In this document: positions 1 through 64,000 of the stretch, piece after piece
Layout: each line of letters starts with the position of its first letter
Numbering within the stretch: the stretch's first letter is position 1
Source of the DNA: a virus
IMG/VR virus record: IMGVR_UViG_3300042560_001826
Location: 32,001-96,000 of that record
Length of the DNA: 64,000 nt
Reading direction: 5' to 3' (one strand)
Made by a program: the position numbers and the translations under genes
The notes under the pieces: model-generated
Database searches by the model: none
Seen by the model: the letters and a program-made list of their open reading frames with translations, nothing else
Told to the model about the DNA's origin: nothing

Positions 1-1
1 T

Positions 2-1564
2 CTTACCAGAACAAAAGAATACGAAACAAATCGCAGAAAGCTAATTGATGATGCAAGTCTAAGACAAGAACAGTATAGAAGAAATAGAGCTCTTGCTATA
101 TATGAAGGCCGAATTGATGATGCTAGACTTATGGATCTTGAAGAAATTAATGCTTCAAGAGACTCTAGTAGAGAACTTGCATCCCTTGATGAATCAAGAA
201 GAAAGGAATTAGCAAAAGAAAATCTTGATGCATTGAGAGCAGCAATTGAGGAAGCTAAAGAGCTTGCCGGAAGATTTTTTGATGAATCGCTTGAAAAATT
301 CCAAAACGCTGCAGAGTATATCACTCGCATTGCACCAGTTACAATGGAGCAGTATTCTGCTCAACTGGAGCAGTTAAGAGCTCTTACGACACAATATTCT
401 GATACAAATAATCTTGAGTTTGGCAAAATGTTTGAAAAGTTCAGTACAACGATTACTGATCGTATGCCAAATACTATTGATGATTTTGGCAATGCAATTG
501 GTGGATTCAGCGAACCCCTTGATAAATTAGTTAATCTTGCTCAGCAAAAATATGGTCTGGGTTCGGATGCAGAAAATACATTCCTTGGCGTTACTAAAAA
601 ACTTTCTGATTCAGTTATCGGGGTTACTCTTGGAATGCTTGTTGACATGGGTGGCAAGTTTGAAACTGAAGCTCCAGGCGTTGTTGAAAAATATGGTGAA
701 ATAACTGGTGGTATTAAAGGTGGAACAGATACATTTAAGACAGAAGTTCTAAGCGTATTCGCAGCTCTATTGTCTGAAGTTAAAACAACGTTTATTACAC
801 CTTTTAAAGCTGCTTTTGATGCTTCCGATCCAACAAGTGTATATAACCAAGCAATTGCTGATGGCAATGAGACAATCAAGAGGGAGTTTGAGAAAACACT
901 TAAGTATAATAAAAGTTTGGCAAAAAAGATGGAAGATGCTCTTGATCCTGCAGTTAAGAAATGGATTGAATTGAAAGCTGCTATTGATGACGCTGCGGAA
1001 TCAGCAAAGAATGCAGGCGGTGGTGGTGGAATGGGAGATATTCCAAAGACTGGCGGATATGTCGTTACTCCATATGGTGCAATGCCAACAAGTACGCCTG
1101 GGATTAGAACAATTCTTGAGACTTCAAGGTTAGCAACAAGAGGTGGTGTTGGTGTAAAAATCACCAGTAGAAAAGCCGGTGGAACAATTCCAGGCTCAAT
1201 CAATACGGCTGTTCCAGCAATTCTACACGGTGGCGAATTTGTTCTTAATGCAGCAGCGGTCAAGAGAATTGGTGTTGCAACATTAATGAAATTAAATAAT
1301 TATCAAATTCCACAGTATAAGATGGGAGGTTATGTTCCGTCAAGATTTAGCACTCCTCGCTCCTCCACTCCATCGGTCGGAGGTGTAGCAGTTAATAGCG
1401 TTAGTACGGTCAATATTCAAGTTGAAAACTTTATTGGCCAAGAAGAATGGTTTAAGTCAATGATGAAAGAATACAATATTAATGTTGTTCCGAGAAATCA
1501 AAAAGCCGCCGGTCTTGAATCCAGAACATTCACAAGCTATAGCGGTATTAATCAGGGATTATAA
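2..1564 (+). CDS. Tape measure protein, C-terminal part (gene starts before the window)
   Basis: Frame is open from base 2; helical Ala/Glu/Lys-rich sequence; C-terminal GGTIPG...LHGGEFVLNAAAVKRIG motif typical of TMP C-termini; followed by tail genes. Confidence 0.8.
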   Translation, partial: LTRTKEYETNRRKLIDDASLRQEQYRRNRALAIYEGRIDDARLMDLEEINASRDSSRELASLDESRRKELAKENLDALRAAIEEAKELAGRFFDESLEKFQNAAEYITRIAPVTMEQYSAQLEQLRALTTQYSDTNNLEFGKMFEKFSTTITDRMPNTIDDFGNAIGGFSEPLDKLVNLAQQKYGLGSDAENTFLGVTKKLSDSVIGVTLGMLVDMGGKFETEAPGVVEKYGEITGGIKGGTDTFKTEVLSVFAALLSEVKTTFITPFKAAFDASDPTSVYNQAIADGNETIKREFEKTLKYNKSLAKKMEDALDPAVKKWIELKAAIDDAAESAKNAGGGGGMGDIPKTGGYVVTPYGAMPTSTPGIRTILETSRLATRGGVGVKITSRKAGGTIPGSINTAVPAILHGGEFVLNAAAVKRIGVATLMKLNNYQIPQYKMGGYVPSRFSTPRSSTPSVGGVAVNSVSTVNIQVENFIGQEEWFKSMMKEYNINVVPRNQKAAGLESRTFTSYSGINQGL

Positions 1565-1980
1565 TGGCTATACAGAATCAGCAAACGGGAATTACACATT
1601 TAGTCGTTTTAAATGGCGAAGAGATTACTGAGCATAATCGTATTTTTGATGGCGGATTTAAAATCAATTCAGAATCTGTTGAACTAGCAAATGGTAACAA
1701 AAGAAGATTTATTAAAAATAATAAAAACTCATATAGTTTATCTTTTCAATATCTTCCAAACTCTCATACGGAAACAATTGATGGAAGAAAAGCAAGAGAT
1801 TATTTACTGCAGCTGGCAAGAACTCCATCCAGCTTATCTTTATCAATAAAACTTGATCCGTCTGAACCGTTTTATAATACGACAGTATATGTTGATTCTT
1901 ATACCGAAACACTTATTCGCCGGGATATCCCGAATCAATGTGCGTATTATAATGTCAATATGAATTTAATTGAGGCATAA
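1564..1980 (+). CDS. Putative distal tail (Dit-like) protein
   Basis: 138 aa directly after the TMP; similar to the C-terminal domain of the next gene. Confidence 0.55.
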   Translation: MAIQNQQTGITHLVVLNGEEITEHNRIFDGGFKINSESVELANGNKRRFIKNNKNSYSLSFQYLPNSHTETIDGRKARDYLLQLARTPSSLSLSIKLDPSEPFYNTTVYVDSYTETLIRRDIPNQCAYYNVNMNLIEA

Positions 1981-1982
1981 AT

Positions 1983-3053
1983 ATGTCATCTAATAGCATC
2001 TTTAGTTTCTCAGATCCATTTTCTAGCGGCATAGATTTCTTTACCCCAGATGATTATCGCACAATAGCTACATCAATTCAAATTGAATCTAATCTTGTTG
2101 TGCAATTCCAAAAAACTGCGTTTAGTTCAGTGCAAATTGATGCAAATTCCAATGCTTCTATAACAATAACAAAAATTGCTTTTGCCTCAGCAAATATAAT
2201 TTGCGATGGGGCTACATTAACATTAGGAACAAGAATTAAGCTTGCAGAGTGTTCAATATCAGCAACATCAAATCTAACAGTGTCTGCTGTAAAGACTGCA
2301 CTATCGCAAGTCGCAATTCAAGCAAATTCAAATCTCACGACATCACTACTTAAGACAGCTTTGGGATCTGTATTAATAACAGCAGAATCTAATGCAACTG
2401 TAGTAGCAACCAAGATTGCTTCTGGTGCTTCTGTAATATCAGCAACATCAAATCTTACAGCGCTTGCAAGACTAATTAGGTTTGCAAGCTCTTCAATAAG
2501 TGGCAATGTAAATCTTACAGTTGCTGGAGATATTATTCTTGTCACTGCAAGGATTGAAATATTTAATAATACAAATATTACTGCTCAAGCAATAAGATTT
2601 AGTAATTCTATAACTGCTGACTTTAGCCTTATTAGAACACTTCTAATGCTTGATGGTGTACCGCTTACAAACCAAAATAGACAACTTGATGTTGCAGTTG
2701 CTCCCGTTTATATAGAAAATAATAATTGGCAGGGCGATACATCAAGATATTATAAAAATACTAGCGCACTCGCTGGCGGGAAGAGAACATTCAATCTTCA
2801 GTGGAGATTTATACCAAATTATGAAAATAAAACCGTTGATTTAAAAGCTTCTCGTAACTATATTAAGAAAAAGTCAAAAGACGGTGATGTTCATACATTA
2901 ACTATAGTGAAGCAAGACGAGAGTGGAACAACTCCATATACAGAAGAGGCTATAGATGTATTTATAACTAATTATTCAGAGAATCTTATAAGAAGAGACT
3001 TGATTGATGATGTATACTATTTTGATTGCTCACTTTCACTTGAGGAGGTCTGA
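1983..3053 (+). CDS. Tail protein with N-terminal IxAxSNLT repeats and a C-terminal Dit-like domain
   Basis: Repeated Ser/Ala/Ile units; C-terminus LDGVPLTNQNR...YSENLIRRD aligns with LNGEEITEHNR...YTETLIRRD of 1564-1980. Confidence 0.6.
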   Translation: MSSNSIFSFSDPFSSGIDFFTPDDYRTIATSIQIESNLVVQFQKTAFSSVQIDANSNASITITKIAFASANIICDGATLTLGTRIKLAECSISATSNLTVSAVKTALSQVAIQANSNLTTSLLKTALGSVLITAESNATVVATKIASGASVISATSNLTALARLIRFASSSISGNVNLTVAGDIILVTARIEIFNNTNITAQAIRFSNSITADFSLIRTLLMLDGVPLTNQNRQLDVAVAPVYIENNNWQGDTSRYYKNTSALAGGKRTFNLQWRFIPNYENKTVDLKASRNYIKKKSKDGDVHTLTIVKQDESGTTPYTEEAIDVFITNYSENLIRRDLIDDVYYFDCSLSLEEV

Positions 3054-6000
3054 TGATTACAATTGATCAATATAGTAAAGACCTGTCCTCAGACTTTAAT
3101 ACAGCTATTGCCGCCAAAGCGCAAAAAATTAAGCCAAAAGTAGTGGTGACTTGGCTGGATAGTCGCCATCTGGATAACCTTGTCGTTACTACAAACAGTT
3201 CTCATGCAAATACATCGTACCCAGAAACCGGCTTCTATTTTTCAGCTTCAGAGGCTTTTAACGGGATTGAAAGGCAATCGTTTACATGGGGTGTAGCAGG
3301 CGCTAAGGACAGGGATGGCGATGTTATAAAGGCAGATGGCACTTGGCACACAATGCCATCTTTAATAACAACAGATCTCGCAAATACGCAGGTTGGCGGC
3401 AATTTAGAGTTCGGGTGGTGGTCGGCCAGTCAAAGCAATGCTTCTGTGCATGGCACATATTCTGGCTATGGATTTGTTACTGATCCATATATTGAGGCTA
3501 CTTTTACATCAAGAAAAGTTAATAAGATTAGAATTATTACATCTGAATACTATGGTCGGATAGCCAACTATACTATCTATGTTTATGATTCATCTAATAA
3601 TCTCGTCGTTTCATTTAGTGATTTAATACCAGCCAGTACATATTACAAGGATCATATTTTATCAGCAGCACTCTCTACACAGAATATAGCAAAAATAAGA
3701 GTCACTGTTCATAGTACTCGTAATCCATCTGATAATGCAAGAATTCAAGAAGTTATTCCACTTTATGAAGAGGATATGAGTGATTATGTAATTTCAATGT
3801 CTTTAAACAGAACTAGAGATATTCACGAGACAAGTTTACCTATTGGCGGGAGTGAAATGGGAACAGCGTCTGTTGAATTTGATAACACAACAAAAAAGTT
3901 TAATATCTTTGATAATAGCTCTCAATATGGTAAGTATTTAAAAAAGGAATTAAAAGTTGATATTTATTCTGGTTGGAGAATTAAAAAGCCATCTGATGAC
4001 TACATAGATAATATTTATCTTGATACATTTTTAACCGCTAATGCAAATTCAACAACAACAAGTTTAAGTGTAAATGATACATCAATATTTCCATCTGGTG
4101 GAGCTGGGAATCATTTTGTTGTAATTTTAGACAAAGATACACAATCTGAAGAATTGATTCTCTGCTCAGGCGTAACTTTGCCAAGCACCCTAAATGTCGT
4201 TCAGAGAGGGTATGCTGGCACAACTGCAAAATCCCATACTACTCAATCTTCTGTAAAATTTGAAGTTTATGAATATGTAAAAAATGGTACTTATTATATT
4301 GATGAATGGAATACAACATCTTCCTCAATGACAGTTGGTGCATCAATGCAAGACTGGACAAAGTATCTTGTTGAGAAGACAATTAAATACGGCTTCCTTT
4401 TACAAAATGCATATGTTGGAGATGCTGTTAAGAATTTATTGATGCGCTCCAATTTTCCACGAGCTGATATTGAAAAACTAAGTAAATATTCACAGGGTGC
4501 TATTGAAAGAGGTGCTATTGCTAGTTATTCATTTAAAGAAGAAACAATTGATAGAAGTGGAAATAATATTATTCCTTCAAATGGTCTTCGTGCAAGATTT
4601 TGGGGCATGCCATCAAATAAAAAAGACATATCTGTAAAAGATATTTTAGCTGATGCTCTTGATAGACAGCTAACTAAAATGGATCTAGCTCTTGGAGAAA
4701 CAAGATTTGTTAGCCCCTCATATGTTGCTCTATCTAAAAGTATATCTTCAAACTCATCTAACGCTATTCAATTGGTTGATTACTCATTCACTGGTGCCAA
4801 CGGCACCTCGTATTCAGATTATTATAATGGCGTTATTGATGGATATTATATTCCTTTAGCAAGCGGTAATCAAAATCTTGTTATATATATTACAGGCGGA
4901 GGTGTAAGATTATATCTTGATGATGCTTTGATTATAAATAAGTGGAATACTTATGAATCAAATACAAGATTGCAAAGTACAACAGTAAATCTTACCGCTG
5001 GAGTTCCAAGAAAAATAAGGCTAGAGTTTTATCACCCTTATAATAATGGCCCGACATCTAATTTTAGATTGGCTCTTTATAAAGTTGTTGGTGCTGGCGT
5101 TGATACACTTGTAACGGCAAATGAATGCACTACAATAGCAGCTTTTGATTCTATTGGTACAAAAAATGCTTCAAGCAACTTAACTGTTGCAGATGCATAT
5201 AATATGAGAAATAATGGCATTTATATAAATAATCCCAAGTTAAGTCAGCCAACTGGTTTAATATCTGAAACTCAAGATGGAGCCGTTTTATTAGAATCTA
5301 ATGCATATATTAGAATACCAATGCATGACAGTATTAATATTTCAAATGCAAATTCATCACTATATACTGGTAAATGGACAATTGAATTTTATGGGAAATT
5401 CAATACCGGTTCGTTTAGCTCAAATGGTGAATATATTAGCACTTGGGCTAATGGCACTCCAACAAGCGGATTTGAATTTTTTAACAATAGTTCGTCAAAC
5501 GGATTTAAAATAAGGACATTATCTAATTCTGTAGTAATTACAGAGACGGTTTCTTCAAATACTGCTCTTTCAAGTAACTCTTTTAATCACATAGTCGCAA
5601 CCTTTGATGGAACAAAGCTTTACTACTATGTAAATGGAGATCTCAAATCAAATACAACAATTGTTGGATCACAAATTGCTTTTGCTTCTGATATAACAAT
5701 CGGAGGTAGAGGAGCTTCATTTACTGCAAATGTTGGTGAAGTCGCACCATCAACCATAAGAACTTTCACCATTGACGAATTCCAAATTTATAATCAGACT
5801 CTCACACCTACTCAAATCAAAGATAGATATTCAGAATCTCAAATTCAGCCATTAACTAATTTTGCATTTTTGTATGGGAACAACTCTAGTTTAAAGCAAA
5901 TAATTGACGACATTACATTTGCAGATATCGGAAGGCTATATATTGATGAACTTGGAAAAGCAAAATATGAACATTTCTATAGATTCTTTGAAACATCAAT

Positions 6001-6985
6001 TGATCAGCATGCCAATGTTCAATCAACAATTAGTGATTCAACATATCTTATTGATGGCAGTTATACGGTGCAATTGCAATGTAATAAGGTAGATGTTCCT
6101 CTTTCTGGTCTGCAAAAAGCAATAGATGCAAAACAGGCTTTGTGGAATATTGATAATGATACAACAATTACAGCAGTTACATTATCTTCTAATATGACAG
6201 CCAATTCCAATGTTGCATATTATTCTTCAAATTCTGATATCCCATTCCCTAATGCTGGGTATATAAAAATTGGTAGCGAAATAATTAAATATAATTCAAA
6301 GACTGGTAATTCATTTAACAATCTTGAAAGAGGTCAGTTTCAAACAGCCGCAGCATCCCATATTATTAATGATGGCAACGGTTCAAAGATTAGAGAAGTT
6401 AAATACTTCAATGTCTCCTTCCAGAAAGCACCGGCTTTTAATGTTCAGACTCCATTTATAACTGCAATTAGAATAGATGAGCCAGATCTTCTTGAAATCC
6501 ATAAATATATCCCATACGCCTATGGTGCAGAACTAATAATTGCTGCGGCAAATACAGCTCCAGTAGAAAAGATAATAATGCTTGCTGGTGAAGATCGTGA
6601 AACGCGGTATCCATACGCAACATCAATTGCTGGCATCCCTGTTGAGATTTCTGAACAGAATTCTGATATTAAATCACAAACAGCATCTGTTGCTGAAAGC
6701 ATTAAAAAGTATGGAATTAAAGATGTTACAATTCAAAGTAATTTTATTAATGACGCAATTCATGCGCAAAGAATTGCTGATTTTATTATTTCCAAAACGC
6801 AAATACCAGTGGCTATTTTAAATGTTACGACAGTAATAATGCCAAAAGTACAACTAGGCGATAGAATAAGGATATCTAATTTTACAGCTCTCGGAATTAC
6901 AAATACCGATTATTGGGTGATATCATATAGTAGAACAATCGGTAGTAATTTTACTCAGCAGATGACTCTTAGGCAGGTTTCATAA
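3053..6985 (+). CDS. Large minor tail/baseplate protein with PA14-like and LamG/ConA-like domains
   Basis: 1310 aa; GGVRLYLDDALIINKW (PA14-like); HIVATFDGTKLYYYVNG...IDEFQIYNQTLT (LamG-like); C-terminal QLGDRIRI hub-like motif. Confidence 0.7.
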   Translation: MITIDQYSKDLSSDFNTAIAAKAQKIKPKVVVTWLDSRHLDNLVVTTNSSHANTSYPETGFYFSASEAFNGIERQSFTWGVAGAKDRDGDVIKADGTWHTMPSLITTDLANTQVGGNLEFGWWSASQSNASVHGTYSGYGFVTDPYIEATFTSRKVNKIRIITSEYYGRIANYTIYVYDSSNNLVVSFSDLIPASTYYKDHILSAALSTQNIAKIRVTVHSTRNPSDNARIQEVIPLYEEDMSDYVISMSLNRTRDIHETSLPIGGSEMGTASVEFDNTTKKFNIFDNSSQYGKYLKKELKVDIYSGWRIKKPSDDYIDNIYLDTFLTANANSTTTSLSVNDTSIFPSGGAGNHFVVILDKDTQSEELILCSGVTLPSTLNVVQRGYAGTTAKSHTTQSSVKFEVYEYVKNGTYYIDEWNTTSSSMTVGASMQDWTKYLVEKTIKYGFLLQNAYVGDAVKNLLMRSNFPRADIEKLSKYSQGAIERGAIASYSFKEETIDRSGNNIIPSNGLRARFWGMPSNKKDISVKDILADALDRQLTKMDLALGETRFVSPSYVALSKSISSNSSNAIQLVDYSFTGANGTSYSDYYNGVIDGYYIPLASGNQNLVIYITGGGVRLYLDDALIINKWNTYESNTRLQSTTVNLTAGVPRKIRLEFYHPYNNGPTSNFRLALYKVVGAGVDTLVTANECTTIAAFDSIGTKNASSNLTVADAYNMRNNGIYINNPKLSQPTGLISETQDGAVLLESNAYIRIPMHDSINISNANSSLYTGKWTIEFYGKFNTGSFSSNGEYISTWANGTPTSGFEFFNNSSSNGFKIRTLSNSVVITETVSSNTALSSNSFNHIVATFDGTKLYYYVNGDLKSNTTIVGSQIAFASDITIGGRGASFTANVGEVAPSTIRTFTIDEFQIYNQTLTPTQIKDRYSESQIQPLTNFAFLYGNNSSLKQIIDDITFADIGRLYIDELGKAKYEHFYRFFETSIDQHANVQSTISDSTYLIDGSYTVQLQCNKVDVPLSGLQKAIDAKQALWNIDNDTTITAVTLSSNMTANSNVAYYSSNSDIPFPNAGYIKIGSEIIKYNSKTGNSFNNLERGQFQTAAASHIINDGNGSKIREVKYFNVSFQKAPAFNVQTPFITAIRIDEPDLLEIHKYIPYAYGAELIIAAANTAPVEKIIMLAGEDRETRYPYATSIAGIPVEISEQNSDIKSQTASVAESIKKYGIKDVTIQSNFINDAIHAQRIADFIISKTQIPVAILNVTTVIMPKVQLGDRIRISNFTALGITNTDYWVISYSRTIGSNFTQQMTLRQVS

Positions 6986-8469
6986 TGATGAACGAATCAT
7001 CAATATATTTCTTTCCCGGTGGTGGACATAATCATGATGGTAATAACTCGTCATTAATTAACACATCCGCATATTCAATATTTGATTTTGATTTTGGAAA
7101 TATTGGTGGTCCCAACAGGGTTTATCGTCAAGAATTAAATCAAAATGGTTTTAAACAATTTATTATTGCAACTGTTAACTCTTCAATTCTTGAACCATCA
7201 GGTCTCGTTCTACAACCTGGCGTTGTAAATGGCAATGCTCATATTATTGCAGGCAGTGTAACTGGAAATGAAATATCGGCAAATACGATCACCGCAAATA
7301 ATATTGTTGCTGGAACAATTACAGCAAATCTTCTTTCAGCAAATATTGTTCTAGTTGATAATGTTATTAGAAGTAATAATTTTGATGGCACAATTGCTTC
7401 AAATGGAATTATTACATCTTCGGGGAATACTGGGTGGGCAATAACATGGGCCGGCGATGCGGTATTTGATAGCTCTGTAATTAGAGGATCAATTGTCGCA
7501 GCCTCGGTATCAACCCCTGGTGTTGATATATTTTCAAATGGTACATTGTCAGCAAACGCATTTACATTATATGGCAATGGTGCAATTGTAACATCATCTG
7601 GTAATTTCTCTGTAGATGCTAGCGGTAATCTTTCCGCAAATAATGCTGATATAACTGGAGAAATTAATGCAAACACTGGTGAGATTGGAAATTGGTCAAT
7701 AGGAGCGACATCACTTTCTTCTGCAGATGGCACTATATTCCTTTATAGTGATGGAACAGGTTCATCAATAGTTGTTGGTACTGGAGTATCTGATCAAATT
7801 GTTCTTAGTTCAGACGGAGATTTGTACTCTGTTCGCAATAATGTGCAGACAACAATAAATGGTGTTGCTGATGCTTATTACAGTATTCGGGTCATTGATA
7901 GTTCAACTCCATACACTACAAAAATCTCTCCGCAGTTAATTTCTTCCGTCTATGGAGGCTCTTTTTCTTTTCTTGCATATAACGAAATTTATTCAACTGG
8001 TGAAATCGGAATGGGAACTGGGAATGTAAATGGTATCGGAATAGCATATCCTGGATGTACAACTGGTCCCGGAACTGCAAATTACATGGGGCTCGTATGG
8101 GACAACCCAGATATTCGCGGCACAGTTGATAATGTTGTTTCTGCTGTTCTTGGAACTGTATCCGATATAAGGTTTAAAACAGACATATCAGATATTGGAG
8201 ATGAATATATTGATAAAATACTTAATGATATTAATATTATTCAATACACTCCTATTGATAAATTAAATAATGATAGATTAGGAGATACCCGTAGAGCTGG
8301 TATTATTGCTCAAGAAATAATTGACATATTTCCAGACCTTATTGATGGAGATTATAATAATCCAGATGCGTATTTATCTGTCAATTATGCTGGCTTTGTT
8401 CCATATCTGATAAAAACAATTCAATATCTTAATGATAAAATTAAAAAACTTGAGGAGAGTCAGAAATGA
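6985..8469 (+). CDS. Tail fibre/spike with C-terminal intramolecular chaperone (peptidase S74-like)
   Basis: ITANxIxAG repeats; SDIRFKTDI...GIIAQE...VNYAGFVPYLIKTIQ followed by a coiled coil. Confidence 0.8.
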   Translation: MMNESSIYFFPGGGHNHDGNNSSLINTSAYSIFDFDFGNIGGPNRVYRQELNQNGFKQFIIATVNSSILEPSGLVLQPGVVNGNAHIIAGSVTGNEISANTITANNIVAGTITANLLSANIVLVDNVIRSNNFDGTIASNGIITSSGNTGWAITWAGDAVFDSSVIRGSIVAASVSTPGVDIFSNGTLSANAFTLYGNGAIVTSSGNFSVDASGNLSANNADITGEINANTGEIGNWSIGATSLSSADGTIFLYSDGTGSSIVVGTGVSDQIVLSSDGDLYSVRNNVQTTINGVADAYYSIRVIDSSTPYTTKISPQLISSVYGGSFSFLAYNEIYSTGEIGMGTGNVNGIGIAYPGCTTGPGTANYMGLVWDNPDIRGTVDNVVSAVLGTVSDIRFKTDISDIGDEYIDKILNDINIIQYTPIDKLNNDRLGDTRRAGIIAQEIIDIFPDLIDGDYNNPDAYLSVNYAGFVPYLIKTIQYLNDKIKKLEESQK

Positions 8470-8654
8470 CAAAGAGTGATTTAGACAGTTATGTATTAAG
8501 TAATATGTCAAAATACACAACACTAAATGAGAGCAGGGCAAATCGTATATCTGGCATTATTTGGAGAGTTTATGAATTTGATTTAGTAGCAAAATCTGAC
8601 GCTGAGTGTCACATTTTGATTGATGAAATAATGAATAATATCTTTGATAATTGA
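8466..8654 (+). CDS. Hypothetical protein
   Basis: ATGA overlap with the upstream stop; GGAG RBS. Confidence 0.5.
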   Translation: MTKSDLDSYVLSNMSKYTTLNESRANRISGIIWRVYEFDLVAKSDAECHILIDEIMNNIFDN

Positions 8655-8674
8655 AAATGAGGTATAATAGATAA

Positions 8675-9352
8675 ATGGCATACGAAAACTATTCAATCGT
8701 CTCATGGACAGACGGAACTCCAATAACTGGTGAGCGACTTCAGCAAATGTCCACTAATATTCAGCAAGTCAAAGAGGCTACTGACGATCGACCGCAGGGT
8801 ATTAAAAAATACAAGTCTGTCACCTCTGGTAGTGGTAACTTTACAAACTTTGCTACAACAAATGAAATTATTGCTCTTAAAGATGAAACTGGAACCGGCG
8901 GTGCCGACAGAAGAGTTACGATTGAAGGGAATAGATATTATCGCGTTGTTTTAAATTTCACAGGGTTTGTTGTTGATGCAAAAGGGGCAGAGGATGCTTA
9001 TTATGTAGTCTCTCTACATCACGGCACCCATGGAGGGGTTAATACAATGATTTATTCTGCAGAATTTACACCTCCTATATTTGCGTACATCAATGTCGCA
9101 ACGGCTGGTGCAGGAGCAACGATTAGCAATATTGCTCTCAGAAGTGATTCATATGACAGCAGATTTGGTGCTGGAACTCATTCTGTTGTGATTGCAAGCG
9201 ACGGTGCTGGTTTTACAAATAGATCATTCTTTGCTGCCGTAAATAGATTCCAAGGATTAAGTTCAGCAAATGCTCCAGCATATAGTGTTCCGGCATCTTC
9301 TGGAACTAGAGAGTTGCAATTATATGTTGAGGATATTGGAGGCGTTGTCTGA
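8675..9352 (+). CDS. Probable virion structural protein
   Basis: N-terminal WTDGTPITGERLQQM resembles tail/baseplate anchor motifs; beta-rich. Confidence 0.5.
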   Translation: MAYENYSIVSWTDGTPITGERLQQMSTNIQQVKEATDDRPQGIKKYKSVTSGSGNFTNFATTNEIIALKDETGTGGADRRVTIEGNRYYRVVLNFTGFVVDAKGAEDAYYVVSLHHGTHGGVNTMIYSAEFTPPIFAYINVATAGAGATISNIALRSDSYDSRFGAGTHSVVIASDGAGFTNRSFFAAVNRFQGLSSANAPAYSVPASSGTRELQLYVEDIGGVV

Positions 9353-9408
9353 GAAGATCAACATTAGCATCTCAGAGAGAAGATGTTAAATGGAATGATC
9401 GCGCTCCA

Positions 9409-9774
9409 ATGGGTGAAGGTAGTCCAAATTATCGTGGTGGAAAATATATTGATGATAAAGGCTATGTTCGGGTATTAAAACCAGATCACCCAAAAAATAT
9501 CCGGGGATACACTTATGAGCATCGGCTTGTAATGGAAAAATATCTTGGAAGATTTTTACAAGCTTGGGAGACTGTACATCACATCAATGAGGTCAAAATA
9601 GATAATCGACTGGATAATCTCTTTTTGTGCTCTCATAAAGAACACAGTGCAATACATCGTGAAGGAACTAAATTATCTGACGATCACCGCAATAAGTTGC
9701 GCCAGATGGCATATAATAATAAGCCTCATACTAGAAAAAGAAATTTTGCAAAAAATATTCCAAGAAAAAAGTGA
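9409..9774 (+). CDS. HNH endonuclease
   Basis: YEHRLVME...VHHINEVKIDNRLDNL motif. Confidence 0.85.
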   Translation: MGEGSPNYRGGKYIDDKGYVRVLKPDHPKNIRGYTYEHRLVMEKYLGRFLQAWETVHHINEVKIDNRLDNLFLCSHKEHSAIHREGTKLSDDHRNKLRQMAYNNKPHTRKRNFAKNIPRKK

Positions 9775-9835
9775 AAGTCTGACCGATTTTGCGGAAGTCA
9801 TATGGTATGATTTCCGTAGGAGTTGATAAATCCTT

Positions 9836-11005
9836 ATGAAAATATGCGAAGCAGAAGGCTGCAATCAGCAGTTTGAACCAAAAGCCGCCAATCACAAATA
9901 CGCCGACAAAGACTGTCGGAAGTCAATTGATATTGGTGGTCTATGTAAATTTAGAAGAGAGAAAGGACTATTTGAAGTGCCAGTAAATCCAGTAACAGGT
10001 GAAGTCCCAAAGACTGATGCCGAACTAAAAGTTGCTTATTCCAAGCTATTAAGTGAATATAAAAAAGTAAAGGAGAAGAGCGACGATTTTGTAGATGCAA
10101 TATTCAGAGCAGTAAAGGAAGATATTAAATCTTCTAAGAGTGTTAAAATTCCAAAACCAAAAATTGCAAAGGGTAAAGGAACGCCTGAAGTTGCTGTTGC
10201 AATCCTTTCGGATTGGCAATTATCTAAAATTACACCAGATTACAATTCGCAAGTATGTGAAGAAAGAATCTACAAGTTTGCAGAAAAAGTTGTTCATCTG
10301 ACCAATATTCAGCGTAAAGATCATCCAGTCAATGAATTAAGAATATGGGCGCTTGGAGATATTATTGAGGGAGAGCTTATATTCCCTGGGCAATCCTTCC
10401 TTGTTGATGGCGGTCTATATCGCCAAATCACCGTTGATGGTCCTAGGATCATGAAGAATTTTATCAACATTATGTTGGAAAATTTTGAGAAAGTAACATT
10501 TGTCGGTGTTATTGGTAATCATGGTTCAATCGGTGGAAGAGCCAGAAGAGACCATGACCCAGAGACTAACGGTGATAGAATGCTATACCGCATTACGCAG
10601 TTGATGTTTGAAAAAGAACCAAGAGTGAAGTTTATCATTCCAGATGGAAGAGGTGAGCGTCACTGGTATGCCGTTGATAAGATTGGCAAATATAGGGCTT
10701 TGCTATGTCACGGCGATCAATTTGGAAGTCTTTCATCTTTCTATGCCTTCCAAAAGAAAGCTTATGGTTGGAAAATTGGTGCGGTTGATGAAGATTTTGA
10801 TGATATCTATATCGGTCATTTTCACACCCCAACCAAGATGACATTCAACACTGTTCAGTTAAGAATTTCTGGAAGTCCAGAGTCTGTTAATACCTATGCT
10901 GCAGAAACTCTTGCTGCTGTTGGAAGACCATCACAAACTTTAGTCTTTGTCCATCCAGAAAAAGGATTGGTAACAGCGGAGTATAACTGCTGGCTTGATC
11001 AATGA
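9836..11005 (+). CDS. Calcineurin-like metallophosphoesterase with N-terminal Cys cluster
   Basis: SDWQ, GDIIEG, GNHG, HGD and GHFH motifs. Confidence 0.85.
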   Translation: MKICEAEGCNQQFEPKAANHKYADKDCRKSIDIGGLCKFRREKGLFEVPVNPVTGEVPKTDAELKVAYSKLLSEYKKVKEKSDDFVDAIFRAVKEDIKSSKSVKIPKPKIAKGKGTPEVAVAILSDWQLSKITPDYNSQVCEERIYKFAEKVVHLTNIQRKDHPVNELRIWALGDIIEGELIFPGQSFLVDGGLYRQITVDGPRIMKNFINIMLENFEKVTFVGVIGNHGSIGGRARRDHDPETNGDRMLYRITQLMFEKEPRVKFIIPDGRGERHWYAVDKIGKYRALLCHGDQFGSLSSFYAFQKKAYGWKIGAVDEDFDDIYIGHFHTPTKMTFNTVQLRISGSPESVNTYAAETLAAVGRPSQTLVFVHPEKGLVTAEYNCWLDQ

Positions 11006-11241
11006 AAAAGATTAATATTCCGGAGTTAAAAGCGTATTATCTTCAACACGATATTCGTTGCTCGCATTGCAATAATAAAATGTTGGCAGGTGTTCAATAT
11101 TATGCCCTTAAAACAATGTGGGTTGAATTCTCATGCGTTGGTTGTGCAAGAGGTGGAGATATTGAATTAAAGAAACTTAACGGTATCCTTAGAGAGTTTA
11201 ACTTTCTACCTGTTAGGGAACGCTATGTTGTTTCAGAATAA
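11002..11241 (+). CDS. Small zinc-finger protein
   Basis: CSHC...CVGC; translationally coupled. Confidence 0.55.
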   Translation: MKKINIPELKAYYLQHDIRCSHCNNKMLAGVQYYALKTMWVEFSCVGCARGGDIELKKLNGILREFNFLPVRERYVVSE

Positions 11242-11662
11242 AGTTATCACCAATAAATTTTATATCTATGCCAATCATTTTGTTAAGGTAAAGAGAATCA
11301 ATAAAAGCACAGCAAAGATTACACTTGTCAATCTTCTTGACAACTCAATCATTGATATTCCATCAGAATCTTCAGATTTGTTGCTTAGAAGGATCTATAC
11401 CGTAGGAGAAGTTGCTAAGATAGTTGGCAGACAACCAAATACGCTTCGTAAATACGAGCGAAAAAATCTTATTACCTCACCAAAAAAATTTGGTGAAGCA
11501 TATAAGGGCTATAAAAACTGGAGATATTATCAGGAATCTGATGTCTATGATATTGTTGAGTTTTTTAACAATAGAGTGCAAGGCAGACCTGTTAATAAAT
11601 CGCGTGGCTTTGTAGCAACAACTATAAAAACATTAAACCAAAAAGTCAAACTACACAAATAG
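11225..11662 (+). CDS. MerR-type HTH DNA-binding protein
   Basis: YTVGEVAKIVGRQPNTLRKYERKNLI...WRYY. Confidence 0.8.
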   Translation: MLFQNKVITNKFYIYANHFVKVKRINKSTAKITLVNLLDNSIIDIPSESSDLLLRRIYTVGEVAKIVGRQPNTLRKYERKNLITSPKKFGEAYKGYKNWRYYQESDVYDIVEFFNNRVQGRPVNKSRGFVATTIKTLNQKVKLHK

Positions 11663-11670
11663 GAGACAAC

Positions 11671-11877
11671 ATGAAAGAAAATAACGGCACAGAAATCTGG
11701 GCATCAATTGGCATTACCAAGAATCTTGGTAACTATGAATCTCTCCGCCTTGATGCCGGTGCAAGAACATCAGCAAAATCTCTTGATGATGCAGAAGCTT
11801 GGTCAAAGCTCTGGGAGTCTATTGATTCTCAGATTGAAGCTAAACTGCAAGAACTTGATAATGAAAAACAGTCATAA
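11671..11877 (+). CDS. Hypothetical phage protein
   Basis: AGGAGA RBS; GITKNLGNYESLRLDAG motif. Confidence 0.6.
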   Translation: MKENNGTEIWASIGITKNLGNYESLRLDAGARTSAKSLDDAEAWSKLWESIDSQIEAKLQELDNEKQS

Positions 11878-12166
11878 TCAAATATGGCAAAGATCTGCTG
11901 TTTGTCTCAGAGATAAAAATTCTTCGTATTGGTTATCATACAACATTGAGCATATAAAATATGCAAAAGAGGGTTGCAAGTCGTGTAGTGTAAAAACGGC
12001 ATGTCTTGCGAACGCTCTTAGTCAAGAGTTTTTTATTGGAGTAAACGCTGGCATCTCGGAATGGGATTATTTAAATAAAACATGGAAAGAGGTGAAAAGT
12101 GTCAGAAAAACCAACTGGTCAAGAAGTGATGCAACACTTCGTAAGCTGTTGCAAGAAGCGAAGTAA
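11861..12166 (+). CDS. whiB: WhiB-family transcription factor (copy 1)
   Basis: WQRSAVC...AKEGCKSCSVKTACL...GVNAG: four Cys plus a degenerate GVWGG turn; start moved to ATG 11861. Confidence 0.75.
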   Translation: MKNSHNQIWQRSAVCLRDKNSSYWLSYNIEHIKYAKEGCKSCSVKTACLANALSQEFFIGVNAGISEWDYLNKTWKEVKSVRKTNWSRSDATLRKLLQEAK

Positions 12167-12410
12167 GTTATTCGTTCCAGATAGTCCTCGTCAAGAGCAG
12201 GTGTGTGATGCACTTGCTGGCTTCTATAATAGAGAAATATTGTTTGATGCAATTGATGAGTTTACAAAGGTAAATCCGGGACCGTTTATTATCTTTGATT
12301 TTGCAGTTCAATCAAAAAAATATATTGACCATGTTACATTAGAAAAGAAATCTAGGAATAACTTCCTTAATATCGTACAAGAAACCAAAAAGAGAATGGA
12401 GCAGGAGTGA
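12099..12410 (+). CDS. Hypothetical protein upstream of the helicase
   Basis: GAGG RBS, GTG start, coupled to dnaB. Confidence 0.6.
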   Translation: MSEKPTGQEVMQHFVSCCKKRSKLFVPDSPRQEQVCDALAGFYNREILFDAIDEFTKVNPGPFIIFDFAVQSKKYIDHVTLEKKSRNNFLNIVQETKKRMEQE

Positions 12411-13624
12411 ACTACGAAGTTAGGTTACTTAATGCAATTGTTGATAGCGGAAACTACATTGAGGCGATAAGTGAAGGCGCTGAAAATGTATTTCTAGAAT
12501 ACAGAGACATTTGGAGCTTTGTTGTAAAGCATCATGATGAGCATGGTAAAACCCCGTCAAAAGATACTATAAAGCACCACTTCCCAGAATTTGATTTTGT
12601 TTCAACTCCGGAGCCTTTAAAGTACTATCTTGATGAAGCAAAGCGTGAATCTCTTGCATATCAAACAAGAGTAATTGTTTCTAAGTCCAATAACATTTTA
12701 AATGAACTTGGTGCAAAAGATGCGCTGTCTTTCTTGATGGAGCAAACATCAAAGCTCTATAAGTTCTCTAGCAGTCTTAAAGATAGCGATTTGGCTGGTG
12801 AGTGGCAAGATCGTGTAAAAGACTTGCGTGAGCGTTCTGAACGCGATCAAAGTGATTTTATTGGCATCCCAAGTGGTATCAGTGTAATTGATAAAACATT
12901 TGGAGGTTGGCAACCGGGTGACTTTATCGTGTTGCTTGGATGGACAGGGGTTGGTAAATCATTTATTGCAAGATTATTTGCAGTGAATGCATGGAGGGCC
13001 GGATATAGACCTTTGATTATCTCTCTTGAGATGAATAAACAACAAGAAGGTCAACGACTTGATACATTGCTAACTAATGGAGATACCTCATTTAACAATA
13101 CCGACTTGGTTCGTGCAAATCCAGCAATTGTTGAAGCCTACGAAGAATGGGCTCAAAAAACATTTGAGGGCAAGCACCCAATTCATCTTGTTACATCAGA
13201 GGGGCTTGAGGCAGCAGATCAAATGATGGTGCAAGCCAAGATTGATCAATATCATCCTGATATTGTTATTCTTGACTATCATGGTTTGTTTGATGATGCA
13301 TCAGGTGCCAAGACGGAAACTGAGAAAGCAAAGAATCTTTCTAAGGCATTTAAACGATTGGCTGTAAAAAATGCAGTGCCAATCATTGATGTTGCTGCAG
13401 TAACAATGTCTGAAGGTCACTCAGAAAGACCGCCAGAGCTTGAAGAGGTCGCTTGGAGTAAACAGTTGGCTTATGATGCTGACTTGGTGTTGGCTATCCA
13501 TAGAGAGCCATCATCTGATTTATTTCAAGTGGTATCAAGAAAAGTAAGAAGAGCAACGCATTTTGCATTCTATCTTAGATGGAATCTAGAGACCGGTAAA
13601 TGGTCAGAGGAGTGGGATTTCTAA
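12407..13624 (+). CDS. dnaB: DnaB-like replicative helicase
   Basis: Walker A GWTGVGKS, SLEM, ILDY, AYDADLVL. Confidence 0.9.
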   Translation: MNYEVRLLNAIVDSGNYIEAISEGAENVFLEYRDIWSFVVKHHDEHGKTPSKDTIKHHFPEFDFVSTPEPLKYYLDEAKRESLAYQTRVIVSKSNNILNELGAKDALSFLMEQTSKLYKFSSSLKDSDLAGEWQDRVKDLRERSERDQSDFIGIPSGISVIDKTFGGWQPGDFIVLLGWTGVGKSFIARLFAVNAWRAGYRPLIISLEMNKQQEGQRLDTLLTNGDTSFNNTDLVRANPAIVEAYEEWAQKTFEGKHPIHLVTSEGLEAADQMMVQAKIDQYHPDIVILDYHGLFDDASGAKTETEKAKNLSKAFKRLAVKNAVPIIDVAAVTMSEGHSERPPELEEVAWSKQLAYDADLVLAIHREPSSDLFQVVSRKVRRATHFAFYLRWNLETGKWSEEWDF

Positions 13625-13809
13625 TGGATAATATCGTTACAGGAGTAGCAGTTGATATTGAAACAATAGCAAGGTTAAGACCTTGGCTAGAAGATGAAGC
13701 AAAAAGAAAAAACGGATTCAAAGGGCCGACAAAACTATTTACAGATTATGATAAAGACAAGAACCTATTCAAATTTAAAATCGTATTCGCAGATGAATCT
13801 AAGGGATGA
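13624..13809 (+). CDS. Hypothetical protein
   Basis: TAATG coupling to the helicase stop. Confidence 0.55.
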   Translation: MDNIVTGVAVDIETIARLRPWLEDEAKRKNGFKGPTKLFTDYDKDKNLFKFKIVFADESKG

Positions 13810-14689
13810 TATTGAGAGCTTTCTTGAGGAATATCATTTAGATATTCATTCCTCAAGCGGTTCTGAATATGTGATCTTTTGTCCATTCCATAAGAATGTA
13901 AATACGCCATCATTCTATATCAATTCAGGCACAGGATTGTGGCAATGCTTTAATCCATCGTGTGGTAAAAAAGGCAACTTTAGACAGCTGTATCGCCATG
14001 TTACAGGTCGCTCTTTTGAATCTAAAGTCAAGCTTGATCCAGTAGAATTACAGAGTGTTATTGATGCCGGATTTATTGTTCAAAAGGAAAAAGATATTGA
14101 TATCTCTGCAATAGGGGTTGACTATAATAGTTTAGATGGCATTAAGAAAGTTCAACAGTTTATTGATAGAGGACTTAGCCCTAAGACCCTTCAGTATTTT
14201 GAGATTGGCTTTTCTGAAATCAAAAATAGAATTGTAATTCCTGTAAGAAATCATCAGTATAAGATTGTTGGCCTTATTGGTCGGGCTATATCTAAAGAGC
14301 AGGAGCCTCGCTATCTCTATAACAAAGGTTTTAAAAGAGCAGATGTATTGTTTAATATTCAAAATGCAAAACATTACACAGATGTAATTGTTGTTGAAGG
14401 CAGTGTTGATGCAATGAAGGTTTATGAGGCTGGATTCCCAAATGTTGTTGCTACACTTGGTGCTCAAGTTTCAAACTATCAAGGCTCTCTGCTACGAAAA
14501 TATTTTGACAGCATCACTATTTTTTCTGACGCAGATGACGCTGGCAACGCTATGCGAGATGCTATAATGGGTTTGTGCAGGGGGAAAAAAATCTACTCTG
14601 CACAAATATCAGCAGGATGTAAAGATCCTGGTGATATGAATATAACAGAAATAACAAACAGTATAAACAGCAAAAATAACATCATATAG
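13793..14689 (+). CDS. dnaG: DNA primase (CHC2 zinc finger plus TOPRIM)
   Basis: CPFH...WQCF..C; VEGSVD; DADDAG; KDPGD. Confidence 0.9.
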   Translation: MNLRDDIESFLEEYHLDIHSSSGSEYVIFCPFHKNVNTPSFYINSGTGLWQCFNPSCGKKGNFRQLYRHVTGRSFESKVKLDPVELQSVIDAGFIVQKEKDIDISAIGVDYNSLDGIKKVQQFIDRGLSPKTLQYFEIGFSEIKNRIVIPVRNHQYKIVGLIGRAISKEQEPRYLYNKGFKRADVLFNIQNAKHYTDVIVVEGSVDAMKVYEAGFPNVVATLGAQVSNYQGSLLRKYFDSITIFSDADDAGNAMRDAIMGLCRGKKIYSAQISAGCKDPGDMNITEITNSINSKNNII

Positions 14690-14697
14690 GAGAAAAC

Positions 14698-15342
14698 ATG
14701 ACATTCACATCAGTTAAAACACTAAAAGACTTGGAGAAGCAAGTCGCCCCTACACAGGGTAAAAGCGGAGCGAAGAAGTTCTTTTCTCTGCAATCAGGAG
14801 ATTCCTTCAAGATTAGATTCTTGCAGGAGCTTACTGAAGATAGCACAAACTACAACGATAAGGCTGGAACTGGAATTACGGTCCCGGTTATTGTTTCGCC
14901 AGTAAACTGGAAATGGAAGGTTGCTTCCACATCCTCTCTGGAGAAGTTCAATTATCGTTGCTGGGGTAGCGAGCAAGCTGTCCATGATAAAGCTTGGAGA
15001 GCAAAGCCGCACTTGCTTATCAATGTTGCCGTTGAGGTTGAGCCAAACAAATGGGAAGCCAGAGTTTTGGATACGACATTCAATCAGCGCCACATTGGTT
15101 TGACTCTTTTGGAATACGCAAAGGAGTTCGGAACAATCACCGACCGTTACTATAAGTATTCCAGAACAGGTTCTGGTGCTTCAGACACTAATTACAGTCT
15201 TATTCCGCTGGCAGTTGGTGAACCTAACGATCAAATCAAGGAATTGACCTTGCATGATCTTGGCAATGTTTATATGACACTGCCTTACGAAAAGCAACAG
15301 GTGTACCTGACAACTGGTGAATTGGCTAAGGATAGCTGGTAA
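14698..15342 (+). CDS. Probable single-stranded DNA-binding protein
   Basis: After the primase; KIRFL...YSRTGSGASDTNYSL pattern of gp32-like SSBs. Confidence 0.6.
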   Translation: MTFTSVKTLKDLEKQVAPTQGKSGAKKFFSLQSGDSFKIRFLQELTEDSTNYNDKAGTGITVPVIVSPVNWKWKVASTSSLEKFNYRCWGSEQAVHDKAWRAKPHLLINVAVEVEPNKWEARVLDTTFNQRHIGLTLLEYAKEFGTITDRYYKYSRTGSGASDTNYSLIPLAVGEPNDQIKELTLHDLGNVYMTLPYEKQQVYLTTGELAKDSW

Positions 15343-15349
15343 TAGAGCA

Positions 15350-15423
15350 GGGGGCATAGCTCAATTGGCTAGAGCATCTGCTTTGCAAGCAGAAGGTTAA
15401 GGGTTCAATTCCCTTTGCCTCCA
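15350..15423 (+). tRNA. tRNA-Ala(UGC)
   Basis: Acceptor GGGGGCA/TGCCTCC with G3:U70; anticodon arm TCTGC-TT-TGC-AA-GCAGA; T loop TTCAATT. Confidence 0.95.
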
Positions 15424-15436
15424 CGAAAGGAATAAA

Positions 15437-15979
15437 ATGCAACTTGTAAATAAGGCGATTGCGCTTGATCTTGATGGCGTGATTGCTGATATCGCTACGA
15501 CCATGCTATCTGTTATGGATAGCCGTGGTATGCCAGCAGAGGAAATAGATCTTGAATCTTGGCTCATCTCAGATACAAAAGATGAAGAGATTCTCAAGAT
15601 ATTTAATGAACCACTATTTTGGAAAAATATGAAGCCGTACCAAGATGCATGGCATCAAGTTAATTATTGGTTTGCACTTGGTTACGATATTCATATTGTT
15701 ACAGCAAGAAGGCAACCTAATGCCGTATTGCAAACAGAGCCTTGGCTAAACGATTGGAATATAAACACGAGAGCACCGATTTTTTCCAAAATGGGTGATA
15801 AGATTTCTCATATTAAAAAAATAGATCCGCTTTTCGTGGTGGAAGATAACCCCAAGGAAATTAGAATTTTACAAGAAGCGGGGGTGAAATGTTATTTAAG
15901 AGCGCAAAGCTATAACCAGAAATACTGGAATGAATTTGACACTATTGAATCACTATACGACATTGATTTGGAGAAATAA
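15437..15979 (+). CDS. HAD-family 5'(3')-deoxyribonucleotidase-like protein
   Basis: ALDLDGVIAD, IVTAR, VEDN. Confidence 0.8.
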   Translation: MQLVNKAIALDLDGVIADIATTMLSVMDSRGMPAEEIDLESWLISDTKDEEILKIFNEPLFWKNMKPYQDAWHQVNYWFALGYDIHIVTARRQPNAVLQTEPWLNDWNINTRAPIFSKMGDKISHIKKIDPLFVVEDNPKEIRILQEAGVKCYLRAQSYNQKYWNEFDTIESLYDIDLEK

Positions 15980-18900
15980 TGAGCAACTTTGTTCACCTGC
16001 ATTGCCATTCTGAATACTCACTGCTTGATGGGATGTCAACGCCAGAAGAGATTGCTAAAATTACAAGCATTAATGGTCAATATGCTGCCGCAATTACAGA
16101 CCATGGTTCAATGGCTGGCGTACTTCGTTTTCAAGAGGCATGTGTTTCTAATAATGTAAAACCTCTCTTTGGTGTTGAAGCATATTTTGTTCCTTCAATT
16201 AGTCGTGATGATGATGGCAAACATGAAAGACATCACCTAATTTTGCTTGCTAAGACAAATACCGGTCTTGAAAAACTTTTTAAGATGTCTAAGATTGGTT
16301 GGACAGACAATTTTTATTATAAGCCAAGAATTGATTTTGCTCTCTTGGAAGATTTGGTTGATGATGACATTATTGCATTATCTGGGTGCATGGCTAGTTC
16401 CATATGTAGAGCTATTGAGGCAGATAACTTCTCTAGGGCAGAAGAATTGTCGGAACGGTTCATAAAGATTTTTAAAGATGACTTCTACTATGAAGTCCAA
16501 GCTTGGAACAGTAAGAAGATTAACGATGGCATCATGCAATTGGCAAGCACCTATAATAAAAAACTGGTTGCAACTGCTGACTGCCACTTCCCCAGCGCAC
16601 ACGATAAAGGTTGTGAAGAAGTCCTGCTGTGCGTATCCCAATATCCTGGGTTCTCTCCAGCGGTATTAAGACATGCTGAGCAAGAGGCTGCAAAGTTTGA
16701 TAAAGCCGAAACGGATATCGTAAAGAAGATTAATAAGATGTACCCAGATCGCCAATTACGATTTGATGAGATTAATCCTTATGTTGCCAAAGCAGAAGAG
16801 ATTGCAGGATGGTTTAAGGATGCCGGGTATGACCGTTCAGATATCTTAGACAATACTCTTGAGGTGGCCGAGAAATGTACTGCAAGCGTACAAAAGCGTC
16901 GTAACCTTTTGCCAAAGTATATGAAGTCGTTGAACTCTGATGACTATCTCAAGGAGATGGCTGAATTCCGACTCAAGGAGCTGGGTCTGGGGGATGAGTA
17001 TAAGACTCGACTCTATGAAGAACTGGGGATTATCAAACAGCTTGGCTTTGCTGATTACTTCTTGATCGTCTGGGACTTGGTGAAATGGGCAGACAATAAC
17101 GGTATCGGTAGGGGTACAGGCAGAGGTTCGGTTGGCGGTAGTGTGCTGGCGTATTTGCTGGAGATTACCAAGGTTGATCCTGTGAAATACAATCTGCTGT
17201 TTGCACGATTTATCAATGCAGAGCGCAACGACTATCCCGATATTGACTTGGACTTTGAAGATAAGAGGCGAACAGAGGTGCGGTCTTATCTTGTTGAGCG
17301 CTGGGGTAAAGATAATGTTGCGGCAATCACCACCTACGGCACATATAAGCCCAAGAGTGCGGTCAAAGATGTCGCTCGCGTTCTACAAGTTCCGTACAAG
17401 GAAACCAATAACATCACGCCGTATTTTGAGACCATTGAAGAATTGCAGACCACGCAAAAGGGCAAATTGTTTTGTTCAAAGTATCCCGATGTGCCAAAGT
17501 TTGCCAAACGGCTGGAAGGGCGTATCCGTAACGCAGGCGTACACGCTGCCGGTATGGTCGTATCGTCAATTCCACTTACACAAGTCTGCCCAATTGAGAC
17601 ACGCAAGGATACCGATGGTGAGGGCAGGGCGGTTGTCACAGCTTTTGACATGACCGATGCAGAAGCAGTCGGGCTTATTAAAATAGATATCTTGGGTCTT
17701 CGCACCGTATCTGTCATTAAAGACGCTCTAGCGATGATTAGGAAGCGCTATGGCACTGATGTAGAAGCACTTTCGTTGGGGTTAGATGATCCCGAAGTAT
17801 ACCGAAACTTTAATGATGGCAATACCGTTGGCGTATTCCAGACCGATGCTGCTGCCTATCGTAATCTTATTGAGCGTATGGGTATTGACAACTTCAACGA
17901 CCTTGTAGTGTCAAACGCTCTAGTTAGACCCGGCGCTTTGCTCTCACAGGGTGAGCGCTATATTAACTGCAAGAGGGGAGTCGATCCTGCCTATTATCCA
18001 GATGAGTCAGTTAGGGCAATTCTGGAAGAGACATACGGTACGGTTATTTTCCAAGAGCAGTTGATGCAAATGTGTGTGAAGCTGTCTGGTTTTTCATGGT
18101 CGGATGCTGATAAATTGCGTAAGATTATCGGTAAGAAGCGTGATGCCGCTGAGTTTGAGCAATACAAGGATAAGTTTATTAACAACTCAATCTTGCCTAA
18201 ATCAGAGGCAAAGCAGATGTGGTCAGAGTTTGAGCTTTCTGCTTTGTATATGTTCAATAAATCTCACGCTGTTGCTTATTCAATGTTGTCTTATCAAACG
18301 ATGTGGCTAAAGGTCAACTATCCGTCTGAATATCTTTGGGCTTTATTGTTCAATGAAGATGTCGGTGAAAAGATCACTGCCTATCTCATGGAAGCACAGC
18401 GTTTGAATATCCCAATTTTGCCACCGGATGTTAATCTATCTGATGAATTCTTCTCAATTGATTACACAGGAGAAAAGCCAGCCATTCGTTTTGGTCTATC
18501 CAATGTGTTGTCATGCGGTCGGGCAGCAATTGCAGAAATCCTTGCTAAGCGACCATTTAATTGTTATGAGGAGTTTGATGCAAAATGCTCAAAGAGTGCG
18601 GTTAAAAAGCCGTTGAGGGAAAACTTTGACAAGGTTGGGGCTTTCGCTTCCCTTGGATATGTCTCTCAGTTTGACCATAAACGATATTATTTGCCGATAC
18701 TTGGTTTCTCAATTGAAGACACTGAGAAGAATGAGATTGACAATGTTGTTGATAAACTAGTTGACTTCCATGAGACAAACTCGCCACTGATGCTAGTGAA
18801 GGCAATTGTTAGATCGACTAAAAAGACACCGCAATATCTCCGTGTTGAGTTGGAAGATTTGTCCGGCTCGGCAACAATATTTGCTGAACGCAATACTGAG

Positions 18901-19401
18901 CTCTCAACAAGAGATCATATCTATGCATTAATTGGGGATAGAACATTGCATCACTTCTGCGATGCATACAATTATATTGATACACCACTGTATGAATTTA
19001 TTAAACTTAAAATGCAAGGTATTAATCATAAATATGCATGGCTGTATAATCATGGTCTCGGAGATGTAGACAACGATAAAACTTTGCTCTATATCTTTAA
19101 TCTCAGACTGTTCAAAACAGCACGAGGTTTTGACATGGGCAATATTTATTGCTGGGACGGTAAGAGAATGTTCAAGATTGTAGTGTTTGCATCAGTGCTC
19201 AAGAAGGTAAAGGGGATTCTTAAGCAGAACGAATGGTATGCTGCAAAGATTGATAAAATTGATGAGAAAAACCCACTTGTGCAGATAGATTCGTATAAAC
19301 TATCATCAGGTGATGCATTGATCACGGTAAAAGATTTTATTAAAAGAAAAAACTTGCAGGAGCTACAAAATGAAGTTAACTATATACATTCCGACATATA
19401 G
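15979..19401 (+). CDS. dnaE: DNA polymerase III alpha subunit
   Basis: PHP HLHCHSEYSLLDG; GRGSVGGS; PDIDLDF; KIDILGL; FNKSHAVAY. Confidence 0.95.
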   Translation: MSNFVHLHCHSEYSLLDGMSTPEEIAKITSINGQYAAAITDHGSMAGVLRFQEACVSNNVKPLFGVEAYFVPSISRDDDGKHERHHLILLAKTNTGLEKLFKMSKIGWTDNFYYKPRIDFALLEDLVDDDIIALSGCMASSICRAIEADNFSRAEELSERFIKIFKDDFYYEVQAWNSKKINDGIMQLASTYNKKLVATADCHFPSAHDKGCEEVLLCVSQYPGFSPAVLRHAEQEAAKFDKAETDIVKKINKMYPDRQLRFDEINPYVAKAEEIAGWFKDAGYDRSDILDNTLEVAEKCTASVQKRRNLLPKYMKSLNSDDYLKEMAEFRLKELGLGDEYKTRLYEELGIIKQLGFADYFLIVWDLVKWADNNGIGRGTGRGSVGGSVLAYLLEITKVDPVKYNLLFARFINAERNDYPDIDLDFEDKRRTEVRSYLVERWGKDNVAAITTYGTYKPKSAVKDVARVLQVPYKETNNITPYFETIEELQTTQKGKLFCSKYPDVPKFAKRLEGRIRNAGVHAAGMVVSSIPLTQVCPIETRKDTDGEGRAVVTAFDMTDAEAVGLIKIDILGLRTVSVIKDALAMIRKRYGTDVEALSLGLDDPEVYRNFNDGNTVGVFQTDAAAYRNLIERMGIDNFNDLVVSNALVRPGALLSQGERYINCKRGVDPAYYPDESVRAILEETYGTVIFQEQLMQMCVKLSGFSWSDADKLRKIIGKKRDAAEFEQYKDKFINNSILPKSEAKQMWSEFELSALYMFNKSHAVAYSMLSYQTMWLKVNYPSEYLWALLFNEDVGEKITAYLMEAQRLNIPILPPDVNLSDEFFSIDYTGEKPAIRFGLSNVLSCGRAAIAEILAKRPFNCYEEFDAKCSKSAVKKPLRENFDKVGAFASLGYVSQFDHKRYYLPILGFSIEDTEKNEIDNVVDKLVDFHETNSPLMLVKAIVRSTKKTPQYLRVELEDLSGSATIFAERNTELSTRDHIYALIGDRTLHHFCDAYNYIDTPLYEFIKLKMQGINHKYAWLYNHGLGDVDNDKTLLYIFNLRLFKTARGFDMGNIYCWDGKRMFKIVVFASVLKKVKGILKQNEWYAAKIDKIDEKNPLVQIDSYKLSSGDALITVKDFIKRKNLQELQNEVNYIHSDI

Positions 19402-20092
19402 AAGAGAATCACTTGATGCTTGCTTAAACAGCATTACATCACAATATAATGACCATGTTGAGATTATTGTTTCTGACAATGATCAAGACGGATTTGCAAA
19501 AAATATAGTTTATAAATATAAAAAATATATATCTGAATATTCAATTAGAAAGCAAAATATTGGCTGCGATGGGAATTGTTTATATGGAATCACAGCCGGT
19601 GATGGAGAATATGTATGGGTTATTGGAGATGATGATGTTATCCTACCTGGGGCTTTGGATACTATTTTATCAATGCTTGATGGAACAGATCGTATAATGC
19701 AATTTGCACCATATTCTGGTGAAGTAATACCTGCATTTTCTGGCGCAATGTCTGAGTTAATAACTAAACTTAATGACAAATCATTTTTAATTGCTGCAAC
19801 ATTAGCAAGTATGAATGTGTGGAGAAGGGATGTTATGGACTTTAGAACAGGAGTAAAACACTTGGATTCTAGGAATGTGTTAGCTTGGGCTGGTCTTAAT
19901 TGCAAGACAGTTAGTATTCCAATTTCCCCAACAGTTTTAGTCAATGACACTAATTTGTTTGAATTTAAGGATTTTGATGGGGTTATGTTTGAATATTCAG
20001 ATGCATTAGCTGATGCTAACGGTGTTGAGAGATTTACTTTTTACAACGCTAATAAATGGAATTTTGTTAGCGCCTCGTTGGAGGCAAAATGA
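19370..20092 (+). CDS. Glycosyltransferase family 2
   Basis: LTIYIPTYRR, IIVSDN, NIG, VIGDDD. Confidence 0.85.
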   Translation: MKLTIYIPTYRRESLDACLNSITSQYNDHVEIIVSDNDQDGFAKNIVYKYKKYISEYSIRKQNIGCDGNCLYGITAGDGEYVWVIGDDDVILPGALDTILSMLDGTDRIMQFAPYSGEVIPAFSGAMSELITKLNDKSFLIAATLASMNVWRRDVMDFRTGVKHLDSRNVLAWAGLNCKTVSIPISPTVLVNDTNLFEFKDFDGVMFEYSDALADANGVERFTFYNANKWNFVSASLEAK

Positions 20093-20601
20093 TTGTCTCT
20101 ACAGGTGGCACATTTGATCTATTTCATTCCGGTCATTTCACTGGAGATAAGTTCACTGGAGATAAGATGGTTGTGTATACAGGTGGTACATTTGATTTAT
20201 TTCATTTTGGTCATTCAAGATTGTTGGAGAGATGCAAAAAAGCAGTTGGCGATAATGGCTATTTAGTCGTTTCGGTTAATACAGATGAATTCTGCTCTCA
20301 ATACAAAGAACCTCCAATTTGCAGTCTAGCTGAAAGAATGGAAGTTGTTTCTTCTTGTAAATGGGTGGATAAAGTAATTGTAAATTCGGGCGGTGCTGAT
20401 TCTCGACCTGCTATTATAGAGGCGAAAGCTAATCTTATAATTGTTGGTTCCGACTGGCAAACTAAAGATTATTACAAACAAATGGGATTCACTCAAGAAT
20501 GGCTTGACGAGCATAATATTGGTGTGATGTTTATCCCGTATACAGATGCTATCTCAACAACAATTATTAAATCAAGAATACTAAACAGATCATTACAATA
20601 A
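20089..20601 (+). CDS. Cytidylyltransferase (TagD/RfaE-like); alternative start 20167
   Basis: GTFDLFHFGH (HxGH), VGSDW, ISTT; N-terminal motif is duplicated. Confidence 0.85.
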   Translation: MIVSTGGTFDLFHSGHFTGDKFTGDKMVVYTGGTFDLFHFGHSRLLERCKKAVGDNGYLVVSVNTDEFCSQYKEPPICSLAERMEVVSSCKWVDKVIVNSGGADSRPAIIEAKANLIIVGSDWQTKDYYKQMGFTQEWLDEHNIGVMFIPYTDAISTTIIKSRILNRSLQ

Positions 20602-20610
20602 AGGAGAAAT

Positions 20611-21531
20611 ATGTTAATAGTAGATAAAAGAAAAGGAGATCTGATGCCGGTGCATCAGATTATTCCAACACCTAGCATTGGATTAAACCGGGCGCTTGGT
20701 GGGGGATTAAATACAGGAGCAACACATCTATTCTGGGGAACTCCGTCTGTCGGTAAAACGACGATGTGCTTTAGAATTATTGCAGAAGCTCAAAAGATGG
20801 GTTATCGGCCGGTAATCGTTGATTCTGAATCATCTTATAATGACGAGTATGCAAAGAAGTGCGGTATTGACATTGATGATATCGTAGTCATTCAGTCTAC
20901 TGTCGTGGAAGATATTTTGAAGAATATCCATCAATATTTAACTCATGAAGAAGAGAAGCACATCTTCCTCTTTGACAGTATTTCCAACATCATCAAAGAA
21001 GAGTTTTATGACAAGCCGGAGGGTGGCAAGGCAATGGGTTTGCAGTCACGCTCACAGGGCTTCTTCTTGCAAAAACTGGTAAATTATTTGCATAAGGAGA
21101 AAAATATTATGCTCTTTATTGCTCATCAAACAGTCGATCTCAGTGGAATGTTTGCTGTGACGAAGGGCAAGATGGGCAATACTGTCCACCACAATATGCA
21201 TAATATTGTTAAGCTTTTCTTGTCTATGTCAAAGAGTGAGATGGAGAGGGATGAGAGCAATCTCATCACCAGTCAGAAAGCGACATGGACTATTGAGAAG
21301 TCAAAGCAGACTCCTAGTATCGGTACAAATGGATACTACTATGTTCTTCCTCAAGAAGGCAAGATTGATATTAACCGGGAACTTATTGACATTGCAGTTG
21401 AGATGAATGTGATTGAAAGAAAAGGTGCATGGTATACTTATGAAGATAGTAAATGGAATGGTCTTGGTTCAATTGACTTGACTGATAAGCAAAGAAAGGG
21501 AATTGAGAAGGTGATTCTAAATGGAGAATGA
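20611..21531 (+). CDS. recA: RecA/UvsX-like recombinase
   Basis: TPSIGLNRALGGG, GTPSVGKT, DSE, DSIS, KGAWYTY. Confidence 0.85.
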   Translation: MLIVDKRKGDLMPVHQIIPTPSIGLNRALGGGLNTGATHLFWGTPSVGKTTMCFRIIAEAQKMGYRPVIVDSESSYNDEYAKKCGIDIDDIVVIQSTVVEDILKNIHQYLTHEEEKHIFLFDSISNIIKEEFYDKPEGGKAMGLQSRSQGFFLQKLVNYLHKEKNIMLFIAHQTVDLSGMFAVTKGKMGNTVHHNMHNIVKLFLSMSKSEMERDESNLITSQKATWTIEKSKQTPSIGTNGYYYVLPQEGKIDINRELIDIAVEMNVIERKGAWYTYEDSKWNGLGSIDLTDKQRKGIEKVILNGE

Positions 21532-21865
21532 AATGGATTTTTCTAATTATCAATTTAGGGCGTGTAAAACTGCAAAGTATCCTCAGAACCCCACCACTGG
21601 GGTTATTTATACTGCTCTTGGATTGGCTTCAGAAGCTGGAGAAGTTGCTGGCAAAATCAAGAAGATGATCCGTGATGATAATATGGAATTAACATTTGAT
21701 AGAAAGCAGCAGGTGGTAGATGAGATTGGTGATGTCTTATGGTATTGCGCCATGCTCGCTACCGAACTAAACATTTCATTTAATGAAGTTGCAATCAGAA
21801 ATCTTCAGAAACTTGAAGATCGCAATAATAGAAATGCAATTCATGGAGATGGCGATAATCGTTAA
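21521..21865 (+). CDS. MazG-like nucleotide pyrophosphohydrolase
   Basis: LGLASEAGEV...DEIGDVLWY...NLQKL..R. Confidence 0.85.
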   Translation: MENEMDFSNYQFRACKTAKYPQNPTTGVIYTALGLASEAGEVAGKIKKMIRDDNMELTFDRKQQVVDEIGDVLWYCAMLATELNISFNEVAIRNLQKLEDRNNRNAIHGDGDNR

Positions 21866-23112
21866 TGCTGTTTTCAATTCATACTGATCAGCACATTATT
21901 GATGCCAACGGTATATTTGGGTATTCATATGGATACCATAAAACGATTGAAAACTTTAATAAGTTTAAGTATCGCAACGAAAAAATGAATGTCGTTAAAA
22001 ACGACAAGGCTTCTCCAATTCAAATGTTCTACATGGAGCCTGAGTGGTATAACTTGAAAACGATGACAAGTTTTCGTTCCCCTGAATTCCAAAAGTTCCA
22101 TGATCACCAGTATAAAATCTATGGAACATACCTTGAGACAACCCGCGTTTGGTCTCATTGGATTGAGGCGATGAAGCAAGTTGATGAAATTTGGGTCGGT
22201 AATAAATTTTCTGTAGATGCAATTAAGAATTCCGGCATTGAAACACCTGTGTATATTTTTGAATTGGGTTTAGATAAGATTTGGCAACCATACAAAAGAA
22301 AAGATACAGGCGTTGTCAGATTTCTTCATGTTGATTCAGGCAGTCCAAGAAAACGAGCTGACCTTGTAGAAAAAGCTTTTACTACTATTTTTGGAGACAG
22401 AAATGATGTTCAATTAACATTAAAATATCATTCTCATGAAGGCGATTCTGGTTACAGTGTGATGAATCTATTTTCTGGAAAATCTAACGTTGTAAAACTG
22501 TATAAAACATTAAGCACTGAGGAGATGGTAAAACTTTATCAAGATCACGATGTTCTTTTGTACCCAAGTGAGGGCGAAGGATTTGGTCTAATACCACTTC
22601 AGGCAATGGCTACAGGTATGCCTGTAATATCAACAGGAGTTTGGTGTGATTATGAAAGATTTTTTAACTCAAATATTATTGATTCAACCATGGGTAAAAC
22701 TCAACATACCGGGTATTTTGAAGGCGAAGTTGTGCTCCCAGACTTTGATTCGCTTGTTTCGCTTATTAAAAAAGTATACGACGATATTGATGCGCAAAAA
22801 AAGTTTTTTTATGATCAAGCTCCTCTTGTCATTGAAGAGTATGATTGGAAAAATAAAACAGATAAGGTTCTTAATGCTCTCATAAAAAGAGTCGGCATAA
22901 AAAAATTTAATCCCATCAAGGAGTATGTTGTTGTAAAAGACTTCATCTACTTTAAAGGCAACAACCGCTACATAGCCCCAGATGGATCTATGTTTGATTC
23001 AGAAAATAGAATTAGAGAAGTTGATAAGAAAGTCGCTGACAGCTTGGTATATAATAAGTCTTTTAGAAAAGCAACAGACGATGAGATAAGGGCGTTTAAT
23101 GAAAAGAACTGA
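21865..23112 (+). CDS. Glycosyltransferase family 4 (GT-B)
   Basis: PRKRAD, YPSEGEGFGLIPLQAMATGMPVI. Confidence 0.85.
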   Translation: MLFSIHTDQHIIDANGIFGYSYGYHKTIENFNKFKYRNEKMNVVKNDKASPIQMFYMEPEWYNLKTMTSFRSPEFQKFHDHQYKIYGTYLETTRVWSHWIEAMKQVDEIWVGNKFSVDAIKNSGIETPVYIFELGLDKIWQPYKRKDTGVVRFLHVDSGSPRKRADLVEKAFTTIFGDRNDVQLTLKYHSHEGDSGYSVMNLFSGKSNVVKLYKTLSTEEMVKLYQDHDVLLYPSEGEGFGLIPLQAMATGMPVISTGVWCDYERFFNSNIIDSTMGKTQHTGYFEGEVVLPDFDSLVSLIKKVYDDIDAQKKFFYDQAPLVIEEYDWKNKTDKVLNALIKRVGIKKFNPIKEYVVVKDFIYFKGNNRYIAPDGSMFDSENRIREVDKKVADSLVYNKSFRKATDDEIRAFNEKN

Positions 23113-23398
23113 GAAGGAAGAGATTAAAAAAGACAAGGCTAAGGGTGTTAAAAATTCTGGGCGTGGCGTGAAGAAGGGAGATGCAACTCTTAATAAATTT
23201 CTTGTTGATTACAAGCACAATGGCAAGTCATTTACTCTTACGCATGAAAACTGGCTTGAGCACCGGAAAAATTCTTGGAAATCAAATTACCGTTATCCTT
23301 GTATTTCTGTCGTATTTGGGGAAGATTCCGAAACAAAGGTTGCTATAGTGGAGTGGGAAGTGTTCAAAGAACTCATAGAAGGCTCAGAATATGAATAA
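23099..23398 (+). CDS. Putative Holliday junction resolvase-like PD-(D/E)XK nuclease
   Basis: NSGRG..KGDA...LVDYK pattern. Confidence 0.55.
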   Translation: MKRTEKEEIKKDKAKGVKNSGRGVKKGDATLNKFLVDYKHNGKSFTLTHENWLEHRKNSWKSNYRYPCISVVFGEDSETKVAIVEWEVFKELIEGSEYE

Positions 23399-24761
23399 AA
23401 AAACTTTTGGATCGCTATTTGCAGGTGTTGGCGGGTTTGACATTGGCATGGAAAATGCTGGCTGGGATTGTAGCTGGCAAGTTGAATGGGATAAACATTG
23501 TCAGTCAGTACTGCAAAAGCATTGGCCTAATGTGCCAAAGTATTGGGATATTCAAGATGTAAATGGTGCAGAATTAACGCCAGTAGATTGCATCGTTTTT
23601 GGTTCTCCTTGCCAAGACCTATCGGTTGCTGGCAAGGGTGGAGGGCTTGAGGGATCACGCTCAGGCTTATTTTATGAAGCAATTAGAGTTATAAAGGAGA
23701 TGAGAAATGCAACTGGAAATCAATTTCCAAAATGGTCAATCTGGGAGAATGTCCCAGGAGCCCTCACAAGCAATAAAGGAAACGACTTCGCAAAGGTCCT
23801 TGACGAAATGGCAAACATCGGGGCATTGGTCCTTGAATGGCACATCTTGGATGCACAATGGTTCGGAGTCGCCCAGCGCAGAAGAAGAGTCTTCTTGCTT
23901 GCTTGTTACGATTCTGGAACCGCTTCAAGATGTTCCGAAAAAATATTACCTGTCCCCCAAGACAGCGAGGGGAATATTAAAAAGGGCAGAAAAGAAAGGA
24001 AACATTCTGCCAGAGCCTCTAAGACAAACGCTGATCAACCTATCCTCTATGGACAGTCAGGATTTGCAAAGTGGACAGAAGGCGGAGTAACGCTGGCAGC
24101 AACTGATTACAAACGACCAGAAAGAAATGTTGTTTGTGAGCCTATATCGTTTCATTTAAAGCAAGATCCAGTGCATTCATATAATGTTTCGCAATGTTTA
24201 TATGGGCAAAATGGTGTTGGCGTAGCAATTGAAAGACCTTTTATTCTTGATGGTACAAGAGTTGGTGATGCGAGAATATATGAAGATCAAATTGTTCCAA
24301 CGCTAAAGCACAGGATGGGAACAGGTGGCGGTCAAGTTCCACTTGTTGGCGTAGATGCAGATGTTCTTGCTTATGATGGCTATAATAACGCTGTTAGCGA
24401 GAATATTTATCGCACATTAAGAATTGGAATTGATTCTGCTGACCATATTGCAATCCCAATTCAAGGCACAATTATTGGTCGTTCAGACAAGGCCGGACCG
24501 CAAGGGAAAGGCTTTGGTGACGAAAATGATCCATCGTATACTCTTGATACAATTTCACAGCATGGAGTTATGACACCTGATCTTCTACTTAGAAGATTGA
24601 CTCCTCTTGAATGTGAAAGGCTTATGGGGTTCCCTGATGAACATACGAAATATTATCACGATGGGAAGATTGTTGCAGATACCAACAGGTACAAGATGTG
24701 CGGTAATGCTGTGGCAAGTCCAGTTGCCGAATGGATTGGGAGGAAAATCTATGAAATTTAG
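23391..24761 (+). CDS. DNA (cytosine-5)-methyltransferase
   Basis: FAGVGG, GSPCQD, ENV, QRRRRVF, RRLTPLECERLMGFP, GNAV. Confidence 0.92.
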   Translation: MNKKTFGSLFAGVGGFDIGMENAGWDCSWQVEWDKHCQSVLQKHWPNVPKYWDIQDVNGAELTPVDCIVFGSPCQDLSVAGKGGGLEGSRSGLFYEAIRVIKEMRNATGNQFPKWSIWENVPGALTSNKGNDFAKVLDEMANIGALVLEWHILDAQWFGVAQRRRRVFLLACYDSGTASRCSEKILPVPQDSEGNIKKGRKERKHSARASKTNADQPILYGQSGFAKWTEGGVTLAATDYKRPERNVVCEPISFHLKQDPVHSYNVSQCLYGQNGVGVAIERPFILDGTRVGDARIYEDQIVPTLKHRMGTGGGQVPLVGVDADVLAYDGYNNAVSENIYRTLRIGIDSADHIAIPIQGTIIGRSDKAGPQGKGFGDENDPSYTLDTISQHGVMTPDLLLRRLTPLECERLMGFPDEHTKYYHDGKIVADTNRYKMCGNAVASPVAEWIGRKIYEI

Positions 24762-24966
24762 ATTTTTTTGTGATAGATTAATGGGCTGGATGGCATTTGG
24801 CATCACAATTAACTGGGATGATGGTGTATACTTTGGAGTGTACATTGCGAAATGGCTCATCGGGTTACAGTCTTATAAAGAAAAGAAAGCAGTAGTAATG
24901 GCGGAAGATCTTATTAAATATAACTACGGTAGAAAGGGATCAAATGCCAGACATTCTGATCAATAA
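24751..24966 (+). CDS. Hypothetical protein
   Basis: GGAGG RBS before ATG 24751. Confidence 0.45.
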   Translation: MKFRFFCDRLMGWMAFGITINWDDGVYFGVYIAKWLIGLQSYKEKKAVVMAEDLIKYNYGRKGSNARHSDQ

Positions 24967-25267
24967 AGAAATTCTTGCATCCCATATGGGAGACAAGGCA
25001 GATGAATTTATTGAGTGCCTTCGGATAGTAGAGGATATTATTTCTAATCCGGACCATTATGTTGGTCTGCAAGCTATTAAATATGCAAATATTTTGGCGG
25101 CTTATCGCACAGTAATGATTGTTAAATCTCAGATGTTTAAGAGAAAATCAACAATGATGTCTGAACAAGATAAGTTTGTTAACGATATATGGAAAACCAT
25201 GTATGAAGCCCTGTCTGAAAATATTAATGCCCTCAAATTAGCTGCTAAAGGAGGCTATAACCAATGA
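24944..25267 (+). CDS. Hypothetical protein
   Basis: ORF within the operon. Confidence 0.6.
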   Translation: MPDILINKEILASHMGDKADEFIECLRIVEDIISNPDHYVGLQAIKYANILAAYRTVMIVKSQMFKRKSTMMSEQDKFVNDIWKTMYEALSENINALKLAAKGGYNQ

Positions 25268-26007
25268 AATCATTAAAGAAATTAAAGGAAAAGAAAGAAC
25301 CATTGGCAAAAGATGTCAAGGTTGAAATAAGAAAAACTATTACTGAGGGGATTGATGAGTTCCTTTCTAAAAGGAATACCCCTGTTTATAAACAAGTAAG
25401 TGGTTTTCACCCAAGTTATACAAACCAATGTGCAAGATATTGGTATTATCTGTTTAATGGAGTTGAAGTAACATCATCCTTTAACCCTCAGACATACAGA
25501 ATTTTTGATAATGGACATGCAGTTCACAATAGATTGTACAGTTATTTTAGAGATATGGGGATCTTGGTTGAGGAAGAAATTCCAGTAACCCATGATTCTC
25601 CGCCAATTGAAGGCACTGCAGATGGTATCATTGATTGGTATGGACATAAGCTTATTGAATTAAAATCAATTAGTTCAGAAGGCTTCCATTACAGAAAACT
25701 TTATAACAAACCAAAAGACGAGCACTACAGGCAAGCGCAGATCTATATGCGCTGCTTAAATCTTGATTCTGGATATGTTATTTACGAAAACAAAAACAAT
25801 CAAGAGATACTACCAATTTATATTGAAAAAGACGATAAATTCATAAACAAACTATTTGACAAGTATACTAAGATTTATAATAATTATCTGAATAATCAGA
25901 TACCCGAGCGACCTTATAAGAGAACTTCAGAGCATTGCAGTTCTTGTGATTTGGCTGCTTTATGTTGGTCGGAGAATGTACGAGAAGGAAAAGAAGAAAT
26001 GTTCTAA
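25264..26007 (+). CDS. Cas4-like PD-(D/E)XK exonuclease
   Basis: HPS...C; GHAVH; GTADG; IELKS; QAQIY; C-terminal CxxC...C. Confidence 0.85.
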   Translation: MKSLKKLKEKKEPLAKDVKVEIRKTITEGIDEFLSKRNTPVYKQVSGFHPSYTNQCARYWYYLFNGVEVTSSFNPQTYRIFDNGHAVHNRLYSYFRDMGILVEEEIPVTHDSPPIEGTADGIIDWYGHKLIELKSISSEGFHYRKLYNKPKDEHYRQAQIYMRCLNLDSGYVIYENKNNQEILPIYIEKDDKFINKLFDKYTKIYNNYLNNQIPERPYKRTSEHCSSCDLAALCWSENVREGKEEMF

Positions 26008-26287
26008 CCCTGAATGTAGTAAGGTATTTTTAGCTAAAGTCTATAATGCTATCTATTGCTCAGCAGAGTGCAGAAGAATAGTCACAAATAAAAATTTACT
26101 TGCGAATTATTACGAGAAAAAAAGTAATAAAAATAAAAAGAGGATTTGTAAAACTGAGGGGTGCGCAACAGTCTTATCTAAATATAACAAGGAAAAGATT
26201 TGTGAAAGTTGTAAACGCGAAAGATTTGTTAAGCGTCTCATGTCTTGGGGCTGGTCTGAAAAACAAGCCAGAGGAGACATGTGGTGA
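25976..26287 (+). CDS. Cys-rich zinc-finger protein
   Basis: CSNPEC...YCSAEC...CKTEGC...CESC. Confidence 0.6.
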   Translation: MYEKEKKKCSNPECSKVFLAKVYNAIYCSAECRRIVTNKNLLANYYEKKSNKNKKRICKTEGCATVLSKYNKEKICESCKRERFVKRLMSWGWSEKQARGDMW

Positions 26288-26889
26288 CAATATCAAAACT
26301 GATATCGTCAGTTAAGAATACTAGAGTGATTGCAATAGATCCGGCATCTCATTCTCTTGCTTGGGTCATTTATGATATTGAATCATCAAAAATTAAAATT
26401 AGTGCATGCGGTAAAATAAACTATAAAGAACACAAAGGGGCATCAGCAAAATTTTCTGTTATTGATATTGAGTTGAAAAAAGTCTACAAAGAATACAACC
26501 CAAAACTGGCTATAATTGAACAATCAATCTATATTCAAAATTTTGAAACAAGTAGAATAATTTCTTACATTATAGGATATTCTTGGGGCGTACTAAACAA
26601 CTTCGGTTGCTCCGTTTCAGATGTAAATCCTCTTGTTTGGAAATCCGGGATTGGGTATAAAAATCTAAATAAAAAAGAACAACAAATTATTGCAGAAAAT
26701 GGAGAAAAGGGTTCTCTCGCTGTTAAGCTAAAGAAAGAGAGGAAGCGCCGCGTTCAAGAAATTGTTGCAAAATACTTCAAGGAGCTACCAGAATATTTAA
26801 ACGATGATGATATTATAGATGCAGCGGGTATTGGTTTATGGTATTGTAATCAAATAGTAGAGGGTTCAAATGGCAAACGAAATATATAA
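26281..26889 (+). CDS. RuvC-like resolvase
   Basis: IAIDPA, IIEQ, WKSGIG, DDIIDAAGIG. Confidence 0.8.
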   Translation: MVTISKLISSVKNTRVIAIDPASHSLAWVIYDIESSKIKISACGKINYKEHKGASAKFSVIDIELKKVYKEYNPKLAIIEQSIYIQNFETSRIISYIIGYSWGVLNNFGCSVSDVNPLVWKSGIGYKNLNKKEQQIIAENGEKGSLAVKLKKERKRRVQEIVAKYFKELPEYLNDDDIIDAAGIGLWYCNQIVEGSNGKRNI

Positions 26890-27169
26890 AGACAAAGCTT
26901 TTTTGTACGATATGTATGTTAAACGCAGGATGAATCTTACTGATATTTGTAAGCATCTTGAGCAGGCTTACAACATTAAAGTCACCCCACAGGCCGTTTA
27001 TAACTGGGTTAAAAAATACGATCTTCTTAAGTTTAGAGGCAAGGGAAGAAGGCTCGCCAACACAAGTATGCGCAGACCAAAATCCCCAGCTCAGGAAGAG
27101 GCTAACAGGCGTAAAAGAGAATTGCAAAAAAGAACAAAACAAAAAAGAAAGGATATTAGAGGAAGATGA
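26870..27169 (+). CDS. HTH DNA-binding protein
   Basis: LYDMYV...LTDICK...VTPQAVYNWVKKY; basic tail. Confidence 0.65.
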   Translation: MANEIYKDKAFLYDMYVKRRMNLTDICKHLEQAYNIKVTPQAVYNWVKKYDLLKFRGKGRRLANTSMRRPKSPAQEEANRRKRELQKRTKQKRKDIRGR

Positions 27170-27921
27170 GAAGAAGTGTAAGTGTAAAGGACATATCAAG
27201 CTTTGCAAAGCTTAATATGATTTACAATCAAGTAAGAGTTATTGAGGCAAAGCAGAATGCTACTCAGTACAAGTGTTTAGGTTCTGGCAACTGCTGCAGA
27301 ATAGGATTGAATATTCATATGGCGGAATGTGCAAGTATTGCATTCAATATCCGTCAGCAATATTATCTATATTTAGAAGATAAGGGTTTAGAGTATGCTG
27401 ACAATTGGGTTGATGGAATTGTAAAAGATCTAAAAGAAGCAATGTTTGACGAGGATTGGCAAATTGGTGGAGAGACAAAACGGCACTGCGCCTTCTACAA
27501 GGGTGGCTGTAGCATCTATGGTTACAGACCGATGGTGTGTAGAACATTTGGCACAGTGACATATGTTGATGATTATTGTCCAAGAATTAGAAATGCTACC
27601 GGCAACATTGACTACTTTAGTGGTGATGGTGTGAGAAAAGTAATCATGGCATTTCAAGATTTCTTAAAGGAATATACAAGTGATAAAGAAGAGGGCTACG
27701 ATATGGTTGTGTATATGCCTCTCGGTGTCCTCAGCTTCTTGCTTACAACTGATGAATTGATTGAGCTTGAAAAGGCAACCGATAAGAAGTTCTGGAAGGC
27801 TGTTCAGGGCTGGTTCAATTACAGAGTCGGATATACAAAGCTTCACGGCTATGATTACGACAAGTTGAATTCGGAAGCAAAAGCTGTTGGAGTTGAATTG
27901 AGATTTCCCAAAGAGCAATGA
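27166..27921 (+). CDS. YkgJ-like Cys-cluster (Fe-S/Zn) protein
   Basis: CLGSGNCC...CAFYKGGCSIYGYRPMVCR. Confidence 0.75.
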   Translation: MRRSVSVKDISSFAKLNMIYNQVRVIEAKQNATQYKCLGSGNCCRIGLNIHMAECASIAFNIRQQYYLYLEDKGLEYADNWVDGIVKDLKEAMFDEDWQIGGETKRHCAFYKGGCSIYGYRPMVCRTFGTVTYVDDYCPRIRNATGNIDYFSGDGVRKVIMAFQDFLKEYTSDKEEGYDMVVYMPLGVLSFLLTTDELIELEKATDKKFWKAVQGWFNYRVGYTKLHGYDYDKLNSEAKAVGVELRFPKEQ

Positions 27922-28976
27922 TTTTTTGGAATGAAAATCCAGTTTCTTCTTACGCAGAAGGCTATAGCTACGCAGCAAAATCAATAGTTAATAGCTTAAC
28001 CAAGCACGGCGTTGATGTCCACAGATCAAAATCTTCTGGTAATGCAGATGTTAATGGTTTAGTCAATCTTGGTATTTCCTACATAGATAAAAGCGATTCT
28101 GGCGAGGCAATTAAAATAACTCATGCTCTGCCAGAACTATACTCAAGAGGCGCAAAGCATTCAATAGGGTTTTCCTACTGGGAGACTAATAAACTTCCGG
28201 GATCTTGGATTCCCGAAATGAATCAAATGGATGAAATATGGACAGCATCCGAATGGGCTAGAAATGTTTTTATTGAATCAGGAGTCAAGATACCTGTGCA
28301 CGGTTTCAAGCTTGGCATAGATGATTCATTGTATTTCCCGCCGGACAAACCAAGAAAAGTGCAGGGGAATAAATTTAAATTTCTTAGCATAGGCTCCCCA
28401 TCGACTCGTAAGAACTCTCAGATGGCTGTAGATGCATTTTTAAAGCTGTTTAGCAACAATGACGAGCATGTGCTCATATTTAAATCAATGGGGCCTCCAG
28501 ACGCGAGGATATCCAGAGGCACTGGTCATCAGAAATCTCTCTATGATACTAAGAATATTAATGTTATAGATTATGAATTAAGCCATCAAGATTTAGCAAA
28601 CTTGTACGATAGCGTTGATTGCGTTTTGTACCCAACAAGCGGAGAAGGGTGGGGGATTTTGCCAATGAAAGGAATTGCAAAAGGGATCCCAACAATCTGC
28701 ACTAATGCAACAGCTTGTACAGAGTATGCCGAGTTATCAATACCATTAGACTATCAATGGGGGACAGATAATATGGGTGGCATATATAGTGGTTGCGGGA
28801 CATGGGCAATACCAAATCTTGATGATTTATGTGATAAAATGTTATATGTCGTTAATCACTATGATAAGGCTTCCGAGAAGACTTTTTCAGGTGCTCAATG
28901 GGTAAATGAAAATCTTACTTGGGATAAAGTAACGAAACCAATGGCGGATAGATTATGTCAGATATTGAACCAGTAG
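27918..28976 (+). CDS. Glycosyltransferase family 4 (GT-B)
   Basis: WETNKLP, RKNS, YPTSGEGWGILP; paralogue of 21865-23112. Confidence 0.85.
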   Translation: MIFWNENPVSSYAEGYSYAAKSIVNSLTKHGVDVHRSKSSGNADVNGLVNLGISYIDKSDSGEAIKITHALPELYSRGAKHSIGFSYWETNKLPGSWIPEMNQMDEIWTASEWARNVFIESGVKIPVHGFKLGIDDSLYFPPDKPRKVQGNKFKFLSIGSPSTRKNSQMAVDAFLKLFSNNDEHVLIFKSMGPPDARISRGTGHQKSLYDTKNINVIDYELSHQDLANLYDSVDCVLYPTSGEGWGILPMKGIAKGIPTICTNATACTEYAELSIPLDYQWGTDNMGGIYSGCGTWAIPNLDDLCDKMLYVVNHYDKASEKTFSGAQWVNENLTWDKVTKPMADRLCQILNQ

Positions 28977-29527
28977 TAGGAACCGAAATTGAGCCAGCAT
29001 CCAGAACAATTTTGGATGATCTAGCAGACATAGAGCAGGCCGGTCTCCTGCATGTAAAGGGGTATTCTAATCACGAAATTAGCTCCTTGATGAGTGTCTC
29101 TGCGGATAAAGCAAAAGGCATGATTACTGAATACAAGAAGATACTTAATCGTCAAGCTGAATCGGATCCGTATTTCTTAGAGAAAATCCAATTTAATACA
29201 ATCAAGGCTCTGCAAGAATTTGATCAATTGAGCAAAGAAGCTTGGGAGACTATTAATATTGCTACAGATCACGGCATGGTCCCGGCAAGAATTCAAGCTA
29301 TTAAATTAGCGGCAGAAGTTGCTACTAAGAAAGCGCAATTGCATAAGCTTATGGGTGGCAATCAAACAGACGGGCAATATATTGCTAGAATGCAGAAAGC
29401 AGAGAATGTTAATCAAATTCTTTCTAAAGTTTTAAGGGATGTTATTTCCAAGCATCCTCAGATTGCCGAAGAGGTCAGGAGAGAATTGGAAATTGCATTT
29501 GAAATCATGAATGATGGTGTTGAATAA
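28955..29527 (+). CDS. HTH protein, possible terminase small subunit
   Basis: GYSNHEISSLMSVS HTH; helical; last gene before terL. Confidence 0.5.
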   Translation: MSDIEPVVGTEIEPASRTILDDLADIEQAGLLHVKGYSNHEISSLMSVSADKAKGMITEYKKILNRQAESDPYFLEKIQFNTIKALQEFDQLSKEAWETINIATDHGMVPARIQAIKLAAEVATKKAQLHKLMGGNQTDGQYIARMQKAENVNQILSKVLRDVISKHPQIAEEVRRELEIAFEIMNDGVE

Positions 29528-29591
29528 AGAGACGGAAAAATTATCACATAAAGGTTTATGTAAAGAGACGGAAAAACTCTCACATAAAGGT
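29525..29591 (+). repeat. Two 31-bp direct repeats TAAAGAGACGGAAAAA(TTAT/CTCT)CACATAAAGGT
   Basis: 29525-29555 and 29561-29591, two mismatches. Confidence 0.9.
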
Positions 29592-29730
29592 GTAAACTCA
29601 CTTGTCTATGAGGTGATCCTGCTCTAAGCTTACAGCGGTGTAAGAATCCATATGTGTAAGATTACTCATTCGTAATCTTGTCGCCGCGTAAGTTTTCATA
29701 TTTCATAGTGTATACTATTAAGGGTGGCAA

Positions 29731-31461
29731 ATGTCTGACTTTATTGGACTAAATTTAGAATTTAATGACTTTGATCGCTTGCTTAGGCAAGACGATTTGG
29801 TTGAAACTCCTGTTCCGATTCAAGTGTTCGTTCAGGATAAGAAATACTTAGGCTTACCGCCATTGTCTCCAATTCAAGAAGAGATAGTCAAGCACAGTAC
29901 ACAAATTCTTAAAGAACGCACTTTGATATCTTTACATGGTGAAGAAGCAGGGCGTGAATATTATAAGAAATATACTGACAATGAGGTTATATGCATGTTG
30001 GGCAAAGGATCTGGTAAAGATCATTGTTCAAGAATCTCAATCGCTTATACAGCATACTTACTACATTGTTTGAGGGATCCGCTTAGTTATTTCGGTAAAG
30101 CTCACGGTGTGTATATTGACTTGCTTAATCTTGCTGTTAACGCACAACAAGCCCAAAGAGTTTTCTTTGAGCCATTAAAAAACCTATTGTTAAGCTCACC
30201 GTACTTTAATGAAGTTGGATTTGAGCCTAGGGTTTCAGAAATATTTTTCTTTTCAAGACCGGTAAGATGTTTCTCGGGTCACTCTGAAAGTGAAGGTTGG
30301 GAAGGTTATGAAGTTTTGACTGTGGTTTTGGATGAAATTGCAGCTTTTAAAACTGATGCAGAATTGAAAGGCGAAACAAGATCTAAAGGATCGGCATCTG
30401 CAATTTATAACATGAGTAAGCTATCTGTTATGTCGCGCTTCCCAGAAGTTGGTAAAGTTATTCTTCTCTCATTCCCCCGGTATAAGGGAGACTTTATTGA
30501 ACAAAGATTTTATGGGGCTAAAGAAAAGAAAGAGCCTAAGACTTGGTTCATAAAAGCTGCTACTTGGGAAGTAAATCCTACGATTAAGAGAGAGCAATTG
30601 GAATCTGAATACATTAGAAATCCTATTGAGGCAGCTGCAAGATTTGAGTGCAATCCTCCAAATATGGAAGATGCTTATTTTAGAGATCCTGATCTTGTTA
30701 GGAAAGCTTTTACATATGGCGAAGATCCAATCAATGAAGATGGCACATTTAAAAAATGGTTTAATAATACAGATCAGCATGTTCGTTTTATCCATGTTGA
30801 CTTAGCGCTTAAAAGAGACAGGGCAGCGTTAAGCTTAGTGCATTCTCCTGGATTAAGAGAAGTGAAAACGCTAAACGGTATTGAAAAGCTTCCGGTAATC
30901 AATGTTGATCTTGTTTATTCTTGGGAGGCCGGTATCAATGAAGAAATTAATTTCTCAAGCATTAGGCAAATGATAATTGATCTATGCAGAAAGTTTGATG
31001 TAGCCAAGGTTACATTTGACAGATGGCAATCAATTGAAATGATTCAAAGCTTAAGATCGTTAACAATTAATGCAGATTTTCACAGCGTAAAGAAAACAGA
31101 CTATGATACATTAACATCTGCAATATATGATGGCCGTTTGCGTGGATATTGGAATGAATTATTAGTTGAAGAAGAACTTCTCAAATTACGTTTGTTTTCA
31201 AATAATAAAATTGATCACCCATCATCTGGATCAAAAGATTTGGCAGATGCTATTGCCGGGGCTGTATTTAACTGTATAGAAAATATTTCAGTAAGCAGTG
31301 AGATCGAGATTGAGTTATTGCAGCCGGATAAATGGCATGAAATAAACGAAGAAATGCCTGATTTTGGTACTGTATCTGTGTATAATGGTGGAAGTGGAAG
31401 GTTTGAACAAGGCTTTTCTCAACAGAAATCAGAGGCAAATAAATGGTTGGAAACGCTATAA
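29731..31461 (+). CDS. terL: Terminase large subunit
   Basis: GKGSGKD Walker A, VVLDE Walker B, HVDLA nuclease motif, TFDRWQS, DHPSSGSKDLADA. Confidence 0.9.
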   Translation: MSDFIGLNLEFNDFDRLLRQDDLVETPVPIQVFVQDKKYLGLPPLSPIQEEIVKHSTQILKERTLISLHGEEAGREYYKKYTDNEVICMLGKGSGKDHCSRISIAYTAYLLHCLRDPLSYFGKAHGVYIDLLNLAVNAQQAQRVFFEPLKNLLLSSPYFNEVGFEPRVSEIFFFSRPVRCFSGHSESEGWEGYEVLTVVLDEIAAFKTDAELKGETRSKGSASAIYNMSKLSVMSRFPEVGKVILLSFPRYKGDFIEQRFYGAKEKKEPKTWFIKAATWEVNPTIKREQLESEYIRNPIEAAARFECNPPNMEDAYFRDPDLVRKAFTYGEDPINEDGTFKKWFNNTDQHVRFIHVDLALKRDRAALSLVHSPGLREVKTLNGIEKLPVINVDLVYSWEAGINEEINFSSIRQMIIDLCRKFDVAKVTFDRWQSIEMIQSLRSLTINADFHSVKKTDYDTLTSAIYDGRLRGYWNELLVEEELLKLRLFSNNKIDHPSSGSKDLADAIAGAVFNCIENISVSSEIEIELLQPDKWHEINEEMPDFGTVSVYNGGSGRFEQGFSQQKSEANKWLETL

Positions 31462-31610
31462 ATGATGTCGTAGTTACGAGCGAAGAAATCGCATCGTCAT
31501 TGTCTTCGGAATTGCAGAGGATGATTCTTCAAGTCGTTACGCTAAGAATTGAGAACGCTAAGTTGAGGGAAAAGCTGAACAGCCTTGTAAAGCAATCTAG
31601 CGACAATTAG
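31443..31610 (+). CDS. 55-aa coiled-coil protein (not in the ORF track)
   Basis: Hand translation MVGNAINDVV...LRIENAKLREKLNSLVKQSSDN; GAGG upstream. Confidence 0.55.
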   Translation: MVGNAINDVVVTSEEIASSLSSELQRMILQVVTLRIENAKLREKLNSLVKQSSDN

Positions 31611-31762
31611 ATTAATTTTTAAATTCTTAGCAAAAAAAAATAGTTTCTCGCACATAGCCTATTTCTCTGTGCTAGTGTTCCTTCTGCTGGCGATTCCTTA
31701 TGTAATTCGCATAGAGAATCGCCAGCACCAAGTAAAAACCTACAAAGAATACGGAGAAAAAT

Positions 31763-32098
31763 ATGACACTCAAAATGAATAAAGTAGATAATTTCCCAGA
31801 AATCACTAGGGCTGGCAGACAGTCTGAAGATTTGCAGGCGATTATTAATGCTCTTCACGAATCGGTTAATACTGGACAAAAGTTTAGCCTTTTTGTTGAG
31901 CCTGGTAATCCATATAACTCAATGCAACAGCGTATTCGTGCGCAGGCAAAGAAGTTTGGATATAAGATTATCATTCGTTATGACTCAGCCAAGAAGGAAC
32001 TTTTCTTTAAGGCAAATCGTGGCGGTAATGCTTCGGTTTCTGCTAACGAAGTCGGCTCGGTTAAGAATAAGGCTACGACTACCGTAAAGTCCAAGTAA
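31763..32098 (+). CDS. Small basic protein, distant member of family A
   Basis: FPEITRAGRQS...RIRAQAKKFGYKIIIRY resembles 53587, 54436 and 55347; GGAGA RBS. Confidence 0.7.
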   Translation: MTLKMNKVDNFPEITRAGRQSEDLQAIINALHESVNTGQKFSLFVEPGNPYNSMQQRIRAQAKKFGYKIIIRYDSAKKELFFKANRGGNASVSANEVGSVKNKATTTVKSK

Positions 32099-32131
32099 TA
32101 AATCAATAAAAAAATAAAAAAGTTTTTTTGA

Positions 32132-32158
32132 GTGGGGCGAAAGCCCCACTTTTTTTTT
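32132..32158 (+). terminator. Rho-independent terminator
   Basis: AGTGGGGC-GAAA-GCCCCACT followed by a T run. Confidence 0.9.
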
Positions 32159-32172
32159 GCTATACTGTAAAC

Positions 32173-32985
32173 ATGTTAACTACTGAAAAACAAAATATTG
32201 AGATATCACCTGAGCAAATTGCTAAATGGGCTCCAATGATTGCGCTCCCTTGTTATGACCGGCAATTGACTGAACCATTCACTATGTCTCTTGTTCAAGC
32301 TTGTATGTATTTTAAACAAATCGGATTGCGTTTTGGAATTGGTACAATTAGCGACTCCCTAATTTCCAGGGCTAGGAATAGTATTGTTGCTAAGTTTATG
32401 GCGGCCGAACAATTTACACATTTGTTATTTATTGATGTTGATTTGAAGTTTAACCATAATGATATTTTAAAGATGCTCTGGCACGATAAAGATGTTATGA
32501 CGGGATCTTATCCCATTAAAGATATCAATTGGGAAAAAGTTCAGAAGCTTGTTCAGGCAGGTGTTGAGCCAAATAAAATAGCGGCAAAAGCTACAAGATT
32601 TGTTGTCAATCCAGTTAGCGCCGGACAAAATAAAATTGAAACAGATAATGGTGCTATTGCTGTTCACGACGCAGGTACCGGATTTATGTTAATTAAAAGA
32701 GAAGTCTTTACCAAGATGTTTGAGGCGTATCCAGAATTGAAATTTCAAGACGATACAGGAAGTCTAAAAGGTGATGAATTGAAACACACCTATGCCCTCT
32801 TTAATTCTTATGTAGATGAAAATAAACGCTTCCTGAGTGAAGATTACGGATTCTGTCGATATTGGCAAAAGATTGGTGGAAAGATTTGGGTTGATCCCGC
32901 CATTGAGCTTAGTCATTTTGGTCGCTTTGTATATGAGGGTAACATGATAGATTACCTTATGGAAATTTCTAAAACTAATTCCTAA
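32173..32985 (+). CDS. GT-A fold glycosyltransferase-like protein
   Basis: SLISRARN, LFIDVD, GTGFMLIKREVF, SEDYGFC; TATACT -10 box upstream. Confidence 0.75.
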   Translation: MLTTEKQNIEISPEQIAKWAPMIALPCYDRQLTEPFTMSLVQACMYFKQIGLRFGIGTISDSLISRARNSIVAKFMAAEQFTHLLFIDVDLKFNHNDILKMLWHDKDVMTGSYPIKDINWEKVQKLVQAGVEPNKIAAKATRFVVNPVSAGQNKIETDNGAIAVHDAGTGFMLIKREVFTKMFEAYPELKFQDDTGSLKGDELKHTYALFNSYVDENKRFLSEDYGFCRYWQKIGGKIWVDPAIELSHFGRFVYEGNMIDYLMEISKTNS

Positions 32986-34201
32986 ATTAGGTTTTTTATA
33001 AAGCCCCTGTAGTGCTTTATAAAATATACTAAAATTTGCTAAAAAATTGGCTAAACGCCAGCGGTAACATTACATGGTCGTAATATTACTTGAGACCTTC
33101 GTTGTTTTTAGCTAATTCATTATATCGACTGGATCGACAAGCCGATCGTCAATTTTTAGCTAATCCTGGCGGTTATGCCTGGATCTTAACTAATAGATAA
33201 ATTGACCCATTGTTCGCACCTATTGCCGGATCCAAAAGAAATCTCAGAAATCTATATTTTGAGGTTTTTTCTTACCGATTCCCCTGATAGTGTGGTGGCA
33301 CAAATGACGACACATTATCTTACCAATAGATTGCCTATTGTGTACGGTATTGTGTCGTTATTTGTGTTGTATAAAAAATCAGATACGGGAAAGGATTAGG
33401 CTATGGATTTGTCTATTTTTGACGCTCTTATTGGGCTATCTATCAAAGATAATAAAACTGACTATGGCAAAGTAATGAAATTTGTCACGGTTAGCAAAGA
33501 TGATAAGACAGTAGTTTATGCTGTTCTTACATCTATTAGTGAAAGTGGTAAAAACAAAGCCATTACGCTCAAGTTTTTATCTGAGTTATTGGCTTCGCAA
33601 AAGATTTTCCTTCGTCGCAAAGATGACGGTAGGTTTTTTGTTGTTGCTTATCCAGAAGGTCACAAATACGCTAAGCGTGTGTTTTCTGGTAGGCGAGCGC
33701 ATAAGTATTCTATTTGTGGTATTGGTAGTATCAACAATAACGCAATGATTGGAGATGAGCGTATTGACATTACAAAACACGTCGCATCTAATGAAAGTAC
33801 AAAAGTAAGTGTCAAAAATATCAAAGAAAGGGCAAACTAATGACTAACGACACAAATCAAGTAATTGATTTTGCTGTAAAAGTATTTCGTTTTGATCATA
33901 CATATTATTATTCAGATGATTATGATGTATGGCGAAATGGAGAATCGGTAAAGAAAAGCCTTTGTGAAGAAGCTAAATCTATGAATTTGTCAGTTGGTGA
34001 CAAAATGCTTATGATTGAAGTATTCAAAACACTTTGGAATGACAATAGACATCGTGAAGATAGTGATAAATGGGAATTGATTGATGCTAATCATATTCAA
34101 TGGCCTTATAAAGCAAGTATGTATAACATTATTGGAATAACTGAACAAGATTATTTGTTTATTCCGGCCAGTAATCAATAGTTACGAGAAAGGTAACAAC
34201 A

Positions 34202-34606
34202 ATGGAAAATAATGAAATGCGCGATAGCGTTTTACAAAATGATGTCTCATCAGCAGATGATTTAGATATGATCATTGTTGATGAAAGCGAACTAGATTTC
34301 CCACGTCAAAAGAAAAAGAAAATCAAACCGTATTTTGATGGTGGTACATTTTTGACAAATCATCCACATCACCGTGATGGTTGGACAAAAGTTGATTGGG
34401 ATTTTTATGCTGCACTTGTGCGTATAAAAGTACTTAGAGTAAATAGAAAAGGTCTGGTAGCAGTATTGGATGACATCAAAGAATTTCGTATGCTTCCAAC
34501 TAAGGAAGCAAATGTTCTTTGCCAATGGCTATTTGACAATGATTTTATCTTTGTTGTTTATGAAGGTGACGAAATCAGAAAGAAGGAAAATGGACAATCT
34601 AACTAA
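34202..34606 (+). CDS. Hypothetical protein carrying a family A-like N-terminal motif
   Basis: MIIVDESELDFPRQKK versus FEIVNESDLSFAKRGRK. Confidence 0.6.
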   Translation: MENNEMRDSVLQNDVSSADDLDMIIVDESELDFPRQKKKKIKPYFDGGTFLTNHPHHRDGWTKVDWDFYAALVRIKVLRVNRKGLVAVLDDIKEFRMLPTKEANVLCQWLFDNDFIFVVYEGDEIRKKENGQSN

Positions 34607-35638
34607 AAATCAACTATTGAATGAGTTAGAAAATCTAACTCGTCAAATGGATGTGCCAATTCATCGGCAAAAAGATCCAGGTTGGCTAATTAGAAATATT
34701 GGGATAAATAATCCCGGTCACAAAAATATTGAGAAAATTACAAAAATCTGTAAATTACTTGAGAAGGAAAATAATGATGTTTGACAAAGGTGATTTGGTT
34801 AGATGGTATCCAGATTATGATAATGATATAGATTATGAACTAGCATACTTTGATAGTTATGCTAGGGAAGATCCAACAAGTTGTTATATTTATACTCTTG
34901 ATAATTTACTTATTGGAATCTATACAGATGTTAGTCGAGTTAGTGAATCTAAAGAAAGTGATGCTCAAAAATCCTATTAGCAAAGGAGTAGTAATGGCTA
35001 TTTGTGTTTATTGTGAAAAAGAATACATTGATGAGAGAAAAGAAGCCGGATTTGATTATTGTTTGACTGATGCTTGCTATAAGCAAGGGATTGATAAATC
35101 TGAAAGGGAATTTCGTAAGATTTATACCCCAGCATTGCTACACAAATCAAATTACTTCTGGGTTAAGAAAACTGAATTAGTTACTCTAAATACACGAAGT
35201 GACCTATTAGTCGAAAGAGAGAATCTGTAATGACTAGACCACCACTTATTCCTTGCCTTATTTGTGAAAAAGCAGTTATTTACTTATGGCCGGATTTAGA
35301 AAAGCCAACAAATTTAAATTCAGCTTCTCATATTTATATTGAAGGTGATTACGGAAGTAACTTTGATATGCTCAAATATGAAGCAATTATTTGTGATGAA
35401 TGTCTTGATAAGGCAATCCAATCAAAAAGAGTTCGCTTTACTGGCGAATTACAATGGAAATCAGAATAACAACATCAAAAAAGAGAGGGAAAATAATGGG
35501 TAACCACAGAAGAAATTGGCAATACGCAATTACAAAAGAAGTATTAGCTATTCATGAAGTAATTGATCCATACGATTGGGAATTAGATATTGATATGAAT
35601 GAAGATCTTCAAGAATGGGAAAAGGAGCTAAGCAAAAA

Positions 35639-35971
35639 ATGAAAGATCATTTTGAAATTGGGCCTTCACCTTATGGTGAAAACTGCGCTCAGGTTGGAAG
35701 TGAAGATTTTCGCCAAAGAGCAACTCAAGAAATGGATGCCTACATTGATCAACTTAACCGTATGTTTGGTGAATTGATTAAAAATGATCGATCCATTTAT
35801 TTTAGTAAGAAATGGTTTCCTCATGATTTTGGAACTTATGGGGAAGTTGTAATCAATTTTGATGATGAAAAAGATTATGATGTAATTTATGAAATTGAAA
35901 GGAATCTCCCAGAGTATTGGGATGATGAAGCAAAAAAACAACTAGATCTATTGCCAAAAGGCATAGAATAA
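35639..35971 (+). CDS. Hypothetical protein ending in QLDLL
   Basis: AAGGAG RBS; FPHDFGTYGEV motif. Confidence 0.6.
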   Translation: MKDHFEIGPSPYGENCAQVGSEDFRQRATQEMDAYIDQLNRMFGELIKNDRSIYFSKKWFPHDFGTYGEVVINFDDEKDYDVIYEIERNLPEYWDDEAKKQLDLLPKGIE

Positions 35972-36464
35972 CAAAGGAAAAAACATGAAAAAGGAAACAA
36001 TTGAAGAGTCAAAATTCAAAGATATTTCTTTGGAAGTCTTTGATAAAAGCACACCACTACGTGGCAATAATAAGAAAGCACAAATCGTTGGAATTAAAGT
36101 CAACGAAAATGGTAATGTCACTTGTGAAGTAATTGAAGAATCTCCAGATGTTTATAACCTCTTTGATTATGTAAAAGAAGACAGTGAAATCATGTCAAAA
36201 ATTGGAGAATACGATATGATTAGCATTCTGACTGCTGGTTGGGCTGCACCTGTAAATGAAGATGGTAATGATAATTTGGCTCCATCTCAACATCCAGAAA
36301 GAAAGCGCGTTTTGATTTCAATTATGGGATATACATTGAATCAAATTTCTAGCGTTATGGCATTTGAAGGTGAAGATGTAGATCATCATTATGATTACAA
36401 TAAGGGCCAAGGCGCACTTCGTGATGCCTTTGATGAATTGCTTATTCAATTGAATTGGAGATAA

Positions 36465-37169
36465 ATGTTTAACTATTCTGAAAACCTCCTAAAATGCGCA
36501 AAGGATGGTTTAGAAAAACCATCTGACTTTGGGTATTGGGGGCCTAAGGATATGTTTGAGACTTGGGGTTTTTGTGGGATTGATAAAAGTCAGGCTTCTA
36601 ATCTTATAGAAGAGAGTAACTTTGAAACAATCTCACAAAAACTCATCTCTGAATTCCCTGATGATTTCAGAATTGAAACATATCGACATTGGGCTGTTGG
36701 TCAAGTATCAAGATTAGTTTGCCGTATCCTTTACCGTAAAGGTGAAATTGAAGATAAAAATATAACTGAGGCTTTCAAAAAGGCTATGGAATGGCAAGAC
36801 CAATTAGCAAACTATCCTGTTGCTGATGAAGAAGATTATTCCGATAGATTGTATCAGCAAAATATTGTCGATATTCCTCAATTAGAAGTAGCAAAATTTG
36901 CTGATCAAGCAGTTGATGATTGGGCTACAAAAATTGTCAACAAAATTCACGATAACGGTCATTATTGGGATGAAGATAATTATCCAGATGATGATGCTGT
37001 TATGGAAGCAATTTATGATTTGCAAATATGGAATAAAGAATATCCAACGGAATGGTTTGAATTTGCCGATAAACACGGCTTAGAAAGACCACCATTTGAT
37101 TTGGAATCAATTTCAAGATGGAATAAAAATCAATTATCACTATTTGGAGGTGAAAATGACCAGGGTTAG
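36465..37169 (+). CDS. Hypothetical protein with C-terminal QLSLF
   Basis: GGAG RBS; HWAVG motif. Confidence 0.65.
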   Translation: MFNYSENLLKCAKDGLEKPSDFGYWGPKDMFETWGFCGIDKSQASNLIEESNFETISQKLISEFPDDFRIETYRHWAVGQVSRLVCRILYRKGEIEDKNITEAFKKAMEWQDQLANYPVADEEDYSDRLYQQNIVDIPQLEVAKFADQAVDDWATKIVNKIHDNGHYWDEDNYPDDDAVMEAIYDLQIWNKEYPTEWFEFADKHGLERPPFDLESISRWNKNQLSLFGGENDQG

Positions 37170-37524
37170 AATCAATAAAAAAGTAAATGATCCAGTGATT
37201 GAAAAAGTGAAATTTGACTATAATGACAAAAATGTTATAGGTAGTCTAGAAATTCATTTTAGATCAGGGATTGTTTATAAATATAAAGATGTTGCTAAGA
37301 AGGCAGTCGATCATCTTCTTCAAGATAATGTATTTGTAGCTCATCAGTTTAATAAGTGTATTAATCCTCTATATCAGGTTAGTGAGCGAATTAAGACAGA
37401 TAAGTATAAAAAGATTATTGAAGCTGAAAGAAAAAAGCAATATCTGGCAAAGAATAATGCAGCAAGAAGAGCAAGAAAACAAAAGGCAAGAGAAGCAAAG
37501 CAAAAGGAGCTAGCAAATGCCTAA
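37156..37524 (+). CDS. KTSC-domain-like protein
   Basis: LEIHFRSGIVYKYKDV...FNKCI. Confidence 0.6.
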   Translation: MTRVRINKKVNDPVIEKVKFDYNDKNVIGSLEIHFRSGIVYKYKDVAKKAVDHLLQDNVFVAHQFNKCINPLYQVSERIKTDKYKKIIEAERKKQYLAKNNAARRARKQKAREAKQKELANA

Positions 37525-38122
37525 TCATTGTGGAAATCAATTCACTGTGCGTGGTAGCAAGAACGATGTAATTAATTTCATTGTATCTTGCGTTAATCCA
37601 AAACAAGGTGAAGAACCATTGAGTGAAAATCAAATTAAGCAAGCAATTATTCAAGGAGCATTCAATGATGATTCAAAGTATGTCTTTGAAAACTTCTGCT
37701 TGTTTAGAAAATTAAAGCCAATGCCTAAAGCAATGCGTGAAGATGAGCATGCCGGCTCTGAAAAGAATCAAGCATTGATTGATGAATATGGTGCTGATAA
37801 TTGGTATGACTGGGCCAATGATAATTGGGGAACTAAATGGGGTTGCTATGATGTTTCATTTGATCCTATCTATAAAACAGATGATGGTCAATATGAAATG
37901 CAAATTAATTACAGTACTGCTTGGTCTCCGGGTGATGATTTCCTTATGGAATATCTAGCAGTTGAAGATTATAAAAATCTTACATTTCACCTTTACTATC
38001 AAGAACCTGGAATGGGTTTTCATGGTTTTTTCTTTATCAAAGATGGTTCATTAGCAGGAAAGGGTTGTGAAAATTACCAAGAATTTCCAACATCAATGAG
38101 TGACGCATGGGATAGGTATTAA
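37517..38122 (+). CDS. DUF1281/YubB ferredoxin-like protein
   Basis: MPNHC, NWYDW...NWGTKW, TAWSP, YQEPGMGF. Confidence 0.7.
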   Translation: MPNHCGNQFTVRGSKNDVINFIVSCVNPKQGEEPLSENQIKQAIIQGAFNDDSKYVFENFCLFRKLKPMPKAMREDEHAGSEKNQALIDEYGADNWYDWANDNWGTKWGCYDVSFDPIYKTDDGQYEMQINYSTAWSPGDDFLMEYLAVEDYKNLTFHLYYQEPGMGFHGFFFIKDGSLAGKGCENYQEFPTSMSDAWDRY

Positions 38123-39022
38123 TATGGGCTTAGATAACATTCCAAATGTTTATCCTTGTAAAAAGGAAAATACTGCCATTCTGAGTGATGATGGGAGAAT
38201 TGATTGTGATGCAACAATGGAAGCCGATAAATGTCCTTGGAAAAGAGAATCTGAGAATTCTCATTTGCTAAAGATATCAGGTGCTACTCCGACTTACGGT
38301 ATGCTTGGAACTAGCTGTTGGTATCGCGGAAAATACGGCAATATGCTTTTGTCATTGCTTGAAAATGGCGATATGGATGCCTATGTAAATACAGTTTACT
38401 CATTTTATGGAGAAGGGGGTGATGACGAAAAAGAAGGCTTATCTGTACAATACTGTAAAGATATGTCTCAGTATATGAAAAATCACACCGAAGAGTTTTC
38501 TAATAGAGCTTATGTAAACAATCCAAATGAAGCAAAAGATCTAATTAAAGATTGGATTTATGCTACTTGGTGGTTACAGTTTGTAGCAGAAAACTCAGAA
38601 GGTTCAGCCGTTTGGTACTAACAGGAAAAAGGAAAAAATGTTCAACAAAGATGACTTTGATAATTTAGATGATATTAATGAAGATACAGTACCTGATGGT
38701 GTTGTTGATGCTAGTAATTATGCATTGATATTGAAACAAACAACTGAGTATCTAAAAGATACTGATTACGAATCTGCTGAAAGCAGAATGGTAGCAATGA
38801 TGAATATCGTAAATCTAATGCATGAAAATGAAGATACTCTAAGTGATGATAGTGTTTATGGCGTTGTTATTGCTCTTATGTATCATATTCAAACTGTACT
38901 TTCGGGTATGGTCAATGAGGATAGAGAAGAGTATTTCAACCATTTAGAAACAGAAGTATTGCCAATTTTTAGTATGGAAGCGTCAATGCTTCCGTATTAC
39001 GATAACCCAGAAGAAACGGGAG

Positions 39023-39352
39023 ATGAAAGCAGTGACTGATTATCAACAATTACTAATCAACATGAATGAATCATGGAGAAAAGATACTGTTTGCAGTAAA
39101 ACAAAAACGATTGATTGGTTTTCTGATGAAAAAGATCAAATCAAAATGGCAAAAGAGGCTTGTAGAAAATGCCCTGTTGCCGATAAATGTTTAGAGTTTG
39201 CTGTGCGGAATAAGGAAAGATTTGGTGTCTGGGGCGGGTTTACGCCAAGAGAAAGAAATAAAATTACTAGACATCTTGTTTCATTAACAAAGGAGGAAGC
39301 CAAAGATTTGGTGATCAAATATGGAAACCAAGTATTGTCTCAGACTAGTTAA
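39023..39352 (+). CDS. whiB: WhiB-family transcription factor (copy 2)
   Basis: WRKDTVC...AKEACRKCPVADKCLEFA...FGVWGGFTPRER. Confidence 0.9.
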   Translation: MKAVTDYQQLLINMNESWRKDTVCSKTKTIDWFSDEKDQIKMAKEACRKCPVADKCLEFAVRNKERFGVWGGFTPRERNKITRHLVSLTKEEAKDLVIKYGNQVLSQTS

Positions 39353-41007
39353 AGAGACATATATTGATGCTGAAAGTCTTGATGAAGCAAATCAAATTGC
39401 TGAAATGATGGCTTTGAGAGAAAATAATCAAAAAATGTTTGGAAATCTAGTTACTGTTTATACCGAAGTAGAGCAACTATCAAAAGGATAGGAGATGGCA
39501 GCAAAAAAAACATTTAGTGTTCCCTTCACTAGAAGATATTATTTTGCTCGTGGTTATCACGACAGAATAACAAAAGTGGATAATCCACCTTCTAGTGAAG
39601 TGAACGACTATTATATGCAAGAATTAAATATCAATGTAATAGAAGAATATAATAAGGGTAGAGAAATAGCAGAGAGAGATTTAGTAAACGGCTTAGTTTA
39701 GGAGAGCAATATGTCAGAAAAAACATGTAGAGAGCGTATTAAAGAAGAATACGATAATAGGAATGAATCAGTTGCCAAAATGATTAAATATCATAACGGA
39801 ACTGCTGAATATGAACTTGATGAATTGACCGAACAATTTGTCGAGGAATTCACAAAAACTGAGAATAGAGAACCGACAGAAGATGAAGTTGATAAATTCC
39901 GGGAGAATGCTTCTGATAATGAATACAATGAAGATAGCCTTATGGAGTTCCCCTTGGGATTTAGCATTCATAAGGTTATCAAAATTGAATTGAGTACGGG
40001 CGGCCCTGCTGATTATCTTGAGGTGTTTATTGACACAGATGATAATAATTCTATTATGAGAATTGTATATCATTTTGCTGATTGGTTTGATCATGCACAA
40101 ATGGATGTATCTAGTAATGATTCGCTTTGGGAATTTGCTGAGATTTATTGTCAAGGATTGCTAGATTTGATCTAAGGAGAAATATGGAATATCTAGAAAG
40201 AACAGAAATAGCCGGAAATACAATCAATACTAAACAGGAGAATAATATGGAAACACAGCAAGGCAATGAAGTATCAATTAAAATCCCAGTGAATCAGCTT
40301 ATTGATTCCTTAGCACAAAGCAATATCATCACTAATCTAATTAGCAATGCTGTCGCTGTAAGCACTGAGAGTAGTGTTGAAGAATACTTCTCAGAAAAAG
40401 GCAGTGATTTGCTTGATAGATATGACATTATGACCAGTGATAATCTTGATGAGCATATTGGTTCTTATCTTAGTGACAATATTGATGAATACATTGATCA
40501 ATCAGACATTGTTGATGATGTCATCAGTAGGATTGAAGATAGAGATTTGATTAATGAAGCAATTAATGACGGTCTAGATCAATATAGTCCAACAAGTACT
40601 TGTGGAACTGCTAAGAAAGCGTATGAGGCAATTATTGATTCAATTCGCTATGATTTGATGTGTCATGGTATTAAGGAAAGTACTCGTGAATCTCATTATG
40701 TTCACGGAGAAGGTCTGACAATTTTTAATCAATTGAAGCGTATCATTGAAGAAATTGTTGATGATAGGATTCACAAAAACGAACTAGTCAATACAGCAAA
40801 TAAAGCTATGAGTGTTGAAATTATTGATGATCTAGTTCCAAGTACGGCTTTCCCTTGTACTCATTTTAAAGTTACTACATATAATCCTGAACAGGCTGAG
40901 AGATTAAAGAATTTCTTGTTCTCTGATAAGGATATGCAGCAAGCTAGAATTGGGATTGCCAAGGGAAATAACGATAAGAATCCATTTTAAATAACAACAC
41001 AAAAGGG

Positions 41008-42633
41008 GTGATTATGAAATACATTAAGATATCCAACACAGCAATAGGTGGAGTCAATAGGCTTCGTTTAGAAAAGCTGGGGCTTTCAACAAAAAGAAAT
41101 GATCCTGATACGATTGGTCAATTTGGTTCTGGTATCAAATATGCTCCAATTTCAGCAATTAGAATGGGTCTTGATTTTGTATTCGTTGGCTCTGATGATA
41201 AGGGTGAATATCAGCTTCGCTACAAAGTAGTAGATGAAGAAGGTATCAACTCAATTGTTTATGATTATGGTGACTATCAAAAGCCATCTTCATTTACAGT
41301 TGATGCTGGCTCTTTGAGTTGGGATAGTGAATGGCAAATCTACCGGGAAATAGTTTCTAATGCTATGGATGAAGGTGATTGGACAAGAGAAATTGTTGAT
41401 AATGTTGAAAACGATAAAAACTCGTTTGCAATTTATATCTCGGCATCTCCAAAAATGATAGATGTTTATAATGACCATGATAAATACTTCTGTACGAATA
41501 GAGAAGTTTTTTATTATTGTGATAGAACAGATGTCAAGTTCTTACAAAAGCATGATAGTTCAGAAAGGCTTTATAACAAAGGTGTTCTTTGCCATACAGA
41601 AGAGATACAGTTTCCTTCTTTGTTTGATTATAACTTTCTAAATGGTGATCTAAACGAAGACAGGTCTTTCAAATATGTTTCTACTGAGCGCCTTAAAATT
41701 GCTAAAGCAATTGCCTGGACTAAGAATAAAGAGCTAATTAAGGAAATACTAGAAGAAGCTTTTGAGACAGACATCTGGGAATTTAATTTCATTAGTGATC
41801 TACATTGGAATTATGTCACCCCATCTAGTAGTTGGAAATTACAGTTTCACAAGATGTATGGAGAAAATGCGATAATTGTTTCTCCAGAGCAATCGCTAAT
41901 TCAAGGCCTCTCATCTTTGATTAAAGCAAAAGGTATGAAAGCTAAGTATTGTACTTCTAATGCAATGTTTAGTTTTCTTAAAGAGTGTGAGATTGCCACT
42001 TGTGAAGATTTGATTGACGAGAAATACGAATACATTACTGATGATGATCTAACAAAATACCCAAAGCTTATTGAGGCAATAAAAATCGCCTCTCACTTTG
42101 AGCCAGGATTATTGAATATGCCAAAACCAGTAATTGTATTTGATACACAAGAAGATGAAGTTATGCTTGGTCTTACTGTCAATGTTTCTAAAGAAATTCA
42201 ACAGAGGCAAATAATGATTGCTAAACATCACGCAGAAGGTTCTAGTGTGCGTGAATTAGTCGGAACAATAATTCATGAATATGACCATTATTCAAGTGGT
42301 CTGGGTGATAGTATGTACCGTGAATTCCGTTCACTTGCTGATAGTAGAATTTCTAAGCTAATGCTTTCTATGTATAAAGAGACACCTGCTTACATCCATA
42401 ATGGTATAATTAAAATTAAATTAAAAGATTTGCCTATGTTTTCATCTGTGGATTTCATCATTCAGCCAGTTGAAAAAACAAGTTGGCATTTGGCTCGCAT
42501 TGGAAAGTTGACCTTTAAACTTAACATTGGAGACGAAAAAATCTCACTAAGTGGTGTAGCAATGCCAGACAAAACTGGTGAGGAATTAGAAATCAATATT
42601 GGTCATAACGGCACAATTAGTAGATTGGATTAA
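41008..42633 (+). CDS. GHKL-type ATPase-like N-terminus plus C-terminal HExxH motif
   Basis: LGLSTK...IGQFGSGIK; REIVSNAMD; IIHEYDH. Confidence 0.6.
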   Translation: MIMKYIKISNTAIGGVNRLRLEKLGLSTKRNDPDTIGQFGSGIKYAPISAIRMGLDFVFVGSDDKGEYQLRYKVVDEEGINSIVYDYGDYQKPSSFTVDAGSLSWDSEWQIYREIVSNAMDEGDWTREIVDNVENDKNSFAIYISASPKMIDVYNDHDKYFCTNREVFYYCDRTDVKFLQKHDSSERLYNKGVLCHTEEIQFPSLFDYNFLNGDLNEDRSFKYVSTERLKIAKAIAWTKNKELIKEILEEAFETDIWEFNFISDLHWNYVTPSSSWKLQFHKMYGENAIIVSPEQSLIQGLSSLIKAKGMKAKYCTSNAMFSFLKECEIATCEDLIDEKYEYITDDDLTKYPKLIEAIKIASHFEPGLLNMPKPVIVFDTQEDEVMLGLTVNVSKEIQQRQIMIAKHHAEGSSVRELVGTIIHEYDHYSSGLGDSMYREFRSLADSRISKLMLSMYKETPAYIHNGIIKIKLKDLPMFSSVDFIIQPVEKTSWHLARIGKLTFKLNIGDEKISLSGVAMPDKTGEELEINIGHNGTISRLD

Positions 42634-42634
42634 C

Positions 42635-42772
42635 ATGACAAAATTCGGATTTTTTATGTGGTGTATTTGGGGCTGCGTATTGCTTTCAGTTGGATCAATT
42701 ATATTAATTCCAATTGCAATGATTGTATTGCCATTAGCATTAATAGCTGTTCTAGCCTACATTATTTATTGA
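42635..42772 (+). CDS. 45-aa membrane protein (not in the ORF track)
   Basis: MTKFGFFMWCIWGCVLLSVGSIILIPIAMIVLPLALIAVLAYIIY fills the gap between genes. Confidence 0.5.
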   Translation: MTKFGFFMWCIWGCVLLSVGSIILIPIAMIVLPLALIAVLAYIIY

Positions 42773-43751
42773 GCCATGCCAAAATTTGATCAATACTATA
42801 TTGTAGAATTTAGATTGCCAGTTAAAGTTGATTCAGTATCAACTGTACAAGAGGCATTGAGTCGAGCAAAACAAATTTGCGAGAATCAGTTTAACTTTAG
42901 ACCAGAAAATTGGAATGCTCGTATATTTGAATATAATACCGGGATTAATGAAGTTGGTCATGTAAAAGAATACTTTTATAATCCAAATTCATCTGCTTTT
43001 AGAGAGATACAGAAAAACATTGCGTATTTCAATGATCTAGTAGAAAAAGGCATGAGTATAGATGATATTGAAAAAGGAATTATTAGAGGTGATATTGGAA
43101 ATGGAAAACAAGGGATTGGAGATATATAGTTACAAAACCGTGAGACAGTATTTAATTGGACTTAACAGATTTGATTTGGTAGAATGGATAGATAACCATC
43201 GTTCTGAATATACCAAATCCATACTCAACAGGGAACAACATTACATAGGATTTTATTATGACTGAAGATATTTTTAGCGACGAAGATTTATCAGAGAACA
43301 ATACTTTGTATACAGATATGGTTCTTGAAATTATGTCATCTTGGGTAACAGGCAGTACAAACATTATTGAAACAGTTGTTGAATCAATTGCTTCTGAGGT
43401 TGGTGATAACGATACCGTTATGACTGGTCTATTGTTTGGTGCTTTGTTGCATATTGGTGTTTTAGTTTCAAAACTAGCAACTACTATGGGTGAGGATATG
43501 GATAAGGTATGGTCAGAATATTTGTTGGAATATAGTTCCGACATCAGAAAGAATATGACAAGAATTCCAGTACTTCATCCAGAAATAGCTTTGAAGATTG
43601 CTAATTCAATGGATAAAGAAAACTAAAGGAGTGTGATTTCTATAGCCTTAAACTAAGAAAGCAAAAGTGAAGTTGTTGATTTGCTTTTGGTTTTCTTCTA
43701 AATGCCAATGCTAATGCGTATAAACGCAAAACCTAAACTTTTGGAGGAAAT

Positions 43752-44282
43752 ATGAAATTAAAATCATCACCAATACTTGGCACTATTGGTTTATTATATG
43801 GAATATTTACAGGTGCAATTATTTCTCATACAATTACAAGAGATCACTATGAAGCTAAAGAAACATCAGTGACTATTGTTGAAAAACAAGATATTAAGCC
43901 AGAGGTAATAATTGTACCTTTGGTTCAAGATCCGGTAATTGTTGAAGAAGCAATTCCTCTTAGTGTTGAGAAGAAAATTCCCAACGATTTAACTAAGAGA
44001 TGTCCTGAATGGGAAAATAAATTGAGAGAGCATGGATTGCCTGTCAAGTTATTTTCTTATATTATGTGGAGAGAAAGTCGGTGTATTCCTGACGCTCACA
44101 ACAAGACATTGAATAGGGATAAGTCTCAAGATAGAGGTCTGCTTCAGATTAATTCAACTTGGAAGACAGTAACTAAGAATATATGTGGCACAGACCTTGA
44201 TGGTTTGTTTGACCCTACTTGTAATCTAAAGGTTGCAAAATATCTTTATGATAATGGTGGGGCCGGTCACTGGTCAATGTAA
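43752..44282 (+). CDS. Membrane-anchored lytic transglycosylase (SLT domain)
   Basis: N-terminal TM helix; IMWRESRC, DRGLLQINS, DPTCNLKVAKYLY. Confidence 0.85.
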   Translation: MKLKSSPILGTIGLLYGIFTGAIISHTITRDHYEAKETSVTIVEKQDIKPEVIIVPLVQDPVIVEEAIPLSVEKKIPNDLTKRCPEWENKLREHGLPVKLFSYIMWRESRCIPDAHNKTLNRDKSQDRGLLQINSTWKTVTKNICGTDLDGLFDPTCNLKVAKYLYDNGGAGHWSM

Positions 44283-44909
44283 ATATAAACAACTAGTAGA
44301 AAGTAGATAATATGGGCTACTATGTCCAAGTAACTAATGCTGATGTGTTTATGTCAAAAGATAATTTTGATAAAGCATACAAGGCTGCCATTGCTTTGAA
44401 TCAACAAGATGATTTGAAATCAGGTGGTGGCTGGACTGACGAATTGAAATCAAGTGATCCAAGACCTGAAGGTTTTGATTATCACCCATCTAGATGGTTT
44501 AGTTGGGTTGATGCTGATTATCATATTACATGTAAAACACTGGATGATGTATTAAAAGAGTTTCGCTTTGAAACTATGTATGATAATGATGGCAATCTAA
44601 TTAATCTTCATTTTGATTGCAAAGTTGGAGATGAAGTATTTTTACTTACTGCTATTGCGCCATATTTTAAAGACGGTTCGTCTTTGGAATGGCGTGGTGA
44701 AGAAGGTGAAACTTGGAAATACATCTTTGAAAACGGTAAAATCCGGGAACAGCAGGGTGTTATTGTTTGGGAAGATATTAATGAAGTAGCAATCAGATAG
44801 TCAAATAATTTAGGGTATAGGGTAATAATAATTAATCCCCTAATAATCCCCGATACCGTACAGAATAATAAAGTGCTGAGACACTTTGTTCTGTACGGTA
44901 TTTTATTAG

Positions 44910-44983
44910 GTTTCCGTAGCTCAATTGGATAGAGCAAAACACTTCTAATGTTTAGGTTATAGGTTCAAGTCCTATCGGAAACG
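44910..44983 (+). tRNA. tRNA-Arg(UCU)
   Basis: GTTTCCG/CGGAAAC; anticodon arm AAACA-CT-TCT-AA-TGTTT; ATAGG-TTCAAGT-CCTAT. Confidence 0.95.
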
Positions 44984-45081
44984 CGCAATAAGGTTAAAAA
45001 TTACACAGGCAGAAAAATATCTAAATGCTGTAAAGAAGTGAGTTCCTAGGGCAAAAACTTCGTTCCTGTGTAATTAAAAAT

Positions 45082-45233
45082 GTTAGAGATGAGCTAAGGC
45101 ATACCTTTCAGCTTAAGAAAGTTGTGCATAATTTATGTTGTGGTTAGCCCCTTCTACCACAAAACGGGTATGGTCATAAATTATGTTAATCGCAGTCCAT
45201 TGTTTGCGAAAACGACTTTTGCTCATCTCTAAC
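45082..45233 (+). ncRNA. Candidate structured ncRNA (long nested stem, possible pseudoknot)
   Basis: 13-bp closing stem GTTAGAGATGAGC/GCTCATCTCTAAC with further nested helices; no ORF; downstream of a tRNA. Confidence 0.55.
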
Positions 45234-46116
45234 TTATTTTTTTATATACGATTGGAGGAATCGTGGAATACAATGAATATGAAGAATCACATTGTGAACA
45301 ATGTTCAGAATTGAATCCGCCTATGGTGGTATTTGGCAATTTAATTCATTATAATTGCCGAGACTGTGGATGGTGGTGGAAAGAAAAGAAAAAGAAAGAA
45401 GGTAGACAAAATGCTTGAATCTTTTCTTGGGTTGACAATACTAGTAATTGTTTCATTGCTAGTATCTACAACAATAAAAAGGAAAATGAAATGACTGATA
45501 AATACAAAGATGCTATTGAGAAGATTGTTGATACTATAACAATTCCAGGAGAACAGATTACAGATGGTGAATGTATAGATGCTATTTGGTTTGTATTAGA
45601 AACACTTGGATACGATTTATCAGAAATACAACAACAAAAAGGAGAGAGGAAATAACATGCCATTGTCATGGAATATTGGTAATATTGAAATGTATAAAGA
45701 TGATACAGACAAAGCTTATATTGAAAGAGAAGAGTTTGGTCAAAAAGTATATGATTTAGTTCCAATGACTAAAGCATTTATTTTTTGGAGTGGTGCTACT
45801 GGTTATGGGAGCATTACTAAATCAAATGCAGCAGAGTATTATGCCCGGTCTAAAGTTGTAGAAAAGATTTGCAATATCTCTTTTATGCAAGGTTGGGGAA
45901 AAGATGAGAATGGCGAGTCCTATGTAAAAGATATTTACATTGAAATGCAAAATGTAAAAGATCACATTGGATTGGCAACAAATCACAATACATTTAGCAC
46001 AACTCAATGGCTTGATATTTTCATGAGGAATAACAAGTCTGTTGCTCCTGATAGAAAAGTAGTAAAGGCAATGGTAACACTTTATAAGCATGAATATGAG
46101 CAATGGGAGAAGCAAA

Positions 46117-46539
46117 ATGAACAAGTCCTTGTCTGAACTAGAAACTGATTTTGAGGTATATCAATACATCAAAAATTATCTTCTATTTCAAGGTGTAAAA
46201 TCAGAAATTGCAGCTGGTTTTGGAGAGGATTGCCAAATAGATCAAGGCTGCGCTTACAGAGGTGATGATAATAAAAAATGCGCAGTTGGTTCTATTATCG
46301 CTGATGAATTTTATGATCATTCATTAGAGGGAAAAGCTTGTCATCACAAAGAAGTATTGGATGCAGTTGAAAAATCTGTACCAAGATGGATTATTAATTC
46401 ATCTATGTTACAAGAAATGCAAATTATTCATGATGAAAAAGAGCCCGATGAATGGTATTTGATGTTGGAAGATATGATTAGATATTTTCCAAACAGAACT
46501 ATGTTTGTACAATATCCAGAAGAAACGGAGATAGAGTAA
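46117..46539 (+). CDS. Hypothetical protein, paralogue of 49052-49810
   Basis: CAYR...KCAVG...MQIIHD. Confidence 0.6.
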   Translation: MNKSLSELETDFEVYQYIKNYLLFQGVKSEIAAGFGEDCQIDQGCAYRGDDNKKCAVGSIIADEFYDHSLEGKACHHKEVLDAVEKSVPRWIINSSMLQEMQIIHDEKEPDEWYLMLEDMIRYFPNRTMFVQYPEETEIE

Positions 46540-48049
46540 TGGAAACAAAAGAATTGCAATTTCGCAATTTTCAAAATACAGCCTCAAAGGATTCAGGTTG
46601 TATTCCGCTACATAGTTGGGAAAAAGTATATGATTTTCAACAAACAGATATTGGTCTTTCGTATTCTGATACTAAAACGGCAACCATCAATGTTTGGGGA
46701 TGTCATGGATATTATACTCAATCAAATAAAACATATGATGGCATGTATGCATATGCTGAAGTTACATGTGAAAAAACTAAAAAGGTTTGGCACAAATCTT
46801 TCTTTGGAGAATCATCTGAAGACGATGGTTTGCGTTGGGCTACAGATAAGGCCGGTGAAATAGTTTATGGATGAAGCACTTCTTAGAGAAATGAAACAGA
46901 AAGCTCTTTATAGAGCGTGTATGTTCTTTGTTTCAGACTTTGATGAAAAGTTTACTGCTGATCAAATTATTGAAGCAATTTGGAATGAATCAAGCTCTGT
47001 AACTCTTTGGGAAGCAGTTGAGCATATGCATTCAGAAGAGATTGTTGAAATGATTGATGGTCTTGCTAATGATTTTGTTCAGTTTGCCTTGGAATATATC
47101 AAAAAAATGAGTCCAGGAGAGGTTGTCCATAAAGTGGAAAATGAAAATAAAAAAATAGAACAGCATTCAGGATCTTCTAAGGGAAATGTTGACGAATCAT
47201 ATCACGCTTCTCGTTACTCAAAAGCTGTAACAGACTTTACAAGATCTGCTGTGGAATTAGTTAATGTATGGGAGAGCATACCGTCACACTTAGAGCCAAA
47301 AATAACTCATAATCAGACTTACCCTTTTGGCATGTCATTTGATGAAATGGTTTATGAGATTGTATGCTGGAATTCAGATGTACAAGAAACAATAGAAAAA
47401 TGGAGGAAAGATAATGGCAGAGAGACATGAGTTAATTGATAGAAAAGAATATTATTATGTCATCAAGGCATTTAGAGATAATGATGACCCGAATAAGATT
47501 CACTATCTATTTGATCACGATACCTGTTTGGCTAGATTTCCAGAAGGCATTATCTGGAACAATAAGACAGGGATATGGGAAAATATGGATGGGGAAGATA
47601 CCTTTGATAATGCTGTTTGTGATGATGTTTGGGAAAAGTTAAACATGCTAGAAACAGCACAGAAATATATTCATGAAATCCAAGAAGCGATGGAAAAACT
47701 GGAGGATAAGTAATGCCATTAAAGCAACCAAAGAAAGCTGAGCAAAAGAAAGATTCTAAGAGTGAATTTGATTTGATGATTCAGTCAACAATTAACTCTA
47801 ACTATCCTATCCTAATTCCGGTCAAAGATGAGAGTGTAATTCTCATCAAAGATCCGATTAGCAAGATGCTCAAGAAATTCAAAGTAGATTCGCAAGAGTT
47901 TATTGAATATCTTGGCGGTCTTATTGATCATGGTTTGTTAGTCAAATTAGATAAGGATTTTGACTGGGTGCAGCAATTCTCAAATAGTTATAAATCTAAA
48001 TGGGATGAATACAAAAAGCAACTAGTAACAACAGATGGAGATAAGTAAT

Positions 48050-48805
48050 ATGGAAACACTACAAAAGCCAACAATCAAGCAATTGCTTGATGCAATTAAA
48101 TTAGTTCAAGACAATCCTGATAATTTTAATTATCGTGAAGATCTGCGTGATTTGTTTGACCTAAATACAGCCGCTATTGATTCAAATTGGCAAAATGGCT
48201 CTCATGATAAAGAAGCATTTGAAAAATTAATTCAAGCCATTGAATTCAATGGGGCATTACATTTCAATATGTCAGTGTTTATGGGTTCGTTACCAGATCA
48301 TTGGTGGGATAGTTATAATTCAGCACATCAGGTTGTACCCTTTTATAACAACAAAGAATCTGATGACAAAAAATATCTGGATTCTACAACATCAACATTT
48401 AATTGTGATACTGTTGGTTGTGTTGCTGGCTTTGCTACTGCTGTAGCAATGAATTGGACTTCAGAAGATTGGTTGAAGAATTTTTCACATTTTGAAAAGA
48501 ATGAAACATTTGCAAATATCGCTTGTAATTTTCTAAATATTCCGCTGCCTCTTGCAGAAAGAATATTCTATGGAGAAAATGGTAGCATTTGGGCATTTGT
48601 ACGGAGAGGCTCCGAATCCTTTTCTGATATTGAATTTATAAATGAAGAAGACCAAGATGAATATGACTGGGATGAATTAGAAGTTAATCTCAATTCTATC
48701 GGGCATAAACACGCAGTAGAGGTTCTCCGAATGATTAATATTGGAGAAATTCAATTTGAAACCAAATACGGATATCAACCATATTTTACTAAAGGAGAAA
48801 AATAA
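48050..48805 (+). CDS. Hypothetical protein, paralogue of 51361-52368
   Basis: HFNMSVF...FNCDTVGCVAGFA...FLNIPL. Confidence 0.65.
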   Translation: METLQKPTIKQLLDAIKLVQDNPDNFNYREDLRDLFDLNTAAIDSNWQNGSHDKEAFEKLIQAIEFNGALHFNMSVFMGSLPDHWWDSYNSAHQVVPFYNNKESDDKKYLDSTTSTFNCDTVGCVAGFATAVAMNWTSEDWLKNFSHFEKNETFANIACNFLNIPLPLAERIFYGENGSIWAFVRRGSESFSDIEFINEEDQDEYDWDELEVNLNSIGHKHAVEVLRMINIGEIQFETKYGYQPYFTKGEK

Positions 48806-49051
48806 TGAATACGACAGCTGATTTCATTGGCGCAAAAATCGTCAAAGTCAGGTTAATGACTAAAGCAGAAGCTGAGTTAGAGGGTTGGGATATTGATCAT
48901 GATACCCCACCAGTAATTGTTCTAGATACAGGTGCAATTATTTATCCATCTTCTGATCCAGAAGGTAATGGACCGGGAATGCTTTTTGCTAATAATAAGG
49001 CCGGCGAACAATTCTATCTATATCCAAGTAAAAACAACAAGGAGAAGTAAA

Positions 49052-49810
49052 ATGATTAAGACAGCCATTACGATTGGCACAGAATCAGCCAAGATTACAG
49101 ATAGAGATGTATTTGAGTATGTGCGAGAAAAAATGCTTGCGCAAAACCAAAAATCAGTCAATACATATATTGATGATGAAACAGGTGAGACAATTGATGG
49201 TGATGACTGTCAATACTTTTCATACAATATGGAGAATGAAATTAGTCTTAGATGCGCTCTTGGCTTTGTAATGAATCAAAATATTTTTGAAAAACTTGGT
49301 CAAGAAGATACTGATGCCACTGATGAACAAACAATTAGCGTCATTGCTCTATCAAATAAAAATTGGGAGATTACATCTGAGTCTTGGCAAATGCTTGCGC
49401 TTTTGCAAAGAATTCACGACATGACAAATCTTTCGCATTGGAGGAGAGTGATGGACAGAATGTCTTATCTATTTGATTCCAATGGTAAATTTAAATATGA
49501 CAATATTGACACTGAGAAGCACCCAATTAGTTTTGATTCAGATAATGAAGTAAGTATTGATTTTGAAGATCTTGGAATTAAACTCAATATTACAGTTCCT
49601 AAAATGAGTGCTGCTCGAGAAATTGCAAACCTCTTAGAAAGTAATATTGATGAGGAGCAATTTGTAAAAAATCTCAACAAGGATGTTGTCAATATTCTTA
49701 ATGTTGAGACAAAAGAACAGCAAGCTATCGGGTCTGGAATTTTCTTGGACTTGGTTGATATTGTCAATAAAGATATCCGCAAATCAAATGATCAGAAAGT
49801 GAAGGCATAA
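49052..49810 (+). CDS. Hypothetical protein, paralogue of 46117-46539
   Basis: CQY...RCALG...LQRIHD; AAGGAG RBS. Confidence 0.6.
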   Translation: MIKTAITIGTESAKITDRDVFEYVREKMLAQNQKSVNTYIDDETGETIDGDDCQYFSYNMENEISLRCALGFVMNQNIFEKLGQEDTDATDEQTISVIALSNKNWEITSESWQMLALLQRIHDMTNLSHWRRVMDRMSYLFDSNGKFKYDNIDTEKHPISFDSDNEVSIDFEDLGIKLNITVPKMSAAREIANLLESNIDEEQFVKNLNKDVVNILNVETKEQQAIGSGIFLDLVDIVNKDIRKSNDQKVKA

Positions 49811-51360
49811 TGGCAGTATCAATTGCTGAAACCATTAGCAAGAAATACCTTGCTATTTCAGTTGTAATATTCGTATTCTATCTAGCATTGAGGAAGTATG
49901 GAAGAAAAGACTAAATTGACTTGGATAAATATCGGCGGAGTAAAAGCATTACATAACAAAGAAACTGACGAAATTTATGTCAAGAAATGTGTAGAATGTA
50001 GCAAACTATTGACTGCTGATGAAGCATCATATGGACACGATTGTGAGGTATGAAATGAATAATTTAAATGGTGAGGAGTTCAATCAATTCATCCTATCTA
50101 AACTTGAAGAAATGAGAGATTTAGACAAGGAAAATCACAAGACTACTTTGAGAGCATTTGAGCATCTACTTGATGTTGTTAAAATGCTTGATAAGAGAAT
50201 TGCAAAACTAGAAGGGAATTAGCTGTGAAAAGAATCAAGATAATGTCGCCAGAACAAGAAGAAATTGTATTCCCAAAAAATGTACCTTCTGGGTATGAAT
50301 GGGATCATGGTTTGCTTGAAGCTGGTAAAACAAATCCTGAGTTTTATTGTGAAGGATATGGGCATACAGAAGTAGCAATGATTAAAGACCTGTTGAATGG
50401 TAATGAAATTCATTTCTACTGTGACGGTGAAATGAGGATTAATTATCTTGATACAAATGCTAGGGATTGCAGCAGGTTATCAGATATTGGAATTGAGAAT
50501 GATTCCGATCTGCAAAGAGTACAGCTTAACCAAGATTATGACTTTGTAAATAATCCTTGGTTTGATTGCTATTTGACTAAACCGGGAGATAGTGAATCAG
50601 AATGGCTAGATATCGTTCATTTTGACATCATTAGAGAAGGGATACCGGCAGCAGTATTTGTACTTGAAGAGCTCAGAAATAAAAGCAAGGACTAAAATGA
50701 ATATTCCAAATAAAATAGCAAAGATTGATGCTGAACTAAAAAAGACAAGAAAGCTAAAAGAACTAGCAGAAGCTGAAGGTAATAGAAATATTCCTTACTG
50801 GGTCGGATATGAAGAAGGCTTAATGTATGCAAGACAAGTGTTTATAACTTTAATAAATAGAAAGGGAATGAAATCGTGATTACACTTTTATCTGCTGAAG
50901 AATGGATTGAAAAATACCGACCAGAAATGGCAAATGGTGCAATTAAAATGTACGAAACTTTTGGCGAAGACTTTAATTTCATAAAAACAGTTGAACCGAG
51001 AAGAGTATGGACTTTAATTGTTGAAGAGAATGATGCGTTTATTGAAAGCGGTTATAGGTGGGTAAATAGGCTTTCATATTTTATTACGGAAGTGCCTTGG
51101 GAAGAAGGTCGATATTGGGATAATGCAATTATTGTAAATTGGGGGTCGTTTGAAGATGACTGATTGGAACACACAAGAAAATCAAAACTGGCTAAATTCA
51201 ATTAGGAATAATATGGATTTAGAAGAAAAGGGATATCATCTATTGGCTCAACTAGAACAGTTGGAAACAGATGGTGTAGAGCTTCCATTTGGAAGTTACG
51301 AAGTAGCAAAACAACATCTCAAGCAATTAATATCACTAATCACACAGAAAGAAGAACAAA

Positions 51361-52368
51361 ATGACTAACTATACAAAACCGTCTTTTGACGAACTAGTGT
51401 TCGCATTTGATGAAATTGCAAAATATCGTGATGAGCAAATACTTGCAGATAATAATGATCTTGTGCGTTTGCCAAGCTGTTACATTATCTCTGGCTTTGA
51501 TGTTAATAATGAATATGTAATCAAAGAAAAGAAGCGCAATATTGAGCAAGATCTGCCAGAGGATATCCACGAGCATTTTGCTACGGTAAATAACAATGTT
51601 CTTGCTCTCAAAGATGTGAAGGCAAAAGATTATAATAAGGCTAACTTTGATAGTGTTATTTCATCTCTAGAAAGAGACGGGAAAGAGCATTTCAGAATGT
51701 CCGTATTTTTCGCTAACATCACTAGAAAAAGTTATGAACATGATTCTTTTGAACTTACTCCTGTAAGTGGAGAAAACGATTTTAGCGCTATATTTAACAA
51801 TGCAACATCAGAATTCAATTGCAATTCTGTTGCCTGTATTGCTGGTTTTGCTATTGCTGAAGCATCAGACTGGAGAATTAAAAGTCTGTACAAAAATATT
51901 GATCTTGCAGAAAACTATGTGGTTTTGAATCTTGCTGCAAATTATCTAAATATTCCACTATCTGTTGCTGAAAGCATATTCTATGCTAATGAGCATACAG
52001 TTTGGTCTTGGCTTAAAGCTCAACAATACTATGACTTTAGACATGGGGAATTAACTAAGCAATCAGAACAGGTTGATAGTCGCCTTAATAAGTTTAAAGA
52101 TATTGAGAGCTATCTTGATAAGTTTGGAGATGTTGATTTTGATCAAGATTACTTCTACTCTTGTGAAGAATATGGTTATGAACAAGATACTTTCTGGGAA
52201 AATTGTGGCATTGATATGGTTACGATTACTTGGAAAGAAGCAGTAGCACTTATGACTCTCATTAGAGATGAGATTATTGTGCTAGATAGAAAGTTTCCTG
52301 GTAAGCTTTTGGGTTCAGTTCCATCTTGGAATTCAGAAAAAATTAGCGAATTACAGGCTAGTAAATAA
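51361..52368 (+). CDS. Hypothetical protein, paralogue of 48050-48805
   Basis: HFRMSVF...FNCNSVACIAGFA...YLNIPL. Confidence 0.65.
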   Translation: MTNYTKPSFDELVFAFDEIAKYRDEQILADNNDLVRLPSCYIISGFDVNNEYVIKEKKRNIEQDLPEDIHEHFATVNNNVLALKDVKAKDYNKANFDSVISSLERDGKEHFRMSVFFANITRKSYEHDSFELTPVSGENDFSAIFNNATSEFNCNSVACIAGFAIAEASDWRIKSLYKNIDLAENYVVLNLAANYLNIPLSVAESIFYANEHTVWSWLKAQQYYDFRHGELTKQSEQVDSRLNKFKDIESYLDKFGDVDFDQDYFYSCEEYGYEQDTFWENCGIDMVTITWKEAVALMTLIRDEIIVLDRKFPGKLLGSVPSWNSEKISELQASK

Positions 52369-52413
52369 TCCTAATATTAGGGTAGTATAATCATAGGGAA
52401 TAATATCAATAAA

Positions 52414-52427
52414 CGAACACATGTTTG
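52414..52427. promoter_or_regulatory. LexA (SOS) box CGAACACATGTTTG
   Basis: Matches CGAACRNRYGTTYG; lies between TATAAT (52386-52391) and a GGAGG RBS. Confidence 0.65.
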
Positions 52428-52435
52428 GAGGAAAA

Positions 52436-52642
52436 ATGATTGACGAAACACACTGGGAAAATGCTCCGGCTAGGGTACAAGATCACTTCATTGAATCAGC
52501 TTTCAATGAATTAGTGGAGAGAGGATTTATCCCACTAATGGATGAACCAATGGAGGAAACGCCGGGTTTTGATAATGCCTACGAAATGGCAATTGAGAAA
52601 TTCAACGAAAAGTATCCAAACGGGTTCTTTGAGAATGAGTAA
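52436..52642 (+). CDS. Small acidic hypothetical protein
   Basis: GGAGG RBS and its own promoter. Confidence 0.6.
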   Translation: MIDETHWENAPARVQDHFIESAFNELVERGFIPLMDEPMEETPGFDNAYEMAIEKFNEKYPNGFFENE

Positions 52643-53586
52643 CCAAAGTGGCCAGAAAACGCACTACGGAAGCGTACAAGGCTTTTTAAGTGCCAATGTG
52701 GTCGGGAATTGATTAATATCTATTTATAAGAACTGGAGAGAGATAAAGAATAAAAGCGGGTCTTAATTATCTTTCAGTATAGAGATAGAGAATCTATAGA
52801 GAGACTAGAGAATGAATAAGGCTGCGTCTACCTGAAATAAGTAGGATATGTCCCTTAGAAAATGTTGTGTTACGTCCCACAGTAAAGAGGCGAAAAGCGC
52901 GCAAATATTACGGTATTTTTATTAAATACTATGGTGTTTTATAAAATATAGGGCAAAAAGCCCTTAAAATGCATGAAAAAGCTTCACTTTTGCACAAGCT
53001 GGTATAAATATGTATGTATCTATCTCTCTATAGGTATAAAGAGACATTTAAACCCCGCCATAAAGGTATCCAGGAGATAAAAGAATGGGTAATAGATAAA
53101 TTCATTATAAATTAGTTCACTAATGAACTTATAGAACTTATCATTAAACTTCTCATAGAACTGATCATTGAATTCAGGCGGGAATAAGCCTACTGATTAC
53201 AGCACTGTAATTTGTAAGGAGCTAGACTAACCTTTGCCCCGGCAAAAAGAGACGGTAATGGATCCGTCATAAAGGTATTACTTTTTGTAAATCATTACAT
53301 AATAAAAAAGGTGATTTTTTTTATGTACTCTAAGTAATATTACGATGGTAATGTTACCAACCGTAATATTACACCTGGCAGATCACCTGACTTCGTTAGG
53401 GAATGGATCGACAAAAGGCTAAAACAAATCCTGGGCGATAAGATCGTCAAATATATCTTTTTTATATTTCTTTCAGGTAAGGTTGGTTTTTTTTAGATCA
53501 GCCGATAGCGTGAGTGTATCGGTTGCGAAACTGATGAAATAAATAAAAAAATAAAAAAATCAACAAAAAAGGAAAAAGGTAAAACA

Positions 53587-53907
53587 ATGGCTACGGAAAA
53601 GAATGACGATTTTGAAATCGTCAATGAAGCGGATTTGGAATTCGCTTCTCGTGGAAGAAAATCAAACATTAGCGATAGCGAAATCGCTAAGGTAAAAGAA
53701 ACATTGAAGAAAAATCCAAATGGTTGGGTTTTGTTCAATGGTAAGGCTATTCCTAATGGAATGACTAACGCTAAGGATATTCGTAACCATAAGGCTGCGA
53801 ATTCCGCAACGCTTAGGGCATTGGCTAAGAAATTGGGAATGAAAGCAGAAATTCGTTGGCATAAGGGAACTGTTCCAGCAGTTCGCTTTTCTAAGGTTTC
53901 TGCTTAG
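53587..53907 (+). CDS. Small basic protein, family A
   Basis: FEIVNEADLEFASRGRKS...LRALAKKLGMKAEIRW..GTVP; AAAGGT RBS. Confidence 0.8.
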   Translation: MATEKNDDFEIVNEADLEFASRGRKSNISDSEIAKVKETLKKNPNGWVLFNGKAIPNGMTNAKDIRNHKAANSATLRALAKKLGMKAEIRWHKGTVPAVRFSKVSA

Positions 53908-53938
53908 TAATTAGACAATAGTTTTCGCAACTGTTAGG

Positions 53939-53974
53939 GAATGGGTGGGGTAAAACCCACCCATTCTTTTTTTT
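53939..53974 (+). terminator. Rho-independent terminator
   Basis: GAATGGGTGGG-GTAAAA-CCCACCCATTC followed by a T run. Confidence 0.9.
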
Positions 53975-54435
53975 ATTTGTGTCGATCCCGGAATAAAGAT
54001 AAAGAATTACGTTACCGTAATCTTACAGATCCGCATTAGTGATTACATAAAGGATCTTCCAGGGATAAAGAAATAGATTAGAAAAATGCTTACTAAATTA
54101 TTTAGGTACGGTGTAATATTACCACGGTCGTAATGTTACAAAATTCTAACATTACACCCGCCCCGTAATATTACTTACTAAGTAAGATTACATAAAGGCT
54201 TACATAAAGGTAATATTTTATATAAAAGAAATGCTTACTCAAATGCTAAAAGAAGTCATGTAATGTTACCAGCCGTAATATTACCGAACTCCGGTCGAAA
54301 AAAAAACCTGGGCTTACGGCTGTGTAAGCTTTGACTTGGTGAGAGCCAAACTTACACAGCCGTAAGACACCTTCTGTTGCCCCGCCTAGTTAGGGCGGCG
54401 ATGGTCAATAATCCATCGGGGACGATTCACCTAAG

Positions 54436-54738
54436 TTACTTAGACGTAACGAGACGAACGGTAGGAACACCGTCGGTGGTGAAGGCAATGCGCACCTTCA
54501 CGCCGACAGACTTCGCGCATGCCCTGAGCATCGCGCTCACGGCAGCCTTGCGAGTCTTCGCGTTCGTACCCTTCGGGTCAACCTTGTACGAAGGCAGAGC
54601 CAAAACTTTCCCAGCGGGAAGTTTAGCGATAGCCTGCGCAAGCTTCGGGTCGGCGTTTGACTTGCGTCCACGCTTAGCGAAACTAAGGTCGCTCTCGTTC
54701 ACGATCTCGAACTCGGGTGTATCGTTGGTCTTAGCCAA
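54436..54738 (-). CDS. Small basic protein, family A
   Basis: FEIVNESDLSFAKRGRKS...LRACAKSVGVKVRIAF..DGVP; AAGGAG RBS, TTG start. Confidence 0.8.
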   Translation of the reverse strand: MAKTNDTPEFEIVNESDLSFAKRGRKSNADPKLAQAIAKLPAGKVLALPSYKVDPKGTNAKTRKAAVSAMLRACAKSVGVKVRIAFTTDGVPTVRLVTSK

Positions 54739-55346
54739 ACGTTACTCCTTTGTAAGAAAAGGTTACGGGTATGGATTAGACAGTAGTACCACTACTGCCC
54801 GACGCTGTAAGTTTTGATCTAGTGTGTTCGTTACCTTACACACGGGTAGGATTCGCTGACTGCCTACCTTCCCAAACTTACCGCCGTGTAACGGTAGTGC
54901 GACACCTGAACCTAGCCGAAGTGATCCCGAAGGATCACCGTTGCTCGCCCCGTAATTTTACGGGACCGCCTACTAGGTGACTCAGGTACGGGTCAACGCA
55001 CCGATAAGGATTCTAACAGATGATCGGCAAAAGCGGGCGGATAGTAAAACGGCTCAAATAAAAGACTACTGAATAGGTCGATAATAGGGTAAAGATAAAG
55101 TCCGGCGGCCCTGTAATCTTACAATTAGACTTTGATAAAGTTCCAGGACCGTAATCTTACATTGGAAAAATGTATTAAACTAATCTTACATAAGTGTAAT
55201 GTTACTGCGGGCGTAATCTTACGGTGAGTAAGGTTAACGCCCGCGTAATCTTACGCTAGTAATATTACATAGAGAAAATAAAAAAAATAAGTCGATAGCG
55301 CCGGGGCTCTTGCGAACCCCGACGCTACCTACTTGGCTTGGGGGAG

Positions 55347-55631
55347 TTAGTCTGCCAAGATGACTTGTGGCGTACCGTTGGCACTCCAACGGATCGCAAC
55401 CTTCTTGCCTGCCTGCTTGCCTGCCTGACGGATTTGGGCAGATACCTTAGCCTTCTCCGTCTTAGCCTTCGGACTGTTGGGGTTCACGGTCATTCCCGTG
55501 AGTTTCAGTCCTTGACCCTTCTTGAGCTTGGAAATTGCGCCTACGAGGGCAGGGCTCACGGTGGACTTACGCCCACGCTTGGAAAATTCCAAGTCCTGCT
55601 CGGAGACAATCTCAAAATTGTCTGTTGCCAT
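55347..55631 (-). CDS. Small basic protein, family A
   Basis: FEIVSEQDLEFSKRGRKS...IRQAGKQAGKKVAIRW..NGTP; hairpin terminator near 55296-55328. Confidence 0.8.
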   Translation of the reverse strand: MATDNFEIVSEQDLEFSKRGRKSTVSPALVGAISKLKKGQGLKLTGMTVNPNSPKAKTEKAKVSAQIRQAGKQAGKKVAIRWSANGTPQVILAD

Positions 55632-55821
55632 TGTTGTGGTATTCCCTTCTGAGCCTTACTTAGATTTGGGGCTCCGTTGTTGTTTAGAACACTATCCAAT
55701 AGGGGAAAACGACGCAAGTATGCGAACAGTCAAAAAACGCTGTATTTATTGGGGTTTTTGAGTGTGTGTCGTGAGTCACACGGTAGAAAAATGGAGATTT
55801 CCATAAATTACACGACCCTAC

Positions 55822-55835
55822 CGAACAAGTGTTTG
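55822..55835. promoter_or_regulatory. LexA (SOS) box CGAACAAGTGTTTG
   Basis: Matches CGAACRNRYGTTYG; upstream of the 55631 gene. Confidence 0.6.
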
Positions 55836-56044
55836 GTGAGGTATTGTGAGATTAGATCCCATAAACTTTCTTGTGTGTAAAATTACATTTACGAAAGAGT
55901 ACTAAATTTTTATTACATGTCAGTAATGTTACAGAGGGTGTAAGTTTTAGTCCCCCCAAAACTTACACCCTTCGTAATATTACCTAGATGAGCTATAAAA
56001 TTACACGGGCCGGTAAGCCCGTGTAACTTTACTGCCGTGTAATA

Positions 56045-56416
56045 CTAGGCTGTTGCCAAAACGCTAATGGCTTGGCGTATCGGATACCCATTCTGGATAA
56101 ATTGGTGGCGTATATCAACAGGCACCTGTGTAAGTTTACGCATCGCCTCATCTTGGGCATTTACGAGGGTAAGCATTTCCGCCAAATATTCCATAGCGGT
56201 ATGATTAGAAACTAACGGTAAACCGTGTTCGGTCATTTCCGCGAGCTTATCTAACGCGCCTGTAATTTTATCGGAGAGGTCATCACCGATTTCCTCGCGC
56301 CCGATTTCCAGAATGATACCGAGGTCGTGGAATATTAGGGATCGTGTTCTCGTAGCTTTACTAGTGAGAATTACGCCTTCCGCAAATCGTTCTTCGTTCA
56401 TTATTTTTTCCTCCAT
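56045..56416 (-). CDS. Hypothetical protein (stand-alone cassette)
   Basis: 123 aa; likely GGAGG RBS for ATG 56401; hairpins downstream. Confidence 0.55.
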   Translation of the reverse strand: MEEKIMNEERFAEGVILTSKATRTRSLIFHDLGIILEIGREEIGDDLSDKITGALDKLAEMTEHGLPLVSNHTAMEYLAEMLTLVNAQDEAMRKLTQVPVDIRHQFIQNGYPIRQAISVLATA

Positions 56417-56717
56417 AGTTCTTCGTAAAACGCTCGCCTCTTTTGTTGCCAGCGTGTAATTTTTGGGTGGATAATAAATGCTATTATTACTGACAGTAGG
56501 AATATCTTGATATTGGTCATACTTCCATTTTACAAAACTTACACAACCAATACAAGGATCACATTTTCCATAAAGGGTAAGGCCTAGTAATCTTACACAC
56601 TAAAAGAATGAGGCTTAGTAATATTACACCTGCCATACCGGTGCTCCATAAAGATCTAATTATGTAATATTACTGAGCTGTAATAATTGTTGCTAATGGT
56701 AAGATTACGCGATCACG

Positions 56718-56731
56718 CGAACAAATGTTTG
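56718..56731. promoter_or_regulatory. LexA (SOS) box CGAACAAATGTTTG
   Basis: Matches CGAACRNRYGTTYG; upstream of the TGTATGCT -10 element of the 56823 gene. Confidence 0.6.
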
Positions 56732-56822
56732 GTCGGCCGGTGATCGTCGATCGTGCCTATTGTTGCGATCGTGTATGCTTACTATGTCGGCAATTCCGCC
56801 GACACTCACGAAAGGCAAGGCA

Positions 56823-57239
56823 ATGAAGGCAAAGGCAAAAGCGTTCGCAAAGGCGATGAGTGTTCTCATCGGTAATGCGAACAAGGTACGCGCCAAAAAA
56901 GGCGTGAAGCGTATCTACGACAGCGCGGTACTCAATACCGCTATTGGTACGGCACTACAAAAAGGCGTTTTGCCAAAAGGCGAGAACGCTCGCCTATGGT
57001 GCTTCGCAAATGATGCCGTTGTTGTAGATGTTCGGACTATCGTTCACGAAAACATCGGTGATGAAGCATCGCACGAACGACCCGAAAATACTGTTCGTGC
57101 GAGACTCATCACGCTTGCGAAACTAAACAAAGACATCACGAAGCTTGCCTATGTTCGTTATCTCACGAACGGTACGCCTAGTGCCGATGATGCGAACAAC
57201 GACGACGCTTACAAAGTTTTCATTTTCCGTAAGCGTTAG
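56823..57239 (+). CDS. Basic protein, family B
   Basis: AKKGVKRIY...RPENTVRARLI...AYKVFIFRKR; GAAAGG RBS. Confidence 0.8.
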   Translation: MKAKAKAFAKAMSVLIGNANKVRAKKGVKRIYDSAVLNTAIGTALQKGVLPKGENARLWCFANDAVVVDVRTIVHENIGDEASHERPENTVRARLITLAKLNKDITKLAYVRYLTNGTPSADDANNDDAYKVFIFRKR

Positions 57240-57251
57240 AAACAAAAAGAG

Positions 57252-57284
57252 TGACGGGGCGGAAACGCCCCGTCATTTTTTTTT
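57252..57284 (+). terminator. Rho-independent terminator
   Basis: TGACGGGGCG-GAAA-CGCCCCGTCA followed by a T run. Confidence 0.9.
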
Positions 57285-57555
57285 GTATCCGTTTAGTCGA
57301 GTAGCCCGGACTAATTAGATTTCGTTCCATAAAAGGTACACGCTTGTAAGATTACAAAATCGTACTGAATTTTTATGCATAATGCTGCATGATTATGCGG
57401 GTGCGTCTCTACGCAAAGCTGTGAGCTCCACCCGCGTAATCTTACACCGTAAAGGGTTAGCTTTGTAATGTTACACAGCATGACTTGCATCGACTAATAG
57501 ATCGTGTAGACTATTGGTATCGGCAATCCTGCCGATCATCACGAAAGGTTACACA

Positions 57556-57762
57556 ATGTCCACATTTGAAACACACGACGAGATAATCCAGAAGGTTCGT
57601 ACCTTCTATCGGGAGACCTACAACATGTCCGAATCAGCCCTGCCATGCCATAACTGCATGTTTGAGCAAGAGCCAGACACCGAATGTGGCTATGTCTGGA
57701 TAACCTGCGAAGCCGACAACATGAATAATGATTCAGACGGTTGCAATTGGGGTAATGTTTAG
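57556..57762 (+). CDS. 68-aa Cys-rich acidic protein (stand-alone cassette)
   Basis: TTGCAT-16-TAGACT promoter, shared leader hairpin, GAAAGG RBS, terminator near 57779-57812. Confidence 0.7.
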   Translation: MSTFETHDEIIQKVRTFYRETYNMSESALPCHNCMFEQEPDTECGYVWITCEADNMNNDSDGCNWGNV

Positions 57763-58006
57763 TTACAACTAAGTAAGTAAAGCCCGGTCCTAACCCCCTG
57801 GGGCCGGGCTTTATTTATTATTACCTTATAGTAATCTTACCTATAATGATCTCCATAAAGATAATGAATACTAAACTTACTTATTAGTAATGTTACACGC
57901 CAACCGTAACATTACCGGGCTATCGGTTGCCCCGGTCGATCAAGGGTAGAAAGAGAAAGAACCCCACCTACCCTTTCGGGTAAGTGGGGTTCTTGTGTTC
58001 TGTTCG

Positions 58007-58525
58007 CTACTTCGTGCGAACGATAAACACTTTCTCGCACTCATTAGTCACGCCGTTCTCAAGCCATGACTCTTGAGCCATTCGTGCATCAACGGCCCAG
58101 ATAACGGTGAGATCGCCCAGAATGAGCTTACTCTTCTGCCAACTGATGAGCCTTGCACGAACGGCATTGTCGGCACGGTAGTTCGTAGCCTTACTGCACA
58201 CTTCGCTACGAAGAACGAACGGCACTTCGTTCTGGAGACAGAACTTCAGAAGTTGTGCTTTGCTCTTCTTGACGGGTTCGCCGTTCGCATCAACAGTCCA
58301 TGTCTCAAGAACGGGTTTCGTTGATGCAATAGAAACTGCTCGCATCAGAAGTTCAGCACCGTCATTCGTTGAGAATGGCTTTACTCTCTTCTTCTTATTC
58401 TTCTCATTGCAAGAAGAAAGTTTCTCAACGGACTTCTGAAAGAGTCCCGACGCTTTCGCGCCGAAAGACTGAACTTCTTTCTTTCTACCTTTCGCTACTT
58501 TCGTAGCCTTTCTCTTCTTCGCCAT
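58007..58525 (-). CDS. Basic protein, family B
   Basis: KKKRVKPF...RADNAVRARLI...EKVFIVRTK; terminator near 57957-57993. Confidence 0.8.
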   Translation of the reverse strand: MAKKRKATKVAKGRKKEVQSFGAKASGLFQKSVEKLSSCNEKNKKKRVKPFSTNDGAELLMRAVSIASTKPVLETWTVDANGEPVKKSKAQLLKFCLQNEVPFVLRSEVCSKATNYRADNAVRARLISWQKSKLILGDLTVIWAVDARMAQESWLENGVTNECEKVFIVRTK

Positions 58526-58835
58526 TGTGCTCTTACCTTTCGTGATAGTGGGCCGAATTGCCCACTAGTAGAAGTGTAACAGAACTAGGTGAGATTACAA
58601 CGATCCAATTTCTGCATTACAATTCACACTCATGCATGATCATGCATAAATGATTAGGAAATCACACTAAATTGTAATCTTACATGCATAATTATTCAGC
58701 GGGTGCGTCAGAAACGCGAAGCTGTCTGCTCCACCCGCCGTAACATTACGCCGTAAAGGGTTAGATCTAGTAACATTACACGGAAGTAAGGTAATAAAAA
58801 CCCCGCCCGGTTTTTAATCGAGCGGGGTTCTTTTA

Positions 58836-58937
58836 TTACTTGCGATTGCGGAAGTAAGCTAAAACGCTTACGCTGAACACAACAGCAAGAATGAGCGAGT
58901 AAGAAACATACTCACTAATGTTGAGGGTAAGTTGCAT
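58836..58937 (-). CDS. 33-aa single-pass membrane peptide (not in the ORF track)
   Basis: MQLTLNISEYVSYSLILAVVFSVSVLAYFRNRK; GAAAGGAG RBS; terminator near 58793-58837. Confidence 0.7.
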   Translation of the reverse strand: MQLTLNISEYVSYSLILAVVFSVSVLAYFRNRK

Positions 58938-59210
58938 TGTGATCTCCTTTCTTACTATCCAGCCTACAAACATTACACAGATAATACAAGCACCTATTAC
59001 CTCATAAAGTGTAAGGTATCGTAATATTACTCATTAAAAATGAGACACTCATAGACTCTAATAGCGTTGGTGGCGTAATGTTACACACACTAAAAATGAG
59101 AGAGGGATCTGTGTAAGGTTACTTGGTGTGTGCCCCGGTCGATCGGGCCGGGGGTACATAGCAGAACCCCCACCCCTTGCGGGGTGGGGGCTTGCGGGGG
59201 ATTGGGGGTG

Positions 59211-59660
59211 CTACTTGGTCTTGCGGTAGAGCAGAACCTCGTAGGCTTGGGGGTTCTTGGGATCAATCGCAGGGTTCCCCTTGCCATTGACTAGCACCCT
59301 CAGATAGCCCACCTTGCCGACCTGACTATCTACCTTGGTGAGGCTCAGTAGTCGGGCGTTGATGGTGAGGTCAGGTCGCTTGAATAGGTTCGGGGTGAGG
59401 TGGCGCACTACCTGACGGACATCCACCCTGACGGTATGCGGGCTAGTGCGTACCTCGTGCTTGGTGATAGCGGGCAGGCTCAGGGCTTGGGCTACTGCGG
59501 TGAGCAGATAGTTAGCACCCTTATCCTCGTAGTGACGCTTGACCCCACGCTTGGCGTTGAGGTCACGCTTGGCGGTGCGCTTGGCGGTAAGGGTGCGCAT
59601 AGTCTGCGTCACCTTAGCCTTGCTCACCCCCTTGCGGTTGGTCTTGGTCTTGGTTGCCAT
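59211..59660 (-). CDS. Basic protein, family B
   Basis: AKRGVKRHY...RPDLTINARLL...AYEVLLYRKTK; GAGAGG RBS; terminator near 59167-59190. Confidence 0.8.
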   Translation of the reverse strand: MATKTKTNRKGVSKAKVTQTMRTLTAKRTAKRDLNAKRGVKRHYEDKGANYLLTAVAQALSLPAITKHEVRTSPHTVRVDVRQVVRHLTPNLFKRPDLTINARLLSLTKVDSQVGKVGYLRVLVNGKGNPAIDPKNPQAYEVLLYRKTK

Positions 59661-59885
59661 TGGTACTGCCTCTCTGTGCTTGGGCTTGGCGGGATGCCTC
59701 ACCTCGTTGATAACTACCTTAGCCGATACCTAGCCCTATTCCTACCTCGTAGCCTTACCTCGCAAGATTACCTATCCGACAGAATTACCCTAAAACCCTT
59801 ATTCTATGCGGGTTCTAGCGTCGATCCTATGACGAAACTAATCGTTACCTAATCGTAACATAACAGATCACCCTATTGACCCCCC

Positions 59886-59899
59886 CGAACACAGGTTCG
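59886..59899. promoter_or_regulatory. LexA (SOS) box CGAACACAGGTTCG
   Basis: Perfect CGAAC-N4-GTTCG palindrome in the divergent intergenic region. Confidence 0.7.
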
Positions 59900-59973
59900 C
59901 CCTAGGGGTTAGATATAGCATAACCCTGCATAGAAATATACTAAAATTTTTGATACAATGGCGCGGAATGGCT

Positions 59974-60018
59974 TTCTAATGAAATTGCTTCTAATGAAAT
60001 TACTTCTAATGAAATTGC
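59974..60018 (+). repeat. Tandem repeat, 3 x 15 bp TTCTAATGAAATT(G/A)C
   Basis: Read directly. Confidence 0.95.
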
Positions 60019-60247
60019 CGGGAATAATTGCCGGGGTTAACTCTTCTCAGACAAAGGCGGGGTTGGATAGACCTATCTCGCTGGTAGTGGTGGGCGAGAT
60101 AGGCGCTCACAAAACCGGGATCTCCGGATCGGGATCACCGGTTGGAGCAACCCCGTAACAAGGAATCCGGGGTTATCGGGCGTAACTATAACGGTCCCAA
60201 GGTATTGGGATGCCCGATGGAAACTATTTCACATAAATAATTTCCGG
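60018..60247 (+). ncRNA. Candidate structured ncRNA carrying 16S and 23S rRNA motifs
   Basis: Four consecutive hairpins; 23/24 match to the 23S H69 region at 60181-60204; 16S motif CGTAACAAGG at 60154-60163. Confidence 0.6.
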
Positions 60248-60265
60248 GATTTATTCTACCAGATA

Positions 60266-61036
60266 TTACTCCCAATACCAACTATTTTCTTTTTCATTAT
60301 CTCTCCATCCACCGTAGGGAGCCGACTGCTCGGTTTGTGGAGCTTGTGGGGCTTTTAGGTCTTGTGGGTTTTGTGGGGCTTGTGTAGATTGTGTAGTACT
60401 TTTTTGGCCCACCACTTCATAATCATATCTGTCATCATCTGAGGTAAGCCATTTATCCCCGTCTTCTACATCCCATAATGTTTCATTAATTAACCGGTTT
60501 ATTAGATTCTGCCCCTTCTTTGTTGTGTATGAGGGATCCCATAATCTAACCCGGTTGTTTGGTTGGATTGCAAAGTTACCGTCTTTTCTTTCAATTACAT
60601 GACCGCATTTGTGTTGACCCGGATTTGTGGAATAGTTCGTATTGATTGTATTAATATCAGGACTATGCCAATCAAGGGTAAACATATATTTTCCATCAAT
60701 TTTATTCTTATGCCGATCGGTATATGTCATTGCCATACCCCGCATGTGCTCAAAGACCGTAACGGTGATGTACGACGAAAAGCTGTTCCACATCACCAAG
60801 TCTTTTAGATCCACCTCCGGAGCGTCTGGATGGGCGCAGAATGCATTTATAGGTGCTCTCCACCAAACCCCGCCATCTTCCATTAGAAAATGAAATACGG
60901 GCGCTCTGTCGGGGATTGAAGCTACACCGAAGATTACGCACGGGAACTTGAGGTTGTGACTGTCTTGTTGGTTTCTTAGAAAATTGCCACGCACATAGCA
61001 TTCAATAGGCGGAATTGAGGCGTTCAGTTCAGGCAT
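60266..61036 (-). CDS. Hypothetical phage protein
   Basis: 256-aa ORF; HKCGHVI...GNFAIQPNNR. Confidence 0.7.
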   Translation of the reverse strand: MPELNASIPPIECYVRGNFLRNQQDSHNLKFPCVIFGVASIPDRAPVFHFLMEDGGVWWRAPINAFCAHPDAPEVDLKDLVMWNSFSSYITVTVFEHMRGMAMTYTDRHKNKIDGKYMFTLDWHSPDINTINTNYSTNPGQHKCGHVIERKDGNFAIQPNNRVRLWDPSYTTKKGQNLINRLINETLWDVEDGDKWLTSDDDRYDYEVVGQKSTTQSTQAPQNPQDLKAPQAPQTEQSAPYGGWRDNEKENSWYWE

Positions 61037-61055
61037 GGTGCAATCTTATCATACA

Positions 61056-61634
61056 TTACGGTTTCTGCCCTCTGCCTTGGCGGAAATCAATATTCATAAT
61101 TAGCCTGAATGGATTATGAACTGGGCTGCTGGATGCGTGGAGTTTGGATCCGTCAAAGATAATTGCACGACCAGCTTCTGGCTCAACGCAGTCCTCAACT
61201 TCCAGATCATTATTAAAGAAATATGTCGGCCCATCTGATTCATTGATGTAATATAAACAAACCATATGTGGAACTTTAGTACCGTCATCATATTTCATAT
61301 CTGTATGAGGCACATGTGATTGATAATTGGAATATGGTGGGTGTGGAGTGAGCATATTGACTTTACATCTAAATAATGTTATTAGACCGCAAGTTAATTC
61401 AATTGCTTTTAGTATTGGCATTGCCATAGGTAAATGTGGTGATGCTTTTTCTTCACCATACATGTACATCTGATGGGAGAATTGAACTGGGGAATAAAAC
61501 ATCTTTTCTAGATCAGCCTGATCGCTGGTAAAGATATGGGATGGATATAAGCGATAGGCAAACTTTCTATCCATGACATAATCATGAATTTCCCGCTGCT
61601 GTTTTTCCGGAATAAAATTATTAATTATTTTCAT
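61056..61634 (-). CDS. 2OG-Fe(II) oxygenase superfamily protein
   Basis: PHTD...LYYINESDGPT...FDGSKLHAS...R; start moved to MKIINN, outside the tRNA. Confidence 0.8.
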   Translation of the reverse strand: MKIINNFIPEKQQREIHDYVMDRKFAYRLYPSHIFTSDQADLEKMFYSPVQFSHQMYMYGEEKASPHLPMAMPILKAIELTCGLITLFRCKVNMLTPHPPYSNYQSHVPHTDMKYDDGTKVPHMVCLYYINESDGPTYFFNNDLEVEDCVEPEAGRAIIFDGSKLHASSSPVHNPFRLIMNIDFRQGRGQKP

Positions 61635-61636
61635 AG

Positions 61637-61712
61637 TTCGGGCGGTGGGAATTGAACCCACATGTCACCGTTACGGTTTCTACACCTTATAAGAGTGAGC
61701 CGATACGCCCGA
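61637..61712 (-). tRNA. Atypical tRNA-Ile(UAU)-like gene with no D-arm and a long variable arm
   Basis: TCGGGCG/CGCCCGA acceptor; CACT-CTTATAA-GGTG; ACCG-TAA-CGGT; GTGGG-TTCAATT-CCCAC. Confidence 0.7.
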
Positions 61713-61720
61713 CTGTTTTG

Positions 61721-61793
61721 CTCCCAGAGTAGGGCTCGAACCTACGACCAACGGATTAACAGTCCGACGCTCTGCCAACTGAGCTATCTGGGA
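61721..61793 (-). tRNA. tRNA-Asn(GUU)
   Basis: TCCCAGA/TCTGGGA; CGGA-CT-GTT-AA-TCCG; GTAGG-TTCGAGC-CCTAC. Confidence 0.95.
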
Positions 61794-61801
61794 AAGATTA
61801 T

Positions 61802-62557
61802 TTAGGGATTGCTTATTATATTAAAATTAATCATGGGCTTGCTTGTATGCTGAGCAATATTATTTTCTCCAACTATAATAATTTTATAACCGAGAGATTC
61901 AATATATTGATATAATTCTTTTCTTCTTGGTTGAAACCATGGCTTATAAGTCCAAGCTTCAAAAATAATTGGTGGATAATTATTTTCTTCTAATGTTTTC
62001 AAACTACCTTTAATGACATTCAATTCAAGTCCTTCAACATCAATCTTGATTAATTTAACATTATTAAACTTATAATCATCTAATACTTCAATTTGCATTT
62101 CTTCAACTGCACCAACAGTTGCGCATTCATAATTATTATTACGGACTTCCATATCTAAACTAAATGCACCGATATTGGTTTCTTTTGCATAATCCGGAAC
62201 TACTGTTTTAATAGTATCTCTTTCATCTGATAGACCTTTATTTATTGCATATACATTATCAATGGCATTAATAATAATATTTGAACATAGCTGATAGTAG
62301 ATAATTCTTTGAGGCTCAAAGGAATAAAATTTTAGTGCTGGAAATAGTTTTGCAACCGGGATCACATAACTTCCAAGATTTGCACCAATATCTAAAACAC
62401 ATCCATCTTGTGAATCTCCGATCAATGCTTTAGAAACTTCTTCTAGATGAGATTCATAACCACCGCCACTTCTTAAGGCGTTTGAAATGATATCTGGTTT
62501 ATTAAAAATAATAAACTGACAGTCTTTGTAGTTGATTATTGATGTATCAGGTAACAT
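61802..62557 (-). CDS. FkbM-family SAM-dependent methyltransferase
   Basis: VLDIGANLG, FEPQ, IKIDVEGLE. Confidence 0.9.
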   Translation of the reverse strand: MLPDTSIINYKDCQFIIFNKPDIISNALRSGGGYESHLEEVSKALIGDSQDGCVLDIGANLGSYVIPVAKLFPALKFYSFEPQRIIYYQLCSNIIINAIDNVYAINKGLSDERDTIKTVVPDYAKETNIGAFSLDMEVRNNNYECATVGAVEEMQIEVLDDYKFNNVKLIKIDVEGLELNVIKGSLKTLEENNYPPIIFEAWTYKPWFQPRRKELYQYIESLGYKIIIVGENNIAQHTSKPMINFNIISNP

Positions 62558-62567
62558 ATTTCCTCCG

Positions 62568-62639
62568 AGCCCGATGCAGGAATTGAACCTGCGACCACCC
62601 GCTTACAAGGCGGGAGCTCTACCTCTGAGCTAATCGGGC
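62568..62639 (-). tRNA. tRNA-Thr(UGU)
   Basis: GCCCGAT/ATCGGGC; CCCGC-CT-TGT-AA-GCGGG; GCAGG-TTCAATT-CCTGC. Confidence 0.95.
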
Positions 62640-62643
62640 ATTG

Positions 62644-62725
62644 TGCTCTCACTGGGACTTGAACCCAGAGGTCTAAAGACGAGAGATTTTAAGTCTCCTG
62701 CGTTTGCCAGTTTCGCCATGAGAGC
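62644..62725 (-). tRNA. tRNA-Leu(UAA)
   Basis: GCTCTCA/TGAGAGC; GGAGA-CT-TAA-AA-TCTCT; long variable arm; CTGGG-TTCAAGT-CCCAG. Confidence 0.93.
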
Positions 62726-63200
62726 TTGATTTCTTCTTTCTTATCTTTCTACTTACTCTTTTCTTTTTTTCATTTGGTATTTTTGGTAATGGCATTGTTG
62801 GTGCAATAATATCAGATAAGCGATCTATTACTCTTTCTATTTGATACTCAACAGAATTGACTGTGGATTGAATAATCTTTCTTCCGTGAACATCCTCTTC
62901 AAATGGCTCAAGAGCCTGCATTGCTGCTTCTGTAATTGGTGAGAAGTAGCAGTGTAGCAATTCATGAACAATTGTATTTCTTAGATTTTCCGGTTTTTCT
63001 TTTCTATAATCTTTGTGTAGTGAGATAACAGCGCAGTGCTGACCATAGGTTACATCACACTCGCCAAGCGAATCGTTTGCACAAGGCTTGCGATAGAGAG
63101 TAATTTTCCACTCCCCAAGATTCATCTTCCTTCTTACAATTTGAACATAGGAATTAATCCAAGGCTCAATGTGAGAAGTGCTTGATTTAGTGCGACTCAT
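62673..63200 (-). CDS. Zincin-like metallopeptidase domain protein
   Basis: TIVHELLH; basic C-terminal tail runs into tRNA-Leu. Confidence 0.65.
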   Translation of the reverse strand: MSRTKSSTSHIEPWINSYVQIVRRKMNLGEWKITLYRKPCANDSLGECDVTYGQHCAVISLHKDYRKEKPENLRNTIVHELLHCYFSPITEAAMQALEPFEEDVHGRKIIQSTVNSVEYQIERVIDRLSDIIAPTMPLPKIPNEKKKRVSRKIRKKKSSSHGETGKRRRLKISRL

Positions 63201-63592
63201 TCAAGAACTTTTCTACCGGCATCAATAAGTTTGAAGCCGTGCTCTCTATCGTAAAGGAGATATTCGTAAACTGAAAGATCAAAGAAGTTTTTTACTTCTT
63301 CAAGTACAAGGGGTGCATTTAATTCTGAGCAGGTATAGAGATCAAATTGAACAAGATATGGCTCAGTTTCATCCCAGACATGAAATGCAATATGTGATGT
63401 TTCAATCATCACAGTAGCTGTCATCCCGCGATTTCCCTCAGCATCAACATATGCAGAGAATGGACCGCGAATAATCTTCATTCCAATTTTTTCAACAAAA
63501 TCCTTTAGCCAATAATAAACGACTTCTTGATCTTTTGGCGGATTCTTACAGTGTCCTCTGATAAGAATATGTTTATGTAATGGTGCTTTCAC
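63197..63592 (-). CDS. speD: S-adenosylmethionine decarboxylase proenzyme
   Basis: GMTATVMIETSHIAFHVW...FDLYTC. Confidence 0.85.
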   Translation of the reverse strand: MKAPLHKHILIRGHCKNPPKDQEVVYYWLKDFVEKIGMKIIRGPFSAYVDAEGNRGMTATVMIETSHIAFHVWDETEPYLVQFDLYTCSELNAPLVLEEVKNFFDLSVYEYLLYDREHGFKLIDAGRKVLE

Positions 63593-63999
63593 GATTCCTC
63601 CAGTTTAAGCATAAAAGTATTATCTAACCACATTAGTGCAATAATAGAATAACCTATGATATCAAGAAATGTATCATATAGGCTTTCGCCAGGAACAGCA
63701 TTTTCCATATTTTGTTTTGTTAAAAGATTTTCTGCTCTGGCAATCTTGTCATGAATTCTAATAACCAATCCTGTAATTCCAAACATAGCAATATTATGAT
63801 GACCATAATCTTTTTGTTTACGAATTACAGTAAGTACAACATCAAGCATTTTAATTTTTGAATCGGGATAGATTTTGTCTATTGCGTTTATTGCGTTTAC
63901 AGCCATCGCACACCATAAAAATCTATGCTCAATTTTTCTAGGGGTGAAGTCTTCTTTATCAATATTATCAACATTAGATTTAATTTTTTGAAGATACAA
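63589..63999 (-). CDS. DUF1599/nucleotide-modification-associated domain protein (5' end probably outside the window)
   Basis: KQKDYG...IRIHDKIAR...DTFLDIIGY. Confidence 0.65.
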   Translation of the reverse strand: MYLQKIKSNVDNIDKEDFTPRKIEHRFLWCAMAVNAINAIDKIYPDSKIKMLDVVLTVIRKQKDYGHHNIAMFGITGLVIRIHDKIARAENLLTKQNMENAVPGESLYDTFLDIIGYSIIALMWLDNTFMLKLEES

Positions 64000-64000
64000 A

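Follow-up and report, generated by a model that had tools for sequence, protein, structure and literature searches.

The island lies at 53040..59900 of the 64,000-nt window, that is, the whole stretch of DNA that was analyzed. It comprises nine stand-alone genes and ten spacers (~6.6 kb) and is flanked by a long plus-strand gene block on one side and a minus-strand block of tRNA and auxiliary genes on the other. The ORF layout agreed with the original prediction of nine short genes in mixed orientation. The GC content of the island was 0.44–0.52, compared with ~0.35 elsewhere in the genome. The spacers, which had been described as AT-rich, had a GC content of 0.42, higher than the ~0.35 found genome-wide, and were AT-richer only relative to the island genes (0.40–0.59). 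Most genes had also been credited with their own terminator and promoter-like element. Terminator-like hairpins were indeed enriched in the island (19 vs 6.8 ± 2.4 expected), whereas sigma-70-type promoter matches showed no excess there (10 vs 10.9 expected). The virus record begins and ends at an arbitrary point between the portal and protease genes.

Six of the genes encode basic proteins (pI 10–11) of two paralogous families, as had been predicted, with 38–47% identity among A1, A2, and A3 and 33–35% among B1, B2, and B3. A1 (53587..53907, plus strand; 106 aa, pI 10.0, GC 0.40) is followed by a terminator at 53936–53969, A2 (54436..54738, minus strand; 100 aa, TTG start, GC 0.56) by a terminator hairpin at 54312–54366, and A3 (55347..55631, minus strand; 94 aa, GC 0.54) by a terminator at 55294–55329. 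Family A harbors an invariant RGRKS, AT-hook-like in appearance, in a disordered N-terminal stretch. Family B consists of B1 (56823..57239, plus strand; 138 aa, pI 10.0), B2 (58007..58525, minus strand; 172 aa, pI 10.0; terminator at 57957–57994), and B3 (59211..59660, minus strand; 149 aa, pI 11.0, GC 0.59, GC3 0.75). The other genes are one for an acidic 123-aa protein with no assigned function (56045..56416, minus strand; pI 4.9), the acidic, Cys-rich orf68 (57556..57762, plus strand; 68 aa, pI 4.1), and a putative small hydrophobic ORF with a strong Shine-Dalgarno sequence (58836..58973, minus strand; 33–45 aa). Family and structure searches matched families A and B to no known family or fold; the AlphaFold model of B1 had a pLDDT of 95 and matched no known fold, and the best structural Z scores for the A and B proteins were 6.1 and 4.4, partly to RNA-binding-type folds. 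No recognizable DNA-binding domain was found in any island protein. The conserved 5′ leader of B1 (56787..56822, plus strand) contains the hairpin TCGGC-aattcc-GCCGA followed by TCACGAAAGG-N7-ATG, and equivalent leaders were found for orf68 (57519–57555, plus strand) and B2 (58526–58565, minus strand). In all three, the hairpin precedes the Shine-Dalgarno sequence and shows compensatory changes among paralogues and orthologues.

The palindrome GTAA-NN-TTAC (GTAANNTTAC) matched 43 times in the window, compared with 1.0 ± 0.97 (maximum 4) in shuffled sequences. The count in the whole 105,121-bp genome was also 43, and that of a compositional control was 1. The island had been estimated to hold about 38 copies, and the exact count was 38, all within 53334–59122, or 6% of the genome; the genome-wide count thus marked the palindrome as island-specific. 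Three copies had been noted outside the island, all intergenic. The intergenic position holds for 29656, 33064, and 33080, but two more copies, at 6945 and 8835, lie in coding sequence. Within the island, the palindromes are sited in the spacers as described, except for the copy at 56130 inside the 123-aa gene; in the genome count, 41 of 43 were intergenic. Half-sites were ~4-fold denser in the spacers than in island coding sequence (39 vs 9 per kb). The refined consensus was GTAAT-N-TTAC, with TA (10), TC/GA (12), and TG/CA (11) as centers. The pairing of palindromes was confirmed, although the tight pairs were 14–19 bp apart rather than 14–17 bp.

The palindromes are grouped in clusters, named S1 to S9. 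S1 (53334..53372; three palindromes with 14- and 15-bp spacing) lies 215 bp 5′ of A1 and is fully kept in the related contig L005. S2 (54017..54284), located where A1 and A2 converge, has seven palindromes and three CATAAAGG boxes; it is conserved and non-coding, with no ORF of at least 33 aa and no Rfam family. S3 (54952..55268), 5′ of A2 and 3′ of A3, combines seven palindromes with two GATAAAG boxes (55094 and 55134), and S4 (55877..56032), with four palindromes, lies 5′ of A3. S5 (56569..56708) lies where the 123-aa gene and B1 diverge; two CATAAAG boxes there each stand 17–18 bp ahead of one of four palindromes. The remaining clusters have three palindromes each: S6 (57346..57474) 5′ of orf68, S7 (57831..57915) between orf68 and B2, which converge there, with a CATAAAG box at 57854, S8 (58674..58779) 5′ of B2, and S9 (59003..59122) 5′ of the small ORF and 3′ of B3, with a CATAAAG box 18 bp ahead of one palindrome. 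A palindrome is located 48–250 bp 5′ of the start of eight of the nine genes, the sole exception being B3.

The box CATAAAG(G) is typically located 16–18 bp ahead of a palindrome (distance classes of 16–18, 31–33, and 65–67 bp). Across six islands, the ratio of plus-strand to minus-strand copies was 58:3, and all 11 intergenic copies in this genome were on the plus strand. Both elements recur outside the island. Upstream of terL (29526..29665, plus strand), two tandem AAGAGACGG-N12-CATAAAGG boxes are followed by GTAAGATTAC, and a palindrome pair at 33064..33089 (16 bp apart) stands behind a terminator, where the small-gene operon of 33.4–52.6 kb begins. The location of palindromes 5′ of nearly all island genes and at two outside operon starts suggests that they serve in transcriptional control.

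All related viral contigs carried the array, with 16–38 palindromes each, and it was conserved down to ~30% protein identity. In the complete relatives, the palindromes were likewise concentrated in the island (21 of 24 and 18 of 20). Palindrome columns were 79% conserved and CATAAAG columns 90% conserved, compared with 57% in the rest of the spacers (p = 3e-12 and 3e-8, respectively). The positional conservation of the palindromes indicates that they are under selection. Gene order was also conserved among relatives: A1(+), A2(−), A3(−), B1(+), B3(−), and the flanking ferredoxin-like gene kept their order and orientation down to ~50% protein identity. L005 lacks the 123-aa gene and B2, and its orf68, which is also kept in relative L006, has been moved and inverted. 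The GC differences between paralogues (0.40 to 0.59) follow the orthologue and not the genome, and are therefore old. The original prediction had overlooked the palindrome upstream of nearly every gene and the CATAAAG box, whereas its proposal of a dedicated, selected protein-DNA signal was upheld, as the palindrome is island-specific, conserved in all relatives, and kept in position.

The nearest cultured relatives of this phage are Streptomyces Stanwilliamsviridae phages (49% identity for the capsid protein and 38% for the DnaE polymerase). It is an uncultured actinophage, probably from freshwater, with two WhiB proteins encoded in its genome. In cluster BE1 Streptomyces phages such as Jay2Jay, the slot is identical, with a plus-strand right arm on one side and a minus-strand tRNA/glycosyltransferase block on the other, followed by GT, RNR, portal, protease, and capsid genes. 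There it is occupied by the 11.4-kb direct terminal repeat of Jay2Jay, which has been compared in size with those of T5 and SPO1 (PMC5764925). The island and this repeat both consist of small, function-unassigned genes with their own terminators, have a GC content above that of the rest of the genome, and carry a region-specific repeated motif. The motif of Jay2Jay is CCCGGACA, and GTAA-NN-TTAC is absent from that phage; no homologue of family A or B was found in Jay2Jay, and the Lsr2-like and ParB-like proteins encoded in its repeat are both missing here. The island is also smaller (~6.6 vs 11.4 kb), and its early and terminal-repeat status is proposed from synteny alone. Among the options listed in the original prediction, a terminal-repeat or first-injected region fared best, by this synteny with Jay2Jay. 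The island most likely serves as a coordinately regulated module of early genes, in the slot that the long terminal repeat takes in related phages.

Similar modules are known in other phages. SPO1, T5, and Twort-like phages carry, in their terminal repeats, host-takeover or pre-early modules of small, individually promoted and terminated genes that are expressed first. The island resembles them in its clustered small genes of unassigned function, with its timing and terminal place being proposed, and shares no protein homology with them. SPO1 encodes the DNA-binding protein TF1, which has preferred sites in its terminal-repeat region; however, we know of no array of ~40 copies of a 10-bp palindrome in these phages. 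The stoperators of cluster A mycobacteriophages, the sites of the L5 gp71 repressor, reportedly act on transcription. They resemble the palindromes in that dozens of copies of one short site occupy short actinophage intergenic regions, beyond what promoters need. In contrast, stoperators are 13-bp asymmetric sites that are spread genome-wide and oriented with transcription, whereas here the palindrome is confined to one island and the oriented element is a separate CATAAAG box. Stoperators also belong to temperate phages with an identified repressor, whereas neither a repressor nor an integrase was identified here.

Several other roles of the palindromes were considered. The basic A and/or B proteins may nucleate on them and coat the region, forming a nucleoprotein domain at or near a genome end that could act as an end-protecting cap, as a signal for packaging or for pausing injection, or as a centromere-like handle. 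S2 and S7 are conserved although a promoter would serve little purpose between convergent genes, and the basic, abundant-looking proteins encoded within the array form two families of three paralogues with strong Shine-Dalgarno sequences, one family with its AT-hook-like motif. DNA binders are also encoded in the syntenic repeat of Jay2Jay, the CATAAAG and AAGAGACGG boxes directly 5′ of terL occupy a common site of terminase recognition, and the single polarity of all boxes suits a signal read from a DNA end. Nevertheless, we regard this structural role as unlikely, given that the A and B proteins have no recognized DNA-binding fold, that most clusters are 5′ of gene starts, and that the outlying copies head operons. 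A somewhat more doubtful proposal is that the palindromes are core promoters, that is, bidirectional −10 elements used by the sigma-A RNA polymerase of the host, which the phage WhiB proteins might redirect, so that each cluster would be a bank of strong early promoters. The actinobacterial −10 pattern is TANNNT, and the TAANNT within GTAA-NN-TTAC fits it on both strands. Genes exit the clusters both ways, two WhiB-like sigma-A-binding factors are encoded, a few six-frame searches of the phage found no sigma factor of its own, and T5 and SPO1 have densely packed strong promoters in their early terminal repeats. However, the invariant outer G/C and the strict symmetry are superfluous for a −10 hexamer, the distance from the last perfect palindrome to the start codon (48–250 nt) is long and variable, and tight pairs would occlude each other. 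Moreover, degenerate TANNNT sites nearer the leader hairpins are better −10 candidates for B1 and orf68.

The other proposals have much lower probability. Sites multiplied by replication might titrate a dimeric host regulator or nucleoid protein, which would fit the many copies in a small region and the conservation of half-sites while the center dinucleotide drifts across lineages, as expected for a conserved host protein. Such a decoy is very unlikely: the fixed spacing relative to CATAAAG boxes and gene starts would be superfluous for it, GTAA-NN-TTAC is not known from any host genome or as the site of any host regulator, and a literature search for the motif gave nothing relevant. Slightly less probable still is a role in recombination or insertion, by which cassettes would be shuffled or captured, as in integrons or T4-type PeSL elements. 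The stand-alone units in mixed orientation, the GC range of the paralogues, the presence of a motif cluster to the left of every gene regardless of direction, and the differences in L005 are in line with this, and both known systems consist of small stand-alone ORFs flanked by repeated regulatory elements. But cassette content and order in PeSL and attC arrays vary among close relatives, and their repeats are a promoter plus hairpin or a 60–140 bp attC, unlike the 10-bp palindrome. No recombinase was seen near the island and no integrase accompanies it. The conserved gene order and orientation across lineages contradict the shuffling suggested in the original prediction, and the GC differences are old. 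Equally improbable is a replication origin with the palindromes as iterons: repeated protein-binding sites are typical of origins, and the cumulative GC skew ceases rising at the island. However, this change coincides with the gene-strand switch, the sites extend over 6 kb, interleaved with nine genes, instead of being packed into a few hundred base pairs, and no initiator gene is nearby, the replication genes being 35–45 kb away.

We favor the reading that the island is an early or terminal-repeat-equivalent module in which the palindromes are operators for a dimeric regulator, and consider it about evenly balanced between right and wrong. Several points argue against it. No island protein shows a recognizable DNA-binding domain, a few six-frame searches found no sigma factor or known regulator family, and sigma-70-type promoter matches are not in excess. 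Thirteen of the 38 palindromes (S2, S7) lie between convergent genes with no annotated gene to control. CATAAAG points rightward even beside leftward genes and, if a promoter, would yield antisense or orphan transcripts. In our reading, it also misfits the sigma-A −10 consensus TANNNT, and a site spacing of 16 bp is unusual for cooperative repressors on the same face.

In the operator reading, the island would be a host-takeover-type module that acts early in a lytic siphovirus whose hosts are Actinobacteria, probably from freshwater, with each small gene forming a separate transcription unit with its leader, Shine-Dalgarno sequence, and terminator. One dimeric DNA-binding regulator would bind the palindromes (GTAATATTAC), and neighboring dimers, bound ~16 bp apart, would sit on opposite sides of the helix. 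Candidates for this binder are the basic families A and B, and a host factor is equally possible. CATAAAG(G), 16–18 bp 5′ of many palindromes, may be a directional, promoter-like part for rightward transcripts, in which case the palindrome would coincide with the transcription start or closely follow it, a repressing position. Binding of a protein to the motif, its effect on transcription, and early expression or terminal repetition of the region are inferred. The regulator would switch all the cassettes on or off jointly, together with terL and the operon start at 33 kb.

The palindrome GTAANNTTAC had 43 matches in the window, compared with 1.0 ± 0.97 (maximum 4) in dinucleotide-preserving shuffles. 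The window covers bases 32001–96000 of a 105,121-bp viral record rated complete by CheckV, and the full record also contained 43 copies, with a single match to a reversed control pattern. Thirty-eight of these copies, exactly the number counted by hand in the original prediction, were located within 53334–59122; that is, one 6.6 kb island holds 88% of the copies, and the genome-wide count proposed there as a check revealed that the motif is not equally frequent elsewhere. The five outlying copies comprised the three intergenic sites already noticed (29656, 33064, and 33080) and two that had been overlooked, at 6945 and 8835 inside genes, which look like chance occurrences. The consensus was GTAAT-N-TTAC, with the centres TA, TC/GA, and TG/CA about equally common and a weak preference in the flanking bases. 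In the spacers, the density of GTAA/TTAC half-sites was four times that of the coding sequence of the island. The palindromes formed tight pairs, as had been proposed, with a start-to-start distance of 14–19 bp rather than 14–17 bp. Tight pairs as the −35 and −10 elements of a sigma-70 promoter were rejected, because we read the implied spacers as about 5 bp, not 17 bp. A literature search for GTAATATTAC returned nothing relevant.

The prediction had also called for comparison with relatives. All eight related IMG/VR loci carried 16–38 palindromes clustered beside genes of families A and B, the two paralogous protein families of the island. In two near-complete relatives, 21 of the 24 and 18 of the 20 palindromes of the genome were inside the island. 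The half-sites were invariant, and the preferred centre depended on lineage (AC/GT in loci L007 and L009, TA and AA/TT in L012); in these three loci, the tight spacing was exactly 16 bp. Orthologous spacers aligned at 71–77% identity, equal to that of the genes, and the eight specified palindrome positions were 79% conserved, compared with 57% for the other spacer columns (Fisher p = 3e-12). The motif is short, over-represented, intergenic, and position-conserved among relatives, as expected of an operator array for a dimeric regulator. We conclude that the palindrome array is real, conserved, and under selection.

Gene order and orientation were kept in L005, L006, L007, L009, and L012. The left part of the conserved layout consists of a p335-like gene(+), three palindromes, A1(+), a cluster, A2(−), another cluster, and A3(−), and the right part contains B1(+) and, further on, B3(−), followed by ferredoxin-like(−) and 2OG oxygenase(−) genes. 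This constancy argues against active cassette shuffling, for which the palindromes had been considered as possible sites, and no recombinase was detected among the proteins scanned; neither the variable order nor the recombinase of an integron-like or PeSL-like mobile cassette array was found. The start of the L007 contig was rejected as a physical end, because L009 runs on through that point. The 335-aa protein encoded to the left of the island (51361–52368) had three tandem paralogues in L005 (4134–8592 of that locus).

Within the island (53040–59900), ORF calls agreed with the predicted nine short genes in mixed orientation. Six of them encode the two anticipated families of basic paralogues, A1(+), A2(−), and A3(−) with pairwise identities of 38–47% and B1(+), B2(−), and B3(−) with 33–35%, all six having a pI of 10–11; the others are a 123-aa gene(−), orf68(+), and a small ORF(−). 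The description of the spacers as AT-rich did not hold: GC content was raised in the region (0.44–0.52, compared with about 0.35 elsewhere), and that of the spacers was 0.42. The rise is carried by the genes, with GC of up to 0.59 and GC3 of up to 0.75. Most genes had been credited with their own promoter-like element and terminator. Terminator-like hairpins were indeed enriched in the island (19, compared with 6.8 ± 2.4 expected), whereas sigma-70-type promoter matches were not (10, compared with 10.9 expected).

A palindrome was present 48–250 bp upstream of the start codon in eight of the nine genes (A1, 215 bp; A2, 214 bp; A3, 246 bp; 123-aa gene, 171 bp; B1, 115 bp; orf68, 82 bp; B2, 149 bp; small ORF, 48 bp), the sole exception being B3. 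The outlying intergenic palindromes were just upstream of terL and at the head of the 33.4–52.6 kb operon, where a terminator precedes them, a pattern that would fit a regulon. Two of the palindrome clusters in the spacers (S1–S9, left to right) do not fit this pattern, namely S2 (54017–54284) and S7 (57831–57915), which lie between convergent genes and together hold 13 palindromes. They contain no ORF of at least 33 aa and no Rfam family, and both are conserved nonetheless. Over the whole island, the Rfam scan gave only sub-threshold, terminator-driven matches.

The palindromes were accompanied by a polar element. The box CATAAAG(G) had 11 intergenic copies in the genome, all on the plus strand, two of them in tandem upstream of terL (AAGAGACGG-N12-CATAAAGG) and nine inside or at the edge of the island. 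Over six co-oriented islands, 58 boxes were on the plus strand and 3 on the minus strand, and the CATAAAG columns were 90% conserved. The distance from a box to the start of the next palindrome was preferentially 16–18, 31–33, or 65–67 bp. Strand-specific word counts revealed frequent fusion of the box to a half-site (TTAC-ATAAAGG) and an additional polar word, TACTAAA. The two box elements at the left edge of the island were kept in four lineages. Clusters S2, S7, and S9 had a common grammar of CATAAAG, ACTAAA, palindromes, and CCGGTCGA, followed by the terminator hairpin of the neighbouring gene. They were rejected as one small-RNA family, since the modules are common to all three but do not align as a single RNA. 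On the plus strand, CCGGTCGA occurred genome-wide only at 54291, 57932, and 59135, each time with the final palindrome of a cluster on one side and, on the other, the terminator hairpin of A2, B2, or B3, all of which are minus-strand genes.

CATAAAG-type boxes were located upstream of the plus-strand genes A1, B1, and orf68, and none was upstream of the minus-strand genes. GC content differed sharply between paralogues, a difference conserved by orthologue in three lineages (0.35–0.40 for A1; 0.58–0.63 for B3, with GC3 of 0.74–0.79), the GC-rich paralogues being those on the minus strand and the AT-richer ones those on the plus strand. This compositional dialect tracks the orthologue in every lineage that has it, so the difference is old; a possible reason is adaptation of early and late isoforms to the tRNA pools of host and phage. 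Box placement and GC content together suggest that the island genes fall into two temporal classes. In addition, B1, orf68, B2, and their orthologues had a common 5′ leader (56787–56822, 57519–57555, and 58526–58565, respectively), consisting of a hairpin with a CAAT loop followed by TCACGAAAGG-N7-ATG. Its stem underwent compensatory changes (TCGGC/GCCGA, GTGGGC/GCCCAC, GTGAGC/GCTCAC, GTAGGGC/GCCCTAC), indicating that the hairpin is a real RNA element, probably for mRNA stability or translational control.

The right edge of the island has features of its own. The sequence CGAAC-N4-GTTCG, which matches the Gram-positive and actinobacterial LexA (SOS/Cheo) box, occurred twice in the window (59886–59899 and 51390–51403), compared with 0.01 expected. 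The copy at 59886–59899 is inside the block TTGACCCCCCCGAACA-N-AGGTTCGCC, which is kept in L005 and L006, and a 95 kb relative has GAAC-N4-GTTC at the equivalent position. Since this LexA-like box is upstream of B3, the gene without a palindrome, B3 or the adjoining non-coding region may, judging from the sequence, be under SOS control. Three tandem copies of the 15-mer TTCTAATGAAATTGC follow at 59974–60018 (one copy in L006, none in L005), and then a GC-rich, hairpin-rich non-coding stretch at 60020–60250, kept in L006 and partly in L005, into which a promoter-like TAGAAA-N17-TACAAT with an upstream TG is directed. The region 59974–60250 may be a non-coding RNA or a repeat boundary.

None of the island proteins had a match above threshold in Pfam, PHROGs, or NCBIfam, and profile searches against PDB sequences yielded nothing for family A and only noise for family B. 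In the structural model of family A (pLDDT 77), the invariant RGRKS is part of a poorly ordered stretch at the N terminus, and the alpha/beta domain behind it has one helix with a conserved basic face. The model of family B, of very high confidence (pLDDT 95), has a long Lys/Ala-rich N-terminal helix and an alpha/beta domain; the most conserved segment of family B is RP-N-VRARL. Foldseek found no match in the PDB for either model. In a wide structural search, the best Z scores were 6.1 (A) and 4.4 (B), and the PUS7 insertion domain, Stn1 winged helix, RepE, and IF3-C/R3H-like matches occurring in both lists were too weak for fold assignment. Profile–profile comparison showed no relation between the two families, a protein atlas search gave no usable lead, and no fused forms of family B were found among longer proteins, which is weak evidence. 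For family A, a profile search of 1.84 billion representatives gave 122 clusters, all of single-domain proteins of 47–155 aa, and no relative turned up in 185,579 species genomes by pattern search. Both families were found exclusively on metagenomic and viral contigs, with frequent co-occurrence on a single contig. Against 50,697 deposited phage records, tblastn with A2 and B1 gave no match, and the island DNA gave only a chance 40-bp match. As the proteins are basic and apparently highly expressed, it is plausible that they bind nucleic acid (DNA or RNA).

The genome encodes the tape measure protein, portal, protease, and capsid of a siphovirus. The ends of the record, a metagenome assembly, split the portal from the protease and are therefore assembly breaks. 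Two WhiB-like genes at 11885–12061 and 39074–39262 (Pfam PF02467, E = 8e-11 and 1e-20, both above the Pfam cut-off) mark the host as an actinobacterium, WhiB being a hallmark of actinobacteria and actinophages. Sigma-70 region 2, sigma-70 region 4, and Lsr2 domains were not found in a few six-frame searches of the genome. The low GC content, the auxiliary genes (SAM decarboxylase and 2OG oxygenase), and the literature on freshwater whiB-actinophages suggest a low-GC aquatic actinobacterial host. The closest cultured phages were Streptomyces phages of the Stanwilliamsviridae, with 49% identity in the capsid and 38% in the DnaE-like polymerase.

In one of these, Jay2Jay of cluster BE1, the two ends are identical over 11,438 bases; the published length of the repeat, based on read starts and two-fold coverage, is about 10.8–11 kb (PMC5764925). 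On one side of the repeat is the plus-strand right arm and on the other a minus-strand block with a tRNA and glycosyltransferases, after which come GT, RNR, portal, protease, and capsid. The order in the present genome is a plus-strand block, the island, a minus-strand block with tRNAs, GT, RNR, portal and, across the record ends, protease and capsid. From this matching gene order, the island occupies the slot of the Jay2Jay repeat, the syntenic position expected of a direct terminal repeat. Like the island, the Jay2Jay repeat has raised GC (0.55, compared with 0.48 in the rest of that genome), small genes with their own CCCCGAAGGG hairpins (9, compared with 0 elsewhere), and a repeat-only 8-mer, CCCGGACA (13 copies, compared with none in a 24-kb sample of other sequence). 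Such terminal repeats may in general have raised GC and a motif specific to the region. Unlike the island, the Jay2Jay repeat lacks GTAA-NN-TTAC and encodes Lsr2-like and ParB-like proteins, the Lsr2 domain being absent from the present genome as scanned; thus, gene content such as lsr2-like was not found in common with the BE1 repeat. No relatives of families A and B were detected among the left-end ORFs of Jay2Jay (best match E = 0.11). The terminal repeats of T5 and SPO1 carry first-expressed host-takeover genes. The BE1 repeats were likened by their authors to those of T5 and SPO1 (PMC5764925). The island resembles these early terminal-repeat modules, as well as multi-copy operator sets such as the L5 stoperators, but is unlike all of them in motif, geometry, and proteins; the stoperators are 13-bp, asymmetric, transcription-oriented, and genome-wide, in contrast to a 10-bp palindrome concentrated in one island.

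Weighing these observations, we see about an even chance that the island is an early module equivalent to a terminal repeat, whose stand-alone genes are co-controlled via palindromic operators and whose polar boxes are promoter-like. The palindromes would then serve as operators for coordinate control of these genes, and rightward transcripts would have the CATAAAGG boxes as their promoter-like part. As the main rival, we consider a structural nucleoprotein array to which the encoded basic proteins would bind, but rate it as rather unlikely; clusters S2 and S7 speak for it, and the placement of most clusters upstream of genes speaks against it. A partition centromere of the parS or sopC type would adjoin genes for a ParA-type ATPase and a ParB-type binder, and none of about 40 proteins scanned was ParA-like or ParB-like. 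A reading of the palindromes as bidirectional promoters has a low probability. Cassette shuffling, with the constant gene order described here, is unlikely, and so are a replication origin and a sponge.

It is also conceivable, at a similarly low probability, that families A and B form a phage-encoded chromatin of a new kind, nucleating on palindrome clusters and building a nucleoprotein domain on the end region of the injected genome. Both families would have temporal isoforms: the GC-rich minus-strand A2, A3, B2, and B3, with host-like codon usage, would be the early ones, and the AT-rich plus-strand A1 and B1, behind CATAAAG boxes like terL, would be made later once phage tRNAs are available. 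The nucleoprotein domain would both shield the end of the genome and set the timing of transcription.

Among lake bacteria, low-GC freshwater Actinobacteria rank with the most abundant, and to our knowledge hardly anything has been learned about the control that their large lytic phages exert over infection. In the island, a conserved putative regulatory code combines a 10-bp palindrome with the polar CATAAAGG box and the covarying hairpin of the leaders, accompanied by two orphan basic families that are absent from the deposited phage genomes searched and always co-occur with the DNA motifs. If the island is a terminal repeat, the early terminal-repeat strategy of the T5/SPO1/BE1 type would extend to uncultured aquatic actinophages, and such islands would aid in placing genome ends in metagenome assemblies.

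Follow-up and report, generated by a model that had tools for sequence, protein, structure and literature searches.

Base-pairing RNAs and rRNA-related elements

Helix 69 of 23S rRNA, which forms bridge B2a, is a highly conserved and functionally central part of the ribosome, and its contacts include tRNAs, release factors and the recycling factor. In the mature 50S subunit the helix is base-paired, and its invasion by another RNA is not a given. Here we analyze an intergenic element related to this helix, located in a 64,000-nucleotide stretch of viral DNA that is called the window throughout (positions 32,001 to 96,000 of IMG/VR record IMGVR_UViG_3300042560_001826, a genome of 105 kb), together with comparable elements of other phages. 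Several described systems offer points of comparison.

The small RNAs CpxQ and SroC derive from 3' UTRs and act in trans by base pairing, using a seed and an intrinsic terminator. The phage elements resemble such RNAs in the conserved single-stranded seed placed 5' of a terminal hairpin, often with a U-tail, in the variable scaffold surrounding this invariant seed, and in an apparent origin either from a promoter of their own or from the 3' UTR of the upstream gene. They differ in that the seed is complementary to universally conserved 23S rRNA instead of mRNAs and is found in phages of many hosts; the window element is set apart further by a multi-hairpin body of ~140 nt in place of a plain seed and terminator. 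CopA/CopT and RNA I/RNA II are loop-presenting antisense RNAs. Similarly, several phage lineages show a second complementary segment in a large loop, and the window seed sits in an open internal loop. The presumed target of the phage family is, however, ribosomal and reached in trans, and no cis-encoded target is known for it, unless a plus-strand transcript is made. Motif 1 of the calicivirus TURBS is an mRNA sequence complementary to helix 26 of 18S rRNA that tethers the small subunit after termination. TURBS and the phage element are both viral RNA elements near a stop codon and complementary to conserved rRNA, but the former is eukaryotic, concerns the small subunit, lies upstream of the stop codon and serves re-initiation, whereas the latter concerns helix 69 and usually precedes a terminator. 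At the DNA level, the phage core overlaps the I-CeuI recognition region of 23S rDNA (~1911–1936), and an HNH gene adjoins it in one phage family. Unlike an I-CeuI site, it is accompanied by no LAGLIDADG gene or intron, and its orientation, covariation and 3'-UTR placement point to the RNA level.

Finally, YrlA and Y RNAs, which are bound by Rsr (Ro60), share with the window element the character of small structured phage or bacterial RNAs imitating translation RNAs, often among tRNA genes. The Ro60 docking motif of Y RNA reads GNCGAA(N)G / GGUCCGA (Chen et al. 2014, PMC4201824). Neither GNCGAAN0-1G nor GGUCCGA occurs on either strand of 59940–60300, the YrlA model RF02553 has no match at the element (its weak genome matches fall on tRNA genes or elsewhere), and the phage genome contains no TROVE (Ro60) gene, which together speak against a Y RNA/Ro60 partner. 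A DUF2828 search of the same genome gave no match, as did its control. The window element also differs from these RNAs by the absence of a tRNA-like domain and by the antisense character of the family evidence.

The 23S rRNA match and the layout of the locus

The locus was initially annotated, from its letters alone, as a candidate phage-encoded plus-strand RNA mimicking rRNA and displaying 23S helix 69 and a 16S 3'-end motif. The strings on which this annotation relied are all present: CGTAACTATAACGGTCCCAAGGTA at 60181–60204, CGTAACAAGG at 60154–60163, GGATCACC at 60132–60139, GGTTGGAT at 60061–60068, and the extended −10 TG-A-TACAAT (TGATACAAT) at 59951–59959, inside a conserved plus-strand promoter-like site. 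The LexA box reported upstream is likewise found, as the Cheo-type LexA-like box GAAC-N4-GTTC CGAACACAGGTTCG at 59886–59899. The parts of the locus are:

59931–59959, plus strand: promoter-like TAGAAA-17-TACAAT with TG, a consensus match that would give the 23S-like motif in sense
59974–60018: three tandem copies of the 15-nt unit TTCTAATGAAATTGC, with a copy number that differs among relatives
60072–60103: perfect 10-bp hairpin CCTATCTCGC/GCGAGATAGG, from sequence and folds
60106–60143, minus strand: terminator-like end made of a G+C-rich hairpin (60113–60143) and then UUUUGUG, from sequence and fold
60149–60174, minus strand: hairpin AACCCCG/CGGGGUU with an invariant 12-nt loop (plus strand UAACAAGGAAUC), holding the 10-mer of 16S 1496–1505
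60175–60218, minus strand: closing stem 60175–60182/60211–60218 around the anti-23S segment, from the fold, unpaired probabilities and a compensatory change
60177–60204, minus strand: anti-23S segment, its RNA reading UACCUUGGGACCGUUAUAGUUACGCCCG, with the family-invariant core at 60186–60201
60219–60245, minus strand: first hairpin past the stop codon of the upstream gene, read from the alignment
60253–60281, minus strand: promoter-like TTGGTA-17-TAGAAT with extended TG, a consensus match only, overlapping the end of the upstream gene
60266–61036, minus strand: upstream co-oriented gene, phrog_3704, with the element 62 nt past its stop codon

By BLAST, positions 60177–60204 are identical to 23S rRNA 1905–1932 (E. 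coli rrnH numbering) at 26 of 28 nucleotides, the differences being C1908G and U1926C. Within this segment, 60181–60197 is an exact 17-mer of 23S 1909–1925 of E. coli rrnH; by our own calculation, ~1e-4 exact 17-mers would be expected between 270 nt and the rRNAs. Judged by this expectation and by the retention of the core across phages, the long 23S match is beyond chance, in agreement with the initial view that the 24-mer is unlikely to be fortuitous. Allowing up to 2 mismatches, the motif occurs once in the 105-kb genome.

An assembly chimera with rRNA is excluded, because contigs from independent lake metagenome runs cross the element unchanged (59300–60748 in X2, 60099–60578 in X3 and 59898–60417 in X6). 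A captured rRNA fragment is ruled out as well: no continuous 23S alignment extends past the short motif, BLAST finding only the 28-mer (26/28), and the bacterial LSU model RF02541 has zero matches in the 105-kb virus record. As the initial annotation had anticipated for BLASTn and Infernal searches, rRNA alignment is limited to the short motif and homologues are present in other phages. One putative RNA run yielded only 31-mers of 23S rRNA (2 mismatches) and a diverged relative of the neighboring gene.

The 16S-like strings have a different standing. The 10-mer at 60154–60163 does equal 16S 1496–1505 of E. coli rrnH, and the loop containing it matches 16S 1496–1511 at 14 of 16 positions; this match overlaps a 9-mer, in the complement of the hairpin 60149–60174, that equals 23S 1938–1946, and each of the two is near chance level. 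Exact matches of at least 10 nt to 16S plus 23S rRNA number three, where shuffles give 1.7 (P=0.26). Close relatives have lost or altered GGATCACC and GGTTGGAT, the GTAACAAGG hairpin is confined to the window's own type (WIN type), and none of the 16S-like 8- to 10-mers is conserved past three near relatives. The 16S motifs are thus rejected as functional parts, being chance-level and unconserved; the initial annotation had allowed that they might be fortuitous, and its displayed 16S 3'-end motif is not upheld.

Structure of the window element

The region folds strongly on both strands, with z-scores of −3.9 on the plus and −5.5 on the minus strand, and the run of hairpins noted initially is real by this measure. 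The proposed outer stem joining 60018–60024 to 60241–60247 contains a G-G mismatch as written; shifted by one base to 60240–60246, it can be drawn by hand with 7 pairs including one G-U, and RNAfold predicts it in neither register. On the minus strand, the closing stem 60175–60182/60211–60218 encloses a small hairpin at 60195–60210 (UCCCAA-loop-UUGGGA), of which the 4-nt loop varies freely. The UUGGGA part of the anti-23S segment is sequestered in this small hairpin, and unpaired probabilities leave CCGUUAUAGUUAC mostly single-stranded on the minus strand.

A metagenome scan for WIN-type copies returned two further sequences only, too few for strong covariation. Among the four WIN-type sequences, the closing stem shows one compensatory change, from C-G to U-A, in the relative L284. 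In the hairpin 60219–60245, two independent variants produce U-G or G-U pairs on the minus strand and C-A mismatches on the plus strand. Both hexamers of the minus-strand promoter-like site are kept in all four sequences and the UUUUGUG tail in three; a strict terminator scan did not call the 60106–60143 site. The plus-strand promoter-like site at 59931–59959 belongs to a block of ~95 nt conserved in at least 12 related loci.

The upstream gene 60266–61036 has no Pfam match; phrog_3704 members are labelled PurM-like or ferredoxin in cyanophage and pelagiphage records. Pfam and PHROG searches of the neighboring proteins gave no functional link to the element. An array of cassettes adjoins the element in the window.

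A widespread family of putative phage RNAs

An exact scan of viral contigs found the 16-mer core CTATAACGGTCCYAAG in more than 119 viral stretches, representing 88 distinct contexts among the matches listed. It is nearly always intergenic and also occurs in cultured Vibrio phages. This raw count was not used as evidence because, by our own estimate, a collection of this size should contain many chance copies of a 16-mer; the weight rests instead on architecture compared with a bacterial control. The control was the same 16-mer in its C variant, with 68 distinct contexts from 69 matches in 185,579 bacterial and archaeal species genomes, almost all of them encoding FYNGPK, plus two interrupted 23S genes. 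A strong hairpin begins within a few bases of the 3' end of the antisense motif in 53 of the 84 viral contexts listed versus 13 of 68 bacterial ones, and the motif falls within long open frames in 9/84 and 63/68 cases, respectively. The mean free-energy difference between antisense and sense folds is −9.0 kcal/mol for the viral contexts listed versus −0.4 for the bacterial contexts.

In an alignment of 31 members, compensatory double changes affect 16 of 17 hairpin pairs. Many hairpin pairs of the family are G-U on the antisense strand, hence A-C on the sense strand, and a U-run follows about half of the hairpins. Because the motif follows a gene of the opposite strand and precedes a hairpin that folds only on that strand, we read the family as antisense RNA. 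The invariant core has the RNA form CUURGGACCGUUAUAG; window positions 60186–60201 carry the C variant, as do L002-4, L006-7, L010-11 and the cultured Vibrio phages. For the window type itself, the covarying stems foreseen in the initial annotation are represented by the single compensatory change seen in its four sequences.

The element is found in at least eight unrelated gene contexts, where the neighboring gene runs in the direction of the antisense motif and stops 17–80 nt short of it. These comprise positions flanked by a small HNH gene and by a gene for a RuvC-like resolvase (33 loci), after the gene of the RNR large subunit in relatives of phi14:2, a crAss-like Cellulophaga phage, after the major capsid gene, after the tail tube gene, after the spanin gene, upstream of tRNA genes in tRNA clusters, in the window's lineage and in cultured Vibrio phages. 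Of the cultured relatives identified by way of neighboring proteins, phage phi14:2 itself has only a match with two mismatches, and the genomes of Streptomyces phage Jay2Jay and Pelagibacter phage HTVC033P contain no motif match. The window element fits the family placement, being intergenic, single-copy and 62 nt past the co-oriented gene 60266–61036. When relatives were gathered through this flanking gene, 16 of the 80 loci obtained carried CTATAACGG... on the strand opposite to the gene.

Among cultured viruses, TAACTATAACGGTCCCAAGG is present in unannotated intergenic DNA of Vibrio phages PWH3a-P1, qdvp001, R16F, 10AMN and P018-4, with 20 nt identical to the window. The element of PWH3a-P1, which infects Vibrio natriegens, is located at ~80,850–81,000 of NC_020863.1. 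In R16F, the antisense motif is flanked on one side by a minus-strand gene and on the other by two tRNA genes that ARAGORN assigns to the minus strand, and the region folds at −32 kcal/mol in antisense versus −19 in sense. L002-4 and R16F share the window's 20–24-mer and place the antisense motif and its hairpin directly 5' of co-oriented tRNA genes. L163 and L013, which also carry this 20–24-mer, have sigma-70 promoters on the antisense strand matching consensus at 11/12 and 10/12 positions; close relatives of this kind have their terminators on that strand as well.

The window represents an atypical member. A covariance model of the family (R1) matches its minus strand at 60170–60213 with 22 bits and E=1e-4, over the motif only and with the hairpin deleted. 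The canonical hairpin immediately past the motif is absent from the window; the hairpin 60149–60174 follows the motif after an 11-nt spacer, as in L002-type members. Rfam 15 contained no family matching the window or the family members at the gathering threshold or at E<=10, and our literature searches found no description of such a phage RNA. These observations suggest that the element belongs to a widespread and uncatalogued phage RNA family antisense to 23S helix 69–70.

Complementarity to 23S rRNA across lineages

The invariant stretch CUUAGGACCGUUAUAG is the complement of 23S 1914–1929, which covers the loop of helix 69, its 3' strand and the junction to helix 70. Past the core, identity to 23S totals 16 to 31 nt and extends in different directions according to lineage: members of the L155/L109 type reach 1911–1941, L002 1907–1934 and the window 1905–1932. 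The minus-strand RNA UACCUUGGGACCGUUAUAGUUACGCCCG is complementary to 23S 1905–1932 with one G-U pair (1926) and one mismatch (1908), and the predicted duplex has a free energy of −59.7 kcal/mol versus −35.4 ± 3.9 for shuffles (duplexfold).

Substitutions in the core and its 3' extension follow a pattern. Five of them (U1917C, G1922A, U1926C, G1930A and G1933A) would turn into G-U pairs with 23S in an antisense RNA, A1928G being the sole exception. Wobble compatibility amounts to ~5/6 in the core plus 3' extension and to ~5/9 when peripheral positions are included, a bias that is suggestive of antisense pairing with 23S. Position 1926 is U in enterobacterial and Paenibacillus 23S, and almost no bacterial 23S has C among the 185,579 species genomes; Vibrio 23S presumably has U as well. 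On this comparison, the C found at 1926 is not explained by the 23S of any common bacterial group, and the Vibrio phages carry it too.

Several lineages, Vibrio phages among them, display another segment derived from 23S within the large loop of their terminator hairpin. Its sense sequence is AGRTAGCGA, and the corresponding RNA UCGCUAYCU is the complement of 23S 1929–1937. The resulting two-part permuted arrangement seen in some lineages would be topologically awkward for a simple duplex.

A proposed minus-strand RNA pairing with 23S rRNA

We consider the window element to be a divergent and elaborated member of a set of phage anti-23S small RNAs or 3'-UTR elements, expressed from the minus strand and pairing with 23S rRNA, with a probability of roughly 0.5 for this reading as a whole. 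Its strand component is somewhat firmer, the minus strand being probably the functional one in the window. An exclusive role of the plus strand there is improbable, and what remains would fall to both strands or to a DNA-level role.

Under the antisense reading, we infer that the minus-strand RNA would originate as the 3' UTR of gene 60266–61036 or from the promoter-like site 60281–60253, and would extend over ~140 nt from 60246 to ~60106. It would present 24–28 nt complementary to 23S 1905–1932, with CCGUUAUAGUUAC open as a seed, and could pair with helix 69–70 of free 50S subunits or of 23S assembly intermediates. Such pairing might obstruct or modulate bridge B2a and the joining of subunits, or might tether 50S subunits.

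Alternative readings

The alternative with the best remaining standing, although still doubtful, keeps the logic of the initial annotation: an RNA of ~290 nt transcribed from the plus strand (from 59931–59959 to ~60250) would imitate 23S 1905–1932 in sense and divert rRNA-directed nucleases, toxins or modifying enzymes as a decoy, perhaps in the manner of a Y-RNA-like Ro60 partner. It draws on the plus-strand promoter-like site with its extended −10, within the block conserved throughout the lineage, on the multi-hairpin body, unlike that of simple seed-plus-terminator members, and on three G-U pairs that favor the plus strand in WIN-type hairpins. Each of these pairs is terminal, closes a multiloop or is not kept in L284, and the initial argument from G-U pairs is matched by the two minus-favoring wobble changes of 60219–60245. 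Nor does the conserved plus-strand block imply sense transcription of the motif, since L010, L015, L017 and L074 share it and yet have hairpins folding in antisense; across the family, these lineages included, the folded strand co-oriented with the upstream gene is the antisense one, which speaks against a plus-strand RNA displaying helix 69. The helix 69 stem is itself not reproduced, because its 5' strand reads GGGCG and not GGCCG, and the plus-strand minimum free-energy fold puts the loop sequence into an internal loop. The unconserved 16S motifs, together with the lack of a Ro60 docking motif, of a YrlA match at the element and of a TROVE gene, also speak against the mimic. What stands of the initial annotation is a non-random 23S match within a conserved, structured phage element that is not rRNA; the plus-strand mimic, the helix 69 stem and the 16S motifs are not supported.

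Slightly less probable is convergent transcription, in which the anti-23S RNA of the minus strand and a 23S-like RNA of the plus strand would form a cis-antisense pair, one serving as sponge or timer for the other. Type I toxin–antitoxin systems and plasmid copy-control pairs provide a precedent for such sense/antisense couples. Facing promoter-like sites with extended −10 elements, both kept in the four WIN-type sequences, are what this arrangement calls for; a plus/minus promoter pair also flanks the element of L013, and the wobble evidence is divided between hairpins. The window's promoter sites are, however, consensus matches only, and most family members reside in co-directional operons that leave no room for an opposing promoter.

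A further unlikely reading holds that a protein or RNase recognizes the motif for 3'-end processing or stability, the 23S complementarity being a by-product. The fixed position immediately ahead of a 3' hairpin within 3' UTRs, an AGGA sequence and an A/U-rich stretch would suit such a role. It leaves aside, however, the independent extension of complementarity to 22–31 nt, which tracks the rRNA sequence, and the second rRNA-derived segments in loops. Moreover, phages with widely differing hosts keep the motif unchanged, so that its partner should be a universal one.

Least probable of all is a DNA-level site, namely an I-CeuI-like target or landing pad for a homing endonuclease or a cassette-shuffling recombinase, with the hairpin incidental or acting as single-stranded DNA: for it speak the coincidence of the core with the I-CeuI region, the HNH gene adjoining the motif and the hypervariable next slot in the largest family, the HNH gene ~400 nt away in R16F, the cassette array next to the window element and the two bacterial 23S genes interrupted right after ...GGTCCCAAG, but most contexts, the window included, have no nearby endonuclease, the motif is intact with or without the HNH gene, and no interrupted copies were seen. 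An RNA is favored over a DNA site because of the fixed orientation to genes, the post-stop position, the strand-specific G-U pairs and the U-runs. The reading as a homing-endonuclease target site fails in that no endonuclease flanks the window element and orientation relative to genes is fixed family-wide.

Implications for phages and their hosts

For the window, the first reading most likely has to be inverted in both strand and logic, the element being an antisense RNA rather than a mimic. More broadly, and more tentatively than for the window element itself, phages of many hosts may encode an RNA that pairs with host helix 69–70 and controls subunit joining or assembly, or marks rRNA for cleavage or repair; in the window's lineage, it may be sponged by a convergent plus-strand, 23S-like transcript. 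The retention of a seed complementary to helix 69 in crAss-like phages, lake siphoviruses and cultured Vibrio phages points to RNA–rRNA pairing on host ribosomes. Since the element occurs in the culturable Vibrio phages PWH3a-P1, qdvp001 and R16F, this idea is directly testable.

The comparison with described systems suggests a further form of base-pairing small RNA, one aimed at ribosomal RNA, of which we found no description in the literature searched. Host shut-off, ribosome reprogramming, and rRNA turnover or repair are candidate roles that it may play, among which sequence cannot discriminate. Such a seed would constitute a natural template for antisense inhibitors of helix 69 and, if the antisense reading is true, these phages would possess an RNA-only system acting directly on ribosomal RNA.

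Sequences upstream of the element

A block of about 95 nt upstream of the hairpin-rich element is conserved between the window (59870-59962) and loci L006, L007, L010, L011, L013, L015-L021 and L074. It carries, in order, ATTGACC, a Cheo-type LexA-like box (CGAACAnAGGTTCG), GCATAACCCT and ATATATACTCAAATTTTT, then G-rich repeats, and in some relatives iteron-like repeats (CCGCATAATGACCAA) lie immediately upstream. A regulated promoter and an origin are both possible roles for this block. A 15-nt unit (TTCTAATGAAATTGC) is repeated in tandem in the window, and its copy number in close relatives is one to about 1.5.

59886-59899, Cheo-type LexA-like box
59974-60018, three tandem copies of the 15-nt unit

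Beside the element, window positions 53300-59900 have a G+C content of 45-48%, compared with 35% for the genome, and contain few open reading frames. The small stand-alone genes found there face either way, and numerous GTAAYNTTAC palindromes and CATAAAG motifs lie between them. At least three of these cassettes encode paralogues of one small protein, which share ..FEIV.E.DL.F..RGRKS.. although their base composition differs.

53587-53907, + strand, small-protein paralogue 1
55347-55631, - strand, small-protein paralogue 2
near 54400-54736, - strand, small-protein paralogue 3 (TTG start)

Motif contexts in other genomes

The HNH-motif-RuvC family comprises about 30 loci in addition to L085, L100 and L161, and its slot adjoining the 23S-like motif is hypervariable. 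Some members have a small HNH endonuclease gene in this slot, encoded on the antisense strand of the motif; in others the slot is occupied, on the opposite strand, by unrelated genes whose function is unknown (clusters c16, c31, c38 and c44). The genes flanking this slot (RuvC-like, ParB-like, PAPS-reductase-like and PD-(D/E)XK) are constant across the family.

Two 23S rRNA genes carry, as does the window motif, C at position 1926 (E. coli numbering), one in an Omnitrophota MAG (L258) and one in a Microcoleaceae MAG (L270). The former matches 23S as far as ...GGTCCCAAG and diverges abruptly thereafter, which suggests that the classical I-CeuI-type insertion point of this gene is occupied by an intron or intervening sequence.

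Another compared locus, L282, belongs to Vibrio phage vB_VpaM_R16F (OP793884.1, 93201-93373), whose record lists tRNA-Arg then tRNA-Met on the + strand. ARAGORN called the pair as tRNA-Met(cat) and tRNA-Arg(tct) and assigned both to the opposite strand. The strand annotation in the deposited record appears to be wrong.

Structural variants of the element

Directly 5' of the sense motif, locus L013 differs from L019 by an additional 18-nt mini-hairpin (CATCCTTGCGGATGGTTA) between GTTAA and CTATAACGG. A duplicated GTTA flanks this mini-hairpin, which resembles the product of a small insertion within the element. In the sub-lineage formed by L017, L020, L021 and L136, the antisense motif itself pairs with the downstream UGUGUAGCGGUCUUUU, forming the 5' side of a long basal stem; the seed, the presumed unpaired stretch of the proposed base-pairing RNA, would therefore be masked inside a canonical terminator.
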